A stretch of DNA of 64,000 nt from positions 62,001 to 126,000 of the forward strand of contig CDMY01000277.1 of the NCBI GenBank assembly GCA_001179505.1, given 5' to 3'. How positions within the stretch are numbered: position 1 is the stretch's first letter; every line of letters starts with the position of its first letter. The stretch comes from Vitrella brassicaformis CCMP3155 (Eukaryota > Protista > Chromerida). A program made the position numbers and the translations under genes. Below the pieces are notes generated by a model that worked only from the letters and a program-made list of their open reading frames with translations, ran no database searches and was not told where the DNA came from. This document shows positions 1-64,000 of this stretch, in pieces.

Positions 1-3000
1 GCCTTGTCGACGACATGCCTGACACTTCGCATCATCTGCAGCAGCACGTGGTCGCTGAAGTGCCGGTCGGGCTCGAGGGTGCCCAGGTGGAACTTGAGCC
101 ATCTGCCGAGGTGTGTGAGGGACAGCTGGTTGAGGAGCTTGGTCTGCGCGAATTCGCCGGCGATGAGGTGCAGGGCGGGCGGGGCCTCTGCGGCGTTGCG
201 CTCGATGGCCTCCTGCACCGTCCACTGTGGCTGGGGGTGGATCTGGTGTGGAACCGTCATGCCCTAAGTGGCCACACACACATCTCTGTGTCTGTGTGTT
301 TGGTGTGTTTGGTGTGTGTTCTTCTCTCTCTCTCGCTCACGTCGATCTGTTGCTGCTGCTGTGCGGGAGGGGGTATGTCCACCCACAGGTCGTCAAGCCC
401 GACTGTGTAGGAGCCGTCCCCCCCCTGCAGGCCCGTGGGCAGCGGCGAGCGGTAGATGGGCAGCACCACAGCAATCCCCGTGTCAAAAGGGTTGGGCGCG
501 TTGGCCCCTGCCGCCTGTGGGTGGTGGACGCTCCGCACCGCCACCCCCTGCAAGGCCTCCCACCCGTCGGGGCGGAAGTACACCTGCCAGCAGTAGAGCC
601 CCGCGTATGGCTGGATCTGGTGCTGCCCCAGCTGGTAGCCCTGGATGAGCTTCGACACCGGGTAAATCCGGTTCATCTCAACGGGCTTCTGCCGGATCTC
701 GCGGGTCTCTGTCGTCTGGTGTGAGTGGCGCTCCGGGGCGTCCTGCTGCGACGTCTCTGTGGGTGAGAGGGCACCGTTCTGCGCGGCGGGGGATGGCGCG
801 ACGACTCGCTGGACGAAGGTCACCTGCACCACCTGCAGAGGGGCGTCCGGGGCGGGCAGCTCCACAACGGTGCCGAGCAGGAAGCCGCCCTTGATGGACA
901 CTCGCACCGGCTGACCCACTTGCAATGCAGGCATCTGACACACACACACATACAGAGGGAGAGGGAGAGGGTGTGATGAACGGCGACTCCTCTCTGTATG
1001 TCGTGTCGTGAGACCTACGTGAGGTGGTGGTGTGCGTGAAGTGGCGGGCTGGCTGGGGTATGGCACCGCGGCGTCATCGCGCCACTGCACCGACTGGCCG
1101 GCGTGGCCGGGGCTCGGAGGGTTGGACATCACACCACGCTGCGCCTAACACATGAACGTTGAGCGGCGTGACAAGCAAGGATGTGGTGTGTGGTGTGGTG
1201 TGGGTACCTGGAAGATGGTAGGGAGGGACCTGCCAGCGCCGTTCTCGCCCTGTGGAGCGGCCAGGCCCCTCTCTGGCACGGACCCTCGACGGCTGGTGCG
1301 GCCGGTGGGTTTGCCTCGGATGCGGGGGTTGTGCCCGGTGGGGGAGTTGGGAACCGGCTGCGGCCATCCATCCATCACACACACACACAGATGAGATGGC
1401 GATTGCGTGTGCCGCGCATCGCATCGATGTGGTTGTGGTCGTCACTCTCTGTGTCTCACTCACCATGACTTTGTCGAGGAAGGCGGGATCGTACTGCAAG
1501 TTGTCGGGGAAGATCTCGAGGGCGAGCTCGTGCCCCTCCTTGAGGTTGTCCTCCAGGTTGCCGCCCCACCGCTGCAGGAAACGGTCGCCCGACTCGGGCA
1601 GACGGAATATCGTGTAGTTGCCTGCACACACGCACACACACAGAGAGAGAGAGAGAGAGAGATGTGTTGATGCACCGGTGAGTGGATTGCCAAGGCAGTG
1701 TGTGTGTGGTGGGGAAGAAAGGTACCCGTGACGAGTTCGGTGACGATTTGCATGAGCTCCCTTAGGAAGAGCTTGATGTACTCGCGGCACGACTGAGGCG
1801 CACTCTCCGTCAGATAATCCTCAGCCTGATACCCACCCACACATCCATCACAACACATCTCCCATTTCGCTGTGGCAGCACGTACCTCAGTGATTTTCTT
1901 CTGCAGGTCGATCTTCTTCTTGAGCAGCCGCCGCTCGAGGTGCCCGAGCTGCTCGTTGAGCAGCCTCTGGAACTTGGTGTTGAGCTCCTGCTTGAAGAGG
2001 TCGATGTCGAAGTGCCGGAACAGCTCGGCACCGGTGGTGGGGTCAGAGGGCTCGAACGAGTGCTCCAGCAGCTCAGCCACGTCCAGACGCCCTGCACCCA
2101 GACAGACATAGAGAGTGTGTGTGTGTGGGTGCGTGTGGTGTAGCCAGACCCCATCCTCCCTCCCGACGGACCTTGCATGATCTGCTGCTGCATTCTGTTT
2201 TTGCGTTGGTCGAAGTTGAGGTTTTCCTTCTCCTCTATGGTAAGGGAGAAGAGCTCCAGCAGAAACAGAGGCAGCGCGTTGCCATTCGGATCAGTCACCG
2301 CACGCCTAAATCCATCCATCCATCCATCCATCCGTGTGTTCGTGTGTGTGTGTGTGTGTGTATCAGACGTACTTGTTGACATGGTCGAGCAGCTCGGCCT
2401 GCGTCTTGACGTCGTTCTTTTCGTTCCTGAGGAACTCCTTGGCCCGTGTGCCGACCACAATGGTCTGTTTGCCCTTGAGCCCCAGGCCGCGCGGCGGGTC
2501 CATCATGATGAAGTCCCGCAGCTGCCACGGCCAGTTGGCGGGATCGTCGTTGGCCTTCTTGACCAACACATACAGGTCGTTGGGGTTGTTACGGACGTAG
2601 CCGCGCACCACCGAACGCGTCAGGTCCGCACCTTCCTTCGAATCGTCCTTGATGCCCTGCACGGCACAACCACAACCACACACACACGCACACACACAGG
2701 TAGGTAGGAAACACGTCACGGGCATGGGTGTGTGTGGTTGCGTACAGGAAGGTCGACGAATACGGCGTGGACGCCGCCCGGAATGGCCATCTCCAGCTCG
2801 AGCTCCTCTCTCGATATGGTGGCGGTTTTGCTCATTTCCTCCTTCATGACGCCGTGCAGGTCGCCGAGCTCGATGTCCTTGCCCTGGAAGCGCGCCGTGA
2901 TGTTGCTCGTCTCGGACGGCTTGAGCATGATGATCACTGGGTGGGTCGTGCCCGTCGTGGTCGACGAGTAGCCTATCGGCCCACCCATTATGTAATCCTG

Positions 3001-3540
3001 ACCAATGCACGCACACACACACACACAAGCGCATCAGTGGTATTGCGCCCTGGCGGCACATGTCAGCCACTCCCCCACCAGCAGGGTGGTCTTGCCCATG
3101 GACTGCTGCCCGAAGACGACGAGTCGCGGCATCTCGGCCTCCAGGCCGCCAAGACGCAGCAGCTGAAAGCACTTCTGGTACAACACATTGGCGTCCTGAA
3201 CCAACCACACGCACACACAGTCAGACATGAGCAAAGGCATCGGAAACAAGCGAGATATGGTATTCCTTGCTCCATCTTCTCTGCCAGCCACGCACACACA
3301 CACACGCCCACCCGCACGCGCACCTGAAGTGACTGCATTTGTCCGACGATGGACTTTGCCGTTTCCAGCTTGTTGCTCTGCACATCCTCCAGACCCTCCA
3401 CCTGCACAATCCGAACACACGAGCAAGCACACACACACACAGCAAACACAGCCCACAATCAGCCGCACCAGACAGACAGATACGCCCTCCGATTCGTTGC
3501 GCCCAGGGCATTGGTTGCGCTTAGCGTACCCGAAAAGCAT
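1..3540 (-). CDS. DrpC: Dynamin-related GTPase, apicomplexan DrpC-like; multi-exon, 3' end runs off the window start
   Basis: Spliced exons give MLFGYAKRNQ...VEGLEDVQSNKLETAKSIVGQMQSLQ|DANVLYQKCFQLLRLGGLEAEMPRLVVFGQQSMGKTTLL (G1 P-loop)|DYIMGGPIGYSSTTTGTTHPVIIMLKP (G2)...VFVDLP|GIKDDSKEG (G3), followed by helical middle-domain exons. GT-AG introns are microsatellite-filled. The DrpC subfamily call is from remembered similarity of the G1/G2 region. Confidence 0.85.
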
Positions 3541-3820
3541 GGGAGCTGAAGCGTCCCAGCGCTGCCGTCTCAACTGGTGCCTCCATCTTGCTTGCGGGCA
3601 GTCCCTTCTTTCGCAACAGCTCTCTTCTTTATGCGAGCTTCTTAGCTCGCAGATGCTGCTGAGCGCCGAACGCAGAGAGCAGAAAGCAGACGCGTGGTGG
3701 TGATGCCGCGACGAGAAGCAAACAATATGGTGTGCTTGAAAGTCAGAATGAATCATCGTGATGTTTTTGTGTGCGTGGTGGTCGCTGCTTCCTCGCTACA
3801 GATCTGAAGTTGCCTTGCGC

Positions 3821-4904
3821 ATGCCCCTGGAATGGACGCGCCCTGCCATGCTGCATGAGTGGAGTGGGCTGCCGCTGCTGCTCGTCGCTCTCATCGTCCT
3901 GCTGTCAACCCTCAGCCTCCGCGCAATGCAGAACGAACGGGACCTGATCTACCAGTCTGCCTGGCTGCCCTTGCCGTCTAGGCCGAGAAGAACCATCCCC
4001 TTGCTATCATCGCGCCATCGCCGGCGAAGCGCGCCCCGCCGCTCTCTGCCTCTGGTGTGCCAGGCCAAGGGTGACGCCCCCGACTGGCACGAGCTGGAGG
4101 AGGCCGAGGACATGTACGAGGTCACTGGGGTGTTGCTCGAGTGGGCCGGCTATCGGCTGATGATGCGCGAGGAGCTGGACGCCGTGCTGGCGGTGCAGCG
4201 GCGGGCGGGCAAGCCGTTGCCGCGCAGCAATGCCCCCTGGTACTCGTTGAGTGTGGGCGAGCCCGACATGACGGCCTTCGGGACGTCCAAGTGCCTGGCG
4301 GGTCTGCGCCAGGAGATGCGGCTGATTGAGAACTTCTCGCCGCACTTCGACTCGTCGGCGCTCAACATGACGGACGGCGATGACGTGGAGCGTGTGGGGC
4401 GGTGTGGGGACGAGAGGGGGCCGCACTACCTGGGCATCACGGTGGCCAGCAGCTTGCCCAGCCTGTTTGAGTACTACACCGATGAGTTCCTGCGGATGCA
4501 GCCAAGGCTCTGGCCGGCGGTGGTGCGGGGCCGGTTTCCTGAGGCTGGCGAACCGATGCCAGACCCACCTCCAGAGACGCAAAGTGAGCGGCAATAAGGC
4601 ACACACACACACATGTGTATCGGACACACTGTTTGCTTCTTTGTGTGCTTCTTGCGCGGCATGGACGCGTTCAGATGTGCCGCTGATCCCGTGTTTGGTA
4701 GTGTACGGGAACCTGAAGCGTGTGCAGGCGTGGGCGGCGAGCGCAGGGCGGCTGTATGGTCAGGAAGGGGAGGACCTCTACCGGGTGTGCGAGAAGGGGC
4801 AGGTGCTCGTCCTGGCGAGGCCAGAGTTCAGCGGCGAGAGGCTGGGCAGGAAGGGACGCCTGCAGCAGCAACGCTTCTTCAAGCTCTGGGACGCGCAGTA
4901 CTGA
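3821..4904 (+). CDS. Hypothetical protein with signal peptide plus Arg/Ser-rich transit-like leader (2 exons: ~3821-4583 and 4675-4904)
   Basis: A long ORF with hydrophobic LPLLLVALIVLLSTLSLRA, then basic SRPRRTIPLLSSRHRRRSAPRRS, then a globular-looking region. A phase-1 intron (CAAA|gtgag...ttcag|AT) joins in frame to VPLIPCLVVYGNLKRVQAW...FFKLWDAQY*. The start ATG is uncertain (3761, 3821 or 3848). Confidence 0.7.
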
Positions 4905-6884
4905 CTGGCCAGTGTAGCCAGCCTGTGTGTGTGCAGATCTGTGCCAGATCTTGTGCTTCACATGCATCCGCGAATCGGGCTGACACTTCAGCACGGTCGT
5001 CGTCTTTCTCAGACGGAAGGCGTCCGGGCAAACAAAACGGTCGATCACGGTCGAACCGAAAAAAGAAACACTCACCTTGCACCAGTGCTGTTGCTGACAC
5101 CACCACCACTCACCCAGCGCGTTAAAACCTCGCGACTGCTCCGGCAGATGAGGAAGCTCATCAGCTCGCACGACGCCCGTCTAGGGTATGACATAAAACC
5201 GCTGCAGTCGGAGCCGGCTCTTCCCCAGACATAGGCAAAAGGTGCACGCACGAGTCCTTCCCAGCTTGTCAAGTGTTTGTCACAAGCGACAGCGGATCAA
5301 CATCGAGTCAGAAGAAGGCATGAGGCTGGTCGGCGGCGACGGAGGGCCTGCAAGAAGACGAACACAGGGAGGAGGCAATTGATGCATGTTGCTGGAATGG
5401 TACGTATGTGGGTCCACCTCCATATGTCAGGGTGCGTGCCCGTCATTCTTGACCTCTTGTGGTGGTGACATCCGCCGGCAAGCGTCCAGCACGCACAACG
5501 TGGTCGATCACTCCAGCACACGTTGTTGGTGTCGGTTTGTACATGACAGGTTCTCATTCTGCAACAGTGTTCGTCCATGGCTGTCTGATGCTGTGGCTTT
5601 CAAGCTTTGTGGAGGGTGAGAGGAAGTACATCACAAAATACATCTGATCTTGATGCGACGTGGACATCTCGCATCGTGTTTGTCTATGTGGATCTGTGTC
5701 ACGAGTTCCGCCTCTCCCTCCGACAAGGTGCGTACGAACAGGAAAGAAAAGCAGACAGATAGGAGGACGTTGACATGGAATGTGTGGATGTGTATCGACC
5801 GTCTGCCGCACACACAACCGACCTTTATGTGGGTGTTCCCCGCAAACCAGTGACCACCGCCTCCGCGCGTGTGCGCAGCCGACGTTTGTGTGCATTGTAT
5901 GTGAGCACAAAGTGCTTGTCTTGCTCGTGCTCATGTGTATGTCGATGGATGTGTTGCGTGTCCGTCGATCGGTGCGTACGACTGACTGACTGACTGTCTG
6001 CCTGGATGGATGGATGGGTATGGGAGGAGAAGTGAGCCCTCACATGACATGAGTGATAGTGTCTGTAGCCATTAATGGTGCAGCGTGTCATTGGAGCAGT
6101 CGAAGTGCTGCAAGCTAAGACGTATTGACTGCGTGACGTATGACTGTGTGTCCCTGCCTGTGTGCATGTCTACATGATAAATCCATCCCATCATGTAGTT
6201 AGTGTGGGTATATCATTAGGTGGTTCAATCTGCATGTCTTTGTGTTTTTATTGTGTCTGATGCTGTGGCTTCGTGTGAGTTGGGAGAGGGCAAATCGTAA
6301 GATACACACACACACATACATCCTTCACACACATACTTCACACGCATACTCGGACTGACCGCGTGTCTCGCTCGTCTGCCTGTCTGCATGAGTGCGTGCA
6401 TGTACTCCACACAGACCTTCCTTTGTATATATGGTGTAATCCCAGCGAGTTCCTCCCTGCACTTGACACGCCACAGAATTCACTGAGCTGCTCCTTTTTC
6501 ATGCATTGCAGACCTGACCACATGAGATGAAGCGATGATACCTCTCGACGGCCAATGGAGCCACTCGTGCCAATCACCATCGTACTGCCACTGCAAGTAC
6601 CACTGCCGCCTTCCCCGCCCGATTCGCGGCTCTAAGGGCACCCGCTTGCGGGGGCCCTTTACTTTGAATGCCTCAATGCAAAAGAGTCTCGATGTGTTGT
6701 CCCCCGGGTGCGAGCTCGAGGGTGCATCTGTAGTGAACAAAGCGCTGCGAACTGTCCACACCAAAAGGACAGAGGCGTGATATCAACCATCCAGACGTAT
6801 CCACACGAGGATCTGTTCTGGGTGAGGCGTGACACCCGCTCGTCGCTGGCGGTGCGTTGGCGCGAACGACAACACCCATCCACC

Positions 6885-8106
6885 ATGGCCTCCCTCCTTG
6901 AGAGTGCCAAGCTTGTCTTTGGTGCGTGCCCCTACGAGAAGCCAGCCTACAAGGTGCTGCTCAAAAAAGCTCAGTATGAAGTCCGACAGTACTCCAAGTA
7001 AGCGACGAAGCAGGGGAGGGAGGGAGGGAGATGGTGTTGGCCTCAGGCAGATCTCAGATCTCATTGTGTGTTGTGATTGTCTGTGTGCAGGTACATTGTC
7101 GTGACGTCCAAGTGGTCGGGCGATGAAGGGTCGGCAGGATCTAAGGGCTTCTTCCCCTTATTCAGGTCGGGTCGGCACCACCGCTCTATCAGTCAGGCAT
7201 TTGGTTGCTCTTCCCTTGCTGACCGTGTGTGGTGTGCATGACCGTGTGTGGTGTGCAGGTACATATTGGGTGGCAAGAATGAGGGCAAACCGGCGGCAGA
7301 GGGCGGCCAGCAGCAGCAGGCAGAGAGCATCGCCATGACGGCGCCTGTCATCATGACGGAGAAGAAGAAGCAGGAGCCGCAGCCCGAGACGATTGCCATG
7401 ACCGCTCCAGTGCTCATGACGGGCAGGCAGGAGACCCCCACGACCACCGAGACCAAGCCGGCGGCTACCGAAAAGACCATGTCATTTATCCTGCCGTCGA
7501 AATACCAGTCCATTTCGGAGCTCCCGAAGCCGACGGTGAGTGAGCCAGTGGATGGAAGGAAACACACGGCCGTCGTGGCAGTTGCAGTATGCGTGTGTGT
7601 GGCTTCGGTGTGTAGGAGTCTGGCCTGGAGTTTTCTGAAGTGGCGCCGCAGACGTACGCTGTGATGACGTTCAGCTGGCTGCTCACGCCCAAGGCTGTGT
7701 CGACACACGCTGCCGCGCTGAGAGGTACGGTACACACGTTGCCTGAGTAGAGAGGATGGATGGATGTGCCTTCGATTGCATCCAGAGCTGTGCGCGGCGG
7801 ATGGTGTCGAGTTGGACCCCGATGAGAACAACATCATCACTGCCGGTGGGCGGCACCCACGCACAACCGCACACCGCACCACAGCCAGTCCAATCCAATG
7901 AGCATCTGTCTGTCTCTCTGCCTGTGTGTGTGGTGTGTGGTGTGGGTGTTTGGTGTGCAGGTTACAACCCGCCCTTCACGCTGCCCTTCCTGCGCAGGAA
8001 TGAGGTGTGGATCAGGGTCACCAACACCGACGCACTGCCCAAACAAGAGGAGCACCAGGAGGGCAGCACACAGCAGGGGGAGCAGCCACCACAGCCGGCC
8101 AGCTGA
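6885..8106 (+). CDS. SOUL haem-binding protein (about 6 exons)
   Basis: MASLLESAKLVFGACPYEKPAYKVLLKKAQYEVRQYSK|...GFFPLF|RYILGGKNE...IAMTAPV (twice)...TMSFILPSKY...LPKP|...|GYNPPFTLPFLRRNEVWI. These are the hallmark SOUL/HBP motifs. Confidence 0.92.
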
Positions 8107-8199
8107 GTCAGCTGTGTGGTCGGGGCGGGCGGGACTGTCTTTCCAATTAGGCGGTTATTCTCTCTCTGTGCGGTTGGTGTTTATCGAAAGAGCAAAAGG

Positions 8200-11100
8200 G
8201 GAGGCAGGCACACGTGTGCCGAGCGGGCTGCGTACCTGCCTGTGTAGATCTAGATTGGTTGACTGGCTGGTTGATGGGATGGGGGCTGGCGTAGGACATT
8301 GTTCGCGCAGGTGAGGTGCCTTTATTATTAAGAACACCTGCCTCTTCTCTTCATCCGAGCTCATCGACACACCCGAGCTGATTGACAGAGGCCCTCCCTC
8401 GTGTTTGTGCTTGTCCTGTGGATGTGGATGTGAGGTGGGTGAGAGACCATGAGTGAGTGAGCAGGCTAAGAGCACTGAATGAATGAGACATTAATTCACT
8501 TCACAGGCACACGCATCCAGGCACCGACCGTATGAACACATCAACGAACGAGTCAAGGGAGGGAGGGAGGCTGGTCCACTGGCAGACAGACAGGCAGACA
8601 GACAGACAGACAGACAAGAGAGGCAGACAGACAAGAGAGGGATGGAGGGGAAGAGGCAGACAGACAGGCAGGCAAGATGGCACTCAGGCACCTCACGCAA
8701 ACACATAGCACAAGCAAACAAGCAAGCAGCAAGTCCAGTAATCCATTCGCCAGGCGCCCCCCTTTCTGTCCGTCGCTCCCGCCCTTCCGCCCTCCTTCGC
8801 TGACAAATGACTGGGTGAATGCATCAATGCCATGATCATCAATCAAACAGGGGAGACCTCCTGCACACACACGTGTGCTGCAGTGCATAGTAATACTGCA
8901 GTGTCTGGAGTGTCAGACTGCCACTCCTTCCTTGCTCCCCCCTGTGTGTGTGTCTGCCTGTCTGCCCGCCTGCCTGCCTGCCTGCCCGCCCGCCTGCCGA
9001 CAGCCATATGAATGAATCAAGGAGAGACGAAGGGGCCGTTCGCTCAGCCAGCCAGCCGCCTTCGGGAAAAAACATGGGCAGAGGCAGGCAGGCAGACAGA
9101 CAGACGGTGGGTGTCAGTCATATGCAGTGGGCGGGCCTTGTTGACGCGCCCACACGCAGCTCGCAGCACACGTCAGGGAAGGAATGGAATGGAGCACTCA
9201 ATCACCCACGCACTTACGCAGCTACTAAAGGGAGCCAGCCAACCGGGGGAGTGAGAACAACAGCAGCATTAGAGAGAGAGGGAGACAAGGAGGGGGGAGA
9301 CTACAGGCATCCATCCAAGCATCCATCCATCCAAGCGTCCGTCTTTCCAGCGACGTGACGTGCGTGTGCCAAACATTCTCTTGCAAGTAAGGAAGAGAGC
9401 AAAGGCAGGTAGCGAGGGAGAAATGGCCGCAGCTAGGGCCGCTAAGCTGAAGCCAGTGTGCCAGTCACCTGTCTCTCTGTCTCCGCCTGGGTCGGTCGCT
9501 TGTCCTCTGCCAGCTGCATGTCTGCATGCACTAGGACACCCACACACACCACCCTCCCTCACTCACACGAATGCATTCAAAACACACACACACACGAAAA
9601 GACGCGAAGCAAAAGAACGTATCCACACGCACACGAACACCACACAACTCCACACCACAGCCAGCACACGCACCCACCACCCGCCCACGTGCCATGCATC
9701 CCTGTCTGTCTGTCTGTACGCAGCCAGGCAGCCGTGCAGGGTCCATCCATCCATCCATCGGTGCGTCAACGTGCAGACACGAGCTGTGATGTGGCGGGCT
9801 CGCACGCACACTCCCGTCATGCCGTTGCTTGCTTGCTTGCTTGACTGCCTGACGGGTGGCTCATTCCTATACACCCACACATGCCATGCGCTGCATGGCA
9901 TCGCGAGCCATCCATCCAGCCATGCCCCCATCGTCCCCTGAGTGAGCATTAGGAGGAAGGAGTCAGTACTTAGCTAGTTAGTAGTTAGGATCAGCCAAAT
10001 CCACTCGATCGATCGACACGATCGTACGAGAAGAGGCGTCAGGCATTGTCATTTATCTACAGTTATGACCACTCATCCATCCATCCATCCAATCACCGCC
10101 GCGTCAGCATTGCATAGCATAGCGTACCTTGACAAAAGGACGACACCCACACACCCAGCCAGCCAGCCAGCCAGCCGCAAAGATACCGCCGTTGCTAGCT
10201 AGAATAATGGGTTACATCACCAACACGCCGCCATCATACACACATACGCACACCCTTTCTCCCTTTGCCCCTCCCTTGCCTGTCCGCCTGCTACTACCGA
10301 ATGTACACAAAGAGTTGTGCGTGTGAGATGAGAGTGTGTGTGTGCGATGGCTGCATCGCATCGCATCGAAGGAAAGGATGGATGGGAATATGCATGGCAT
10401 GCAGGAAAGAGCAGTCAGTCAGCAGGAAGGACTCCACCTATACACAGTCACCAGCCGCCCCAACCCCCACCCATCCATCCATCCATCTCATGAATGGCTG
10501 CCTCCCCGCCCTCCAAAAACGGAGGAATGCTATGCTATGCTCGTTTGCGCGCAGACGCCACGCCAATCCGACAGTACACAGACAGCCCAAGCCACAGACA
10601 CGCACAGCACACGGAGATCCCTCTCTGTCTGTCATCTCTCTCTCTCTCTCGTCGCCCTCTATCTCGCGCCTGGTAGGTATTCCTTACCTTACTCAGCAGC
10701 ACATACGCACACACACACACACAGAGAGAGACACCCGAAATAGATACCACGCCCGGCCCGGTATCACGCCCACACTCAGGTACGCCATTCGTCCATGCCG
10801 GCCGGCCAGCCACGGCCATATCGACTAAAGCAAGCAAGCAGGCAAGCAGGGAGAGGAGAGGGGAGGCGGAGAGGAGGCAAAGAGGGCAGGCTAGACAGGG
10901 GACACCGACTGACCCATCCGACACACAGCGCACACACCAACCGAGAGAGAGAGAGAGAGAGAGAGAGATGCATGGGCAGTAGAAGGCGGGCTGACAGAGA
11001 GAAGACGGACGCTCGTTGTTCAAAGAGACGGTGAGTCGCAAAAGAATGAAAAGCGGGCGGGGAGGGGNNNNNNNNNNNNNNNNNNNNNNNNNNNNNNNNN

Positions 11101-13591
11101 NNNNNNNNNNNNNNNNNNNNNNNNNNNNNNNNNNNNNNNNNNNNNNNNNNNNNNNNNNNNNNNNNNNNNNNNNNNNNNNNNNNNNNNNNNNNNNNNNNNN
11201 NNNNNNNNNNNNNNNNNNNNNNNNNNNNNNNNNNNNNNNNNNNNNNNNNNNNNNNNNNNNNNNNNNNNNNNNNNNNNNNNNNNNNNNNNNNNNNNNNNNN
11301 NNNNNNNNNNNNNNNNNNNNNNNNNNNNNNNNNNNNNNNNNNNNNNNNNNNNNNNNNNNNNNNNNNNGGGGGGGGCCGAGCGAATTACACTTTACAGGAG
11401 GCGAAGCAAGCACGGGGGGGACCAATTGAGCATCAAAAAGAAAACAAGAAAAGACGCCGGCCGGTGTGTGTGAAACCAGAGAAAGAAAGAGACTGCGAAT
11501 TACCGAGAAAGTGGGAAATAGTTGATAGACAGAAGCCTAGCCTTCCCCTCAGCAGACTGAGAAAGTGAGCGAGACATCCCCGGCCCCAGCGCAACCCGAC
11601 ACGCCCAGAACACAAGGAGAGCGAGTGACAAGAGAGAGGTTGAAAGAAACAAGGAAAGAAACAAAAAGCAGAGGATCCGAGCCGTGTGGTGGCGAATTAG
11701 AGCAAACGAGAGAAAACAGACGAGCGTGCCCAGCAACAGACAGATCAGCCGTGGGAAACAGTTTGAGAGCGACGGCCGACCTCCCTCCCTCCCTCTTCCC
11801 TCCCTCCCTCTCTCTCTTCCTGTCCGTCTGTCTGCATCTGTGTGTGTGTGTGTGTGCGTGTGTGTGTGTGTAACAGGTGGATCGGTCGCACAAACAAGTA
11901 GGCAAGCAGGGGGGGCAGAAAGACATGCATATGGCGGTGTATATATATGTGTGTGTGTGTGTGTATGCGGACCAATGAACATACATAAAATGGCAAGCGT
12001 GAAAAATACCATCAAGGCAAAGAAGAGAGAGGAGAGAAAGAAAGACATATAACCAGCTCTCGACGTCTGCCTGTGTGTGTGTTCTGCTGGCTTGCGGGCT
12101 GGAAGGATGGATGGATGGACAGGTGGGTGGCGCCGAATTCGGTAGCTAGCCGCGGAGTCAGCTGGGTACGCTTGCTAACACAAAGTATGTCTGTATGTGT
12201 GTATGCGGTGTGACGGCGTGAGAGTCAGGTTAGCTCAGGTTGTGGTATGTGGGTGCTGACGGGCTGGCCAGTTGTCTGTCTGTCTGTGCGCCTTTCCCTC
12301 CCTCCCTCCCTCCCTCTCAAGCAGCAAGCAGGTGAGCCAGTAAAAGTGAGTGTTCGCTCCAAAAGCAATGCAGACAGGCCGGCCATACGCCTGTGCACAC
12401 ACATACACATACACACATACACACATACATATGTCATGGGCCACAGATATCATGTATAGACAGCACACGCACCCAGGCAGGCATCGTCTATCTATCTATC
12501 TACCACAGGTCATCCATCGATCGAATCGAGGCAGGCCTCCTCGTCTCGTCTTTGTCGAGGTTCCTTTATCACTCGTGCGGTCAGCCGCCCATATCCGTCA
12601 TATCCGTCCGTCCACCGTGACTCACACACACTCACACGCATGCATATGTATGGCATCCATGCATCCATCCATCCCTCGTCAGTCCACACACACACCACAA
12701 CGCACATACAGACATACAGACAGACATACAGACATCGATCGACTCAGCCGTCATAGCTATATCTGTCTACCTATGTATCTATCTCTCTATTATATCCACG
12801 CGGGTCGGGGCATCCACTCACACTCACACACATACACATACATACACACATACACACACATCCAGGAAAACAGAAAAAGACACGCATCCATCCATCCATC
12901 CATCCACCTAGGTATTTCACACCACATCGCACAATACACACACTCAGACAGACAGACAGACAGACAGTAGGGCCGAAAATTTATGCAAAGAGACAAGGCA
13001 GACGCTCAGACAGACAAGACAGACCGACAGACGTACGAAGGAAAGGCGAAGGGCGAGGTCGAGGTGCGCGTGGGTGGGACAGAGGGTCCTTTGTCCCCTT
13101 CCATCCACCCAATCGCAACACGCCACCCATCAGCTAGATGCTGTGGAATAGAGAGTCAAGCAGGCAGGCAGGCAAGCAGGCAAGCAGGCAGGCGGGCGGG
13201 CGGGCGGTGTGTGTGTATGAGTGTATCCACAACGAACGCAGTGGCAGACATCCATCAACGCATCAATCCATCCTTCCACCCACAGACCGAAAAGTAAGAA
13301 TGGCGCCACTCGCTCAGTCAGGCAGCGACAAAAAATGGGCGGCAGGCAGGCAGATCGATCCATCGATGGGGCGGGGCGGTCGGGAGAAGTGGACAGACAG
13401 ACTGACGATGCCGTCGTCCATCCGTACGTCATGGTAGATCGAGTTGGATCACCAGACAGACGAGACAGAGCGACAGGCACCATCCATCAGCTCGTTCCTT
13501 CTCTCTCTCTCTCTCTCTCTCCTGGCCGGCTCCCTCCCACATGCAGCCCACAGCCCGCCCACTTGCGTGAGTCATTTCCCTCGAGTCGATT

Positions 13592-13626
<35 letters not shown>

Positions 13627-13800
13627 GATGAGATGAGATGAGATGAGACGAGCATCGTGAGAGTGTGGACAGGCGAGAGAGTGAGAGTGAGTGCAAGAGT
13701 GAGACGGATGGGGTAGAGAACGAATGGGCGGATACGCCACGGCAGACGCGCGGACGGACGGACAAACACGGCTGGCTGGCTTGCTGGCTGCTGGTAGGCT
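8200..13800. repeat. Microsatellite-rich, apparently non-coding interval (CAGA, GGAT/ATCC, GCAG, GA, CA, GAGAT tracts)
   Basis: Dense simple repeats; the ORFs here translate to repeat-derived peptides (HTHT, CLSV, WMDG) with no coherent exon chain. Confidence 0.7.
11068..11367. other. Assembly gap (300 N)
   Basis: Run of N flanked by G-rich tracts. Confidence 0.99.
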
Positions 13801-13828
13801 GTGGTGTGTCCATCAGTCCATCCATCCA

Positions 13829-16503
<2,675 letters not shown>

Positions 16504-16938
16504 TCTTCCTTGAGGGGGTCAGGTCACGGGACGAAAAAAATTGAGTCAAGGGGTGCGGTGGGGAGAGCTGACTGGCCGGCTGTCCTGTTTGTTCAGTCAG
16601 CTGCAGACCCCCTCAGTTTCAATCACACGAGGCCGAGCAAGGCCTTTGCTTCTTCAGTTGTCAGACGACGGGACCACCTCTTGTTCGCCGTCCCTCGCCG
16701 CGAGCGGGAGCATTCCCTGACACACGCGAATCCCGAACGCTCAGCCCTTTTACCTGCGAGCTGGGGGGCTAGTAACGCCTACGATCGCGCAAGTGCAAAG
16801 AAGCGAGTTCTCGGCGTTTCTCGCGGTGTGTGGGAGATGCGGTTGCCGCTCTAGAGAGAGCCAGGAGAGCCAGGCTGCACTTGGTCTGCTAGCTTAGCCC
16901 CGTCTTCGCCCCCTGGCCCCTCTGGAGTGGCCGACAGA

Positions 16939-19900
16939 ATGAAGACCACAGGCATGGAACACCGCCGGAGGTGCGAACATCCCTGCAATGCATGTCTGCC
17001 GCATCGTGCCTTGACGTGTCCACTTGATGGCATTTCTGTCTGTCTGTCTGTCTGTCTGTGTGTGTGCAGCACGTTGATGAGCCAGGGAAGTCCTGGCGCC
17101 CCGCTGGCCGAGCGGAGGGCTTCCTTGATCAACCGTATAATGACCGAGCCTGAGCCGCCGGAGGATGCGACAAAGACGTCTCGCTACAGAAGAGCACTGA
17201 GACGCCTCCGTAGTGGAATCGAACGAAGCTACAGGGCCTTCGACAGGTTCCTGCGTTTGCCTTCCGTCGGACTGGCCTTTGACTCGCTGAATGTGATCTT
17301 CAGGTGGGCACGCAGACGCATCCATCACACGACTTGTGTGCTGACTGACGTAGTCGCATGTCTGTCTCTTTTCTCTGTCGCCAACAGTCTGCTGTCGAGT
17401 ATGTTCTACATCTGGTCAACCTACGATGAGAAGGCAACGTGGATTCCCTTTGCCGAGGACGTCATCAGCATCTTCTTCTTCGCCGACTACGTGATCCGGC
17501 TGTGGGGGGCTCCCCACAAGCTGCACTTCGTGCGGAGCTTCATGGCCATTGTGGATGCTCTGACGCTGGTGCCCTTCATCCTGGACATGGCTGTGTCCTT
17601 CTACGAGGAAGGCCGCTTCAGGCTGGGCGACGGCGAGGAGGCGGTTGGCGAGTTGAGCATACTCTTTGTCTTCCGCGTCTTGCGTATCCTCCGCATCCAG
17701 CGGGCATTCATCTACCTAGAGAACGAAGTCACACAACAGATACTCAGGATACTCCTCACACTCTTCAGGTCAGACCTGTGGGCCAGGGAGGGATGTGGGT
17801 GGAGGCAGACACCAAAAAGATGGATGGCTGGGTCGTTGTCGTGCAGTCTGGCTCTGTTTGGCGCGGGGCTGCTGCAGCGGCTGGAGGAGAAGAACACCGA
17901 GGGGCCCTTCGATTTTCACACCATGCTGTATTTTGTCGTCATAACGATATCCACTGTCGGTGAGTGTCTCGTGCGACCGACTCCAGCCATTACTATACAT
18001 GTCAGCTCATGAATTCAGGCTACGGTGATATCGTGCCCGAGTCGCCGGCGGGTCGGGTTATAGTCTGTGCCCTTCTGGCCTTCTTCTTCATCTCCATCCC
18101 GGTGCAGACCAACGAGCTCTTCAGGCTGATGGGCATGCAGTCGGTGTACGCGCGCAAGACGTACAAGAGCCAGCTGGAGATACCGCACATCATCATCACT
18201 GGTGCACGAGAAAGACACTCGCTGGTCTCGCTCCCCTCAGCAGGCGTCCATGCTGTGTCTGTCTTTCCTTTGTCTGTCCAGGCTGTGTGGACGTCCGGTC
18301 TCTGGAGGGCCTGCTTTTCTCTTTGCACGCGGAGCGACCAGCAGGTGCTCAGGTACATGACATGACCCATTCATTGAGGGTGACGCACAATGGTTGACGC
18401 TTCCTTCCTGTCAACTCGGCATTCAGGATCCCAATGTGGTCATTCTGCAGCCGCTCGCCCCCAGCCCAGCGATGGAGGCCTTCCTACGCCAGCCCAACTA
18501 CGTCGGCAGCATCACGTATCTCCAGGGCTCATCCGTCGACTCACGCGACCTCATCAACCGCTGCCAGGTCGCCAGGGCCGCGGCCACCATCGTGCTGGCC
18601 AACCCGATCGACATCGTGGGTATCGATGACGACCGCTTGAATGTGTTTGCTGCGCTGGTCGTCAAGCACACGGCGAGGAGCGTGGGGGCGGCCGACCACA
18701 AGGTCGTGCTGCAGCTCAATCGGGCGGCGATAGATTTCCACTACTTCGACTCTGACTCCGCCCAGTCGATTGATCAGCCGGTGCCGATCCAGAAGTTCTG
18801 TATGGCACTGCTGGGGATGTCGTGTCTCTGCCCAGGCATCAGCACGCTCGTCTATAACCTCTTCACCCATCCCCGGCAGGAGGAGTCGGCCGCCTTCGAC
18901 AAGGCCACCCCGTGGGAAGAGGACTTCAACATCAGCCGGGCCATGAAGGCAGGTCTCACACGCTGACAGACCGACTGACTGACTGACTCGTCAGGGGTGG
19001 AGCGTCTGATGGTTGGTCGTTTGTGTATGTGTCTGGTGCTTGCTGCAGATCTTCAAGACACCCCTGCCGGCTCACTTTGCGGGCCAGACTTTCTGTCAGG
19101 TGGCCAACAAAGTGTTCAATTCGACCGGTGCCATCCTGTTTGCACTGGAGGTCGATGTGGCCAACACATCTGTGCTCAGACTCAACCCGTCCACGTACAC
19201 GTAAGTCGTGATTGAGTGAGCAGAGCTTCTGTCTCGTCTCATCCATTGCTTCTTCCTTTCTTCGGTCCTTCCTTCGTGCAGCCTGCCTTCATTCGATGAC
19301 AACCTTGTGTCGGCTTACGTGATTGCCGAGGACGCCGAGCAAGCCGCTCTCATCGAAGAGCTCGCTGAGGTGAGTGAGTGAGTGAATCAACGAGACAGAC
19401 TTGTCTGCACACCCACCCACGCGCATCGAGGGAGGGAGAGCCTTCCTCTTTCTCTCTGTCTGTCTGTCTGTCTGTATGCCTGTGCAGGACGGTGGGTTTC
19501 TGGCAGTGACCGGCAAGCGGCGTCGCAAGCGGCCGTCGCAAGGCAGGCAGCACCGACAGGGCAGACCTGAGGGCGACATCAGACTGCTCCCCCAAGACAC
19601 GGGCCAGATGGTAGATGCAGACCTCCTGACTATCCATTCTCCAGCGATGGAGTGCCACTTTCTGTGTTTTTTCTTTCCTCACGGATGGATAGGATGGTCG
19701 TGTGCAGCCCAATCCCTACGAGGACCTCGACGCGCTGTTCGAAGAGTATTGGATACTAAAAGTGAGCAATTACACTCCCACGTGTGCTTTGTGTGTGTGC
19801 GTATTAACACGTGTGTGTGTATCGTTGCACAGGAGGCGTGTCCTTTGGCTGACGTGAAGCTGCAAGGCGACGCGGCCACAATGGACATTCAGGAGCACAT

Positions 19901-21745
19901 CATCGTCTCCAGCAAAGCGCTCCCAGTGAGTCGCTGCGGGATACAGATGGACGACTTCATGCATCGATCACTTCGTGTGTGTGTTTCACTGGTCCATCAG
20001 GAGAACCTGTTGCATCTGATTCTCCCGCTGCGGTCCAAGAGCGCCGCGTCCGTCATACCTATCGTCTTCCTGGTGAGAGAGCCCCCCGCTCCCGGTAGAT
20101 GTGCACATCTCCTGCAGAAGTTCCCCCTGGTCTACTGGACGGAAGGCAATCCGCTCAACAGAGCCGATCTGGTGAGTGAGAGAGGGAGGCACGCCTCCTT
20201 CATATGTGGATCGTCGTTGTGTGGTGGCACCGGCCGTGCAGGAGAGGGCGGGGATTCACGACGCATCCATGGCCATCGTGCTGTCGTGCCCCGCAGACGC
20301 CACATCGATAGGCACCGAGTCCGCAGACTCAACACTGAGAGGCCGCGAGAGCGTTTCTGACTGGCTGCTGGACATCGACACGGTGTTCCAGTACAAGTGC
20401 ATCAAGGGCGCCCGGCCCGACATGCCCGTCTATTGCATGATGATGGTCGCAGACAATGTCGAGTTCCTCGAGGCGTCAACGATCGACGCCCTGCGACGAC
20501 GGATGAATGCGGCAGGGGCGGAGGGAGACCAGCTCAAGGCTCTCATGCCCAGCACGTCGCCGGCCCAGCTGGCTGCCCAGCGGCTGGCCAAGAGATCGAT
20601 GGCTGCTGTTGATGTGCCACCCACGCGCTCGCACCTCGTCGCAGCCGGAGAGGTGTTGCTGGCTGGCTTGGGGGAGTCGCTGACGGTGCAGGCCCTATGG
20701 CACCCACACAGGCTGTCCATCATACGACAACTCATCTTTGTGAGTGAGAAATGCAAGCAAATCCCCAGTCTCCATCGTCTCACCTTGGCAGGAAGAGACT
20801 GAGAGTGATCCGATTGTGAACGCCATCTGCCAGTCCTCCGGATTGCTCCAGTCCCGCTTGTACCTGGTGCCGATGCCCGAGGAGCTTCAGAACCCAACTT
20901 TCGGACAGCTCTTCCACTGGCTCGCCACCGAACACCACATGGTGAGCCAGTCAGTCATGCGCGCCTCCGATAACCCTCCCTTCCATTCTCCTTCCTTGCA
21001 TGTCTCAATCAGATAGCGCTCGGTGCCTACTGCGGGGCCAACGGTCGCTTCTCGCCCCGTCAGAACCGGTCTCCGTATGTGTTCCTCAACCCGCCGTACG
21101 ACACGCGGCTGTCGCACCTCGACCGCATCTATGTCCTCTCGCCGCGGATACCCACCGTATGTCTGTCGGCTTGCATGAACATACTGAAGGACAGACACAA
21201 GCAGGGATATACGGTTTGTCGGGGTGTGTGCAGTCGTTTTATTTCCACAATCGCCATCTGCCCGAGGTTGTGCAGTCACAGGCGTTGATTGCGAGGAGAG
21301 CAGACGTACGCACAGCTGACCGGGACAGATGGAGGAGACATGAGGCAGACATCCATAATCTCTCCTTGTACAATCTCTCTCTCTCTCTCTCTCTGTGCGC
21401 GCGCGTGTGTGTGTGTGTGTGTCCCATTTCAGCACGAGGATGAGATTGCGGCCCTCACTGGCTCCCCTCTCCCCACCGCACAGACAGCCGATGTGCATCA
21501 GGCGCTGGATGACATTGTGGCGTATGTTGAGGGCGTGGACAAGACCGTCACAGCGCTCGAGGAGGCCACCTGGAAGGCCAAGCACGAGCTCAGACAAAAG
21601 GTGGGAGCACAGCATGTTTCATCATGACACGTGTGTGTGTGTGTGTGTGTGTGAGCAGATTCAGGATTGCATCCACGAGGAGCTGCTGCACACGGCCCCC
21701 CCGAGGAAAGGCTCAACCAAGCGTGTGTCGCTCGCTGGCGTCTAG
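16939..21745 (+). CDS. BK/Slo-family potassium channel with two RCK domains and a C-terminal coiled coil, multi-exon
   Basis: S1-S6 helices, S4 LFVFRVLRILRIQR, pore LYFVVITISTV|GYGDIVP, then RCK1 (IPHIIIT...YLQGSSVD...ATIVLAN...DDRLNVFAAL...MALLGMSCLCPGISTLVYNL) and RCK2 (HIIV...LLHLILPLRSKS...IVFL...YWTEGNPLNRADL). Confidence 0.9.
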
Positions 21746-21749
21746 TGTC

Positions 21750-21784
<35 letters not shown>

Positions 21785-22007
21785 GCATAAGGCGATTTCG
21801 ATGTGATATTTGTGTGTGTGGCTGGCAGTGGTGAGACGTGCGATGTTGGATAGGTGGCTTCACGCAGTCAGTATTTGTCTCGTGCAAGCACTCGGAAAAA
21901 GATCACAGACGGAGCTTATTCAGCTCCCATCACATAACGCACCTACCTACCTTCCTTGCTACCTACCTACGACAAATAATAAAGACGGGGTCCTCACAGC
22001 ATGCTCA

Positions 22008-23907
22008 TCACGACCTATACTGGCTGTTCTCAATGACGTATTCGACAGTGAGGTCGGCCCCATACACTCTGCATGACGACTGGCCCAGGTCCATGTCGAC
22101 GTCGATGCGCACCGACCGGTCGTGGCTGGGGAAGTCCGGCTTCTTGCCGCCGATGAAGAGCTCCGCCGACCTCATGTACTCAGTCAGCTTCCGCTCCAAC
22201 TCGGGGGTCAGATTGAAGGCACCGTTGGAGTACACTGAATCCTACACACAAAGACAGGCAGGCCACACATGGCATGGATGGGCACACGCGTCCATTAGTG
22301 GCTCGTCTTAAGTACTCGGTCCATGAAGATCTTGGTCTTCCTGAGCTGCTCGTCGGTCAGGCCCTCCCCCACCCGCCCAAGCGCACTGCCCAATGCGCAC
22401 GCCAGGCGGCCAATGTTCGGATCGTTGCCTGAGGGCAGGCAGGGAAAGAGCGACCCAGAAAGACGTGACAATGGATGTGCAAGCATGTGGGTGCGTGCCT
22501 GCGATAGCTGATTTGAGTAGGGGCGAGTTGATGACGCTCTTGGCCAGCGCCTTGGCGATGGCGAAACTGGGCGCCCTGCTCACATTGCACTCGATCACAT
22601 GCTTCACACCTGCCTCCCCACACACAGAGATGAACACACACTCACATGTGCACACGGAAAGCATCGTCTATCCCTCTGTCACCGACTGGCTGACCTTCTC
22701 CATTGCGGACGATCTCCTTGCTGAGCTGCCGCGACACCTCAAAAAGCGCCTCCTGGAACTCAAGCAGCTGCGCATCGGGGTCACTGTCACCATCACCGCC
22801 TCCCAGCGGCACACGATTCGACGACAGCAGCCAAACAGTATCGGAGGTCGACTCGTCGGCATCGATGCTGATACAGTTGAAGGTCTCAGCCACCACTTTG
22901 TCCAGCGTCTTCTGCAGCGTAGCACGCGGCACGGCCATGTCCGTGAGGATGAAGACGAGCATCGTGGCCATGTTGGGTTCGATCATGCCGGCCCCCTTGG
23001 CCACGCCCACCACCTTGGCGCCGTTCTTGAGGGTGATGCCGAACGCCTTGGGGTAGGCGTCGGTCGTCATGATGGCCCTCGCAAAGTCCGCCACCGAATG
23101 ACTGCCGATGTCCTTCTCCTTCTCCACCTGGAACCGTGACTCGATCAGCTGCGGGATGGCGCTGGCCATCTCCTTCATCGGCAGCTCCCAACCTATGATC
23201 CCCGTCGACGACACTGCGATGTTCTCAGCCGACCAGTCAGGGCCCAGCCCGTTAGCCACGTCCACACACAAGGTCTCTGCCTTGTCCATGCCGTGCTTGT
23301 TGGCCGCGTTGGATATCCGGTTGTTGACCAGCAGACCGCCCATTTTCGTTGACTCGGCCAGCCGCTGTCTGCCGAGCGTCACGGGATGGCCGCAGAAGCG
23401 GTTTTTGGTGAAGACGGCGGCGAAGTTCTCGGAGGGCTTCTCGGTAGTGAGTAGCGCCATGTTGAGCTTGTAGGGCTTCGAGCTCTCCAGGGGCAGCTCC
23501 TGAGGGAAGAAGATGATGTCCTTGGCCACACCCAGGTAGAAGCCCTTGGGCAGCGGCAGGTTCTCCAGCCGGTCATAGTACGCACGTCGGGCCTCTTGTG
23601 CATCGCTGTCTAAGCCATCTTCAGCAGCAGAGCCCAGCAGTGTCTGCAGTGGCCTTCTCCCCTTCCGCAGGCTCGCTAGAAAGGACATCGAATGCTCTGC
23701 TCCCACCCTCCTCCTCAGAGAGAGATCAGACGTCCTCAGTGCCTCTGGTCTCCCGCCGATGAGTCGAGACGAGCTGGTGATGAATGCACTTCCACGACGA
23801 GAAGGTGCCGATGGTAGATCCGTCGCTGCGACTCTCCCACAAGCGCACAGGGCGGCAAGAAATCTGATTTGCAGCACAACCATCAGGTGCAGCGGCGGCC
23901 TCGCCAT
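22008..23907 (-). CDS. argJ: Ornithine/glutamate N-acetyltransferase ArgJ with bipartite (signal + transit) leader, 4 exons
   Basis: AAVFTKNRFCGHPV, LLVNNRISNA, VSSTGIIGWELP, AIMTTDAYPK, KGAGMIEPNMATML (autocleavage Thr), DESTSDT, IVRNGEG, SPLLKSAIA GNDPNIGRL and C-terminal GADLTVEYVIENSQYRS*. The N-terminus has a hydrophobic segment followed by GSAF and a Ser/Arg-rich stretch. Confidence 0.95.
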
Positions 23908-24000
23908 GATGCATGGAAGCGCACGCCTTCGCCGAAAACAACAATTGCGAGCTCAGAAGTAGAAGGGCGATCTGAATGTGCAGCCGGCAAATGGGCTTCG

Positions 24001-27000
24001 ATGAGCATTGAAATCGCCTCTGCAGCTCCTTTGAAGCGCTCCTACCGCGAGATGAGTAACGACGACACGGACCAAGACATGACTGCGGCGGACATCCCGA
24101 GAACGGGCTCGCCACTGGATGCGAGGCTTGAAGAGGCCATGGCGGCATGCAACTCCCTGAGTGCAACGAGTGACCGTGTTGTCCAGGTAAATCATACGCT
24201 TTAGCCGCGAAGCGAAGTGACGGTTGTGAACGGTGGCATGGATCTTGTTGTGGGTCTTTCAGGAGTTGAGGCGGCTGGCAGAGGAGCACACGGCGTTGAT
24301 AGTGGCTATGGGAGGCGAGCCGCAGCCCCGTGACTTCAGCACATACATTCAACTCAACGTCGGCGGGTAGAGCGAAAGAACATGAGTGTGCCACAGGAGA
24401 ATGTGTGTGTGTGTGTGCGTGTGTTCTATTAGGCTGCATCGCACTGTGAAGCGGTCCCTGTTTGCCATTCCTGCCCTGAGCGGCACTGTCGTTGCTGAAT
24501 TGTTCTCTGGCCGATGGGACAAGCCGTTCGTCAAAGACAGCAGTGGACGGCTGTTCCTCGGTGAGATACCTTAACTCAGACAGCCATTCGCCAAAGCACC
24601 CTGTGTGTGTGTGTGTGACCCATTCAGATATCCATCCGCCGGCCTTTGTGTGGCTCGAGCGCCAGGCAGCACGCCACCCCACCGCCCAGCACGAGGACGC
24701 CTTCCTCCTCCCTCCACACTTCGAGGAAGACCCCTGTTTCCACTTCCACGTCAGGCGGCTCCTCAAGCGCGACATCAAGCCCGCAGACACACACACAACG
24801 ACTGCCAGCCCACCCCCGTCGCCGCCCAACACCACCGAGCCAGAGGGGAGCAACAAGCACAGCAGGAGCGCCACACAGCCGCTGGAGGCCCTCATAGCGA
24901 CTTTGCTGAGTGACGCGAGGCGGTTGCAGGAGGTGTGTGACATGCAGGAGAGGCAGAGAATGCAGCTGCGAAGAGTGCAGACATTCCTGAGAGACGGCAG
25001 CGGTGGGGCAGATCGTGATGGGGACGACGTCGTGTCGGTCGATGTGGTCGGGCAGCAGAGTGTGGCCACCACAGTTTCGACAGTGAGGGAGCTGGGGGAG
25101 CATTCGGTGCTCTGTGGGAGGTTTTTGAATGGGTAAGAACCAGCCGAACACACAAGTCAGTGAGGGCCAGCTGGTCGATTTCCTGTCTTGTGTGTCTGGC
25201 TAGGTGGCAGAGTCGCGTGTGTAACGTCAAGCTAGACCACTTCCTGCGTGTCATCGATGTCGCGCGCCGCAAGAGGCTCGAGAAGCTGCTGGCCAGGCTG
25301 CCGCCACTGCCTGGCACATGCACCTCTGGGTGCGAGCGGGCCTCCTCAGGCCCTGGCGATGCGGTCATCGAGACGACGTGGGACAGCATGCCTGACGTCG
25401 GGTGGAAGGGCGTTCCCGCGGGGGAGCGGCGTGTGTTTCTGCAGTGCCTGGAGATGTATGGCATGTAAGTGACCGAAACAGAGACTGACATAGAAATGTG
25501 TGTACTATGTGTGCTGCTGCTGCTGCTGCTGTATTTCATGTATGCAGAGACCACTTCCATCTGCTGACTAATGAGGATCTGCCGGCGCTGCGTGAGTGGA
25601 TTCACGAGCACGACTATGTGACTCCGAGGTTCGAGCTGCCCCCGGCTGTCGGACATCCCTCATTCCGCTGCGTGTACAGGTGTGCCCGCCCTGATACTAG
25701 TCTGATATGACCTCACGATGCCATCGTGACTGATGTGTGTCTTCCTGTTCAAGGGCAACACGTGATGGTTGGAACTACGACCACTTCTTTGAGGCGCTGC
25801 GTGGGCTGCCCGAAATGTGCCCACTGCTCCTGCTGATCCGCGCAGCAGGGACAGGCGAGATCATCTGCCTCTACATCGAAGGAAGACTGGAGCCTGGTCA
25901 GGAGGGCATCAGGCTCCGGCAGTGGCTGATGAGACTGCGGGGGTTCCCACATGCCCGCTGGACGGGCAGGGTCCAACACGGCCCAGGGGCAGCTGGGGAG
26001 AAGGTCTACACAGCAGGTGGGCTTGCGCTCATGGATGGATATGTATGTCTGTACGTTGCAAGTGTGTGTCCGTCTCCTTCACTCATTGATTGATTCGTTT
26101 GTTCAGGTCCTGGAGATGCGCAGAAGGAGATGAGTTTGGAGGACTGCACCTTCTCGCAGCGGTGCCGCATTAGCCTTTTCAGCTCGCATCTCCAGCTGGG
26201 CGTCGTAAAGATGGCCCCTCCTCCACTCCCAGCCTCACCTCAACAAGCCACTGCCAAATCCGCCAGACCATCACCAACCACCGCCCGTCGCATGCGCCCC
26301 ATGTCGAGCGCCGTTCGACGGTCCAAGAAGTCAATGCAGATGCCACTGCTGACATCCGGCACGTCAGCCCCACAACAGCGCGACGAGCAGGCCACACCAG
26401 CACAGGCAGCCAAGGATGAGGGGGAGGAGTCGCGGTCGGCGGGCCCGGCTGCTGCGGCGGCGGCCGCAGCGGTCCAGCCGTGCGTTGCGCTCTCGTCTGA
26501 CGAGAATGACTGGTGCATGGACGGTGAGGCAACGGGAGACGACGACGAGGACGATAAGGGTCGGGCCGCGGCATTGATGGTCGCGGCAGCGGCCAAGAAG
26601 GAGCAGGTGCCATCGGAGCGTCGCGACCCGGAGGTGCCCATGTCGCTGCCGCTGCTGATGGACGCCATGGACAGGCGTCGTGTCCCATCCGTCAAGCGGC
26701 GTGTGGCAGGGCCCGATCAAGGGCCAGGGGACATCCCTGCTCCCCCACCACCCTCTCGGACCCCGCCCCTTCCCACCCCGACGGGATCCGAGAGTGTGGA
26801 CTCAGACGAAGAAGGCGACTGGGGCACCGGCCCTCTCCGCCCACGACAAGCGCTCAAGACAGAGCAGCCATCAGCAGCGATGGATAACGTGGGGTCGGCC
26901 TCTGCTGCTGCTGCTGCTGCTGCTGACGGTGGTGGGAGTCCTAGCGGCTCAGGGGTAGGGCCGATAAGCGAGTCTCTATGCACGGTGCATGTGGGGATGG

Positions 27001-27251
27001 ACAACATGTGGCGGCCGCGTGGATGGCCGCCCAACCAGCCCAAGAGCAAGTCCGGCAGATACGTGCCGCTGGTCACGTCGGAGTGGGACAGCGACCAGGG
27101 CACATTCGACTTTGTGGTGAGAGACAGACACGGACACACGCAGGCACGCAGGCACTGTCGATCGCCCCCATCCATCTGTCGTGTTGTGTTCGTGTCGTGT
27201 GGTGCCATGCAGGCGGATCAGATAGAGGTGCTTACGTGGACCAGCCCGTAG
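24001..27251 (+). CDS. BTB/POZ (two, second degenerate) plus TLDc-like domain protein, multi-exon
   Basis: IQLNVGG|RLHRTVKRSLF...AELFSGRWDKPFVKDSSGRLFL|DIHP (KCTD-type BTB); a second BTB-like VVSVDVVGQQSVATTVSTV...LDHFLRVIDVARR; TLDc-like ATRDGWNYDHFF...LLLLIRA...IICLYIEG and terminal FDFV|ADQIEVLTW*. Confidence 0.75.
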
Positions 27252-27862
27252 CAGCAGGGGGGCAGTGCGAGTGCAGCTGCATCTGCATCTGCCTTGTTTT
27301 GATCAGCTGGGTTGAGAGAGGGGTCCGTGGTTTGGGCGATCTCCATTTCATGCGTCAGTGTCTCCATTTTCTACAACATGTCTCTACTCTGTCGCTCTTT
27401 ACGTGCATGAACTTTCTCGTTGGTTAATGACAGATCAGTCTGTGTGTCTAGACGTGCTGGCAGTGTATGTGTCTGTCGCATTTCCTGCCTCCCCTGTCAT
27501 GTTGTTCTGCGAGCGGGCCTCGTTGCATGTGGATGTTCCACGTGGAAGGCGAGGCTCTAGGCTACGCAGCGCATGAGCGGTGAGGTAGAAGAGATGGCTG
27601 GCGGACACAGATCACTGCTTGTTGTGGATGGACTGGTCAACAACAAGGCTGGGGGGAGACTCGGTACGAGACACGGGTACGCCCTTCGGGTGATCGATTA
27701 GACAGGGATCTGACCAAAGAAGCGTGCGTATGCATGTGCATGTACATGCATTCCGTACACCCATCCATGCACGAATACGTATGAATGTGTCCCTGCCGCT
27801 ATATCCGCAAGCCAGCACAAGCAATCAATCCCCATCCATTCGTCCGTAGCAACCATCATACA

Positions 27863-29950
27863 TCAGAGCTTCAGCTGCGTGACAGCAAGAGCCGTCTCAG
27901 CTCTCAGGAACCCCTGCACGTCATCAGGGGCGCTCAACGGCATCTTCTTAACAGCGTGCTGAATCAACACGTCCCCCCCACCCCCGCCCTTCCTCACTCC
28001 TTCAGGCACAGTCACCGGACCCCTTTTGATGCCCTGAAGAGACACCGCCTTCGCGTCGACAGAGAACCGCCTCCCAGCTGTGGCAGTGAGCTGGTTCACA
28101 CCGATGGGCACTGCAGAAAGCGTGGTCTCACGTTCCGGTGGGCCCTTTTCCGGCTGCTCTTCTTGCTGGCTGGAGGGGGGCCGCCAGTCAAGCGCGGTGC
28201 CATGCGGCTTGATGACAACGCCGCTGGCCGACTTGTATGTCTTTGATGGGGGTGCGCGGATGGTTGTCACTGCGAGATGCGACCCAAGTAGGGACGCCTT
28301 TCTCGGATGGTGGGATGTGGCTGCTGCTGCTGCTGCTGCCTGTGTTGGCTCAGAGAGGGATGTTAGCATGCCATCAAGACGGAGGGCCTGACAATAAGAC
28401 AGGGATAGGCAGGCCGTCATGAAAGAAGGTGCCGTGTCTCTGCTACTGTCTTGCGAGTTCGTGGCTCGCGTGATTGGATGGCTGACCTTCTGTGCAATCT
28501 GCTGAGCCTCCTCCATCTCGCCCGTCTGTTGGGCCCTGTCAACTTCCTGCGACACAGGAGACGTTAAAGACACGACGTCCAATGATGTCTTGTTGCTCTC
28601 GTCTGTTCTCCTGACTTTGTACAGAGCTGCAATGCGCTTCTTCAGGACTCTAGGCTTCAGAGGCCGCCACGGAACAGCAAGAATGTGGTCAATCACCTGG
28701 AGACACATGCGAGATGCCTCAGTACGTATCCGTCTCGGTGTCATCCATTAGTGAATACTCACCTCGGCTGCATCAATCGTCGTGTCTTCCTCACCCTCCC
28801 TTTCCGCGTCAACCGACACGGACACGGCGGCACTCGCATCAGGCGCCTTACCCCTGCACAACGGGTCGGTCCCCAGCTCGGCGGCCAGTGCCTTGACGTC
28901 ATCCACCGTGACCTCACTCTTGTCCCTCCATTGCTCCTTCATCCAAGCCCTCACTTCCACCTGCTCCCAAATGGATAGGAGCTTGTCACAAGTGATGGAC
29001 GCCTTTGCCCTTTTCTCTTCCACAACGCGATTGACAGGTGCACTCCGCTCTTCAGGAGTCTCTGCTTCGCCGAGCTCGCTGAGTGTGTCCGCCATGCCCA
29101 CCGTCTTCTTGAGTCGCTTTTCCTCCAGTGCCCGCCACTTATCGTGAATCTTCTTGGCTTCCTGAAAGCACTCCCTCTCAATAGTGGACATCTTCGAGAA
29201 GCCATAGGCTGAAAGGCGCCTGTAGACTGGCGGGCGGCTTTGATGTGATGGAGGCGGGGGAACCGTTGCGCGAGTGGTCGGCTGCAGTGGTGCTGAAGGC
29301 GCTGCTGTCTTCTTGGCTGAGTCAAGGAACGGCACGATCTGCGCAGCTCTGATTCGCTCGATGGCCGTGACCTCATGTCTGTCGAGGACCTGCAATTGAG
29401 GCAGATGGTAGATGACTCTAAGCCTGTAGTCGGGCTCCTCCGCCACAGGATTTCCAAAGAGGTCAAGCTTCTTGAGGAACCGAAAGGCCTTCAGCACAGA
29501 TAGGAGCCGCTCAAGGTTGCGGAGGCAGTTGTTCGACGCTGAGAACACCTCCAGAAACCTGAAAAGAAGAAGAGAAATCGAATTCTGCACTGTATACGTC
29601 CTCGTCTTCCTCACTTGAAGCGACGCAGAGAAGAATTCTGAAGAGTTACGAGTCGGTTGTTCTCCACATAGACCTGCACACACAGCAGAGTCGGACACGT
29701 AACACCATTGGGTGTGTGTGAATGAGTGGCAGTGGTACTGGCGTACCTCTTTGACTCTGAAGTTGCCATCCAGGTTGTTGAGGTGGGTAAGTTGGTTGTC
29801 CGACAGCCAAAGGACGGCGACATTTGGGAACTTCTTGAAGTCCTCGCTGAGCACGTGTCCCTGCCTGCCCGCGAGGTAGACATTTTCGCATTTCTTGGCT
29901 GCTTCGCCCGTCTTCAGGGACACACATTGCCATGGGTCAAGCACCTTCAT
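27863..29950 (-). CDS. Leucine-rich repeat protein, LRRC72-like (SDS22-type LRRs plus LRRcap, long low-complexity tail)
   Basis: FKKFPNVAVLWLSDNQLTHLNNLDGNFRVKE|VYVENNRL...|FLEVFSASNNCLRNLERLLSVLKAFRFLKKLDLFGNPVAEEPDYRLRVIYHLPQLQVLDRH (LRRcap). The last exon is 27863 to ~28710. Confidence 0.8.
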
Positions 29951-30042
29951 CGTCGCTCAGAGCGGACTTCGAGTCGGAGACGGCCCCCACCGTGCCCCCA
30001 CGAACAAAACTGAACCACTCAGGCTGTCACTGGCAGACAGCA

Positions 30043-32305
30043 ATGGAGCCGGTCTGTGAATCCACCATCGATGAAGTCATCGTTGATACAGAACACACCG
30101 CCTCTCCAAATTGCGCCTCTCAACCAATTGCGCTCAGCGACGAGAGCACGGGCGCGACTGCTGCCGTGGAGACCTGTTCAGAGAAGGGGGCTGAGGACAA
30201 TGAGGGCGGAAAAGAACACGGGCAGCCAATGCGGAGGGAGGAGACCGAGCTGGCGGCCATAGTAGCTGAGTTTCGACTCTGTGCGGGACCTGCAGCCTCC
30301 TTTCAGGAGTTTGAGACTCACTTACGCTATGAGGGAGATTCTTTTGTTGGTGCTGTCTTCACCTTGGAGCCCTTTTGGAAGACAGTGAGGCGGACGGCAA
30401 AGGTGCTCGCCTTCCAAGTGGCCGCTGCGGCAACTATCGCGTTTCCCTGGGCTCTGGTTTGGGTCGGGTACTTCTGGTTTTGTGCGAGAGGACCGTGGAT
30501 TGTGCTTGATGTATCTCGCCGCATTGTTGTTGACCTATGCTTTGCCGCTATGATGCTGTTTGCGGCTGAGGGCAGCTTTCGTGGGGCCCTCTATCGCTTG
30601 AAGACGACATGGCCTTTCTTCGCTCCTTCATTCATCCTACACGTCGGTGCGGGGGCGGTGTTCTTCAATGTGGAGGCCTTGTGGCCTTACCGCCTTATAA
30701 TCACAGGTTGTTCCTATGTGTCCGCAGGGATTGTCCTGCCAGTCATGTAAGAAAGGGAACATATGAAGGATGGTCTACAGAAAAGTGGCAGCTCATGTCA
30801 TATTTTCTTGTGTTGCATGCAGGGTCTTTCGCCAAGTGGCCCTGACATCGACGACAGTCGTGAGGAAGCGGCTTTATGTCCTCCAAATGACGCTCATCTT
30901 TTTCTTCAGTATGGCTTTTTCATACTGCGGTCGTCTTTTTTTCTTCCCTCTTTTCCGAGACATAGCGAGAGATCGCGGAAAGAAAAAAATTGTCGTCATC
31001 AGTTGGTTGTTCGCAATGTCGCCTCTTCTTGCACTCCGTTAGGCAGCATAGTCTTATCGTAGCCTCATCCTGTGCCTTCGAATTGTGCGTCTTGTAGTGA
31101 CGGCGTTAGTCCGCTCATTGCGCGACGGTCCTGCGCTGCAATCGGGTCCAGCAATCTCGTTCGGGGTGGTTGTGTTCAGTTTCTTCCCAAGAATGATGCA
31201 GGCCAAGACGCAGCATCTGTCATCTCAGGTAAAAGATGCATGCAAACCGCACGCTTCGGTCATTTTCTTTTCTTTTTTTAACCCTCGGTGTGTGTCCACG
31301 TGTTCTCTCAGGTTTTGACTTCGCTAATCCTCGCCTCGTTCGACTTATTGACAGACTTGGCAATTCCATATTGTGAGCACACAGTATACGTACATGAGAA
31401 CGATTAGCGATAATGGCCCGATCCATGCTTTCTGTCTGTCTGTCTGTCTGTCTATGTGTGTAGTGGTGGTTGTTGGCGGCATAGCTAAGAGAGCTTTAAT
31501 GCAATGCCTCGTCTCATTCAAAGCACGGAGGAAAGTCCGGCATCAGCACTCAAACGAGATGCTCGATACCGTTACTGGCGATGGCACCGACCACACAGAA
31601 AGACCGAACGTCATAAAGCAGCCGCCGGCTGTACTGCTCAGCCGTCTGTCCACTACTGTAATGAGCTTCTACACGAGAAGTCGTACAAGCGCCAGCACTC
31701 TTTTCAGCCGCCAATTGCTGAGGTCCTTGAGCTCGTTTCTCGATGTCCCCACACGAGTTGTCCAATTCAAGCTTCACCCGATATTCCTCAGAAGACTCAG
31801 CGACGTAAGGGAGGAGCATGTGAATTTCCTTCATACATTCAAATCCCACGTCTCCCCCCTGTTCTGGCTGATTTCCGTCGATGGACGATAAATGCAGCAG
31901 ATGCACGCTTACGGCTTGGTGGAACTCACGGTTCTCATTCTCACAAACCTGTGCATCATCACCCGCGACCAGGTGCTGTCTCCATCGGTTCGGCAGCTGC
32001 TTGAACGAGTTGCCGGTCTGCTGATCATAGTGCTTATCGAGGTGGTCTTTGAGGGCGTACTTTTCGTTTGGCTGGTCCGGTCCGCCAATTTGCCCCTCCT
32101 TAGAAGCATGGCGGAGCCCGGTGTTATGAAAATGCATATAGCCGGGATGGCAACCGCCGGCGGCATATTCATTATACGTTCAGGGCCATACTTTGTGCTT
32201 TTTCTCTTGAGTGCTGTGGATGAAAGCAGATACGAACGAATTGGGACGACGCAAGACTTCTGCCCCAACCACTGGACCGTACTAGATATAGGAGACCCCC
32301 TATGA
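30043..32305 (+). CDS. Uncharacterised multipass membrane protein (about 8-10 TM), multi-exon
   Basis: Phase-consistent exons (30043-30746, 30823-31037, 31098-~31229, ~31313-31372, then 3' exons) with many hydrophobic helices, e.g. VLAFQVAAAATIAFPWALVWVGYFW and VAGLLIIVLIEVVFEGVLFVWLVRSANLPLL. The frame is also open from an upstream ATG at 29932. Confidence 0.7.
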
Positions 32306-33365
32306 GTGGGTCGGACATAAAGTTTCTGGTATGTTAGCGTGCTATCGGTGATTTAGGCGATTCTCGAGATGTCCAATTTCTCAAGTGACTGGCTGGAATG
32401 ATCTTGTGGAGCAAATGTGCGAGAGAGGGAGGGCGTGCTTGATGGATGCTGCGCGTGGAGACACTGACACATACTGTGACGGTGACATCCACACAGCCGC
32501 TGTGGGGTCACTGACGTGTCATGTCTCGATTTTTGGGCTGACTGACAAAGCCAAGGGGCGGCGCAGATGTGTGTCTTGCTCTATCAGTGTGTGCGCATCA
32601 ACAAGATTGTTGCCTGTCTGGATGTTCATGACATTGGATGTGATCGGAGGCAATGCAATTTGAAGAGGATGGTGTCGAGTGGTGAATTGTCTCTTACTTC
32701 GTTTCGAATCTCTCCCACACCACAGAGGACGGGGAACATGTGACGGAGGGCCGTCTGGTTCATCGTGTGTGAATCGGGTGCTGTGTGTCTGTGGCTGTGA
32801 TGATGTGTCTCACTCATCAGCAACTGACGCGATTTCTCACATGTGTCCAGTCAGCTGATCAAAGCAAGCTGACACGCAGATGCACAACAGACCCTTCACG
32901 GATGGACTCTTCATATAAGTCAACCCATGCACACCCACAGACGTCCACCTGAGAGGCCAGCGAGTCTTCGAGGCCTCAATCTGCCACCCATGTGGCCCAC
33001 ACCCCCACACCTCACCTCCACACCTAATCTGCCTGTCCACTCCTTTCATTTCACTGCATTGCCAGCCATCAGCCGTCAGCCGTCGCCCGTCGCCCACCCA
33101 CCCCCCCTACACACACGCACAAACAAACAGATTGGCCTGGGCACTCACTTAGCAAACACACTTAGGAAACGCGAAAAAGTGACTGATGGGGGTGAAACCC
33201 CATCAATCATCAACCATGCAAACTGCCCGCCCACTCTTTCGTTACCATTCCGCGACATTACACACAATTCCATCACAGCACACGACACGCATAATGCAAC
33301 CATGGGCAGACTAAAAAGTGACCGAATCAATTGGCCGGCCACCCATCCGTCCCTTAGTCAGTCAG

Positions 33366-35657
<2,292 letters not shown>

Positions 35658-35819
35658 GGGAAAGTAGTCTGCCGGCATAATCGAGTTGTTGGAGTCGGGG
35701 GCGTGCACCAAGACAGAATGTGTGCTCGCGATGTGTTCGAATTGCTGTGGGTTTCCTTCTCCCTCAAAGAGGAAGATCGCGGTGGCTTCAAGCTCGCAAT
35801 CTCTGCCCGCTTACGTACC

Positions 35820-37155
35820 ATGGAAATGTGGCGACGCATTCGACGTAAGTGCACACACGAATTGTGCCATGAATGGACGAGCCTGCAACGGTCCGTCTGT
35901 CGCCTGTCTGTTTGCCTCTCCGTGTGTGTCGCAAGCAGATCAGCTCAACAACGGGAAGTTCTACTTTGTCGGGTACATCCTCTCTCTGTGCCTGGCGGTG
36001 CCTCTCACGCTGTACGCCCTGCTCAGTCATGAATGGGTAACATGCAGCCCGAATGAATAGCATGCCTGCATGCCGTCTGTCTGTGTGGTTTTTGCAATGG
36101 CTGTCGTCTGTGTGTTCCTCGGCGGCTCCACAGAAGCTGACGGTGAGGGAGGGAGGGAGGGAGGGAGAGGGGCAAGAGTTGAGGACGTTCTTGTGTGGTT
36201 GGTGTGCAGGGGGGAGGCGGCACGAGAGCGGGGTTGCTGTTCATCGACGGTAGGGACATCTTCACAAGTGTCGACGGCAGGCAGTCCCAATGGTACGTGT
36301 CCTTCCTCGCCGACACCAACTGCAGGAATGCACGGACGCAGAAACTCGACCCGGGTCAGTCTAAAGACATACAGACGATACAGGACACAGACGAGGGCCT
36401 CCCCTCTTCTCCGGGCTGCCTTGCCTGCAGATTTCGCTATCTGTGAGGACGCCTACTGGCTGTCGAAAGGAGGCATGATTGCCTTTGGGACGTCTCTGGC
36501 GGCGCTGGTGGGCGCCCTTGTGGTGCTCGTGGTGGACGGGCTGTCCTTTTTCTCGTTACGCTTTGGCGCCCCGCTGCTGAGCGAGCCCATCACACACACG
36601 GGCGTGTGGAAAAAGCTGCCGCAGGTATACAGGTGGATGACAGACAGACACCACACACACGGATGGATGGATGGGTGGGTGGGTGGGTGGGTGGGTGGAC
36701 GGATTGGGGGGTGCAGATGTTGCTTCAATGCTCCAGCTGGATACTGCTGGCTGGCTACGTCTTGTTCCTCGAGCTCACCTTCGGGGCCATGAGCATCACG
36801 CAATACGGACGCGGGCTGTGGACGATGCTGCTTGGTGAGAGAGAAGAAGAGAAACTTTGTGTCGTTGGTGCTCTGCTCTCATTCCATTCCTCCATTTGGC
36901 TGGCTGACTGCCTGGCTGTGTGCAGGTGTGGCTTGCCTATCATTCTCGGCTGGCTTCCGAGGCAGGGCCCACCGCACACGCGCCCTCTCGACACATCAGC
37001 ATCAGTCCGATGGCCACCAGGGGCTGCTGGATATGGCCCCTGGTGGCCAACCACCGTACACCCATACATACGACCAGCCTCACGACCCCCCAGCTTCAGC
37101 TGCTGCTGCAACTAGACATGTGCCCTCTGGTGGAGAGCGGAGGGCCAAGCCAAAC
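35820..37155 (+). CDS. Claudin/PMP22-like 4-TM protein; no in-frame stop before the next putative ORF
   Basis: TM1 FYFVGYILSLCLAVPLTLYALL, loop HEW|GGGGTRAGLLF...TNC...AIC (W-GLx-C-C signature), TM2 GMIAFGTSLAALVGALVVLVVDGLSFF, TM3 MLLQCSSWILLAGYVLFL, TM4 YGRGLWTMLL|GVACLSFSAGF. Splice phases are consistent. Confidence 0.65.
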
Positions 37156-38149
37156 ATGATGAGCGGGATTGGGCTCGTTTGCTTTGCCGCTCTCACGTGC
37201 CTCGCGCGCGGCTTTCCGCACCAGAGACCTTACTGTCTGTCGCTCCGCCCTGGCCTCTCACGACATCGCGCCATCACGAGACCCAGCGACAGGCGTGTGG
37301 TGCTGCATCAGATGCCGCAGAAAGGCGAGAACGCATCCCAGGTATGTATGGACATACGAGGAGCTGTGGTGGATGATGCTCAATGCTGCCAACGGACATG
37401 TGTGTGTGTGTGTGATTGATTGATTGATTGATGCAGTCGTCAGCAGCGGCCGGCAATGAAACAGATGCGACGACAAGTGACTTGCAGGTATATACATGCA
37501 CACACACACACACACAAGAAAGCCTCTGCGGCACAATCCCTCCCCCCCTCCCTTGCTCCCTGGATGCCTGGATGTAGGTGCCCGTGATAGAGGGCGAGCC
37601 TTCCCCATTCCCCTTGTACTCAATTTTCCTCGAGGTGCGTGGCACATGCACATAAGCAAGTGTGTGTCCCTTCCTCACTCTCTCTGTGCACTGCATCTTA
37701 AAAGAAGGAAAGCTACCTGGACGACCTCAAGGTATGAGGGTGAGAACATGCACAGGTGAATGAGGGCATGGGGAGCGCTCTCTGTGCGGTGCATCTTAAG
37801 ATCGACAATCTCATCACGCTGATCTCGGCACACCGAACGCACTGTAAGGACGGCAGATCGTTTGTTGACTTCTATACAGACCTTTACCATGCCATCAAAG
37901 ACCCAACACAGAGGTATACAGACACACACAGAGACGCACACGCACACGCATGGGCAGCTTCACTGTGAGTGTGCCACATATGCGTGTGTGTATTGCCATC
38001 GTGATTTCCGTCAGTGTTCAAGGAGACGGCAGCCGCTGGGGTTTGTTCGTCCCGATGATTTGGCCCCGGTTTACCAGGCCCTGATGATATGCATCGCAGA
38101 CGACCTGGACATCGCATACGTACAGGAGGGCGTCGGATTTGACATCTAA
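37156..38149 (+). CDS. Hypothetical protein with signal/transit-like leader; may be a separate gene or the C-terminal part of the claudin-like gene
   Basis: MMSGIGLVCFAALTCLARGF...RPGLSRHRAITRPSDRR|SSAAAG...|ESYLDDLK|IDNLITLISAHRTHCKDGRSFVDFYTDLYHAIKDPTQ|RRRQPLGFVRPDDLAPVYQALMICIADDLDIAYVQEGVGFDI*. Phase-compatible GT-AG joins. Confidence 0.55.
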
Positions 38150-38561
38150 GTCCGGATTGGCCACCTATGTTTGAGGTGCTGCATGTAGTACTTCCCGGGG
38201 TCTTAGGGGGCACATGTAGCCGCCCCAGCCTCTGTGCCAGGAGGTGGTCGATGGCCATGAGGAAACGCGGGAACGTGCGCTGCAACTCGGGCAACTCAAC
38301 GGGCTGAACACACACAGCACACCACAGCATGTGCTGTGTGTTGTGAGATAGTGATGGGTCTGTGTGAGACTGGGCAACCAGTTTGTTTTCGACTGTGTGC
38401 AGATATGGTGATTTACATGAATGGAGAAAGCAACTGCATGCGATGAATGCAGCCAGCGAGACAGACAGACAGACCCCTTTTCGCTATACAACCAAAGTGT
38501 CACACAGCCCTATACAAATCCTCCCTCCCTCCGTGCCTGCCTGCCTGCCTGCCTCAATTTG

Positions 38562-39885
38562 TTAGTGAGCCCGCTGCCTGCCCCTGAGGCCACGGGTCAG
38601 CCGCAGCTCCTCGATGCGGCGCACCACACCGGCCAGAAGCTGCTCGTAGTCACCAATGCCTGAAATATACACACGCAGGTGCCTGCACCCCCTTGGCGTG
38701 TGCGTGCGGCCTGCATACTGTCAATGAGCCGCTGGTCGTCCACACTGGGCTCCAGCTCTCCCAGGTCGGCATCTCGCTTCAAGTCATTGATCTGCATGCA
38801 GTGAGTGATCTCATGCATGCATCGATAAACCACCAATTGCCAGCCAACCAGCCAGATGGCAGGTACCTGCTGAATTTTCCTGCGCAGGTCGCGCTCTTCC
38901 TCGCACAGACGTGTGATCCGGGCCTCGAAGTCCTGACCACACACACCGAGACAGACACCCAAGGGCACACCACAGCAGACGCATCCATCCATCCATCCAT
39001 CCATTCATTCATCCCAACAGGGCAGTGAGTGCGTGTGTTGCTTGCCTCGGGCGGCTGTTGGCCTCCCTCCCCCACCCTCTCACGGCCGCCGCACCCATAG
39101 CCGTACTCACTGCCGGCCGCTCCGTACATGCTGGGAGGGCCGTGTACCGATTCCTCAACTAACCAATGCACACAACACACAGAGGACAGCGTTTCTCAGC
39201 CAGCATATGCAGACGCGGACGGACGTCTCACCCACCTTCACTCTGGTCGTCCGCATCGCCACAGCCACCTGCCGCACGGCTGTTGCCGCTGCTCCCGCCC
39301 GCACCCGCACCCAACTCGCTCCACTCCCCGGTGGACGGCGCATTGCTGTGGTTGGTTCGGAAGGTGTCGATGTAGGATGCGGGCTCTGGTTTTCTGTCGG
39401 GGCAGGTGCGCTCGTGCCGCTCCATCTCAGTATCATTCCAGGCCACTGCACCACACACAGACACAGACGTAGACACAGGTGGGGTACGTTTTGCAATGGA
39501 TGGACATCATGGACGGGCGGGGGATGCGTACGTACTGTGAAGGTCGTTGTACTGGCAGTACTTGAGCTGGTCCTTCATCTCCCGATACGCCGTGCACCTG
39601 TATTCGTAGTGCCGCCTGTCGCGCACACACACAGACACACACAAAGCACAGGTGCCGAGTGAATATTAAGCATGTGTGCCGGCGCGGGTGCTGTGTGCAC
39701 CGTAGCTTCGATTTGGGCACCAGGTGGCCGAAGAAACATTGTACTTTCTCCTCTGCAATGCACACATCCACACGACAGTGAGTGACACCAAAGGGATGGC
39801 AGCGCCTGCCTGCCTGCCTGCATTCAGCATGCAGCACACCTGTGTCGAGCTCATGCCCCTGCTTCTTCGGGCCAATCTCCACCAT
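38562..39885 (-). CDS. Tandem CHHC (U11-48K/GTSF1-type) zinc-finger protein with C-terminal coiled coil; 3' end uncertain (may extend to an exon at ~38160-38305)
   Basis: Spliced: MVEIGPKKQGHELDT|EEKVQCFFGHLVPKSKLR|RHYEYRCTAYREMKDQLKYCQYNDLH|MAWNDTEMERHERTCPDRKP. This gives two C-H-H-C fingers. Later exons give the coiled coil DFEARITRLCEEERDLRRKIQQ|INDLKR. Confidence 0.65.
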
Positions 39886-40071
39886 GACCATGCATACATA
39901 CATGCAGTACTCGATCATGCGATGGAAAATTGCAAAGGATAATAGAAGCGATGGACGACTGCACTGCCACCTCCCCTCATTCTCCACTTGAGGAGGGGAA
40001 GAGAGCGGTTCGAGGAAATTTGCGAGCTTTGCCGAACAAACAAGCGGTTTTTTGAGCATTGTTGGCGCGCC

Positions 40072-43000
40072 ATGGCTGACACAGAGGTGAGAATCGTCAC
40101 ATGCGCAAGGTCATTGTGATCTCATCGTGATCTGTCTGTTTGTCTGTCTGCCTGTCTGCCATTGATGCAGGCTGGCGAGTTTTTGATAGAGGTGGGCAAG
40201 GAGCTCAATCGGACGCCAGAACAGATGCAGGGCATCATACAAAAGTGAGCAAGCGACGAACGAGCGGCAGTCAAAGAAAGATCCACAGCCGGTCGCGTGT
40301 TGGTTGCTGCGTGTGTTTGTGTCGTGTGCAGGGTGGTTGTCGACAACTGGTACGAGACCATTGGTAAGCCAATCACCGAACCATTCACACACACATATAT
40401 GGCTGCCATCTATTGACCACCAACCACACACGTGTCGGGTGTGACTGTGACTGTTCACTCAGAGTCTCTGCAGGAGGTGAGCGACGTGCAGTGGCAGACG
40501 ATGCAGCTCCCCGGCCGCCTCATCGACATCATCAAAGCCAAGCTAGCGCTACTCGCACCCCAACACCAGCACCTTTCCATCCCGCCCGTCCACCACCCAG
40601 TGGCACCCTCACCATCAGCCATGATGGACGTCGACCCCTCCTCCTCTGTGCCTCAGCCCGGCGCCATGGCCAGTGCCAACGCGCTGAGTCCGCCTGCCGG
40701 TTTGGGTCTGCCGCTGTCGATGCCGTCAATCCCGTCAGTGGCGGCCACGTGTGGGGACAGCGTGAGCTCGGTCAAGGAGTTCAACAGCAACGAGGACCGG
40801 GAGATGGAGGGCAGCGATGTCGAGAGGCTCACCACTGGTCAGTCACTCACACAGAGAGGGACAGAGAGAGGAGTAAACCAGGAGAAGAGAGGGGCGATGG
40901 TTCGTCAGCCGGCCGGCACGCACAGTTGTGTTGGGCTGTTTTGATGTTCTGTTTTCGCGTTTTCTGGTGTTGTGTGTGTTAGTTGAGTTTGCGCCACCGG
41001 AGGAGGTCAAGTTCCCCCTGCCCATCCTCTCCGCCACCGAGAAAATCAAACAGGAGGTAAGAGGGGCAGTCAGGATGGATAGAGTGACTCCGAGAGTCGT
41101 CACATGGCCAGCCGGGTGGGTGTCCACTATCAGGTTCCCGTCGACAAGATGCCAGGCGTGTTGATCACGCTCGGCCGGCTGCTCAACGGAGTGCTCGCGA
41201 GCCCCACAAACGAGAGCAAACGCAAAATACGAAAGGTGCGTACGCGTGGGGCGAAATGAAGTGGCAATGCACTCATTCACAGCATAGCCTGTCTGAGTGT
41301 TGGGTGTGTGTGTTGGTGGCCTCACCACCCACTCAGGAGAATGAGAATTTCCAAGCCAAAGTGGGCCAGTTCGCTGCAGGGGTGGCCTTCCTTCAATCGG
41401 TAGGAGCGTCTGTCTGTCGTGGATGTGCGCCATCTGTGTGCAATTGATTTGTGTCACCAACCAGGTCGGTTTCCAGGACGTCGGCGAGCACCTGATCCTG
41501 CCTGTGGCGTACCTCTCACGGTCAGCCAGGCAGTCACGCCATGCGCCATAGCCACATTGGCAGGTGTGCCGTGTTTGGTATGGTTGCTGCAGGCTGACTG
41601 ATGCGCACGGTGCGTTGACCGAGCTGGGCCGCGAGGCGGGCGTGACGGTTCCGCCCATACCCAACCCCACACCGGCTGACAAACACATCATGTAAGTGCG
41701 TGAGTGCGCTGCCCACACCCACACACGCGCCATAGACAACACACATACGAACACACACACACGTGCGTCAGGTTCAACCCCTATCAGTCGAGCATCACCT
41801 CTACCACGGCTGAGTTCAGGCAAGAGGGAGGCGGGGCGGGATGGATGGATGGATGTGTGGGTGTGTCGTGCCTTTGTGTTGCTGGGTGCCGTGCAGTCGG
41901 GTGCAGGGCAAGCTGGCCGAGAAGCGGTTTCACGAGGTCGACCAGATACGCGCTGAGCTCAAGCAAAAGAAAGAGGACATACGCGTAACTGAGCCACCCG
42001 AAGCCCACGCCACACTAGCTAGTGGCCCATGTGTGTGTGTGTGTGTGTGTGTGTGTGCCTCTGTGCCTCCGTCAGCGTGGCGGCGAAGGCGACACAGTGG
42101 AGCTGAGGCCTGTGGCCTTCCACCTCTCGCGTACACAAACAAGATCGCCACACCACCGACACCCACACTGTTCATCTTTCTCTGTGTGTGTTGGTGTGGT
42201 GTGTGCAGGTATGGGTCGTTTGGAGGATGCATTGAGTGCGGTGCAGCAGGAGCGTGAGCAGGAGGAAACCAACCCAGGGGAGGCCGGCGTGGCCCAGTCG
42301 GATATCGCCAAAATCAAGGAGGTCTGCGAGCGCTTCACAGGCTGCGCTTTGACATCACTGTGTGTGTGTGTCTCTGTGTGTGTGAGTTGTTAGAGTATGG
42401 GTGACGGTCCGCAGTTCAAGTCGCGTGCCAAGCAGGAGCTGGCCAAACTGAGCAAGCAGAAAGTCCACAGACAGGCAAGTGCATGTTGAGCGACTGACTG
42501 AGTGACCCTCTGCTCACCTGATTGATGCACACGTGTGTGTCGTGTGCGTGTGTGTGGCTGATGCAGTGCATACTGCGTGTGTTGTTCCCCGACAAGCTGG
42601 TGCTGCAGCTGCACTTCCGCCCCGTCGACACCATCGCACACGTGCAGCAGCAGATCAAGCAGGTACACACACACATTGCAACTGGGTGGATGGACGGATG
42701 GATGGATGGATGGACGCTCCCACGATTGTGTCTGTGTTCAGCTGTTACGTGAGGAGTGCAGGGATCTGCCGTGGTACATCTACGAGACCCCACCGATGCG
42801 CAAATTCACAGCTAGAAGGACGCTCCACGACGAGGTGCGCATAGCTGTCCGGCAGAAAGGGAGACACCCAGCGCAGGGGATCATTTGTCTTGGGTATCTC
42901 TGTCTGCAGGGTCTGGTCCCCGGTGCTATGGTGCACTTCGCCTTTGTTGGTGGGGAGGGAGGGAGGGAGGCGAGGAGTCGAATGGGTGTGTCGATTGATC

Positions 43001-43233
43001 CCTATCTCACGCATGGCATGTATCAGGTGCCGCCAACGGCTCTGCGGCCAACATCCCCCAGCCTCCTTACCTGCAAGCATCGCTCCTCACACACCTGACC
43101 ACCCAGACACAGCAGACACAGCAGCAGGTATGGGTGGATGTGCGCAAGCACTCACTGACTGACAAGGCAGGCAGGCAATGCTTCTGTTGACCATTCAGGC
43201 CACCAATGCGCCGAGCACATCGCCGTCGGAGTC

Positions 43234-43264
<31 letters not shown>

Positions 43265-43318
43265 AGTGGTGCTGCAGAGGCCGACCGGCCTGTGCTCAAC
43301 GGCACGGACAAGGACTAG
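40072..43318 (+). CDS. PUB plus UBX domain protein (UBXN6/UBXD1/PUX2-like p97 cofactor), multi-exon
   Basis: PUB: LITLGRLLNGVLASPTNESKRKIRK|ENENFQAKVGQFAAGVAFLQS|VGF. Linker FNPYQSSITST. UBX: LRVLFPDKLVLQLHFRPVDTIAHVQQQIKQ...WYIYETPP...TLHDE|GLVPGAMVHF. Confidence 0.85.
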
Positions 43319-43448
43319 AAACGCAGGCGGACAGACGGACGGACAAAAGTGTACAGGGAGAGAGAATGGGATGGCGGGTGGATCGATCGACGAACGGGAG
43401 CGTGTTCGTCCCTTTCTTCGCATGCGGACGGACATCATGAGTAGATGC

Positions 43449-43560
43449 ATGGGCAGGTGCGTACGTGTGCATGCAAATGGGGCCGGCCGCCCAGCTGTAG
43501 CGCAGCGTGCTGGCCATCCGTCTGCTGGGCGTTTTGTGGCGTGTTTTGGTTTGTCAAGCG
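43449..43560 (+). repeat. Dispersed repeat module A, copy 1 (direct copy at 46831-46942)
   Basis: atgggcaggtgcgtacgtgtgcatgca...gccgcccagctgtagcgcagcgtgctggccat...gcgttttgtggcgtgttttggtttgtcaa recurs with few substitutions. Confidence 0.9.
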
Positions 43561-43640
43561 GGTAAATGGGTCACCGCATAAACGAATCAGTTGCGTATGT
43601 GGGTCAACTCGGCTGAATCACTCTGCACACAGTCACGAAC

Positions 43641-43721
43641 GGGTCGGATAACCGGGTCACCTTCCCAAAGAGACCCATGGAGAAATACAGACATTTTGAT
43701 TGTCGTGTTCTGAGATGAACC
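43641..43721 (+). repeat. Dispersed repeat module B, copy 1 (inverted copy at ~49688-49760)
   Basis: gggtcggataaccgggtcacc...cccaaagagaccc...acagacattttgattgtc.tgttctgagatgaacc is the reverse complement of 49688-49760. Confidence 0.88.
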
Positions 43722-44041
43722 GTTCTCGATGGTGATTTGCATGCCAGCTCGTGTTTGTCCGCCAGGGTCACTTGCTGTTCGCAGAGCACCCAGAGAATTC
43801 TAATGGATTCCGTTTACGTACAAGTTTACTAGAGCGAGCTTTTTGTTTCAAGCGTACGCCGCTAACGCAAGTGTACGAGCACATGGGGGGTCAATGCTCA
43901 GGCGCTAACGCACACGTTAACACCGAGGCTGGAAGAGCTCATCGGAAAGAGATTCCATCTTCTTCATCGCTTTTCGCTGGTTGGTTGTCTTTTCGACGTT
44001 GCTCTCCACTCTTGCTCTGCCTCGCAGTCACCAACAACACG

Positions 44042-44744
44042 ATGATGGTCCGTGTGCTCGGCCTGGTTGTACTCGTCGCTCTCGCTGGCGTCGCCTCGTG
44101 CGACTTTGTGCGGAAGCTTGGGGAAAAGCCTGGTACGCTGCGCTTACACGTCATCATATGTCTGCTTGCTGTGATGTTCATGCACTCGTGCGTGCAGCTG
44201 ATGAGCCTGCGCCGGCCCAGTGCACGAAGCCCGCCTTCAGCACCCCATTCGCGGACTTCAAAAAACTCAACATCAATGACATCTTCGTGGCAGGGCCAAA
44301 CAGCGTCGTCAACGCCACCCTCCCCGCGAGCAAGATGAAGAAAAAAGAAAAGGTAACACACACGCAGGCGCGCAGGAGCCCACGCACACTCCGCACACTC
44401 ATGTGTGGATGCACTCATGCACATGATGCACGCGGGTGATGTCCCTTTGCGTATGTGCAGGGTGGTGATAAGCCGATGAAGCGTTGCGCTGCTCATTCGC
44501 GTGGTGATGAGCTGGCGACCCAGGAAGCGTACTTACTGGAAGAAGTCTGCACGGATTGGTAAGCATCTTGTCTCGACATGGAATGGCAGGCATCAAGCGC
44601 AGCGCGTGTGATGGTATGGTGTGTGCTTTTGCTTCCTCTTCGATCAGCTGGTGCTATTCTGTCGGCGTGATCGAAATTTGTGGCTATGCTTGCCTAGAGC
44701 TTTGGGACGACGGCGAGGTTTTCATAGCTGTGTACGACTGCTAG
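44042..44744 (+). CDS. Small secreted Cys-containing protein (~150 aa, 4 exons)
   Basis: Signal peptide MMVRVLGLVVLVALAGVASC, then ADEPAPAQCTKPAFSTPF...|GGDKPMKRCAAHSRGDE...EEVCTD|CWCYSVGVIEICGYACLELWDDGEVFIAVYDC*. Splice phases 1, 0, 2 are all consistent. Confidence 0.75.
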
Positions 44745-46830
44745 GCTGGCACTCACATACAGGCATCACCCATGAGAGAGTAGGGCGGTAGGTGGGTTTG
44801 ATTGATAAGTTAGTCGGCTCAAAGAAGAGCGACTGACTGGTCGGCCCGCCGTGCGCACACAAATACAGTGAGTGACTAATTGATGCTGTGTGTGTGGGGA
44901 TGTGTTGGGTTTATAATGATTCACGAGCGTGTATGTGTACGCGGGATAGGATGGCTTTTTTCGTTTCTTCGTTTGTCTTGATGCTGTGTGTGTGCATGCT
45001 GCGGAGACTGTCTGCACATGGGCGAGTGGGCAAGAGCCTGTCGATGTGGGTCATCGGCAGCATGCATGCATATCGGATGTGTCGATCTGCGCTGAGTCAT
45101 ATTGACTGTCTCGTGTTGTCATGGTGGCATAGCCGGGAGGGAGAGAGTGTATGGCTATCTATTACCTTTCACACAGCAATTGTTTTTACCACGGCCACTC
45201 ATTCACTCATTCACTCATTCAGCTGGCATGGCATGGTGGTGCTGGTGACGGGACGTTTGGGTGGCAATGTTTCAGTCTACTTGAGAGTGCGTGCAATTCG
45301 TTCGAGTGCTGCCGCGCCAAAATGATGCGCCCCCACTTGTGGATGTACGCACTTTCGATGCGTGGATGTCTTGTCTGCATCCATGAGGGACGGTAGTGAG
45401 GGCGCTGTTTCTGCCGCCCGACCACGCGCGTGTCTGGCTTTGTTTCCTTTGCCTTGGGTGTTTCCGTGCATCCATGTATACATTCTTCTAACCTTCATTC
45501 GTCGGGTGTGCCTGTGGCTTAAGCTGGGATTGGCTGAGTGGCAAGAGCATTTTTTGTCCCTGTCGAGGTGTTGTGTGGCACACGCTGCTGTGCTCTTTTT
45601 CGTCGCTGATGTGATATGGTTGCTGTGCTCTTTTTCGTCTGTGCGGTGGCGTTGCTTCTGTCACCTCTCGATGCCTTCATTCTGGTCCTCCCCTACGCTG
45701 ATGGGGGAGAGGGTGCCTTTGATGTGACTCGAGTACCGTGTCATGTGGATGCAATTAATGGCATTGAGGGTACTGATGGGTGTTGTTGTCCTGCTTGTTG
45801 TGCTCTCACATGTCGGCCCGCTGTCTGATCTGTATTTGTGTGTCTAGCTGAGAGCCTGTTTTTCGTCGCCCGCCCGACTAGTAAGCTACTAACTGTCTTG
45901 TATATTCATGAAGCAGGTCGTAGGGATCGATAGTGACTCGCCCGTGTGCTGTGTATGGAAAATGGTGCTTAGTGTGGCTGGTGTGGCTGGTGTGGCTGTC
46001 GGCAACACAGTGAGGCTCGCTGGCTGATCGCCTGAATGTTTGTGGGACTTTCGCGGGACCCAAACCAAGAGACACAGTGGCCAAGAGACACAGTGATTAG
46101 ACAGTGAGACGTGAGACCAGTGATATATACATATCGTGAAAGGGCTTGAATGTGTGGCGCGAGAGCCGGCAGTGTTGAAAGAAGCAAAGCGCAAACGGAG
46201 CAAAGGCTGAGGATCGACGTCTGTCTTCCGCCCATTAAGCTTATTTCAGATTCACGCCTTCCTCTCTGCTTCATCACAAGTTTGCCTGGCTGAGTGGATC
46301 AGCCACAGGAGACAACATACACGCAGCCCGGTGGGACACACAGGAATTTTGCCTGATGACTGAAGGACTGACTGATTGACTGACTGACTACTTCTCGGCC
46401 CCGTCTCTGCTGGGCACTCGGGCACTTGCACACCGGGTGGGGCGGGTTGCCTTCTGTCCTGTCGTCTGCTGCCCTTAAACCAATGTGACTTTCGTGAACA
46501 GCGAAGCCGTTGCCTTTGTTGGGTGGTGTCTGCGTCATGTGAGACACTCATCCGATGACGCAGTTGTTCTCTCTCCTCTACAAGAAAGGGGCATACTACA
46601 GAAACCGGGTGGGTGTGTATACATCAAATTGAGCGATTCTGTAGTATGTCTGTACATGACCTCGCTGTCGAAAAGCAGTTATTATAACTCGAGATTCACA
46701 AGGTGAGGAGACATGTCTCTCGCTTCCTCACAGAATGTGTAGACGGATCTTTGAGAAAACTTCTCGGTGTCGCTGCAGGCCTTGACGCGTGTTTGTTTGC
46801 TTGTTTGTGTGGAGACGGATGGCTCAGTAG

Positions 46831-46942
46831 ATGGGCAGGTGCGTACGTGTGCATGCAGATGAAGCTGGCCGCCCAGCTGTAGCGCAGCGTGCTGGCCATC
46901 TGTCTGCTGAGCGTTTTGTGGCGTGTTTTGGTTTGTCAAACG
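46831..46942 (+). repeat. Dispersed repeat module A, copy 2
   Basis: Direct repeat of 43449-43560. Confidence 0.9.
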
Positions 46943-47045
46943 GACGAACGAGCACCGGACAGTCTACCTGTGCAGTGGTTGCTCCATGTGTGTGTTGTTC
47001 AACTCATTGCTAAGAACGTTCTTCCGGACATCGACGCAATGAAAC

Positions 47046-47262
47046 ACCCATCGTCACGTGCGTTCCTCTCACACCTGCCATCCATCCATCTGTTCCATCA
47101 TGCATGTCTCTGTGTGTGTGTGTGTGTCTGCCGGCCTGCGGGTACGTCAGCCACTCCCTGTTTAGGAGCCTCGCTGACTGCCCAGCCAGTCGACCGACAC
47201 CCACACGCGACACCCATGCCCACACATGCCATGTACTCGATCCTCTTGCTCTCGCCCATGCC
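47046..47262 (+). repeat. Dispersed repeat module C, copy 1 (direct copy at ~49757-49965)
   Basis: cccatcgtcacgtgcg...gccggcctgcgggtacgtcagccactccctgtttaggagcctcgctgactgcccagccagtcgaccgacacccacacgcgacaccca...atgtactcgatcctctt is near-identical in both places. Confidence 0.92.
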
Positions 47263-47984
47263 ACGCACGTGCCAGCCCACCCGGCCCCCCCAATGTGGTC
47301 CCATGCATCCGGCCCGGTGCACACGTACGCCAGAATATATAAGACATGCAGACAGAGTCACCCACCCAGCCACCCACCCATCCATCGCATGCAGCAATCG
47401 AGTGATGACGGATGGATCGCTCGCTGACAGAGTGCACGGATTGATTGCCCCCCCTCCCGTCCCTGGCCAGCCTAGCTGCACGTACATCGTGAGAGATCGG
47501 CTTGGATTGCAGCGCGCCCCTTTTTCGGCGGCACATGCAAACACCGAAACACAACGCAATACGCACACAGCCGCCTGACTGACTTGACTGATTGACCGCA
47601 AGTGAGTGCCACAGAACGAATAGAGAAAAGCACATGTGTGCCGTGTGTGGACTTGGCAGACAGAGACGAATGCACCAGGAGAAAGACAGCGAGACAAATA
47701 ACCCTGTCAAGTCAGAAGACAGATAACTCTGCCAAGTCAGTTCGGCATCATGGAAAAATTAACTGATTGCACCATGTGTGTCGTGATGTGTGTAAGACTT
47801 GTGTCTTGTGGACACCACAGCTTCTCCCTTCCCTCTCTCTCTTGGTGAAAACACCACGGACCAATACACAGCAGAGGGCTCAGCCGCCCCTCCATGTAGG
47901 TCAGATGATCACACTGATTGTCAGCAAAGCCACACAACACGACGACATGGCATAGTGGGGAACTCAAGGCAGCTGTGTGAATGC

Positions 47985-48283
47985 NNNNNNNNNNNNNNNN
48001 NNNNNNNNNNNNNNNNNNNNNNNNNNNNNNNNNNNNNNNNNNNNNNNNNNNNNNNNNNNNNNNNNNNNNNNNNNNNNNNNNNNNNNNNNNNNNNNNNNNN
48101 NNNNNNNNNNNNNNNNNNNNNNNNNNNNNNNNNNNNNNNNNNNNNNNNNNNNNNNNNNNNNNNNNNNNNNNNNNNNNNNNNNNNNNNNNNNNNNNNNNNN
48201 NNNNNNNNNNNNNNNNNNNNNNNNNNNNNNNNNNNNNNNNNNNNNNNNNNNNNNNNNNNNNNNNNNNNNNNNNNNNNNNNNNN
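47985..48283. other. Assembly gap (299 N)
   Basis: Run of N. Confidence 0.99.
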
Positions 48284-48295
48284 NTGTGTCTGTGG

Positions 48296-48541
48296 TCAGT
48301 GCTTACATTTGCCGTGTTCGTCGTCGTCATCTTTCTTGCAGTAGCAATGGTGGTTGTACTTACATTTCCGCCCCTCGCTCGTGGCGTCACTCTCATGATG
48401 CTCAGTGGTGTAGTATGTCAGCCCACGCAGGCCACCCTCAGCGTCAGCCTCTTGAGCGTCATCCGCAGACGTCAGGCCGTTGGCTTCCTGCGCGGCAGCC
48501 AAGGCAAGCATGCCCAGAGCGAGGAGCCACAAGGTCTTCAT
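48296..48541 (-). CDS. Small secreted His/Cys/Asp-rich protein; may be spliced into the adjacent gap
   Basis: MKTLWLLALGMLALAAAQEA (signal peptide)...GLRGLTYYTTEHHESDATSEGRKCKYNHHCYCKKDDDDEHGKCKH*. It ends 12 nt before the gap. Confidence 0.65.
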   Translation of the reverse strand: MKTLWLLALGMLALAAAQEANGLTSADDAQEADAEGGLRGLTYYTTEHHESDATSEGRKCKYNHHCYCKKDDDDEHGKCKH

Positions 48542-49687
48542 GGCTGATGGGCTGGGGGACGGCAGAGGGAGGAGGCGCTCGTGCGAGAGTCGCAGATGGG
48601 AGGAGAAGCGGTACGAATTTTCGGGGGAAAGGGAAGGAAAGGAAGAGAGGGTACAGCAAGGGAATGGAAGGAAGGAGTGCTTCGGTTTGTTTGTCTGGGG
48701 CTTACAGCGTACAGTTCGTTAACTTTCATCCGTTAACAACACAGTTAACTTCACCTAGAAAACGCGGCCCAGCTCGCAGCCGTCGCGCTTATGTTTACGT
48801 GTACAGTGTACCGCTGCATGCACTATGGTCTGATATGGTGTGGGACTCATGACCTCTGTGTATGTGGCTCAGTGACGGATATTCTCTTCACTCACATCGG
48901 GCCTGTCATGGGCGCACATGTGAGCATTTTATGGTATCGCCTAAAGCAATCAGTACGTTGACGCAATAACGTATACGTATACGGGGGTGATTGCGTTGAC
49001 GTTTGATTGGTTTATACGCACAAGCGAGTGATTGCTTTATCTTCTGCCTGATTTCTGCGGGGTTTGTCGGTGTGAATGACTCACCCGAGCCACCCTCCAT
49101 CACATTGACTCTGCGGGGCCCGCTCAAAACGACTCTGAAGCGACGAAAACAACCATTCATTCACTCACTCATATGGGTGCGAGTGGCTGCAGGCGAGGCT
49201 GTTTAGCCCTGTTGGGTGTCTCCTGAGTGTCTGGTTCACCCTCCACCAGCTACTGATTCAGCCTGAGCTATTTTGCATGAAGATTGGTCGTCAGCTGTGC
49301 ATCATTTGGCCACGACGCCACAAAAAGCATGAATAGGCACGAACAGCAAGCTTACATGTAACAGGAAGCAAATCACATAAATCATGCCGCCCCGCCGCCT
49401 GCAGCATGCATCACACGAAATGGTCATCAAATTGCTTGTGCGGTGGCTGGCTGGCTGGCTGGCTGCCTGGATGGATGGATGGGTGGGCGTGTTGTGATGC
49501 ATGGAATGACTGAGGAGGAAAGAAGGCCGAACACATCAGGGCTGCACAAACGTGTGTTCGGCTGGATGAATGCCGCAAGATGCCTCACGTTGACCACCCT
49601 CTTGTTTGTCACAAATGGGTTTTCGTGCCGCTCTTCCGTTTACATTGTGGCCCAGCATGCCAAGAAACTCGCCGTGCAAATCCGAAT

Positions 49688-49965
49688 GGTTCATCTCAGA
49701 ACATGACAATCAAAATGTCTGTTTCGGGTCTCTTTGGGAGGTGACCCGGTTATCCGACCCATCGTCACGTGCGTCCCTCTCGCACCTGCCATCCATCCAT
49801 CTGTTCGTCTCTGTGTGCGTGTGTGTGTCTGCCGGCCTGCGGGTACGTCAGCCACTCCCTGTTTAGGAGCCTCGCTGACTGCCCAGCCAGTCGACCGACA
49901 CCCACACGCGACACCCACCAATGCCCACACATGCCATGTACTCGATCCTCTTCCTCTCGCCCATC
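49688..49965. repeat. Composite repeat: inverted module B (49688-49760) abutting module C copy 2 (49757-49965)
   Basis: Direct sequence comparison with 43641-43721 (inverted) and 47046-47262 (direct). Confidence 0.88.
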
Positions 49966-50509
49966 CCACCCCCCCGGGTGTGTCATCCGGACGTCATGCA
50001 GCAGACAAATACCATTCACGAACGATGCGGAAAGCCGTTCACACGTCCGGCCAAAAACAAATGCCGTGTGTGAGTGGATGAATGGATGGCTCAATCAGCC
50101 AGACAAAGAAAGAAAGTATGCAACAGCCATGCATGCGAAGCGAACTACCTCTCTCCCGTCTCTCTTCGTCCCGTCTGCATCCCAGTCAGCTATGCAACCG
50201 GCAAACCAGCCAGCCACCAGTCTGCCAACCAACCACTACCCTTGATGCACATATCCCACTCACCATGCAACCAACGCATTTGTGTGTGGACGCCATACAT
50301 GCTCCGCATGTCCGTCGGGAAAGCCCTTGCCCACCCGACCATGCAGTTCTAAGCGCACACCACCACACAGCACACGAACATTCGCCCATGGATCACTCAC
50401 TCCCGCGTGCACAAACAAGCTCATGAATTGTGAATTGATGCACCCAACCCGCACTCAACTCAACTCAGCATAAGACAAGCATGCACCTCTACGTGCACCT
50501 GTCGGCTAC

Positions 50510-51786
50510 TCAGCGGAGGGAGCGCTGGGCTTTGAGGTCCGCGATCTCCGTCGCCTGCATGCGGACGGTCTTGGCCAGCGCTTCGATGGCTTCGGCCTGG
50601 TTGTCGCTGCGCGTCTGTAGCTGCTGGGCCACTATAATTGTCTGCCACGTACACACAAGCGAACACACAACACACAGCAAAGGAGGGACGCGGATACACA
50701 CATACATGTGAAGCCTCGATTGACACGTGTGTGCTATTCACCTTGTAGAGGAGAGCGTATTGGTTCACATGGATGCTCTCTTCGGGCTCCGGGGTGCCCA
50801 CGAGGTGTGCTCGATTAGTCATCACCGCGTCAGGGAAGATCGCCTGTGTGGATGGGATGGCCAAAACACAGACATATCAACGGACAGAGCCGAGTGAAGA
50901 GTAACGGTGGTCTCGGGCTGCCCCATCGCACCCACCTTAAGCTCCTCGCCAATCACGCCAGTGATTGGGGTCTCCGCCTCCGCCTCCGCCTGAAGCCCAC
51001 GTCCGGCCACCTTACGCTGTCAGTGTGACAGCACACAAAGGGAGACACCATTCCACCCACCCACCCCCTCCATCGCTGCCTTGGCTTGCTCGCCATGCAT
51101 GCCGTCGGTACCTCCGTACCTTGTATGTGTGCATCTTGATGAACCTGAACCGCTCATAGGTGTTGCTCAGCTCCTGCTCGGGCATAATGTCCACTTGGGA
51201 CAGACTGCTGCGGCCGACCCTGCTGTTCCCGTCGAGGATCTCCTCGGCCGCGACGCTGGCCAGCATGCTATTCTGTCCGCAGCCCATCGCCCCTGCGCCG
51301 ACACACACGACACAGAAGACGTGCAAGGCAAAAAGACATTAGAGCTCGTGGTGTCAGCTCATATCCGCCTGCATCCACTACGGCGTGCAGAGACCTACCG
51401 GATCCATTCTGAACCTCTCCGTTGTCCTCATTTGCAGCCACCAACACTGGTTCAGGTCTGTTTCTTCCCGTACTACTACTAAGGTCACACTGCAAGCGAA
51501 ACATACACACAGACAGACACAAATCAGACAGACACGTGGTCCAAATGGCCATCCGCATCCCAGCTACCGCGTGACTCAACATTTCCTGAACAAGACACCG
51601 CAAACCACGTCCTGGGTTGGTTGGGCGTATTCTTTGTTTGGCCGCCTGCCTGACCCTTACCGTCGGCGTAGAGTCCATCAGGAGCTGTTGATCAATTTGA
51701 TTCATTGGATTGCAGGCCATCCACATCTTCGCTGATGCTGGCATTGCTGCTGCCAGGGCAGCGAACACGACGAGCAGACGAGTCAT
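50510..51786 (-). CDS. Secreted protein with C-terminal ICA/peptidase S74-like (MYRF/phage tailspike chaperone) domain and coiled coil, paralogue A, 7 exons, intact frame
   Basis: MTRLLVVFAALAAAMPASA (signal)-KMWMACNPMNQIDQQLLMDSTPT|EMLSHA|CDLSSS...LVAANEDNGEVQNGS|GAMGCGQNS...VGRSSLSQVDIMPEQELSNTYERFRFIKMHTYK|RKVAGRGLQAEAEAETPITGVIGEELK|AIFPDAVMTNRAHLVGTPEPEESIHVNQYALLYK|TIIVAQQLQTRSDNQAEAIEALAKTVRMQATEIADLKAQRSLR*. All splice phases are consistent. Confidence 0.8.
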
Positions 51787-52015
51787 GATGCACACACAGC
51801 ACACAGACCTGCGGTTCGGCGGAGAGTGACAGGGGTGAAGTGGCTCTGGATCACGGGATGCTCTGGTTACGGAATCTCGTGAGTACCTGGCGTTAACGAT
51901 TCAGCCGTAACGAAATCACACTGCGCGATCCAAGCTCGGGAACTTTGCCGTACCGTAAATCCGGCATCGCGTACGCCATCGCCGCGCCTTTCGATCTGTG
52001 TGCTGTGTGCGTATC
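51787..52015. promoter_or_regulatory. Putative bidirectional promoter between the two ICA-like paralogues
   Basis: 229 bp between divergent ATGs; both ATGs are preceded by tctgtgtgctgtgtg..atc; the spacer has GTTACGG (51866), CGTTAACG (51891) and CCGTAACG (51905). Confidence 0.55.
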
Positions 52016-53351
52016 ATGGGTCGCTTGCTCAGCCTCTTCCTTGTTGCCCTGGCAGCAGTGGCAGCAACGCCAGCATCAGCGTATCCACCGCCGGCGGCCG
52101 GCGGGGGGAGGATGTGGATGGCCTGCAGGCCACCCGATGGAATCGATGAACCGCTCCTAAGGGACGACAAGCCGACGGTAAGGGCAGGCAGGCGCCAAAC
52201 AACCAATACGCCCATCCTGACATATTGACGTGGCTTGCGGTGTCTTGTTCAGGAAATTGCGCTTGACGCGGTAGCTGGGATGAGGATGGGCATTTGACCA
52301 CGTGTCTGTCTGATTGTCTGTGTGTCTGTGTGTATGTTTCGCTTACAGTGCCAGATTGCCAGACAGGGCTTGTGGCGGCAGATGAGACCAACGGAAGGGC
52401 TACGCGTTAATACGGTAGGTCTTTGCATGCCGCAGGCGGATATGAGCTCGACACCACGAGCTCTAATGTCTTTGTGTCTTTGTGTCTTTGTGTCTTTGTG
52501 TCTTTGTGTCTGGGTGTCGGTGTGTCGGTGTGTCGGTGTGTCGGTGTGTCGGTGTGTCTGTCTGTCTGTGCAGGGTCGGTTGGCTGCGAAACGGGCATGG
52601 TGGTGGAAAGAGTCTTCACCGACAGAGTCTTCGACCGGGACGGCATGGTCACCCGCAGCAGTCTGTCCCAAGTGGACATCATGCCCGAGCAGGAGCTGAG
52701 CAACACCTATGAGCGATTCAGGTTCATCAAGATGCACACATACAAGGTACGGAGGTACCGACGGCATGCATGGCGAGCAGGCCAAGGCAGCGATGGAGGG
52801 GGTGGGTGGGATGGAATGATCTCCCTCGGTGTGTGCTGTCACACTGACAGCGTAAGGTGGCCGGACGTGGGCTTCAGGGGGGGGCGGAGACCCCAATCAC
52901 GGGCGGCATTGGCGAGGAGCTTAAGGTGGGTGCGATGGGGCAGCCCGAGACCACCGGTACTCTTCACTCGGCTCTGTCCGTTGATGTGTCTGTGTTTTGG
53001 CCATCCCATCCACACAGGCGATCTTCCCTGACGCGGTGATGACTAATCGAGCACACCTCGTGGGCACCCCAGAGCCCGAGGAGAGCATCCATGTGAACCA
53101 ATACGCTCTCCTCTACAAGGTGAATAGCACACACGTGTCAATCGAGGCTTCACATGTATGTGTGTAACCGTATCCCTCCTTTGCTGTGTGTTGTGTGTTC
53201 GCTTGTGTGTACGTGGCAGACAATCATAGTGGCCCAGCAGCTGCAGACGCGCAGCGACAACCAGGCCGAGGCCATCGAAGCGCTGACCGAGACCGTCCGC
53301 ACGCAGACAACGGAGATCGCCGCCCTGAAGGGTCAGCGCTCCCTCCGCTAA
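52016..53351 (+). CDS. Secreted ICA/peptidase S74-like protein, paralogue B (inverted duplicate), 7 exons; frame problem in exon 3, possible pseudogene or altered splicing
   Basis: MGRLLSLFLVALAAVAATPASA...MWMACRPPDGIDEPLLRDDKPT|EIALDA|exon 3 (52349-52414)|GSVGCETGMVVERVFTDRVFDRDGMVTRSSLSQVDIMPEQEL...TYK|RKVAGRGLQGGAETPITGGIGEELK|AIFPDAV...LLYK|TIIVAQQLQ...LKGQRSLR*. Exon 3 is 66 nt versus 91 nt in paralogue A. Confidence 0.7.
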
Positions 53352-54915
53352 TTCGTCGGTGGATGCCTCCATCCATGGTTGTCTGGTCGAGTAGCTCGAG
53401 GGGGGATTCAAAGATGTTGGTTGGTTGATGGGTGGTATTGCCTCAGCGTCGCGTGAGCGTGTAGCATGTGTAGGATGACTTGTCGCGTCATGGGTGGGTT
53501 GGGGATGCGGTCAATGTGAACATTGAGGGCGTCATTGAGCAGACAGGACGTACATTCACTTCAGGAGGTGTCCATCCGTCCATCCATGAAATGAATGAAA
53601 TGAAATCAGTGCACACCACACCATCATCACGATGCATACGGCCGGTCGGCCTCGGTCGTCCGTGACTTGTACGCCATATATAACAAGGCACAAAAAACAT
53701 GCACACACCAGCAAGAGGCAGTCGCTCAGTCACACAGGCAGGCAGGTAGGTAGGAAGAGGAGAAGAACCACGTGGCTCATACAGCATCAGCAGCACAGCA
53801 ACATTGCAGTGAGTGACAAAGATGCAGCAGGCAGGCAGGCAGGGAAGCCATCAGTCAGCCAGTCAGCCGATCAGTCAGTCAGTCAGTCAGTCGGTCGGTC
53901 ACATGCTCAGGCAGGCAAGAACGTTAAGAAAAGGCATCCGATTGACGCCACCACACTACTTGCTTACTGCGTGTGTAGGTGTGAAGGAAGCCCAACGAAT
54001 TACCTCCCATGACAGTCAATGTACCAACATCCCATCACCCACCCTCCAAGGGGCACGTGTGCGATAGCACAGCGAAAAACCCTCGCTCCCCTTTGTGTTG
54101 CATAAGACACGCACATGGATGGATGGCATGTGCAGGCATCATGCTGACTGACATGTAATTATAGGTAGGTTGATGAAGGGATGGATGGATGGATGGATAA
54201 ACAGACAGGTGTATTGTATGGTGCATGGTACGGTGGACAGGGGCAAAATTACAGATCCTTCCCTTCGCGACCGCCTTGGTGTACACGTGAAGGGAACGAT
54301 CATGGTATGGTATGGTATGCATTGCATATACATGATACTCATGTACGTATGTATTATGTATGGGACAGACAGCACAATACATAATGGCACCCATGTATGT
54401 ATTAAGGCTCTCTCTTACGTATGTATGGATGTAGGGTAGGGGGGTTATGTACACGTACATGTACAAGTACACACACACAACCGCAAAAAGTGCCTCGGTG
54501 CCTGCGGGCGGGCAGGAGTGTCCTCTCTTGTCGGTCGACAGACAGAAAGACAGATAGACCCCACGCTACAGGTGACGGCCGACAACAACCGCATGGAACA
54601 TGCAATTGATCGGTACCTACAGACGGCCGGCACGAGTAGTGTGACAGAAAAAGTGACACGGAAAGACAGACAGGCAGGCACCGGGGATGGCTCGATTGTC
54701 GATCAATGGACATGAACACAGTGATGAACGATGAGACCGATAAAGCACCACGCAATACTTACACACACACACACACACACGTACACACAAACATGCAAGC
54801 GATACGCTACACCACAGGCGTGCAACACAGAGATCCATCACACGAACACACTCACTCGTATACACACAGCAAGACATGGACACATGCAGCCACGCATTGC
54901 ATGCGAAGAGGCGGG

Positions 54916-57900
54916 CTAGAGCCCCTTTCGGCTCGCCCGGTCCTTCTTGTCGCGGAATACCCTGTACATATCCCGCCACCCACTGCCGGCATTGATCAGG
55001 CGGTCCACCACGAAGGCCATGCTGGACTGGAAGTCCGTCAAGGGCACCTCCTGGCTGTCGTCGAAACCCGCGGTGTCGTCCTCGCCGCTGCTCAAGATGT
55101 CGATCGACGACGTTGAGCTGTGATGGAAAGAACCGCCCCTCCGCACTGGAGATGATGTGCCTCCCTGACAAAAACGCATATCAGAGATGCGATGACGAGA
55201 TGTCTCTCCGTCTCAATGGTGGCGTGTGAGCGTACCTTGAGCTCTAATGACGGCAGCAGGACCGTCCGTGCGACGCCAGTGGTAGGGTCGTGTATTGACC
55301 TCTTCCGCGCCTTGTAGACCTCGAAGGTGGACCGCCACAGGAACTCGACCACGTCGGTGGGGATGTTCTGCATGCCCAGCTGCTCGATGATCTCCTGCAT
55401 CGCCTCACTCGTCAGCGTCATGATCTCAGAACAGCACATCTTCCGCTGGTCGCTCTCTAACCGCGCTGTCAGAGAGAGGGACAGCGTCGCCGTCACGCGC
55501 CTCCAGAACGTCCGCGCACGTTGCCCTGACGTCGCGTCGGATGACGGGCTGGCGCCCTCGGTTGCCCTCGACTGGCTCGCCTGGCTGGCCTGAGCACCTC
55601 GTGACTGGCTCGATGGGCCGCTCTCAGGTGTGCTGGCTCTTCCGGAGTCGGCTGGGTCAGTCCCTTTGTCGTCGGCTTGCGGGTCTTCTGGCCACCCTTG
55701 GTCGCCCCGCGAGGCCTTGCGTGGTGTAGGGGATTGAACGGGCATGTGTGTAGGGCCGTGAATTGTCGCTGCACGGCGAGATGAGGATGCCGTCGACTGG
55801 TCGGCGGATGGGACAGTCGTCCAGCATTGCCGCAACATGGCCGTATGCTCTCGTTGGGGGACCTTCTGAGCGGTGACGGGCGAGCAAGGCACCGACTCGT
55901 CATCGTCCCTCTCTGAGCGCGTCTCTTGCACCGCCTGTGTGCTGTCTGTGCTCGCCCGCGGGCGGTAGATCCGTGGCGGGGCGCTGCTGATGGTGGCGGG
56001 CAGGGGCAGTGATGCCGCACGCAGCGCCCAAGAGTCGGTTGTAAGTGTCCGCATCCGGCCGTTGGACGGGGGGCCAGACGGTTCCTTGGTTCTCATAATC
56101 AGGGTGAGCTCTCCGCGCTCCGTGCTGAGACGCACCAGTGGCAGCTTGGCTCTCCTCCTGTCGGTCGACGCTGCGATGCCGAAGGCCATCTTGCGAAGGG
56201 GGCCCAGGGCACTGTCGGTGTTGCTCTTCATCAGCAGAATGGACGTCATGAGGACCTCGAGGGAGTGGTGAATGGTGTGGAAGATGAGGGTGATGATGTG
56301 GAACGAGTTCATAATGACGATAAGCGCCGTCACGGCATAGCCCAGCCCTTTCTGGAAGCCGGGGTCGTCCTCAACCAGCGGGTGACCCGATGTGCTCGAC
56401 AGCAGCATCAGACACCACAGAGAGATGTTCCAAATCAGCAACCCTGAACGAATCGATGAATGAACAAACAGACAGATGAGACAGATGCACGCACCCCACT
56501 GCCATTCGTACCTTGCGCCTCCATGCGATTGAGCAGGTCGAACGTTCTCGAGTCGAAAGGCTTGATTTTGAGCTGCAGGAAGAGTGACAGGCCCGCGATC
56601 AGCTGCCAACACACCAGCTGGATCATCCCATTACCCAGAGACGCACCAACCTGCAGACACACAAACGGAGATACGGACCGAGACATACAGGAAGTGACCG
56701 ACAACCCCCCCACGTCTCTCTGCTGGCCACATCCCCCGCACCCACCTGAGCTATGACCAGAGTTGCAATGCGTCTCAGGGCGAAAACAGCATCATAGAAG
56801 TAGTAGGACCGACGGTAGCCGTTGTACAAGAAGCCGAACATCCGCCTCGTTTGCCGTTTGTAGAGCCGCCCCGACTGCTTGTACGAGCACAGAATGCTCA
56901 GTGCCGCGATGACCGGGCCGAAGGACCACACGCACAGCCCCACGACGGCGACGATGGTGTAAACGAGATGTTCGCGCTTGTAGCACTCGATTGAGGTGTC
57001 GAGCAGTGAGAGGCGGACGGTTGGATAAGGCTTCTCGAGGAGTTTGCCGGGGGGCTCCCACCAGGGGATGGTGGGGAAGGTGCGGCAAGGGAGGATCTCC
57101 AGCAGCTGACGCGTCACGGCTGAGGACGACAGGTATGGACACAACAATACCACGCGACATCTTCGTCTCGTCTGCTGTCTGTGTGCCCGTCTTACTTGGA
57201 TGGATGAATGTGAGGCACACAATCCAGAGCTGAGGGCACAGGAAGTGCCGCCACCATTCTGGTTCGCCCCGCACTTCGCTCTCGAGGCTGTTGGTCGAGC
57301 TCGACCGCCTCGACAGCCCACACCGCCAACTGTGGAATCCCTCTGGTTCTGCCCGTGTGTCCCTCGCTGATGGGTCATCTCTCCGCATGGGACTGCGCGC
57401 CTCGTCCTGTGGTGTCGTCGGTCCACCACGCCAGGGCTTGGAGAAGAGCGATGGCAGGACTTTCCAGAGGCCCCAGCAGAGTGTCGCCACAGCCAGCCAG
57501 AGGAGCGGGAAGGCGATCCATGCGGCCCTCTTGATCAACATGGCCTGCGCCCCAGTCATGTTAAGATCTTCCTTCAGTAGACACTCCCACCTGCGGGTCA
57601 GGCAGACAGCACATTGATGGGACACAAACGTTCTGCTCATCGGCTGTGTCGGCTCACGTGAAGTCTGCTGTCACCACACCACCTGAATGAGATACACAAC
57701 AAAGCGAGAGAACAGCAGATTGCGAAAGCTGCATATGCATCGTGTAGATGTGTGGTGCCTTTTCATACCGTCCCAGCTGAAATACTCTCGCAGGACCTGA
57801 ACGGCTTCGGAGGGCAGCATGTGGCCGCCTTGGACACCGAAGCGCGCCAGCGCGCTCACGACGGTGAAATGATTCAGTGCGATCTTGATCAGCATGCTGA

Positions 57901-60900
57901 TCCGGACAGATGGAGAGACATACACACACGGGCATGTGACATACTTGAATGATGTGCCTTGGCCAGTCTATATGACGCACCTGTGGACCGACGCGCGAGG
58001 CAAAGTGGACGACCTGAGAGAGAAAGAGATCAGCACGACACCCACAAGTGCACCCGGATGCCAATTGAGCTGTGGTCAAGAGAGCGGACCTTTGCGAGAG
58101 CACGGTTGCCGCGAATATGACGGCGAGGATAAGCACGTAGAGGAAGATGGAGAGCAGCACGTTCAAGGCCTTGTTGTTGCATTTCCGGCACAGCCCTAAC
58201 GACGTTCCCACACTCCGCCACCCCCTTTTGCACGACCCACAGAGATGCCCCTCATGTCCCTCCTGCACACACACACACGAGGCGACACGATGCGTGCAGA
58301 GCCGTCATGTGTGTCCCTCTCCCTCCCTATCTCACCTTGCACTTGTTCAGCTTTTCGACCATCGTGTTGTTGTGCCGCACGGACCCCTCACATGCTTCAG
58401 GGATCGGACATTCCACCAATACGGGGCTTGACGTCACGTATGCGTCATACCTGAACAAACGAATCACAAGAGCAACCCCAGAGTGGCCGAAGAGTGGGCC
58501 GACATGTGCACATGCCTACGTCGAGATTGTCAGCAGCAGCTCTAGTGAGCGATTCGGGGCTGTGGGCTCGCCGGCTGTCTCGTAGATGGCGGACAGGTTT
58601 ATCCCCCGCACCATGGCCAGGTGCCCGAGCTCGAGCGGCTGATTGCCGCCCTCCAGCACCGCACGCACTGTGGCAGACGGACCCACTGCCCCGATGCACT
58701 TGACGTCCTTGATCGGCAGAAGAGGCACCGTAAGGTTGACCTTAGTCTCCAGCTCGAAGTACCCCTCGTTCACCATGAAGGCGGCGTGGTAGCCATGAGT
58801 GGAGTCGTCGGCATAGTCAGGCCCACATGGAGCATCTTCTTCTCTGACCCCTTTTGGCAATGGATGGCACTGATTATCTGCACGTTTCCTGGACAATGAG
58901 ACATGCACAAGGGATGTGAGGGTCAACGTGTTTGTTGCTGTTTTTGTCTTACAGGTAGAATCCCTTGTCGCAGAAGCAGTCCTCCCCCTTCGTAGTAGCC
59001 CTTAGGCTGGTGAAGTGTTTGGGGCACTTCTTGCAGCTGGCGTCGTTGCCTTCGGTGTCCTTGTACGTGCCGGCCGGGCATTCGCGACATTTCTTGTCCT
59101 TGAGATCGTAAACCCAGCCCGTGGCACATTCGCATGCCGTCCCGTTATTCGTAGCAACTGTAACCAACACAGGACAACAACGAAACCAGAAAGCATCTCG
59201 ATGACCGCGTCCGTTCATTCATCGGTATCCCCCTCACTCACTCACCAGATCCCTCAGGACACTCCTGGCAATCAACCCAGCCCTTTTCCCGAATCGTGAC
59301 TTGGCCTTGGGGGCATTCGGTGCAGTCGAGGCCCTTGCCCTCATAGCCGTCCTGGCAGCGGCACAGCACTTCCTCCTTCACCGTCACGTCGAGGTCGATC
59401 TGCTGCAGGTAAGGGCATATTTTGGTGCACTCGACGCCTGTTATGTTGTTCTCCTCATAGGGGCGATAGCCGTTAATGTCGGCCGTGAGATGAGCCTCGC
59501 CGTCCCAGCCCGCCTCCAAGAACAGCTGTTCGTGCTCCTCACAAGTCTTGTTGTCATGCTCCTGGATCTGAGCATTCACACACACACACACGTGTACACA
59601 TACACGCCGGTTTTAAGCAGTGCCTGTACTCTGTCTGCAGCGCACCTCTTCCATCCGAAGATCGGGGTTGAGGGTAAAGTTGGCGCGATACATCTTGATC
59701 CAGTTGTGGCGTGCGTCCCATCGTCGCTGCATTGGTTGAACGGTCATGTCGATCGAAGTCAGACTGTTATTGGCCAGGTTCAGGAACACCAAGGACGTGG
59801 GTATCACATCCCTATGCAAAAACAACCAGCCAGGAATAGCGAGATGTATCAACGCCGCATCTCGCCACAGCTCTCTTTGTGTCGTGCTTTGCTTACACTC
59901 CCTCCCTGATCTCCTGTATGGAATTGTTCTTGAGGTTTAGAAGCTGCAGCTGTTCGAAGCCCTTCTTGACGCCCAGGCTGGTGTTGAGAGTGAGGTTTTT
60001 CATGACGTCATCCAGAGTGACTACGTCGTTAAGGGTCTCCACATCCACCACATGTTCGTCAGGGTCGAAGTCATCCACCACAGGCTCATCACTCGGGTTT
60101 GGATCCACCATGCTCATATTCGTGGCGTTCTCCGTCAGCCCATAGGCAGCCATGAACGATTTCTTGAACCGCCGGAATGGTGGCGTGTCGAGTAGCCCTG
60201 TCCGCAGAACCTCGTCCATATCAATCGCGTTCACCCCGTCAGGCGTGAGGGCGCCGTGCAGACCGTTGCTCTCGCCAAAGATGGCATGGATGTAGTCGTT
60301 GTATTTCCAAGGCATCAGGAACTCATCAGCCGTGACGTTGATCTGGTTGCCGCGAAGCGAAAGATACCGGATGGTTGGCCAGTAGGGCGGGGGGTTCTGC
60401 ACAGACACGTACACAGCGGACGTCTCATGGCAGTTTGCGCGCGGTGTGAATGCACCTACCTTGAGGATCTGGGCAACAATGCGGGCTGACGGACTTGGGC
60501 CTGAACAGACAGACAGACAGACGGACAGACGGACAGACATGTTGACGGGTCGCTCCGGCTCGCTCCTGCTCTCTGGCAGCGTCCTGCCTTGACTCGTCTC
60601 CCTCACTGGTGAGTCGAGTGTGAAGTCCAGGGTCGTGTATTCCCCATCCCGAGCCGATACTCTTGATGTGATTGCAACTCAAGAACAGCCGCCGCACTGC
60701 AAACACATTCACATACATGAAAACCACACCGACTCCCCATCCCTCCCCCCTTCCCACCCTCCCTCGTGCCCGCGTGTGTAGTACCTGTCTTAATCCGCCG
60801 CCAATTGGGCGGGATCCGCGGCAGCTTGTTGTTGGATGCGTCCAGATGCACAAGCCTGAAATGATGCACAAAACAAGCCGATTTCAGCCAGCCATCGGTG

Positions 60901-62662
60901 TCGCCTTCCTTCCTTCAGACACTTACGCAGGTGGAATCTCCCATGTCCCGCCTTCCCAGCCCGTAAAGTTGTTCCGCCCCAGCCGCAGCGTGTGCAGACC
61001 GTCCAGCTTGCTGATCCACGCGGGGATGAGTCCTGTGAAGTTGTTGCTCTCCAGCTCGAGCGTGGTCAGGTTCTGCAGGGCCTCGAGAGTGGCAGGCAGC
61101 TCGGATAGATTGGTCCTGCGAAAGATGAGTTCCCTCAGCGACTTCAGATTGTTGAACGAGTCGGGGATCGGGCCAGTTATATTCTGACGAAGACAGCAAC
61201 GCACGATCAAAAAGGAATGAACGCACCAGGGGCGCCCGAGTGAATCGATTGTTGCTGTCTGCCTGACCGGTGAGCCGACGATCTCAAACTCTTCCAGTTT
61301 CGTGTTGGTGCCGTAGAATGGAGGGATGGGCCCCCTGATGTCTCTGCACTCTTGAAGTCGGAAGACAGTGAGGTTCTTCTGCAGCTTGAGAGCAGGGAGC
61401 GGGCCCTCAACGCCAGAGTTCCTGATATCCACTTCCTCAAGCTCCTGGCAGTGATCGAAGGACCCAGTCAGGCGGCCCGTGATGTTCTCGCCTGCCAGCC
61501 TCAAGACGCGCAACGTTCTGCAGGGAGCGGGCCCAGTAGGGCCGTGGTTGAAGAGCGACTGCATGGTGAAATCGAGGTTGGTCTTTATCAGGCTGAGGGA
61601 CTCCAGTGACGTGGTGAAGAGCTCGTGAAAGGAGGGCGGCAGGGTGCCATTGATCGGGGTCTCGTCAATGTAGATGCCGCGGAGGAGCTTCAGCGACGTT
61701 ATGTTGTTGGGAAGGGGGCCACTGATATGGGGACACCGGTCGATATAGAGCACGCGAAGACCGCCCGTACAATTCCGTTCCCCACTTGATGGTTCTGAGC
61801 AACTGGCCTCGAGATTGCCGATCTTCTCGGAGAGTGTGCCTTCGATTGGCGCATTCATCAGGACGACGCCCAGGAGGCCTTTCAGCTCGTATAAGGAATC
61901 GTTCAATGGTGAGCCACCAGGGGGGAACTTCAGCTGCGTCTGGTACACGGGGTCGATGATCACAAAGTATCCCTCCACAAGATCAGGCAAGTCCGTCAGG
62001 AGATGCTCGGGTCCCCGCTCACCTCGCCGATCTACTCGTATGCAGACCATGAAGGGGAGCTCACAGACGGGGAATTGAGCGGGCACGTCGCTAGCCTTGA
62101 TGTTCATGCTCTTGATGAAGTTCCTCAGAGGTTCTTTGGCGTCCTCGTCGCACACGTCGCAGCCCTCGCGGACCAGCTGTATCTTCTCGGGAGGAGCCAT
62201 CCGGTCGCTCATCGCGTGGTACCTCCACAGCAGCTGGATCTTGGATCGGATGATAGACTGCATTGGCCTCGGCGAGCCAGAGGGGGTGCCGTCGAACCAG
62301 TCCGTGTAATTGTACGTCTTATTGGCCCCTCCACCAGCATCTGGGGGTCGAGATGTGGGCCAGCTGTCATCGGGCACCTGCAGACGCCGGTGTGGCGGCA
62401 CGTAGAAAGGGTCCGGTCCTTCCCGAGCTTCAGAGAGGGATCGATAGTAGGGATCGTCATCCAACGTGTCGTCACCATCGCCACCATCACGATAGGGAAA
62501 GGAAGGGTCGCGGGAGGACGCAGCTGGTCGCTCCGGGGAGCGTCCAAGGGCAAAACCAAGACTTCGAGCCCCATCGGTGGCGCTGGATCTGGCCGAGAGG
62601 GTCGACAGAAGAAGAACGGAGAGCAGTGAGGCGCCAGAAAAAGAAGGACGGGTCATTGTCAT
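54916..62662 (-). CDS. Large receptor-like membrane protein: signal peptide, plant-type LRR array, EGF/TNFR-like and GCC2/GCC3 Cys-rich repeats, multipass (~7 TM) domain, long Ser/Thr-rich cytosolic tail
   Basis: MTRPSFSGASLLSVLLLSTLSA; LRRs such as NITGPIPDSFNNLKSLRELIFRRTNLSELPATLEALQNLTTLELESNNFTGLIP; CRCQDGYEGKGLDCTECP; CRECPAGTYKDTEGNDASCKKCPKHFTSLRATTKGEDCFCDKGFY; CEGHEGHLCGSCKRGW...CRKC; TM region IKIALNHFTVVSAL...LDTSIECY...FGFLYNGYRRSYYFYDAVFALRRI. Confidence 0.82.
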
Positions 62663-62873
62663 CAGATCAGGGTCCAGAACAGCACAGTAGTACCTCCCCT
62701 CCCCTAGCGGACCCAAGACGTGACGAGCGAACTGTTCTCCTCTCTCCGGATCGCATCACAGCTCGCAAATGCTTCGAGGCGGAGCCGTGGCTTCCATGCT
62801 TGTGAGCTGAGCTGAGGCGGCTGTGTGGAGTAGTCAGCATCCACATCGCACCGGAAAGGTTGAATCGGACGAG

Positions 62874-64000
62874 ATGGCGTCTGTTCTCCAGGGAATATCG
62901 CTCGGTGAGTGAGAAGGGCACACACTGGCGTCCGCAGCACGCCGCACCCTCTGGATGCGTTTGTGTCGCTTTCCATATCTGTCGTCCGTGCTCGTTGGTT
63001 GGTTGGTTGGTTCAGTGACGAAGGGAGCTCCCGAGTTCTTCATCTGGGAGTGGGAGCTTCAGGCCGGTGTGTGGATATGCTACGACCCCCACATCATCGC
63101 CCAGATAGCCGACCACCGGCTGTTCGACCTCCACCTGGTGCCGGTGGAGATCAACGGGGTCTTCTACGAGATCGACCTCGAGCGCATGGTGCAGCGCCGG
63201 CGGGACACCGGGGCCGTCAAGAAGGTCAGGGAGGTCCGCCTGGGAGGCAGCTGGGTCCTTAAGGGCGGCGCGGGGGAGAAGATCGTATCGCCGCAGAGAG
63301 CGGGGGTCGTCGAGGCCTACAGGAGGATGGGTATGCGGAGAGGGGAGGGAGAGATCGAAATGGGCATATGTGTATATGACTCTGTGTGTGTATGGGTGTG
63401 TCAGGTCCGGGTCGTGATTCGTTTGACATGATGACGATGTTCGCCAACGACAGCTACCCGCCCCGCAAGCTGCACATCAGCATGCAGACGCACACCTGGA
63501 CGGACAAGCTCTCCCCCTCCATCCACGGCACCATCGAGCGCCGCCTCAGAACCCCACTCCCCCTCCCCATCCGCATACTCAACCCGGCACTCTGGGTGCC
63601 AAAGCGGTTCCTGCAGCTGGGCCGCCCGTCGTGCGGCAGCGGCGCCAGCAGCACCGACGCCGACCCCCTGGTCGCATTCGCCCTCTCCCTCCCGCCCTTC
63701 CCCGAGTCGACGGGCTTCACCGACTGGCGGTACATGCCGCACGAGCCCGATTGGCAGCGGCTGGCGTCGCCGCCCGCCCTGGGTGTACCGGGCCACTACG
63801 CGTGGCACCACCCGATCGTCTACTGCCTGGCGTATGGGGCCCACTCGTACCAGGCCAGAGAGGAGACCGTTGACGTCAACGACCTGCTGCCCGGCACTCT
63901 GCTGCGGCTGGACGCCCGCACCGAGAAGAGAGACAAGACAGAGGGGGAGGGAGGGGCAGGGGGAGGGGAAGGTGGAGGGGGGCATGATGACCATCATCAT
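62874..64000 (+). CDS. WWE-domain protein, 5' part; runs off the window end
   Basis: MASVLQGISL|VTKGAPEFFIWEWELQAGVWICYDPHIIAQI...VEINGVFYEIDLERMVQRRRDTGAVKKVR (WWE consensus), then a phase-1 splice to an open exon GPGRDSFDMMTMFANDSYPPRKLH...WHHPIVYCLAYG. Confidence 0.75.

What the first reader, a model, noticed from the sequence alone, without database searches (positions are those of the whole stretch)
50510..53351. Inverted pair of secreted proteins ending in a MYRF/phage-tailspike intramolecular chaperone (ICA, peptidase S74)-like domain
Seen: two head-to-head 7-exon genes, each with a signal peptide, a short (~90 aa) Cys-containing N-terminal region, and a C-terminal RSSLSQVDIMPEQELSNTYERFRFIKMHTYKRK...TG(V/G)IGEELKAIFPDAV...IHVNQYALLYKTIIVAQQLQTRSDNQAEAIEAL...EIA(D/A)LK. 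Known: ICA domains (Pfam PF13884, plus the MYRF_ICA coiled coil PF13887) have the pattern SDxRxK...Y(R/K)YK...GVIAQE(V/L)K.I.PEAV...L.VN....L.....A.QEL...TDNL...I..L. They trimerise phage tail fibres/endosialidases and MYRF, then cleave themselves off. The spliced sequence aligns to that pattern, as recalled from memory, with almost no gaps. The match only appears after splicing 4 small exons, so automated ORF annotation would miss it. Inference: a family of small secreted trimeric proteins (spike-, adhesin- or wall-like) built by a phage-derived chaperone, with no DNA-binding or TM domain, unlike MYRF/MrfA. I am not aware of such a system being described in chromerids or apicomplexans.
Basis: partly seen in the sequence, partly recalled or inferred. 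Interest (0 to 1): 0.85.

Follow-up and report, generated by a model that had tools for sequence, protein, structure and literature searches.

The report
Secreted dead phage-cap proteins, Vitrella
Two back-to-back genes of the coral-associated alga Vitrella brassicaformis (one intact, one broken) encode small, probably secreted proteins whose conserved tail is a distant relative of the three-chain "chaperone" cap of phage tail fibres and animal MYRF that has lost its self-cutting residues. Their short head changes unusually fast, and databases already label the domain although nobody has studied it.

Summary
The inverted pair is real: two head-to-head, about 1.3-kb, 7-exon genes of Vitrella brassicaformis CCMP3155, 86% identical, with start codons 229 bp apart.

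- **Gene A** (minus strand) is intact. It is CEL99308.1, which UniProt already names "Peptidase S74 domain-containing protein".
- **Gene B** (plus strand) is broken. Against its intact paralogue it has a 16-nt deletion in exon 3 and a CAA>TAA change. The public annotation splits it into two fragments.
- **ICA homology holds.** The best solved-structure match is MYRF ICA (E 6e-4). A phage tail-fibre family matches at E 4e-8. hhalign against genuine phage ICA domains gives 91%. 39 of 40 ESM-Atlas neighbours carry PF13884. All four solved ICA folds top the fold search. Pfam itself stays below its cut-off.
- **The Ser-Lys cutting pair is absent** in every alignment, so canonical self-cleavage is not expected.
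- **The head evolves fast.** Between intact paralogues the 86-residue head shows 17 amino-acid changes and no silent ones. The ICA-plus-coil tail shows dN/dS of about 0.2.
- **Best reading:** a permanent trimerising scaffold that displays a fast-evolving secreted head. Trimerisation, secretion and function are untested.

The scan met the same reading before on other DNA of this genome: the paralogous pair, s1-212003.

The parts
51661..51786 (-). Gene A exon 1: ATG at 51786; signal-peptide-like residues 1-19 (..PASA|K) and the start of the variable head, including Cys25
   Evidence: Splice model. The upstream ATG is used in the complete transcript ORFs of the paralogue (P0002/P0049). The public model CEL99308.1 starts 22 codons later.
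51568..51585 (-). Gene A 18-nt micro-exon (EMLSHA)
   Evidence: AG/GT flanks. The homologous micro-exon is present in paralogue transcripts and models. It is absent from the public model of gene A, so its inclusion here is inferred.
51399..51489 (-). Gene A exon 3 (91 nt), variable head, Cys49, N-G-S sequon
   Evidence: joint at 51292|51399 in RNA-type contigs.
51120..51292 (-). Gene A exon 4: end of the variable head (Cys83), then the start of the ICA-like domain at RSSLSQVD (from 51212)
   Evidence: the hhalign alignment starts here.
50936..51016 (-). Gene A exon 5: ICA core, ..TGVIGEELK (equivalent of the GVIAQE motif)
   Evidence: joint 51016|51120.
50742..50843 (-). Gene A exon 6: ICA core, AIFPDAV..VNQYALLYK
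50510..50641 (-). Gene A exon 7: C-terminal helix or coil and stop codon
   Evidence: A contig with 0 differences over 50400-50643 is spliced to 50742. The model shows a helix with pLDDT 83-96. There is a 7-residue (one heptad) indel against the paralogues.
51787..52015 (.). 229-bp divergent intergenic region between the two start codons (shared promoter region, inferred)
   Evidence: The repeat arms extend only about 35 nt upstream of each ATG.
52016..52177 (+). Gene B exon 1: signal-peptide-like start and the start of the head
52253..52270 (+). Gene B micro-exon (EIALDA)
52349..52414 (+). Gene B exon 3, broken: 16-nt deletion against the intact paralogue B2, and TAA at 52408-52410 in the ancestral frame
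52574..52746 (+). Gene B exon 4: read out of frame after the deletion, stop at 52697-52699. The ancestral frame still holds RSSLSQVD...
   Evidence: public 123-aa model ends here.
52851..52925 (+). Gene B exon 5 (ICA core remnant)
53018..53119 (+). Gene B exon 6 (ICA core remnant)
53220..53351 (+). Gene B exon 7 and stop. Still transcribed.
   Evidence: Contigs with 0 differences over 53238-53450. The public 107-aa model CEL99310.1 covers 52732-53351.

Best explanation
Gene A is an expressed nuclear gene for a roughly 240-residue protein with three parts. The parts are a cleavable signal peptide, an 86-residue cysteine-containing head, and a conserved tail of about 135 residues. The tail is a very divergent, catalytically dead homologue of the intramolecular-chaperone (ICA, peptidase S74) domain of phage and virus fibres and of MYRF, and it ends in a helical coil. 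The family also includes two intact paralogues on another contig. Because the Ser-Lys pair that cuts the domain off is missing, the domain most likely stays attached. It would then act as a permanent trimerisation scaffold that holds three copies of the fast-evolving head together outside the cell or in the secretory pathway. That would make a small trimeric recognition or binding molecule whose specificity is under diversifying selection. Gene B is a decaying copy that is still transcribed at its 3' end. Shown here: the gene structure, the homology, the loss of the dyad, the lesions in B, and the selection pattern. Inferred: secretion, trimer formation, lack of cleavage, and a binding role.
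For: Homology to ICA was tested seven ways. (1) phmmer against all PDB sequences: the only hit below E 0.1 is MYRF ICA 7dc3 (E 6e-4, 124 residues aligned). (2) PHROG 1980, a tail fibre protein family, matches through its C-terminal end at E 2e-5 to 4e-8 in three paralogues. (3) PF13884 is the top or second hit in all three, at 12-16 bits. (4) hhalign of the Vitrella family against 17 Pfam-verified ICA proteins gives probability 90.8%, E 1.2e-6, over 110 columns. (5) 39 of 40 nearest ESM-Atlas clusters are PF13884 (score 0.92, 176 shared features). (6) All 9 tblastn hits in phages lie at the extreme C-terminus of tail-fibre genes. (7) In the fold search, the top 11 PDB hits are ICA entries, and the four solved ICA entries rank 1-4 at Z 6.2, 6.1, 5.5 and 4.4. 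Dyad loss: S, D and K are invariant in the 17 ICA proteins but absent from the Vitrella proteins in four different alignments. There is no lysine within 17 residues of the site. Selection: for A against A2, the head has 17 nonsynonymous and 0 synonymous differences, and the tail has 11 and 13 (Fisher p 1.5e-4). Against the intron rate, the Poisson p is 0.001. Tail dN/dS is 0.18-0.26 among intact copies. Head exons are less alike than the introns around them. Expression and splicing. Host gene, not a virus: six introns, host-like G+C, and host neighbours (LRR protein, PUB protein, ankyrin protein) at both loci. Coil: a long, confident terminal helix and an indel of exactly seven residues between paralogues.
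Against: Pfam PF13884 stays below its gathering score (22 bits), and PF13887 gives no hit. The usable structure model has mean pLDDT 65 and was built on an alignment seeded with ICA proteins, so the fold match is partly circular. With the family's own 3 sequences, the model was useless (pLDDT 42). No trimer prediction, secretion prediction or proteomic data could be obtained. All known ICA domains are cleaved off, so a permanent ICA would be unusual. The selection statistics rest on few sites and on paralogues that exchange sequence by gene conversion. Exact-match RNA contigs cover only the 3' end of the window's own genes. The N-terminal exons are seen only as the paralogues' versions.
Confidence: 0.55

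Rival explanations
1. The domain still works as a true intramolecular chaperone and is removed, either by a non-canonical catalytic arrangement or by another protease. The mature secreted product would then be only the roughly 65-85-residue hypervariable, cysteine-containing head. This resembles a pro-peptide system with a conserved signal, a conserved pro-domain and a hypervariable mature peptide.
For: Every characterised ICA domain is released after folding (PMC3742443, PMC8326128, titles and abstracts). Serines cluster at the aligned site (R-S-S-L-S-Q). The pattern of a conserved signal, a variable mature part and a conserved remainder is what secreted-peptide precursors show.
Against: The general-base lysine has no counterpart, and the nucleophile serine does not align in any of four alignments. 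No dibasic site lies at the head/ICA border.
Confidence: 0.2
2. The genes are decaying remnants of an integrated virus fibre gene (polinton-like virus, giant virus or phage) with no present function for the alga.
For: PF13884 fibre genes are widespread in polinton-like viruses of protists (PMC12220804). Fold neighbours include Mimivirus and chlorovirus proteins. Gene B is already dead.
Against: Six spliceosomal introns with transcript-confirmed joints. Host-like composition. No viral genes beside either pair. Purifying selection on the tail (dN/dS about 0.2). A signal peptide that is identical between paralogues. No relative in IMG/VR by the pattern scan.
Confidence: 0.05
3. The N-terminal hydrophobic segment does not lead to secretion. 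Instead it is the first half of a bipartite plastid leader, or it retains the protein in the endomembrane system.
For: Chromerids have complex plastids reached through the ER (established knowledge). No localisation tool was available here.
Against: After the predicted P-A-S-A cut there is no long hydroxylated, basic transit-peptide-like stretch. The conserved M-W-M-A-C motif follows at once in A and A2.
Confidence: 0.12
4. The resemblance to ICA is chance, and the tail is an unrelated helix-rich domain.
For: Pfam is below threshold. An exhaustive phmmer search of 1.84 billion representatives finds nothing outside Vitrella. Structural Z values are only about 6.
Against: Seven partly independent tests all point to the same family and to the same C-terminal position.
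Confidence: 0.05

Closest known systems
ICA domain of MYRF (PDB 7dc3; Li et al. 2013, PMC3742443; PMC8326128)
   Same: Best sequence match among solved structures (E 6e-4, 124 residues) and best fold match (Foldseek E 3.7e-4; Z 6.2). The order of elements is the same: helix, beta-hairpins, the G-V-I-x-x-E..P-(D/E)-A-V motif, then a terminal helix. Both are eukaryotic nuclear genes.
   Different: MYRF has an Ndt80-type DNA-binding domain, a beta-helical stalk, a transmembrane segment and the S587/K592 cutting pair. The Vitrella proteins have none of these and instead carry a signal peptide. The PF13887 coil family is not matched.
C-terminal intramolecular chaperone (peptidase S74, PF13884) of phage tail fibres and spikes: K1F endosialidase 3gw6, GA-1 neck appendage 3gud, T5 L-shaped fibre 4uw8
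   Same: The domain sits at the extreme C-terminus and has the same core motifs and fold. PHROG 1980 tail fibre matches at E 4e-8. hhalign gives 91%.
   Different: Phage passengers are long trimeric beta-helix or fibre proteins of hundreds to thousands of residues, and the domain cuts itself off at an invariant S-D-x-x-L-K. Here the passenger has 86 residues, the motif is gone, and the gene has introns and a signal peptide.
PF13884-capped fibre proteins of polinton-like viruses and giant viruses of protists (PMC12220804)
   Same: This is an ICA domain in the eukaryotic virosphere and a plausible source of the algal genes. Mimivirus and chlorovirus proteins are among the fold neighbours.
   Different: Those are large modular virion proteins inside viral elements. 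No viral context, no detectable close viral relative, and a dead dyad are found here.
The paralogous head-to-head pair of the same genome (CEM20042.1/CEM20043.1 on CDMY01000520.1; scan note s1-212003)
   Same: Same architecture and orientation, 90-93% DNA identity to B and A respectively, and the same loss of the dyad. Both are intact and are the source of the abundant transcripts.
   Different: Both copies are intact there. Their terminal coil is one heptad shorter, and 17 amino-acid differences lie in the head of A2 against A.

Membership tests
ICA / peptidase S74 domain (Pfam PF13884, PROSITE-based UniProt label) | Sequence match to the family profile at the curated threshold | tested here: not met
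   PF13884 scores 12.3-15.8 bits in three paralogues against a cut-off of 22, and matches profile positions 11-57 only. UniRef nevertheless names three of the four paralogues 'Peptidase S74 domain-containing protein'. The rule behind that name could not be run here.
ICA / peptidase S74 domain | Homology of the core shown by more sensitive methods | tested here: met
   PDB phmmer against MYRF ICA gives E 6e-4. PHROG 1980 gives E 4e-8 to 2e-5. hhalign against 17 verified ICA proteins gives 90.8%, E 1.2e-6. 39 of 40 ESM-Atlas neighbours carry PF13884.
ICA / peptidase S74 domain | Catalytic Ser-Lys pair in the S-D-x-x-L-K motif at the N-terminal edge of the domain | tested here: not met
   S, D and K are invariant in 17 reference ICA proteins. 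The Vitrella proteins have ..S-Q-V-D-I-M-P-E-Q-E.. with no lysine. Neither residue aligns.
ICA / peptidase S74 domain | Fold: helix, beta-hairpins and a long C-terminal helix that forms a three-helix coil | tested here: inconclusive
   The model (pLDDT 65) has this order of elements. All solved ICA entries top Foldseek and VIA (Z 4.4-6.2). However, the input alignment was seeded with ICA proteins, and the Z values are middling.
ICA / peptidase S74 domain | Sits at the C-terminus of a trimeric fibre or beta-helix passenger whose folding it assists | tested here: inconclusive
   The C-terminal position is met. The passenger has only 86 residues, no repeats and no recognisable fold.
ICA / peptidase S74 domain | Homotrimerisation and autoproteolytic release | not testable with these tools
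   No multimer prediction is available here. This needs biochemistry.
MYRF / MrfA membrane-bound transcription factors | Ndt80-type DNA-binding domain, transmembrane segment and MYRF_ICA coil (PF13887) | tested here: not met
   Pfam scans of the whole proteins and of each exon show none of these. The protein has about 240 residues.

The most novel reading that the evidence does not exclude
A virus- or phage-derived fibre cap has been domesticated by a chromerid alga and stripped of its protease function. It has been turned into a permanent trimerising stalk for a family of secreted recognition molecules. Their heads are in an arms race with bacteria, viruses or the coral host, which would make this a new kind of eukaryotic extracellular receptor or decoy scaffold.
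Probability: 0.25. Interest if true: 0.7.

Novelty: new variant of a known kind. Interest (0 to 1): 0.45.

Why it matters
Outside viruses, the ICA domain is known in eukaryotic cells essentially from one protein family, MYRF, where it acts as a self-cutting trimerisation switch. Here the same module appears in a different setting: small signal-peptide proteins of an alga closely related to apicomplexan parasites. The cutting residues are lost, the domain itself is kept under purifying selection, and the attached head changes faster than the neighbouring introns.

If the domain really serves as a permanent trimer scaffold, that would show a second, non-proteolytic use of this viral module in cells. 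It would also mark a candidate family of fast-evolving surface or secreted recognition proteins in chromerids.

The practical points are modest but concrete:
- The public gene models omit the signal peptide.
- They split the broken copy into two 'genes'.
- They label a probably dead domain as a peptidase.

Tried and rejected
- **Exon-by-exon Pfam scan:** Pfam scans of the single exons by reference gave nothing useful. The domain only shows on whole proteins.
- **Exhaustive phmmer:** the search of 1.84 billion representatives found only the protein itself and a 52-residue fragment. No relative outside Vitrella is reachable by single-sequence search.
- **Pattern scans:** scans of IMG/VR and of the JGI metagenomes found no relative.
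- **AlphaFold2 with the family's own three sequences:** failed, with pLDDT 42.
- **In-frame rescue of gene B:** I considered an alternative acceptor at 52363 and a weak donor at 52405. I rejected it as unsupported. The RNA-type contigs use the conserved donor at 52414. The ancestral frame carries a TAA as well. The public annotation also treats the gene as split.
- **Different-strain hypothesis:** I first thought the 90-95%-alike RNA contigs and the MMETSP proteins came from another strain. Searches showed they come from a second pair in the same assembly.
- **Exact look-up of P0001:** nothing found.
- **Head alone in the ESM Atlas:** only sub-threshold leads, to phage-fibre-like clusters.
- **Findings search by sequence:** blank.
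Full report
**What is there**

The window is nuclear DNA of Vitrella brassicaformis CCMP3155 (contig CDMY01000277.1). Positions 50510-51786 (minus strand, gene A) and 52016-53351 (plus strand, gene B) are inverted copies of one small gene. The start codons are 229 bp apart. DNA identity is 86-88%, introns included, and the similarity ends right after the stop codons.

- **Splicing of gene A.** Conserved GT..AG sites give an open frame of 240 codons in seven exons: 51786-51661, 51585-51568, 51489-51399, 51292-51120, 51016-50936, 50843-50742 and 50641-50510.
- **Micro-exon.** The second exon is an 18-nt micro-exon. It is present in transcripts and public models of the paralogues. The public model of gene A (P0003 = CEL99308.1) leaves it out, so its use in gene A is inferred.
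- **Start codon.** That public model also starts at an internal Met and so drops residues 1-22. The complete transcript ORFs of the paralogue use the upstream ATG.
- **Signal peptide.** That stretch reads as a classical signal peptide: a basic residue, a hydrophobic run, then P-A-S-A. This is seen in the sequence only, because no predictor was available.

**Gene B is broken**

With the same conserved sites, gene B does not stay in frame. I fetched the intact paralogue B2 and aligned it at DNA level. Two lesions appear in exon 3 (52349-52414):
- a 16-nt deletion;
- TAA at 52408-52410 where B2 has CAA.

Read from its ATG, gene B ends at 52697-52699. The public annotation has a 123-residue product there and a separate 107-residue product (CEL99310.1) that starts at an internal Met. 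I considered an alternative-splice rescue and found no support for it.

**Transcripts**

Four public runs that behave as transcriptomes hold contigs with joints at every predicted C-terminal intron of both genes, with GT..AG or CT..AC ends. Most of these contigs are only 90-95% like the window.

They belong to a second head-to-head pair of the same assembly: CEM20042.1/CEM20043.1 on CDMY01000520.1, fetched as locus L005. That pair is 93% (A2) and 90% (B2) identical to A and B.

Contigs with no difference cover only 50400-50643 and 53238-53450. The first is gene A's last exon plus 3' UTR, spliced to exon 6. The second is gene B's last exon plus 3' UTR. So the window's genes are transcribed at least at their 3' ends. 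The heads seen in the RNA are those of the other pair. Contigs cannot show absence.

**Is the tail an ICA domain?**

The single exons give no Pfam hit. For the whole proteins:
- **Pfam:** PF13884 is the top or second hit at 12-16 bits, below the cut-off of 22. PF13887 does not appear.
- **Solved structures:** phmmer against all PDB sequences finds MYRF ICA (7dc3) as the only hit below E 0.1, at E 6e-4 over 124 residues. A profile of the three paralogues keeps it on top at E 0.011.
- **PHROGs:** family 1980 (tail fibre protein) matches through its C-terminal end at E 2e-5 to 4e-8.
- **ESM Atlas:** 39 of the 40 nearest clusters are PF13884.
- **Phage genomes:** tblastn gives nine weak hits (E 2-7). 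Eight cover over 80% of the query, and the three that were fetched all lie at the extreme C-terminus of tail-fibre genes, in stretches that Pfam confirms as PF13884 at E 1e-11 to 1e-16.
- **Profile against profile:** I collected 17 such reference proteins. hhalign against the Vitrella family gives probability 90.8% and E 1.2e-6 over 110 columns.
- **Structure:** a model built on the family alone failed (pLDDT 42). A model built on an alignment that includes ICA proteins reached pLDDT 65, with helix, hairpins and a long confident terminal helix. Its top 11 Foldseek hits in the PDB are ICA entries. VIA-align ranks the four solved ICA entries first, at Z 6.2, 6.1, 5.5 and 4.4. BFVD returns ICA-capped fibres, including Mimivirus and chlorovirus proteins. 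The fold result is partly circular because of the seeded alignment.

Taken together, I put homology of the tail to the ICA domain at about 0.9.

**The cutting residues are gone**

In the 17 reference proteins, the S, D and K of S-D-x-x-L-K are invariant. In all four Vitrella paralogues the corresponding place reads ..R-S-S-L-S-Q-V-D-I-M-P-E-Q-E... There is no lysine until 17 residues further on.

Four alignments place the motif slightly differently, and none pairs the serine or the lysine with a like residue. By the mechanism established for endosialidase and MYRF (papers listed), self-cleavage should not occur. This is inference from sequence, not a test. For that reason I file the domain as a catalytically dead homologue, not as a peptidase S74.

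**Selection pattern**

The head exons are less alike than the introns beside them. Exon 3 is 62% identical and the first part of exon 4 is 60%, against 81-94% for introns 1-3.

| Comparison | Region | Nonsynonymous | Synonymous | Statistic |
|---|---|---|---|---|
| A vs A2 (both intact) | head, 84 codons | 17 | 0 | Fisher p 1.5e-4 against the tail |
| A vs A2 | tail | 11 | 13 | dN/dS 0.23 |

Against the divergence of introns 1-3 (9 differences in 251 nt), 7.1 amino-acid changes were expected in the head. The Poisson p is 0.001. A-type against B-type heads give dN/dS of 1.4-1.9.

The signal peptide is identical between A and A2. Three cysteines (25, 49 and 83 in gene A) and short motifs (M-W-M-A-C, L-V-A-A, G-C-G) are kept. 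The numbers are small, and gene conversion between copies is evident, so this is suggestive rather than proven.

**How it probably works**

- **Best reading (confidence 0.55):** after signal-peptide removal, the dead ICA-like domain and its terminal coil assemble three chains and stay attached. The difference of exactly one heptad in the coil between paralogues fits a coiled coil. The domain would then present three copies of a small disulfide-capable head whose surface is under diversifying selection. That would make a secreted trimeric binding molecule.
- **Main rival (0.2):** the conserved tail is a pro-domain that is removed by some other means, and only the head is released.
- **Other rivals:** viral debris (0.05), non-secretory targeting (0.12) and chance similarity (0.05) are argued against in their own entries.
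- **Origin:** unresolved. No close relative exists in 1.84 billion representatives, IMG/VR or the JGI metagenomes. PF13884-capped fibres are common in polinton-like viruses of protists (PMC12220804), which makes a viral source plausible. Neither locus has viral neighbours.

**Novelty and earlier notes**

No paper in the searched library links S74/ICA with chromerids. UniRef already carries the automatic name. This scan reached the same reading (lost lysine, fast head, permanent scaffold) on the paralogous pair in note s1-212003. I reached the dyad loss and the intron/exon contrast before reading it. I then tested its claims here on both pairs.

Other notes report further secreted ICA proteins in this genome, some with an intact dyad. 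I could not check those.

My verdict is a new variant of a known kind. It is real and moderately interesting, and its function is untested.

Noticed in passing
window 51721-51786 and locus L005 (upstream of 6001 and of 5566): The public gene models of gene A and of both paralogues (P0003, P0045, P0048) start at the internal M-A-C.. methionine and so omit the signal peptide. The complete transcript ORFs (P0001, P0002, P0047, P0049) start at the upstream ATG.
   Followed up: partly
window 52440-52572 (intron 3 of gene B): Expanded simple repeats (GTGTCTTT and GTGTGTCG units) make this intron about 53 nt longer than in gene A (159 against 106 nt). The reads tool skipped repeats at 52467-52524.
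   Followed up: no
proteins P0047, P0049 against window 53220-53351: Two MMETSP transcript ORFs join heads of the second pair (B2, A2) to a last exon identical to that of the window's gene B. This is either chimeric assembly across the identical exons 5-6 or real sequence exchange between copies.
   Followed up: no
window 50510-50641 against L005: The terminal helix of A and B is exactly seven residues (one heptad) longer than in some products of the second pair (P0001, P0002, P0048). The public model P0045 has a still shorter, different end.
   Followed up: partly
window about 54916-61720 (-) and about 40510-43318 (+), from L004 coordinates: The neighbours are ordinary host genes. One is a gene for a product of 2082 or more residues with LRR and ephrin-receptor-like hits, which runs over the end of the fetched locus. 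The other is a PUB-domain protein. Two short unannotated-function models lie at about 48296-48541 and about 44042-44744.
   Followed up: no
protein P0004 (JGI/IMG, 3455-nt contig): A 52-residue fragment from a JGI/IMG record matches gene B's C-terminus with one difference. This hints at Vitrella-like sequence in an environmental or other data set.
   Followed up: no
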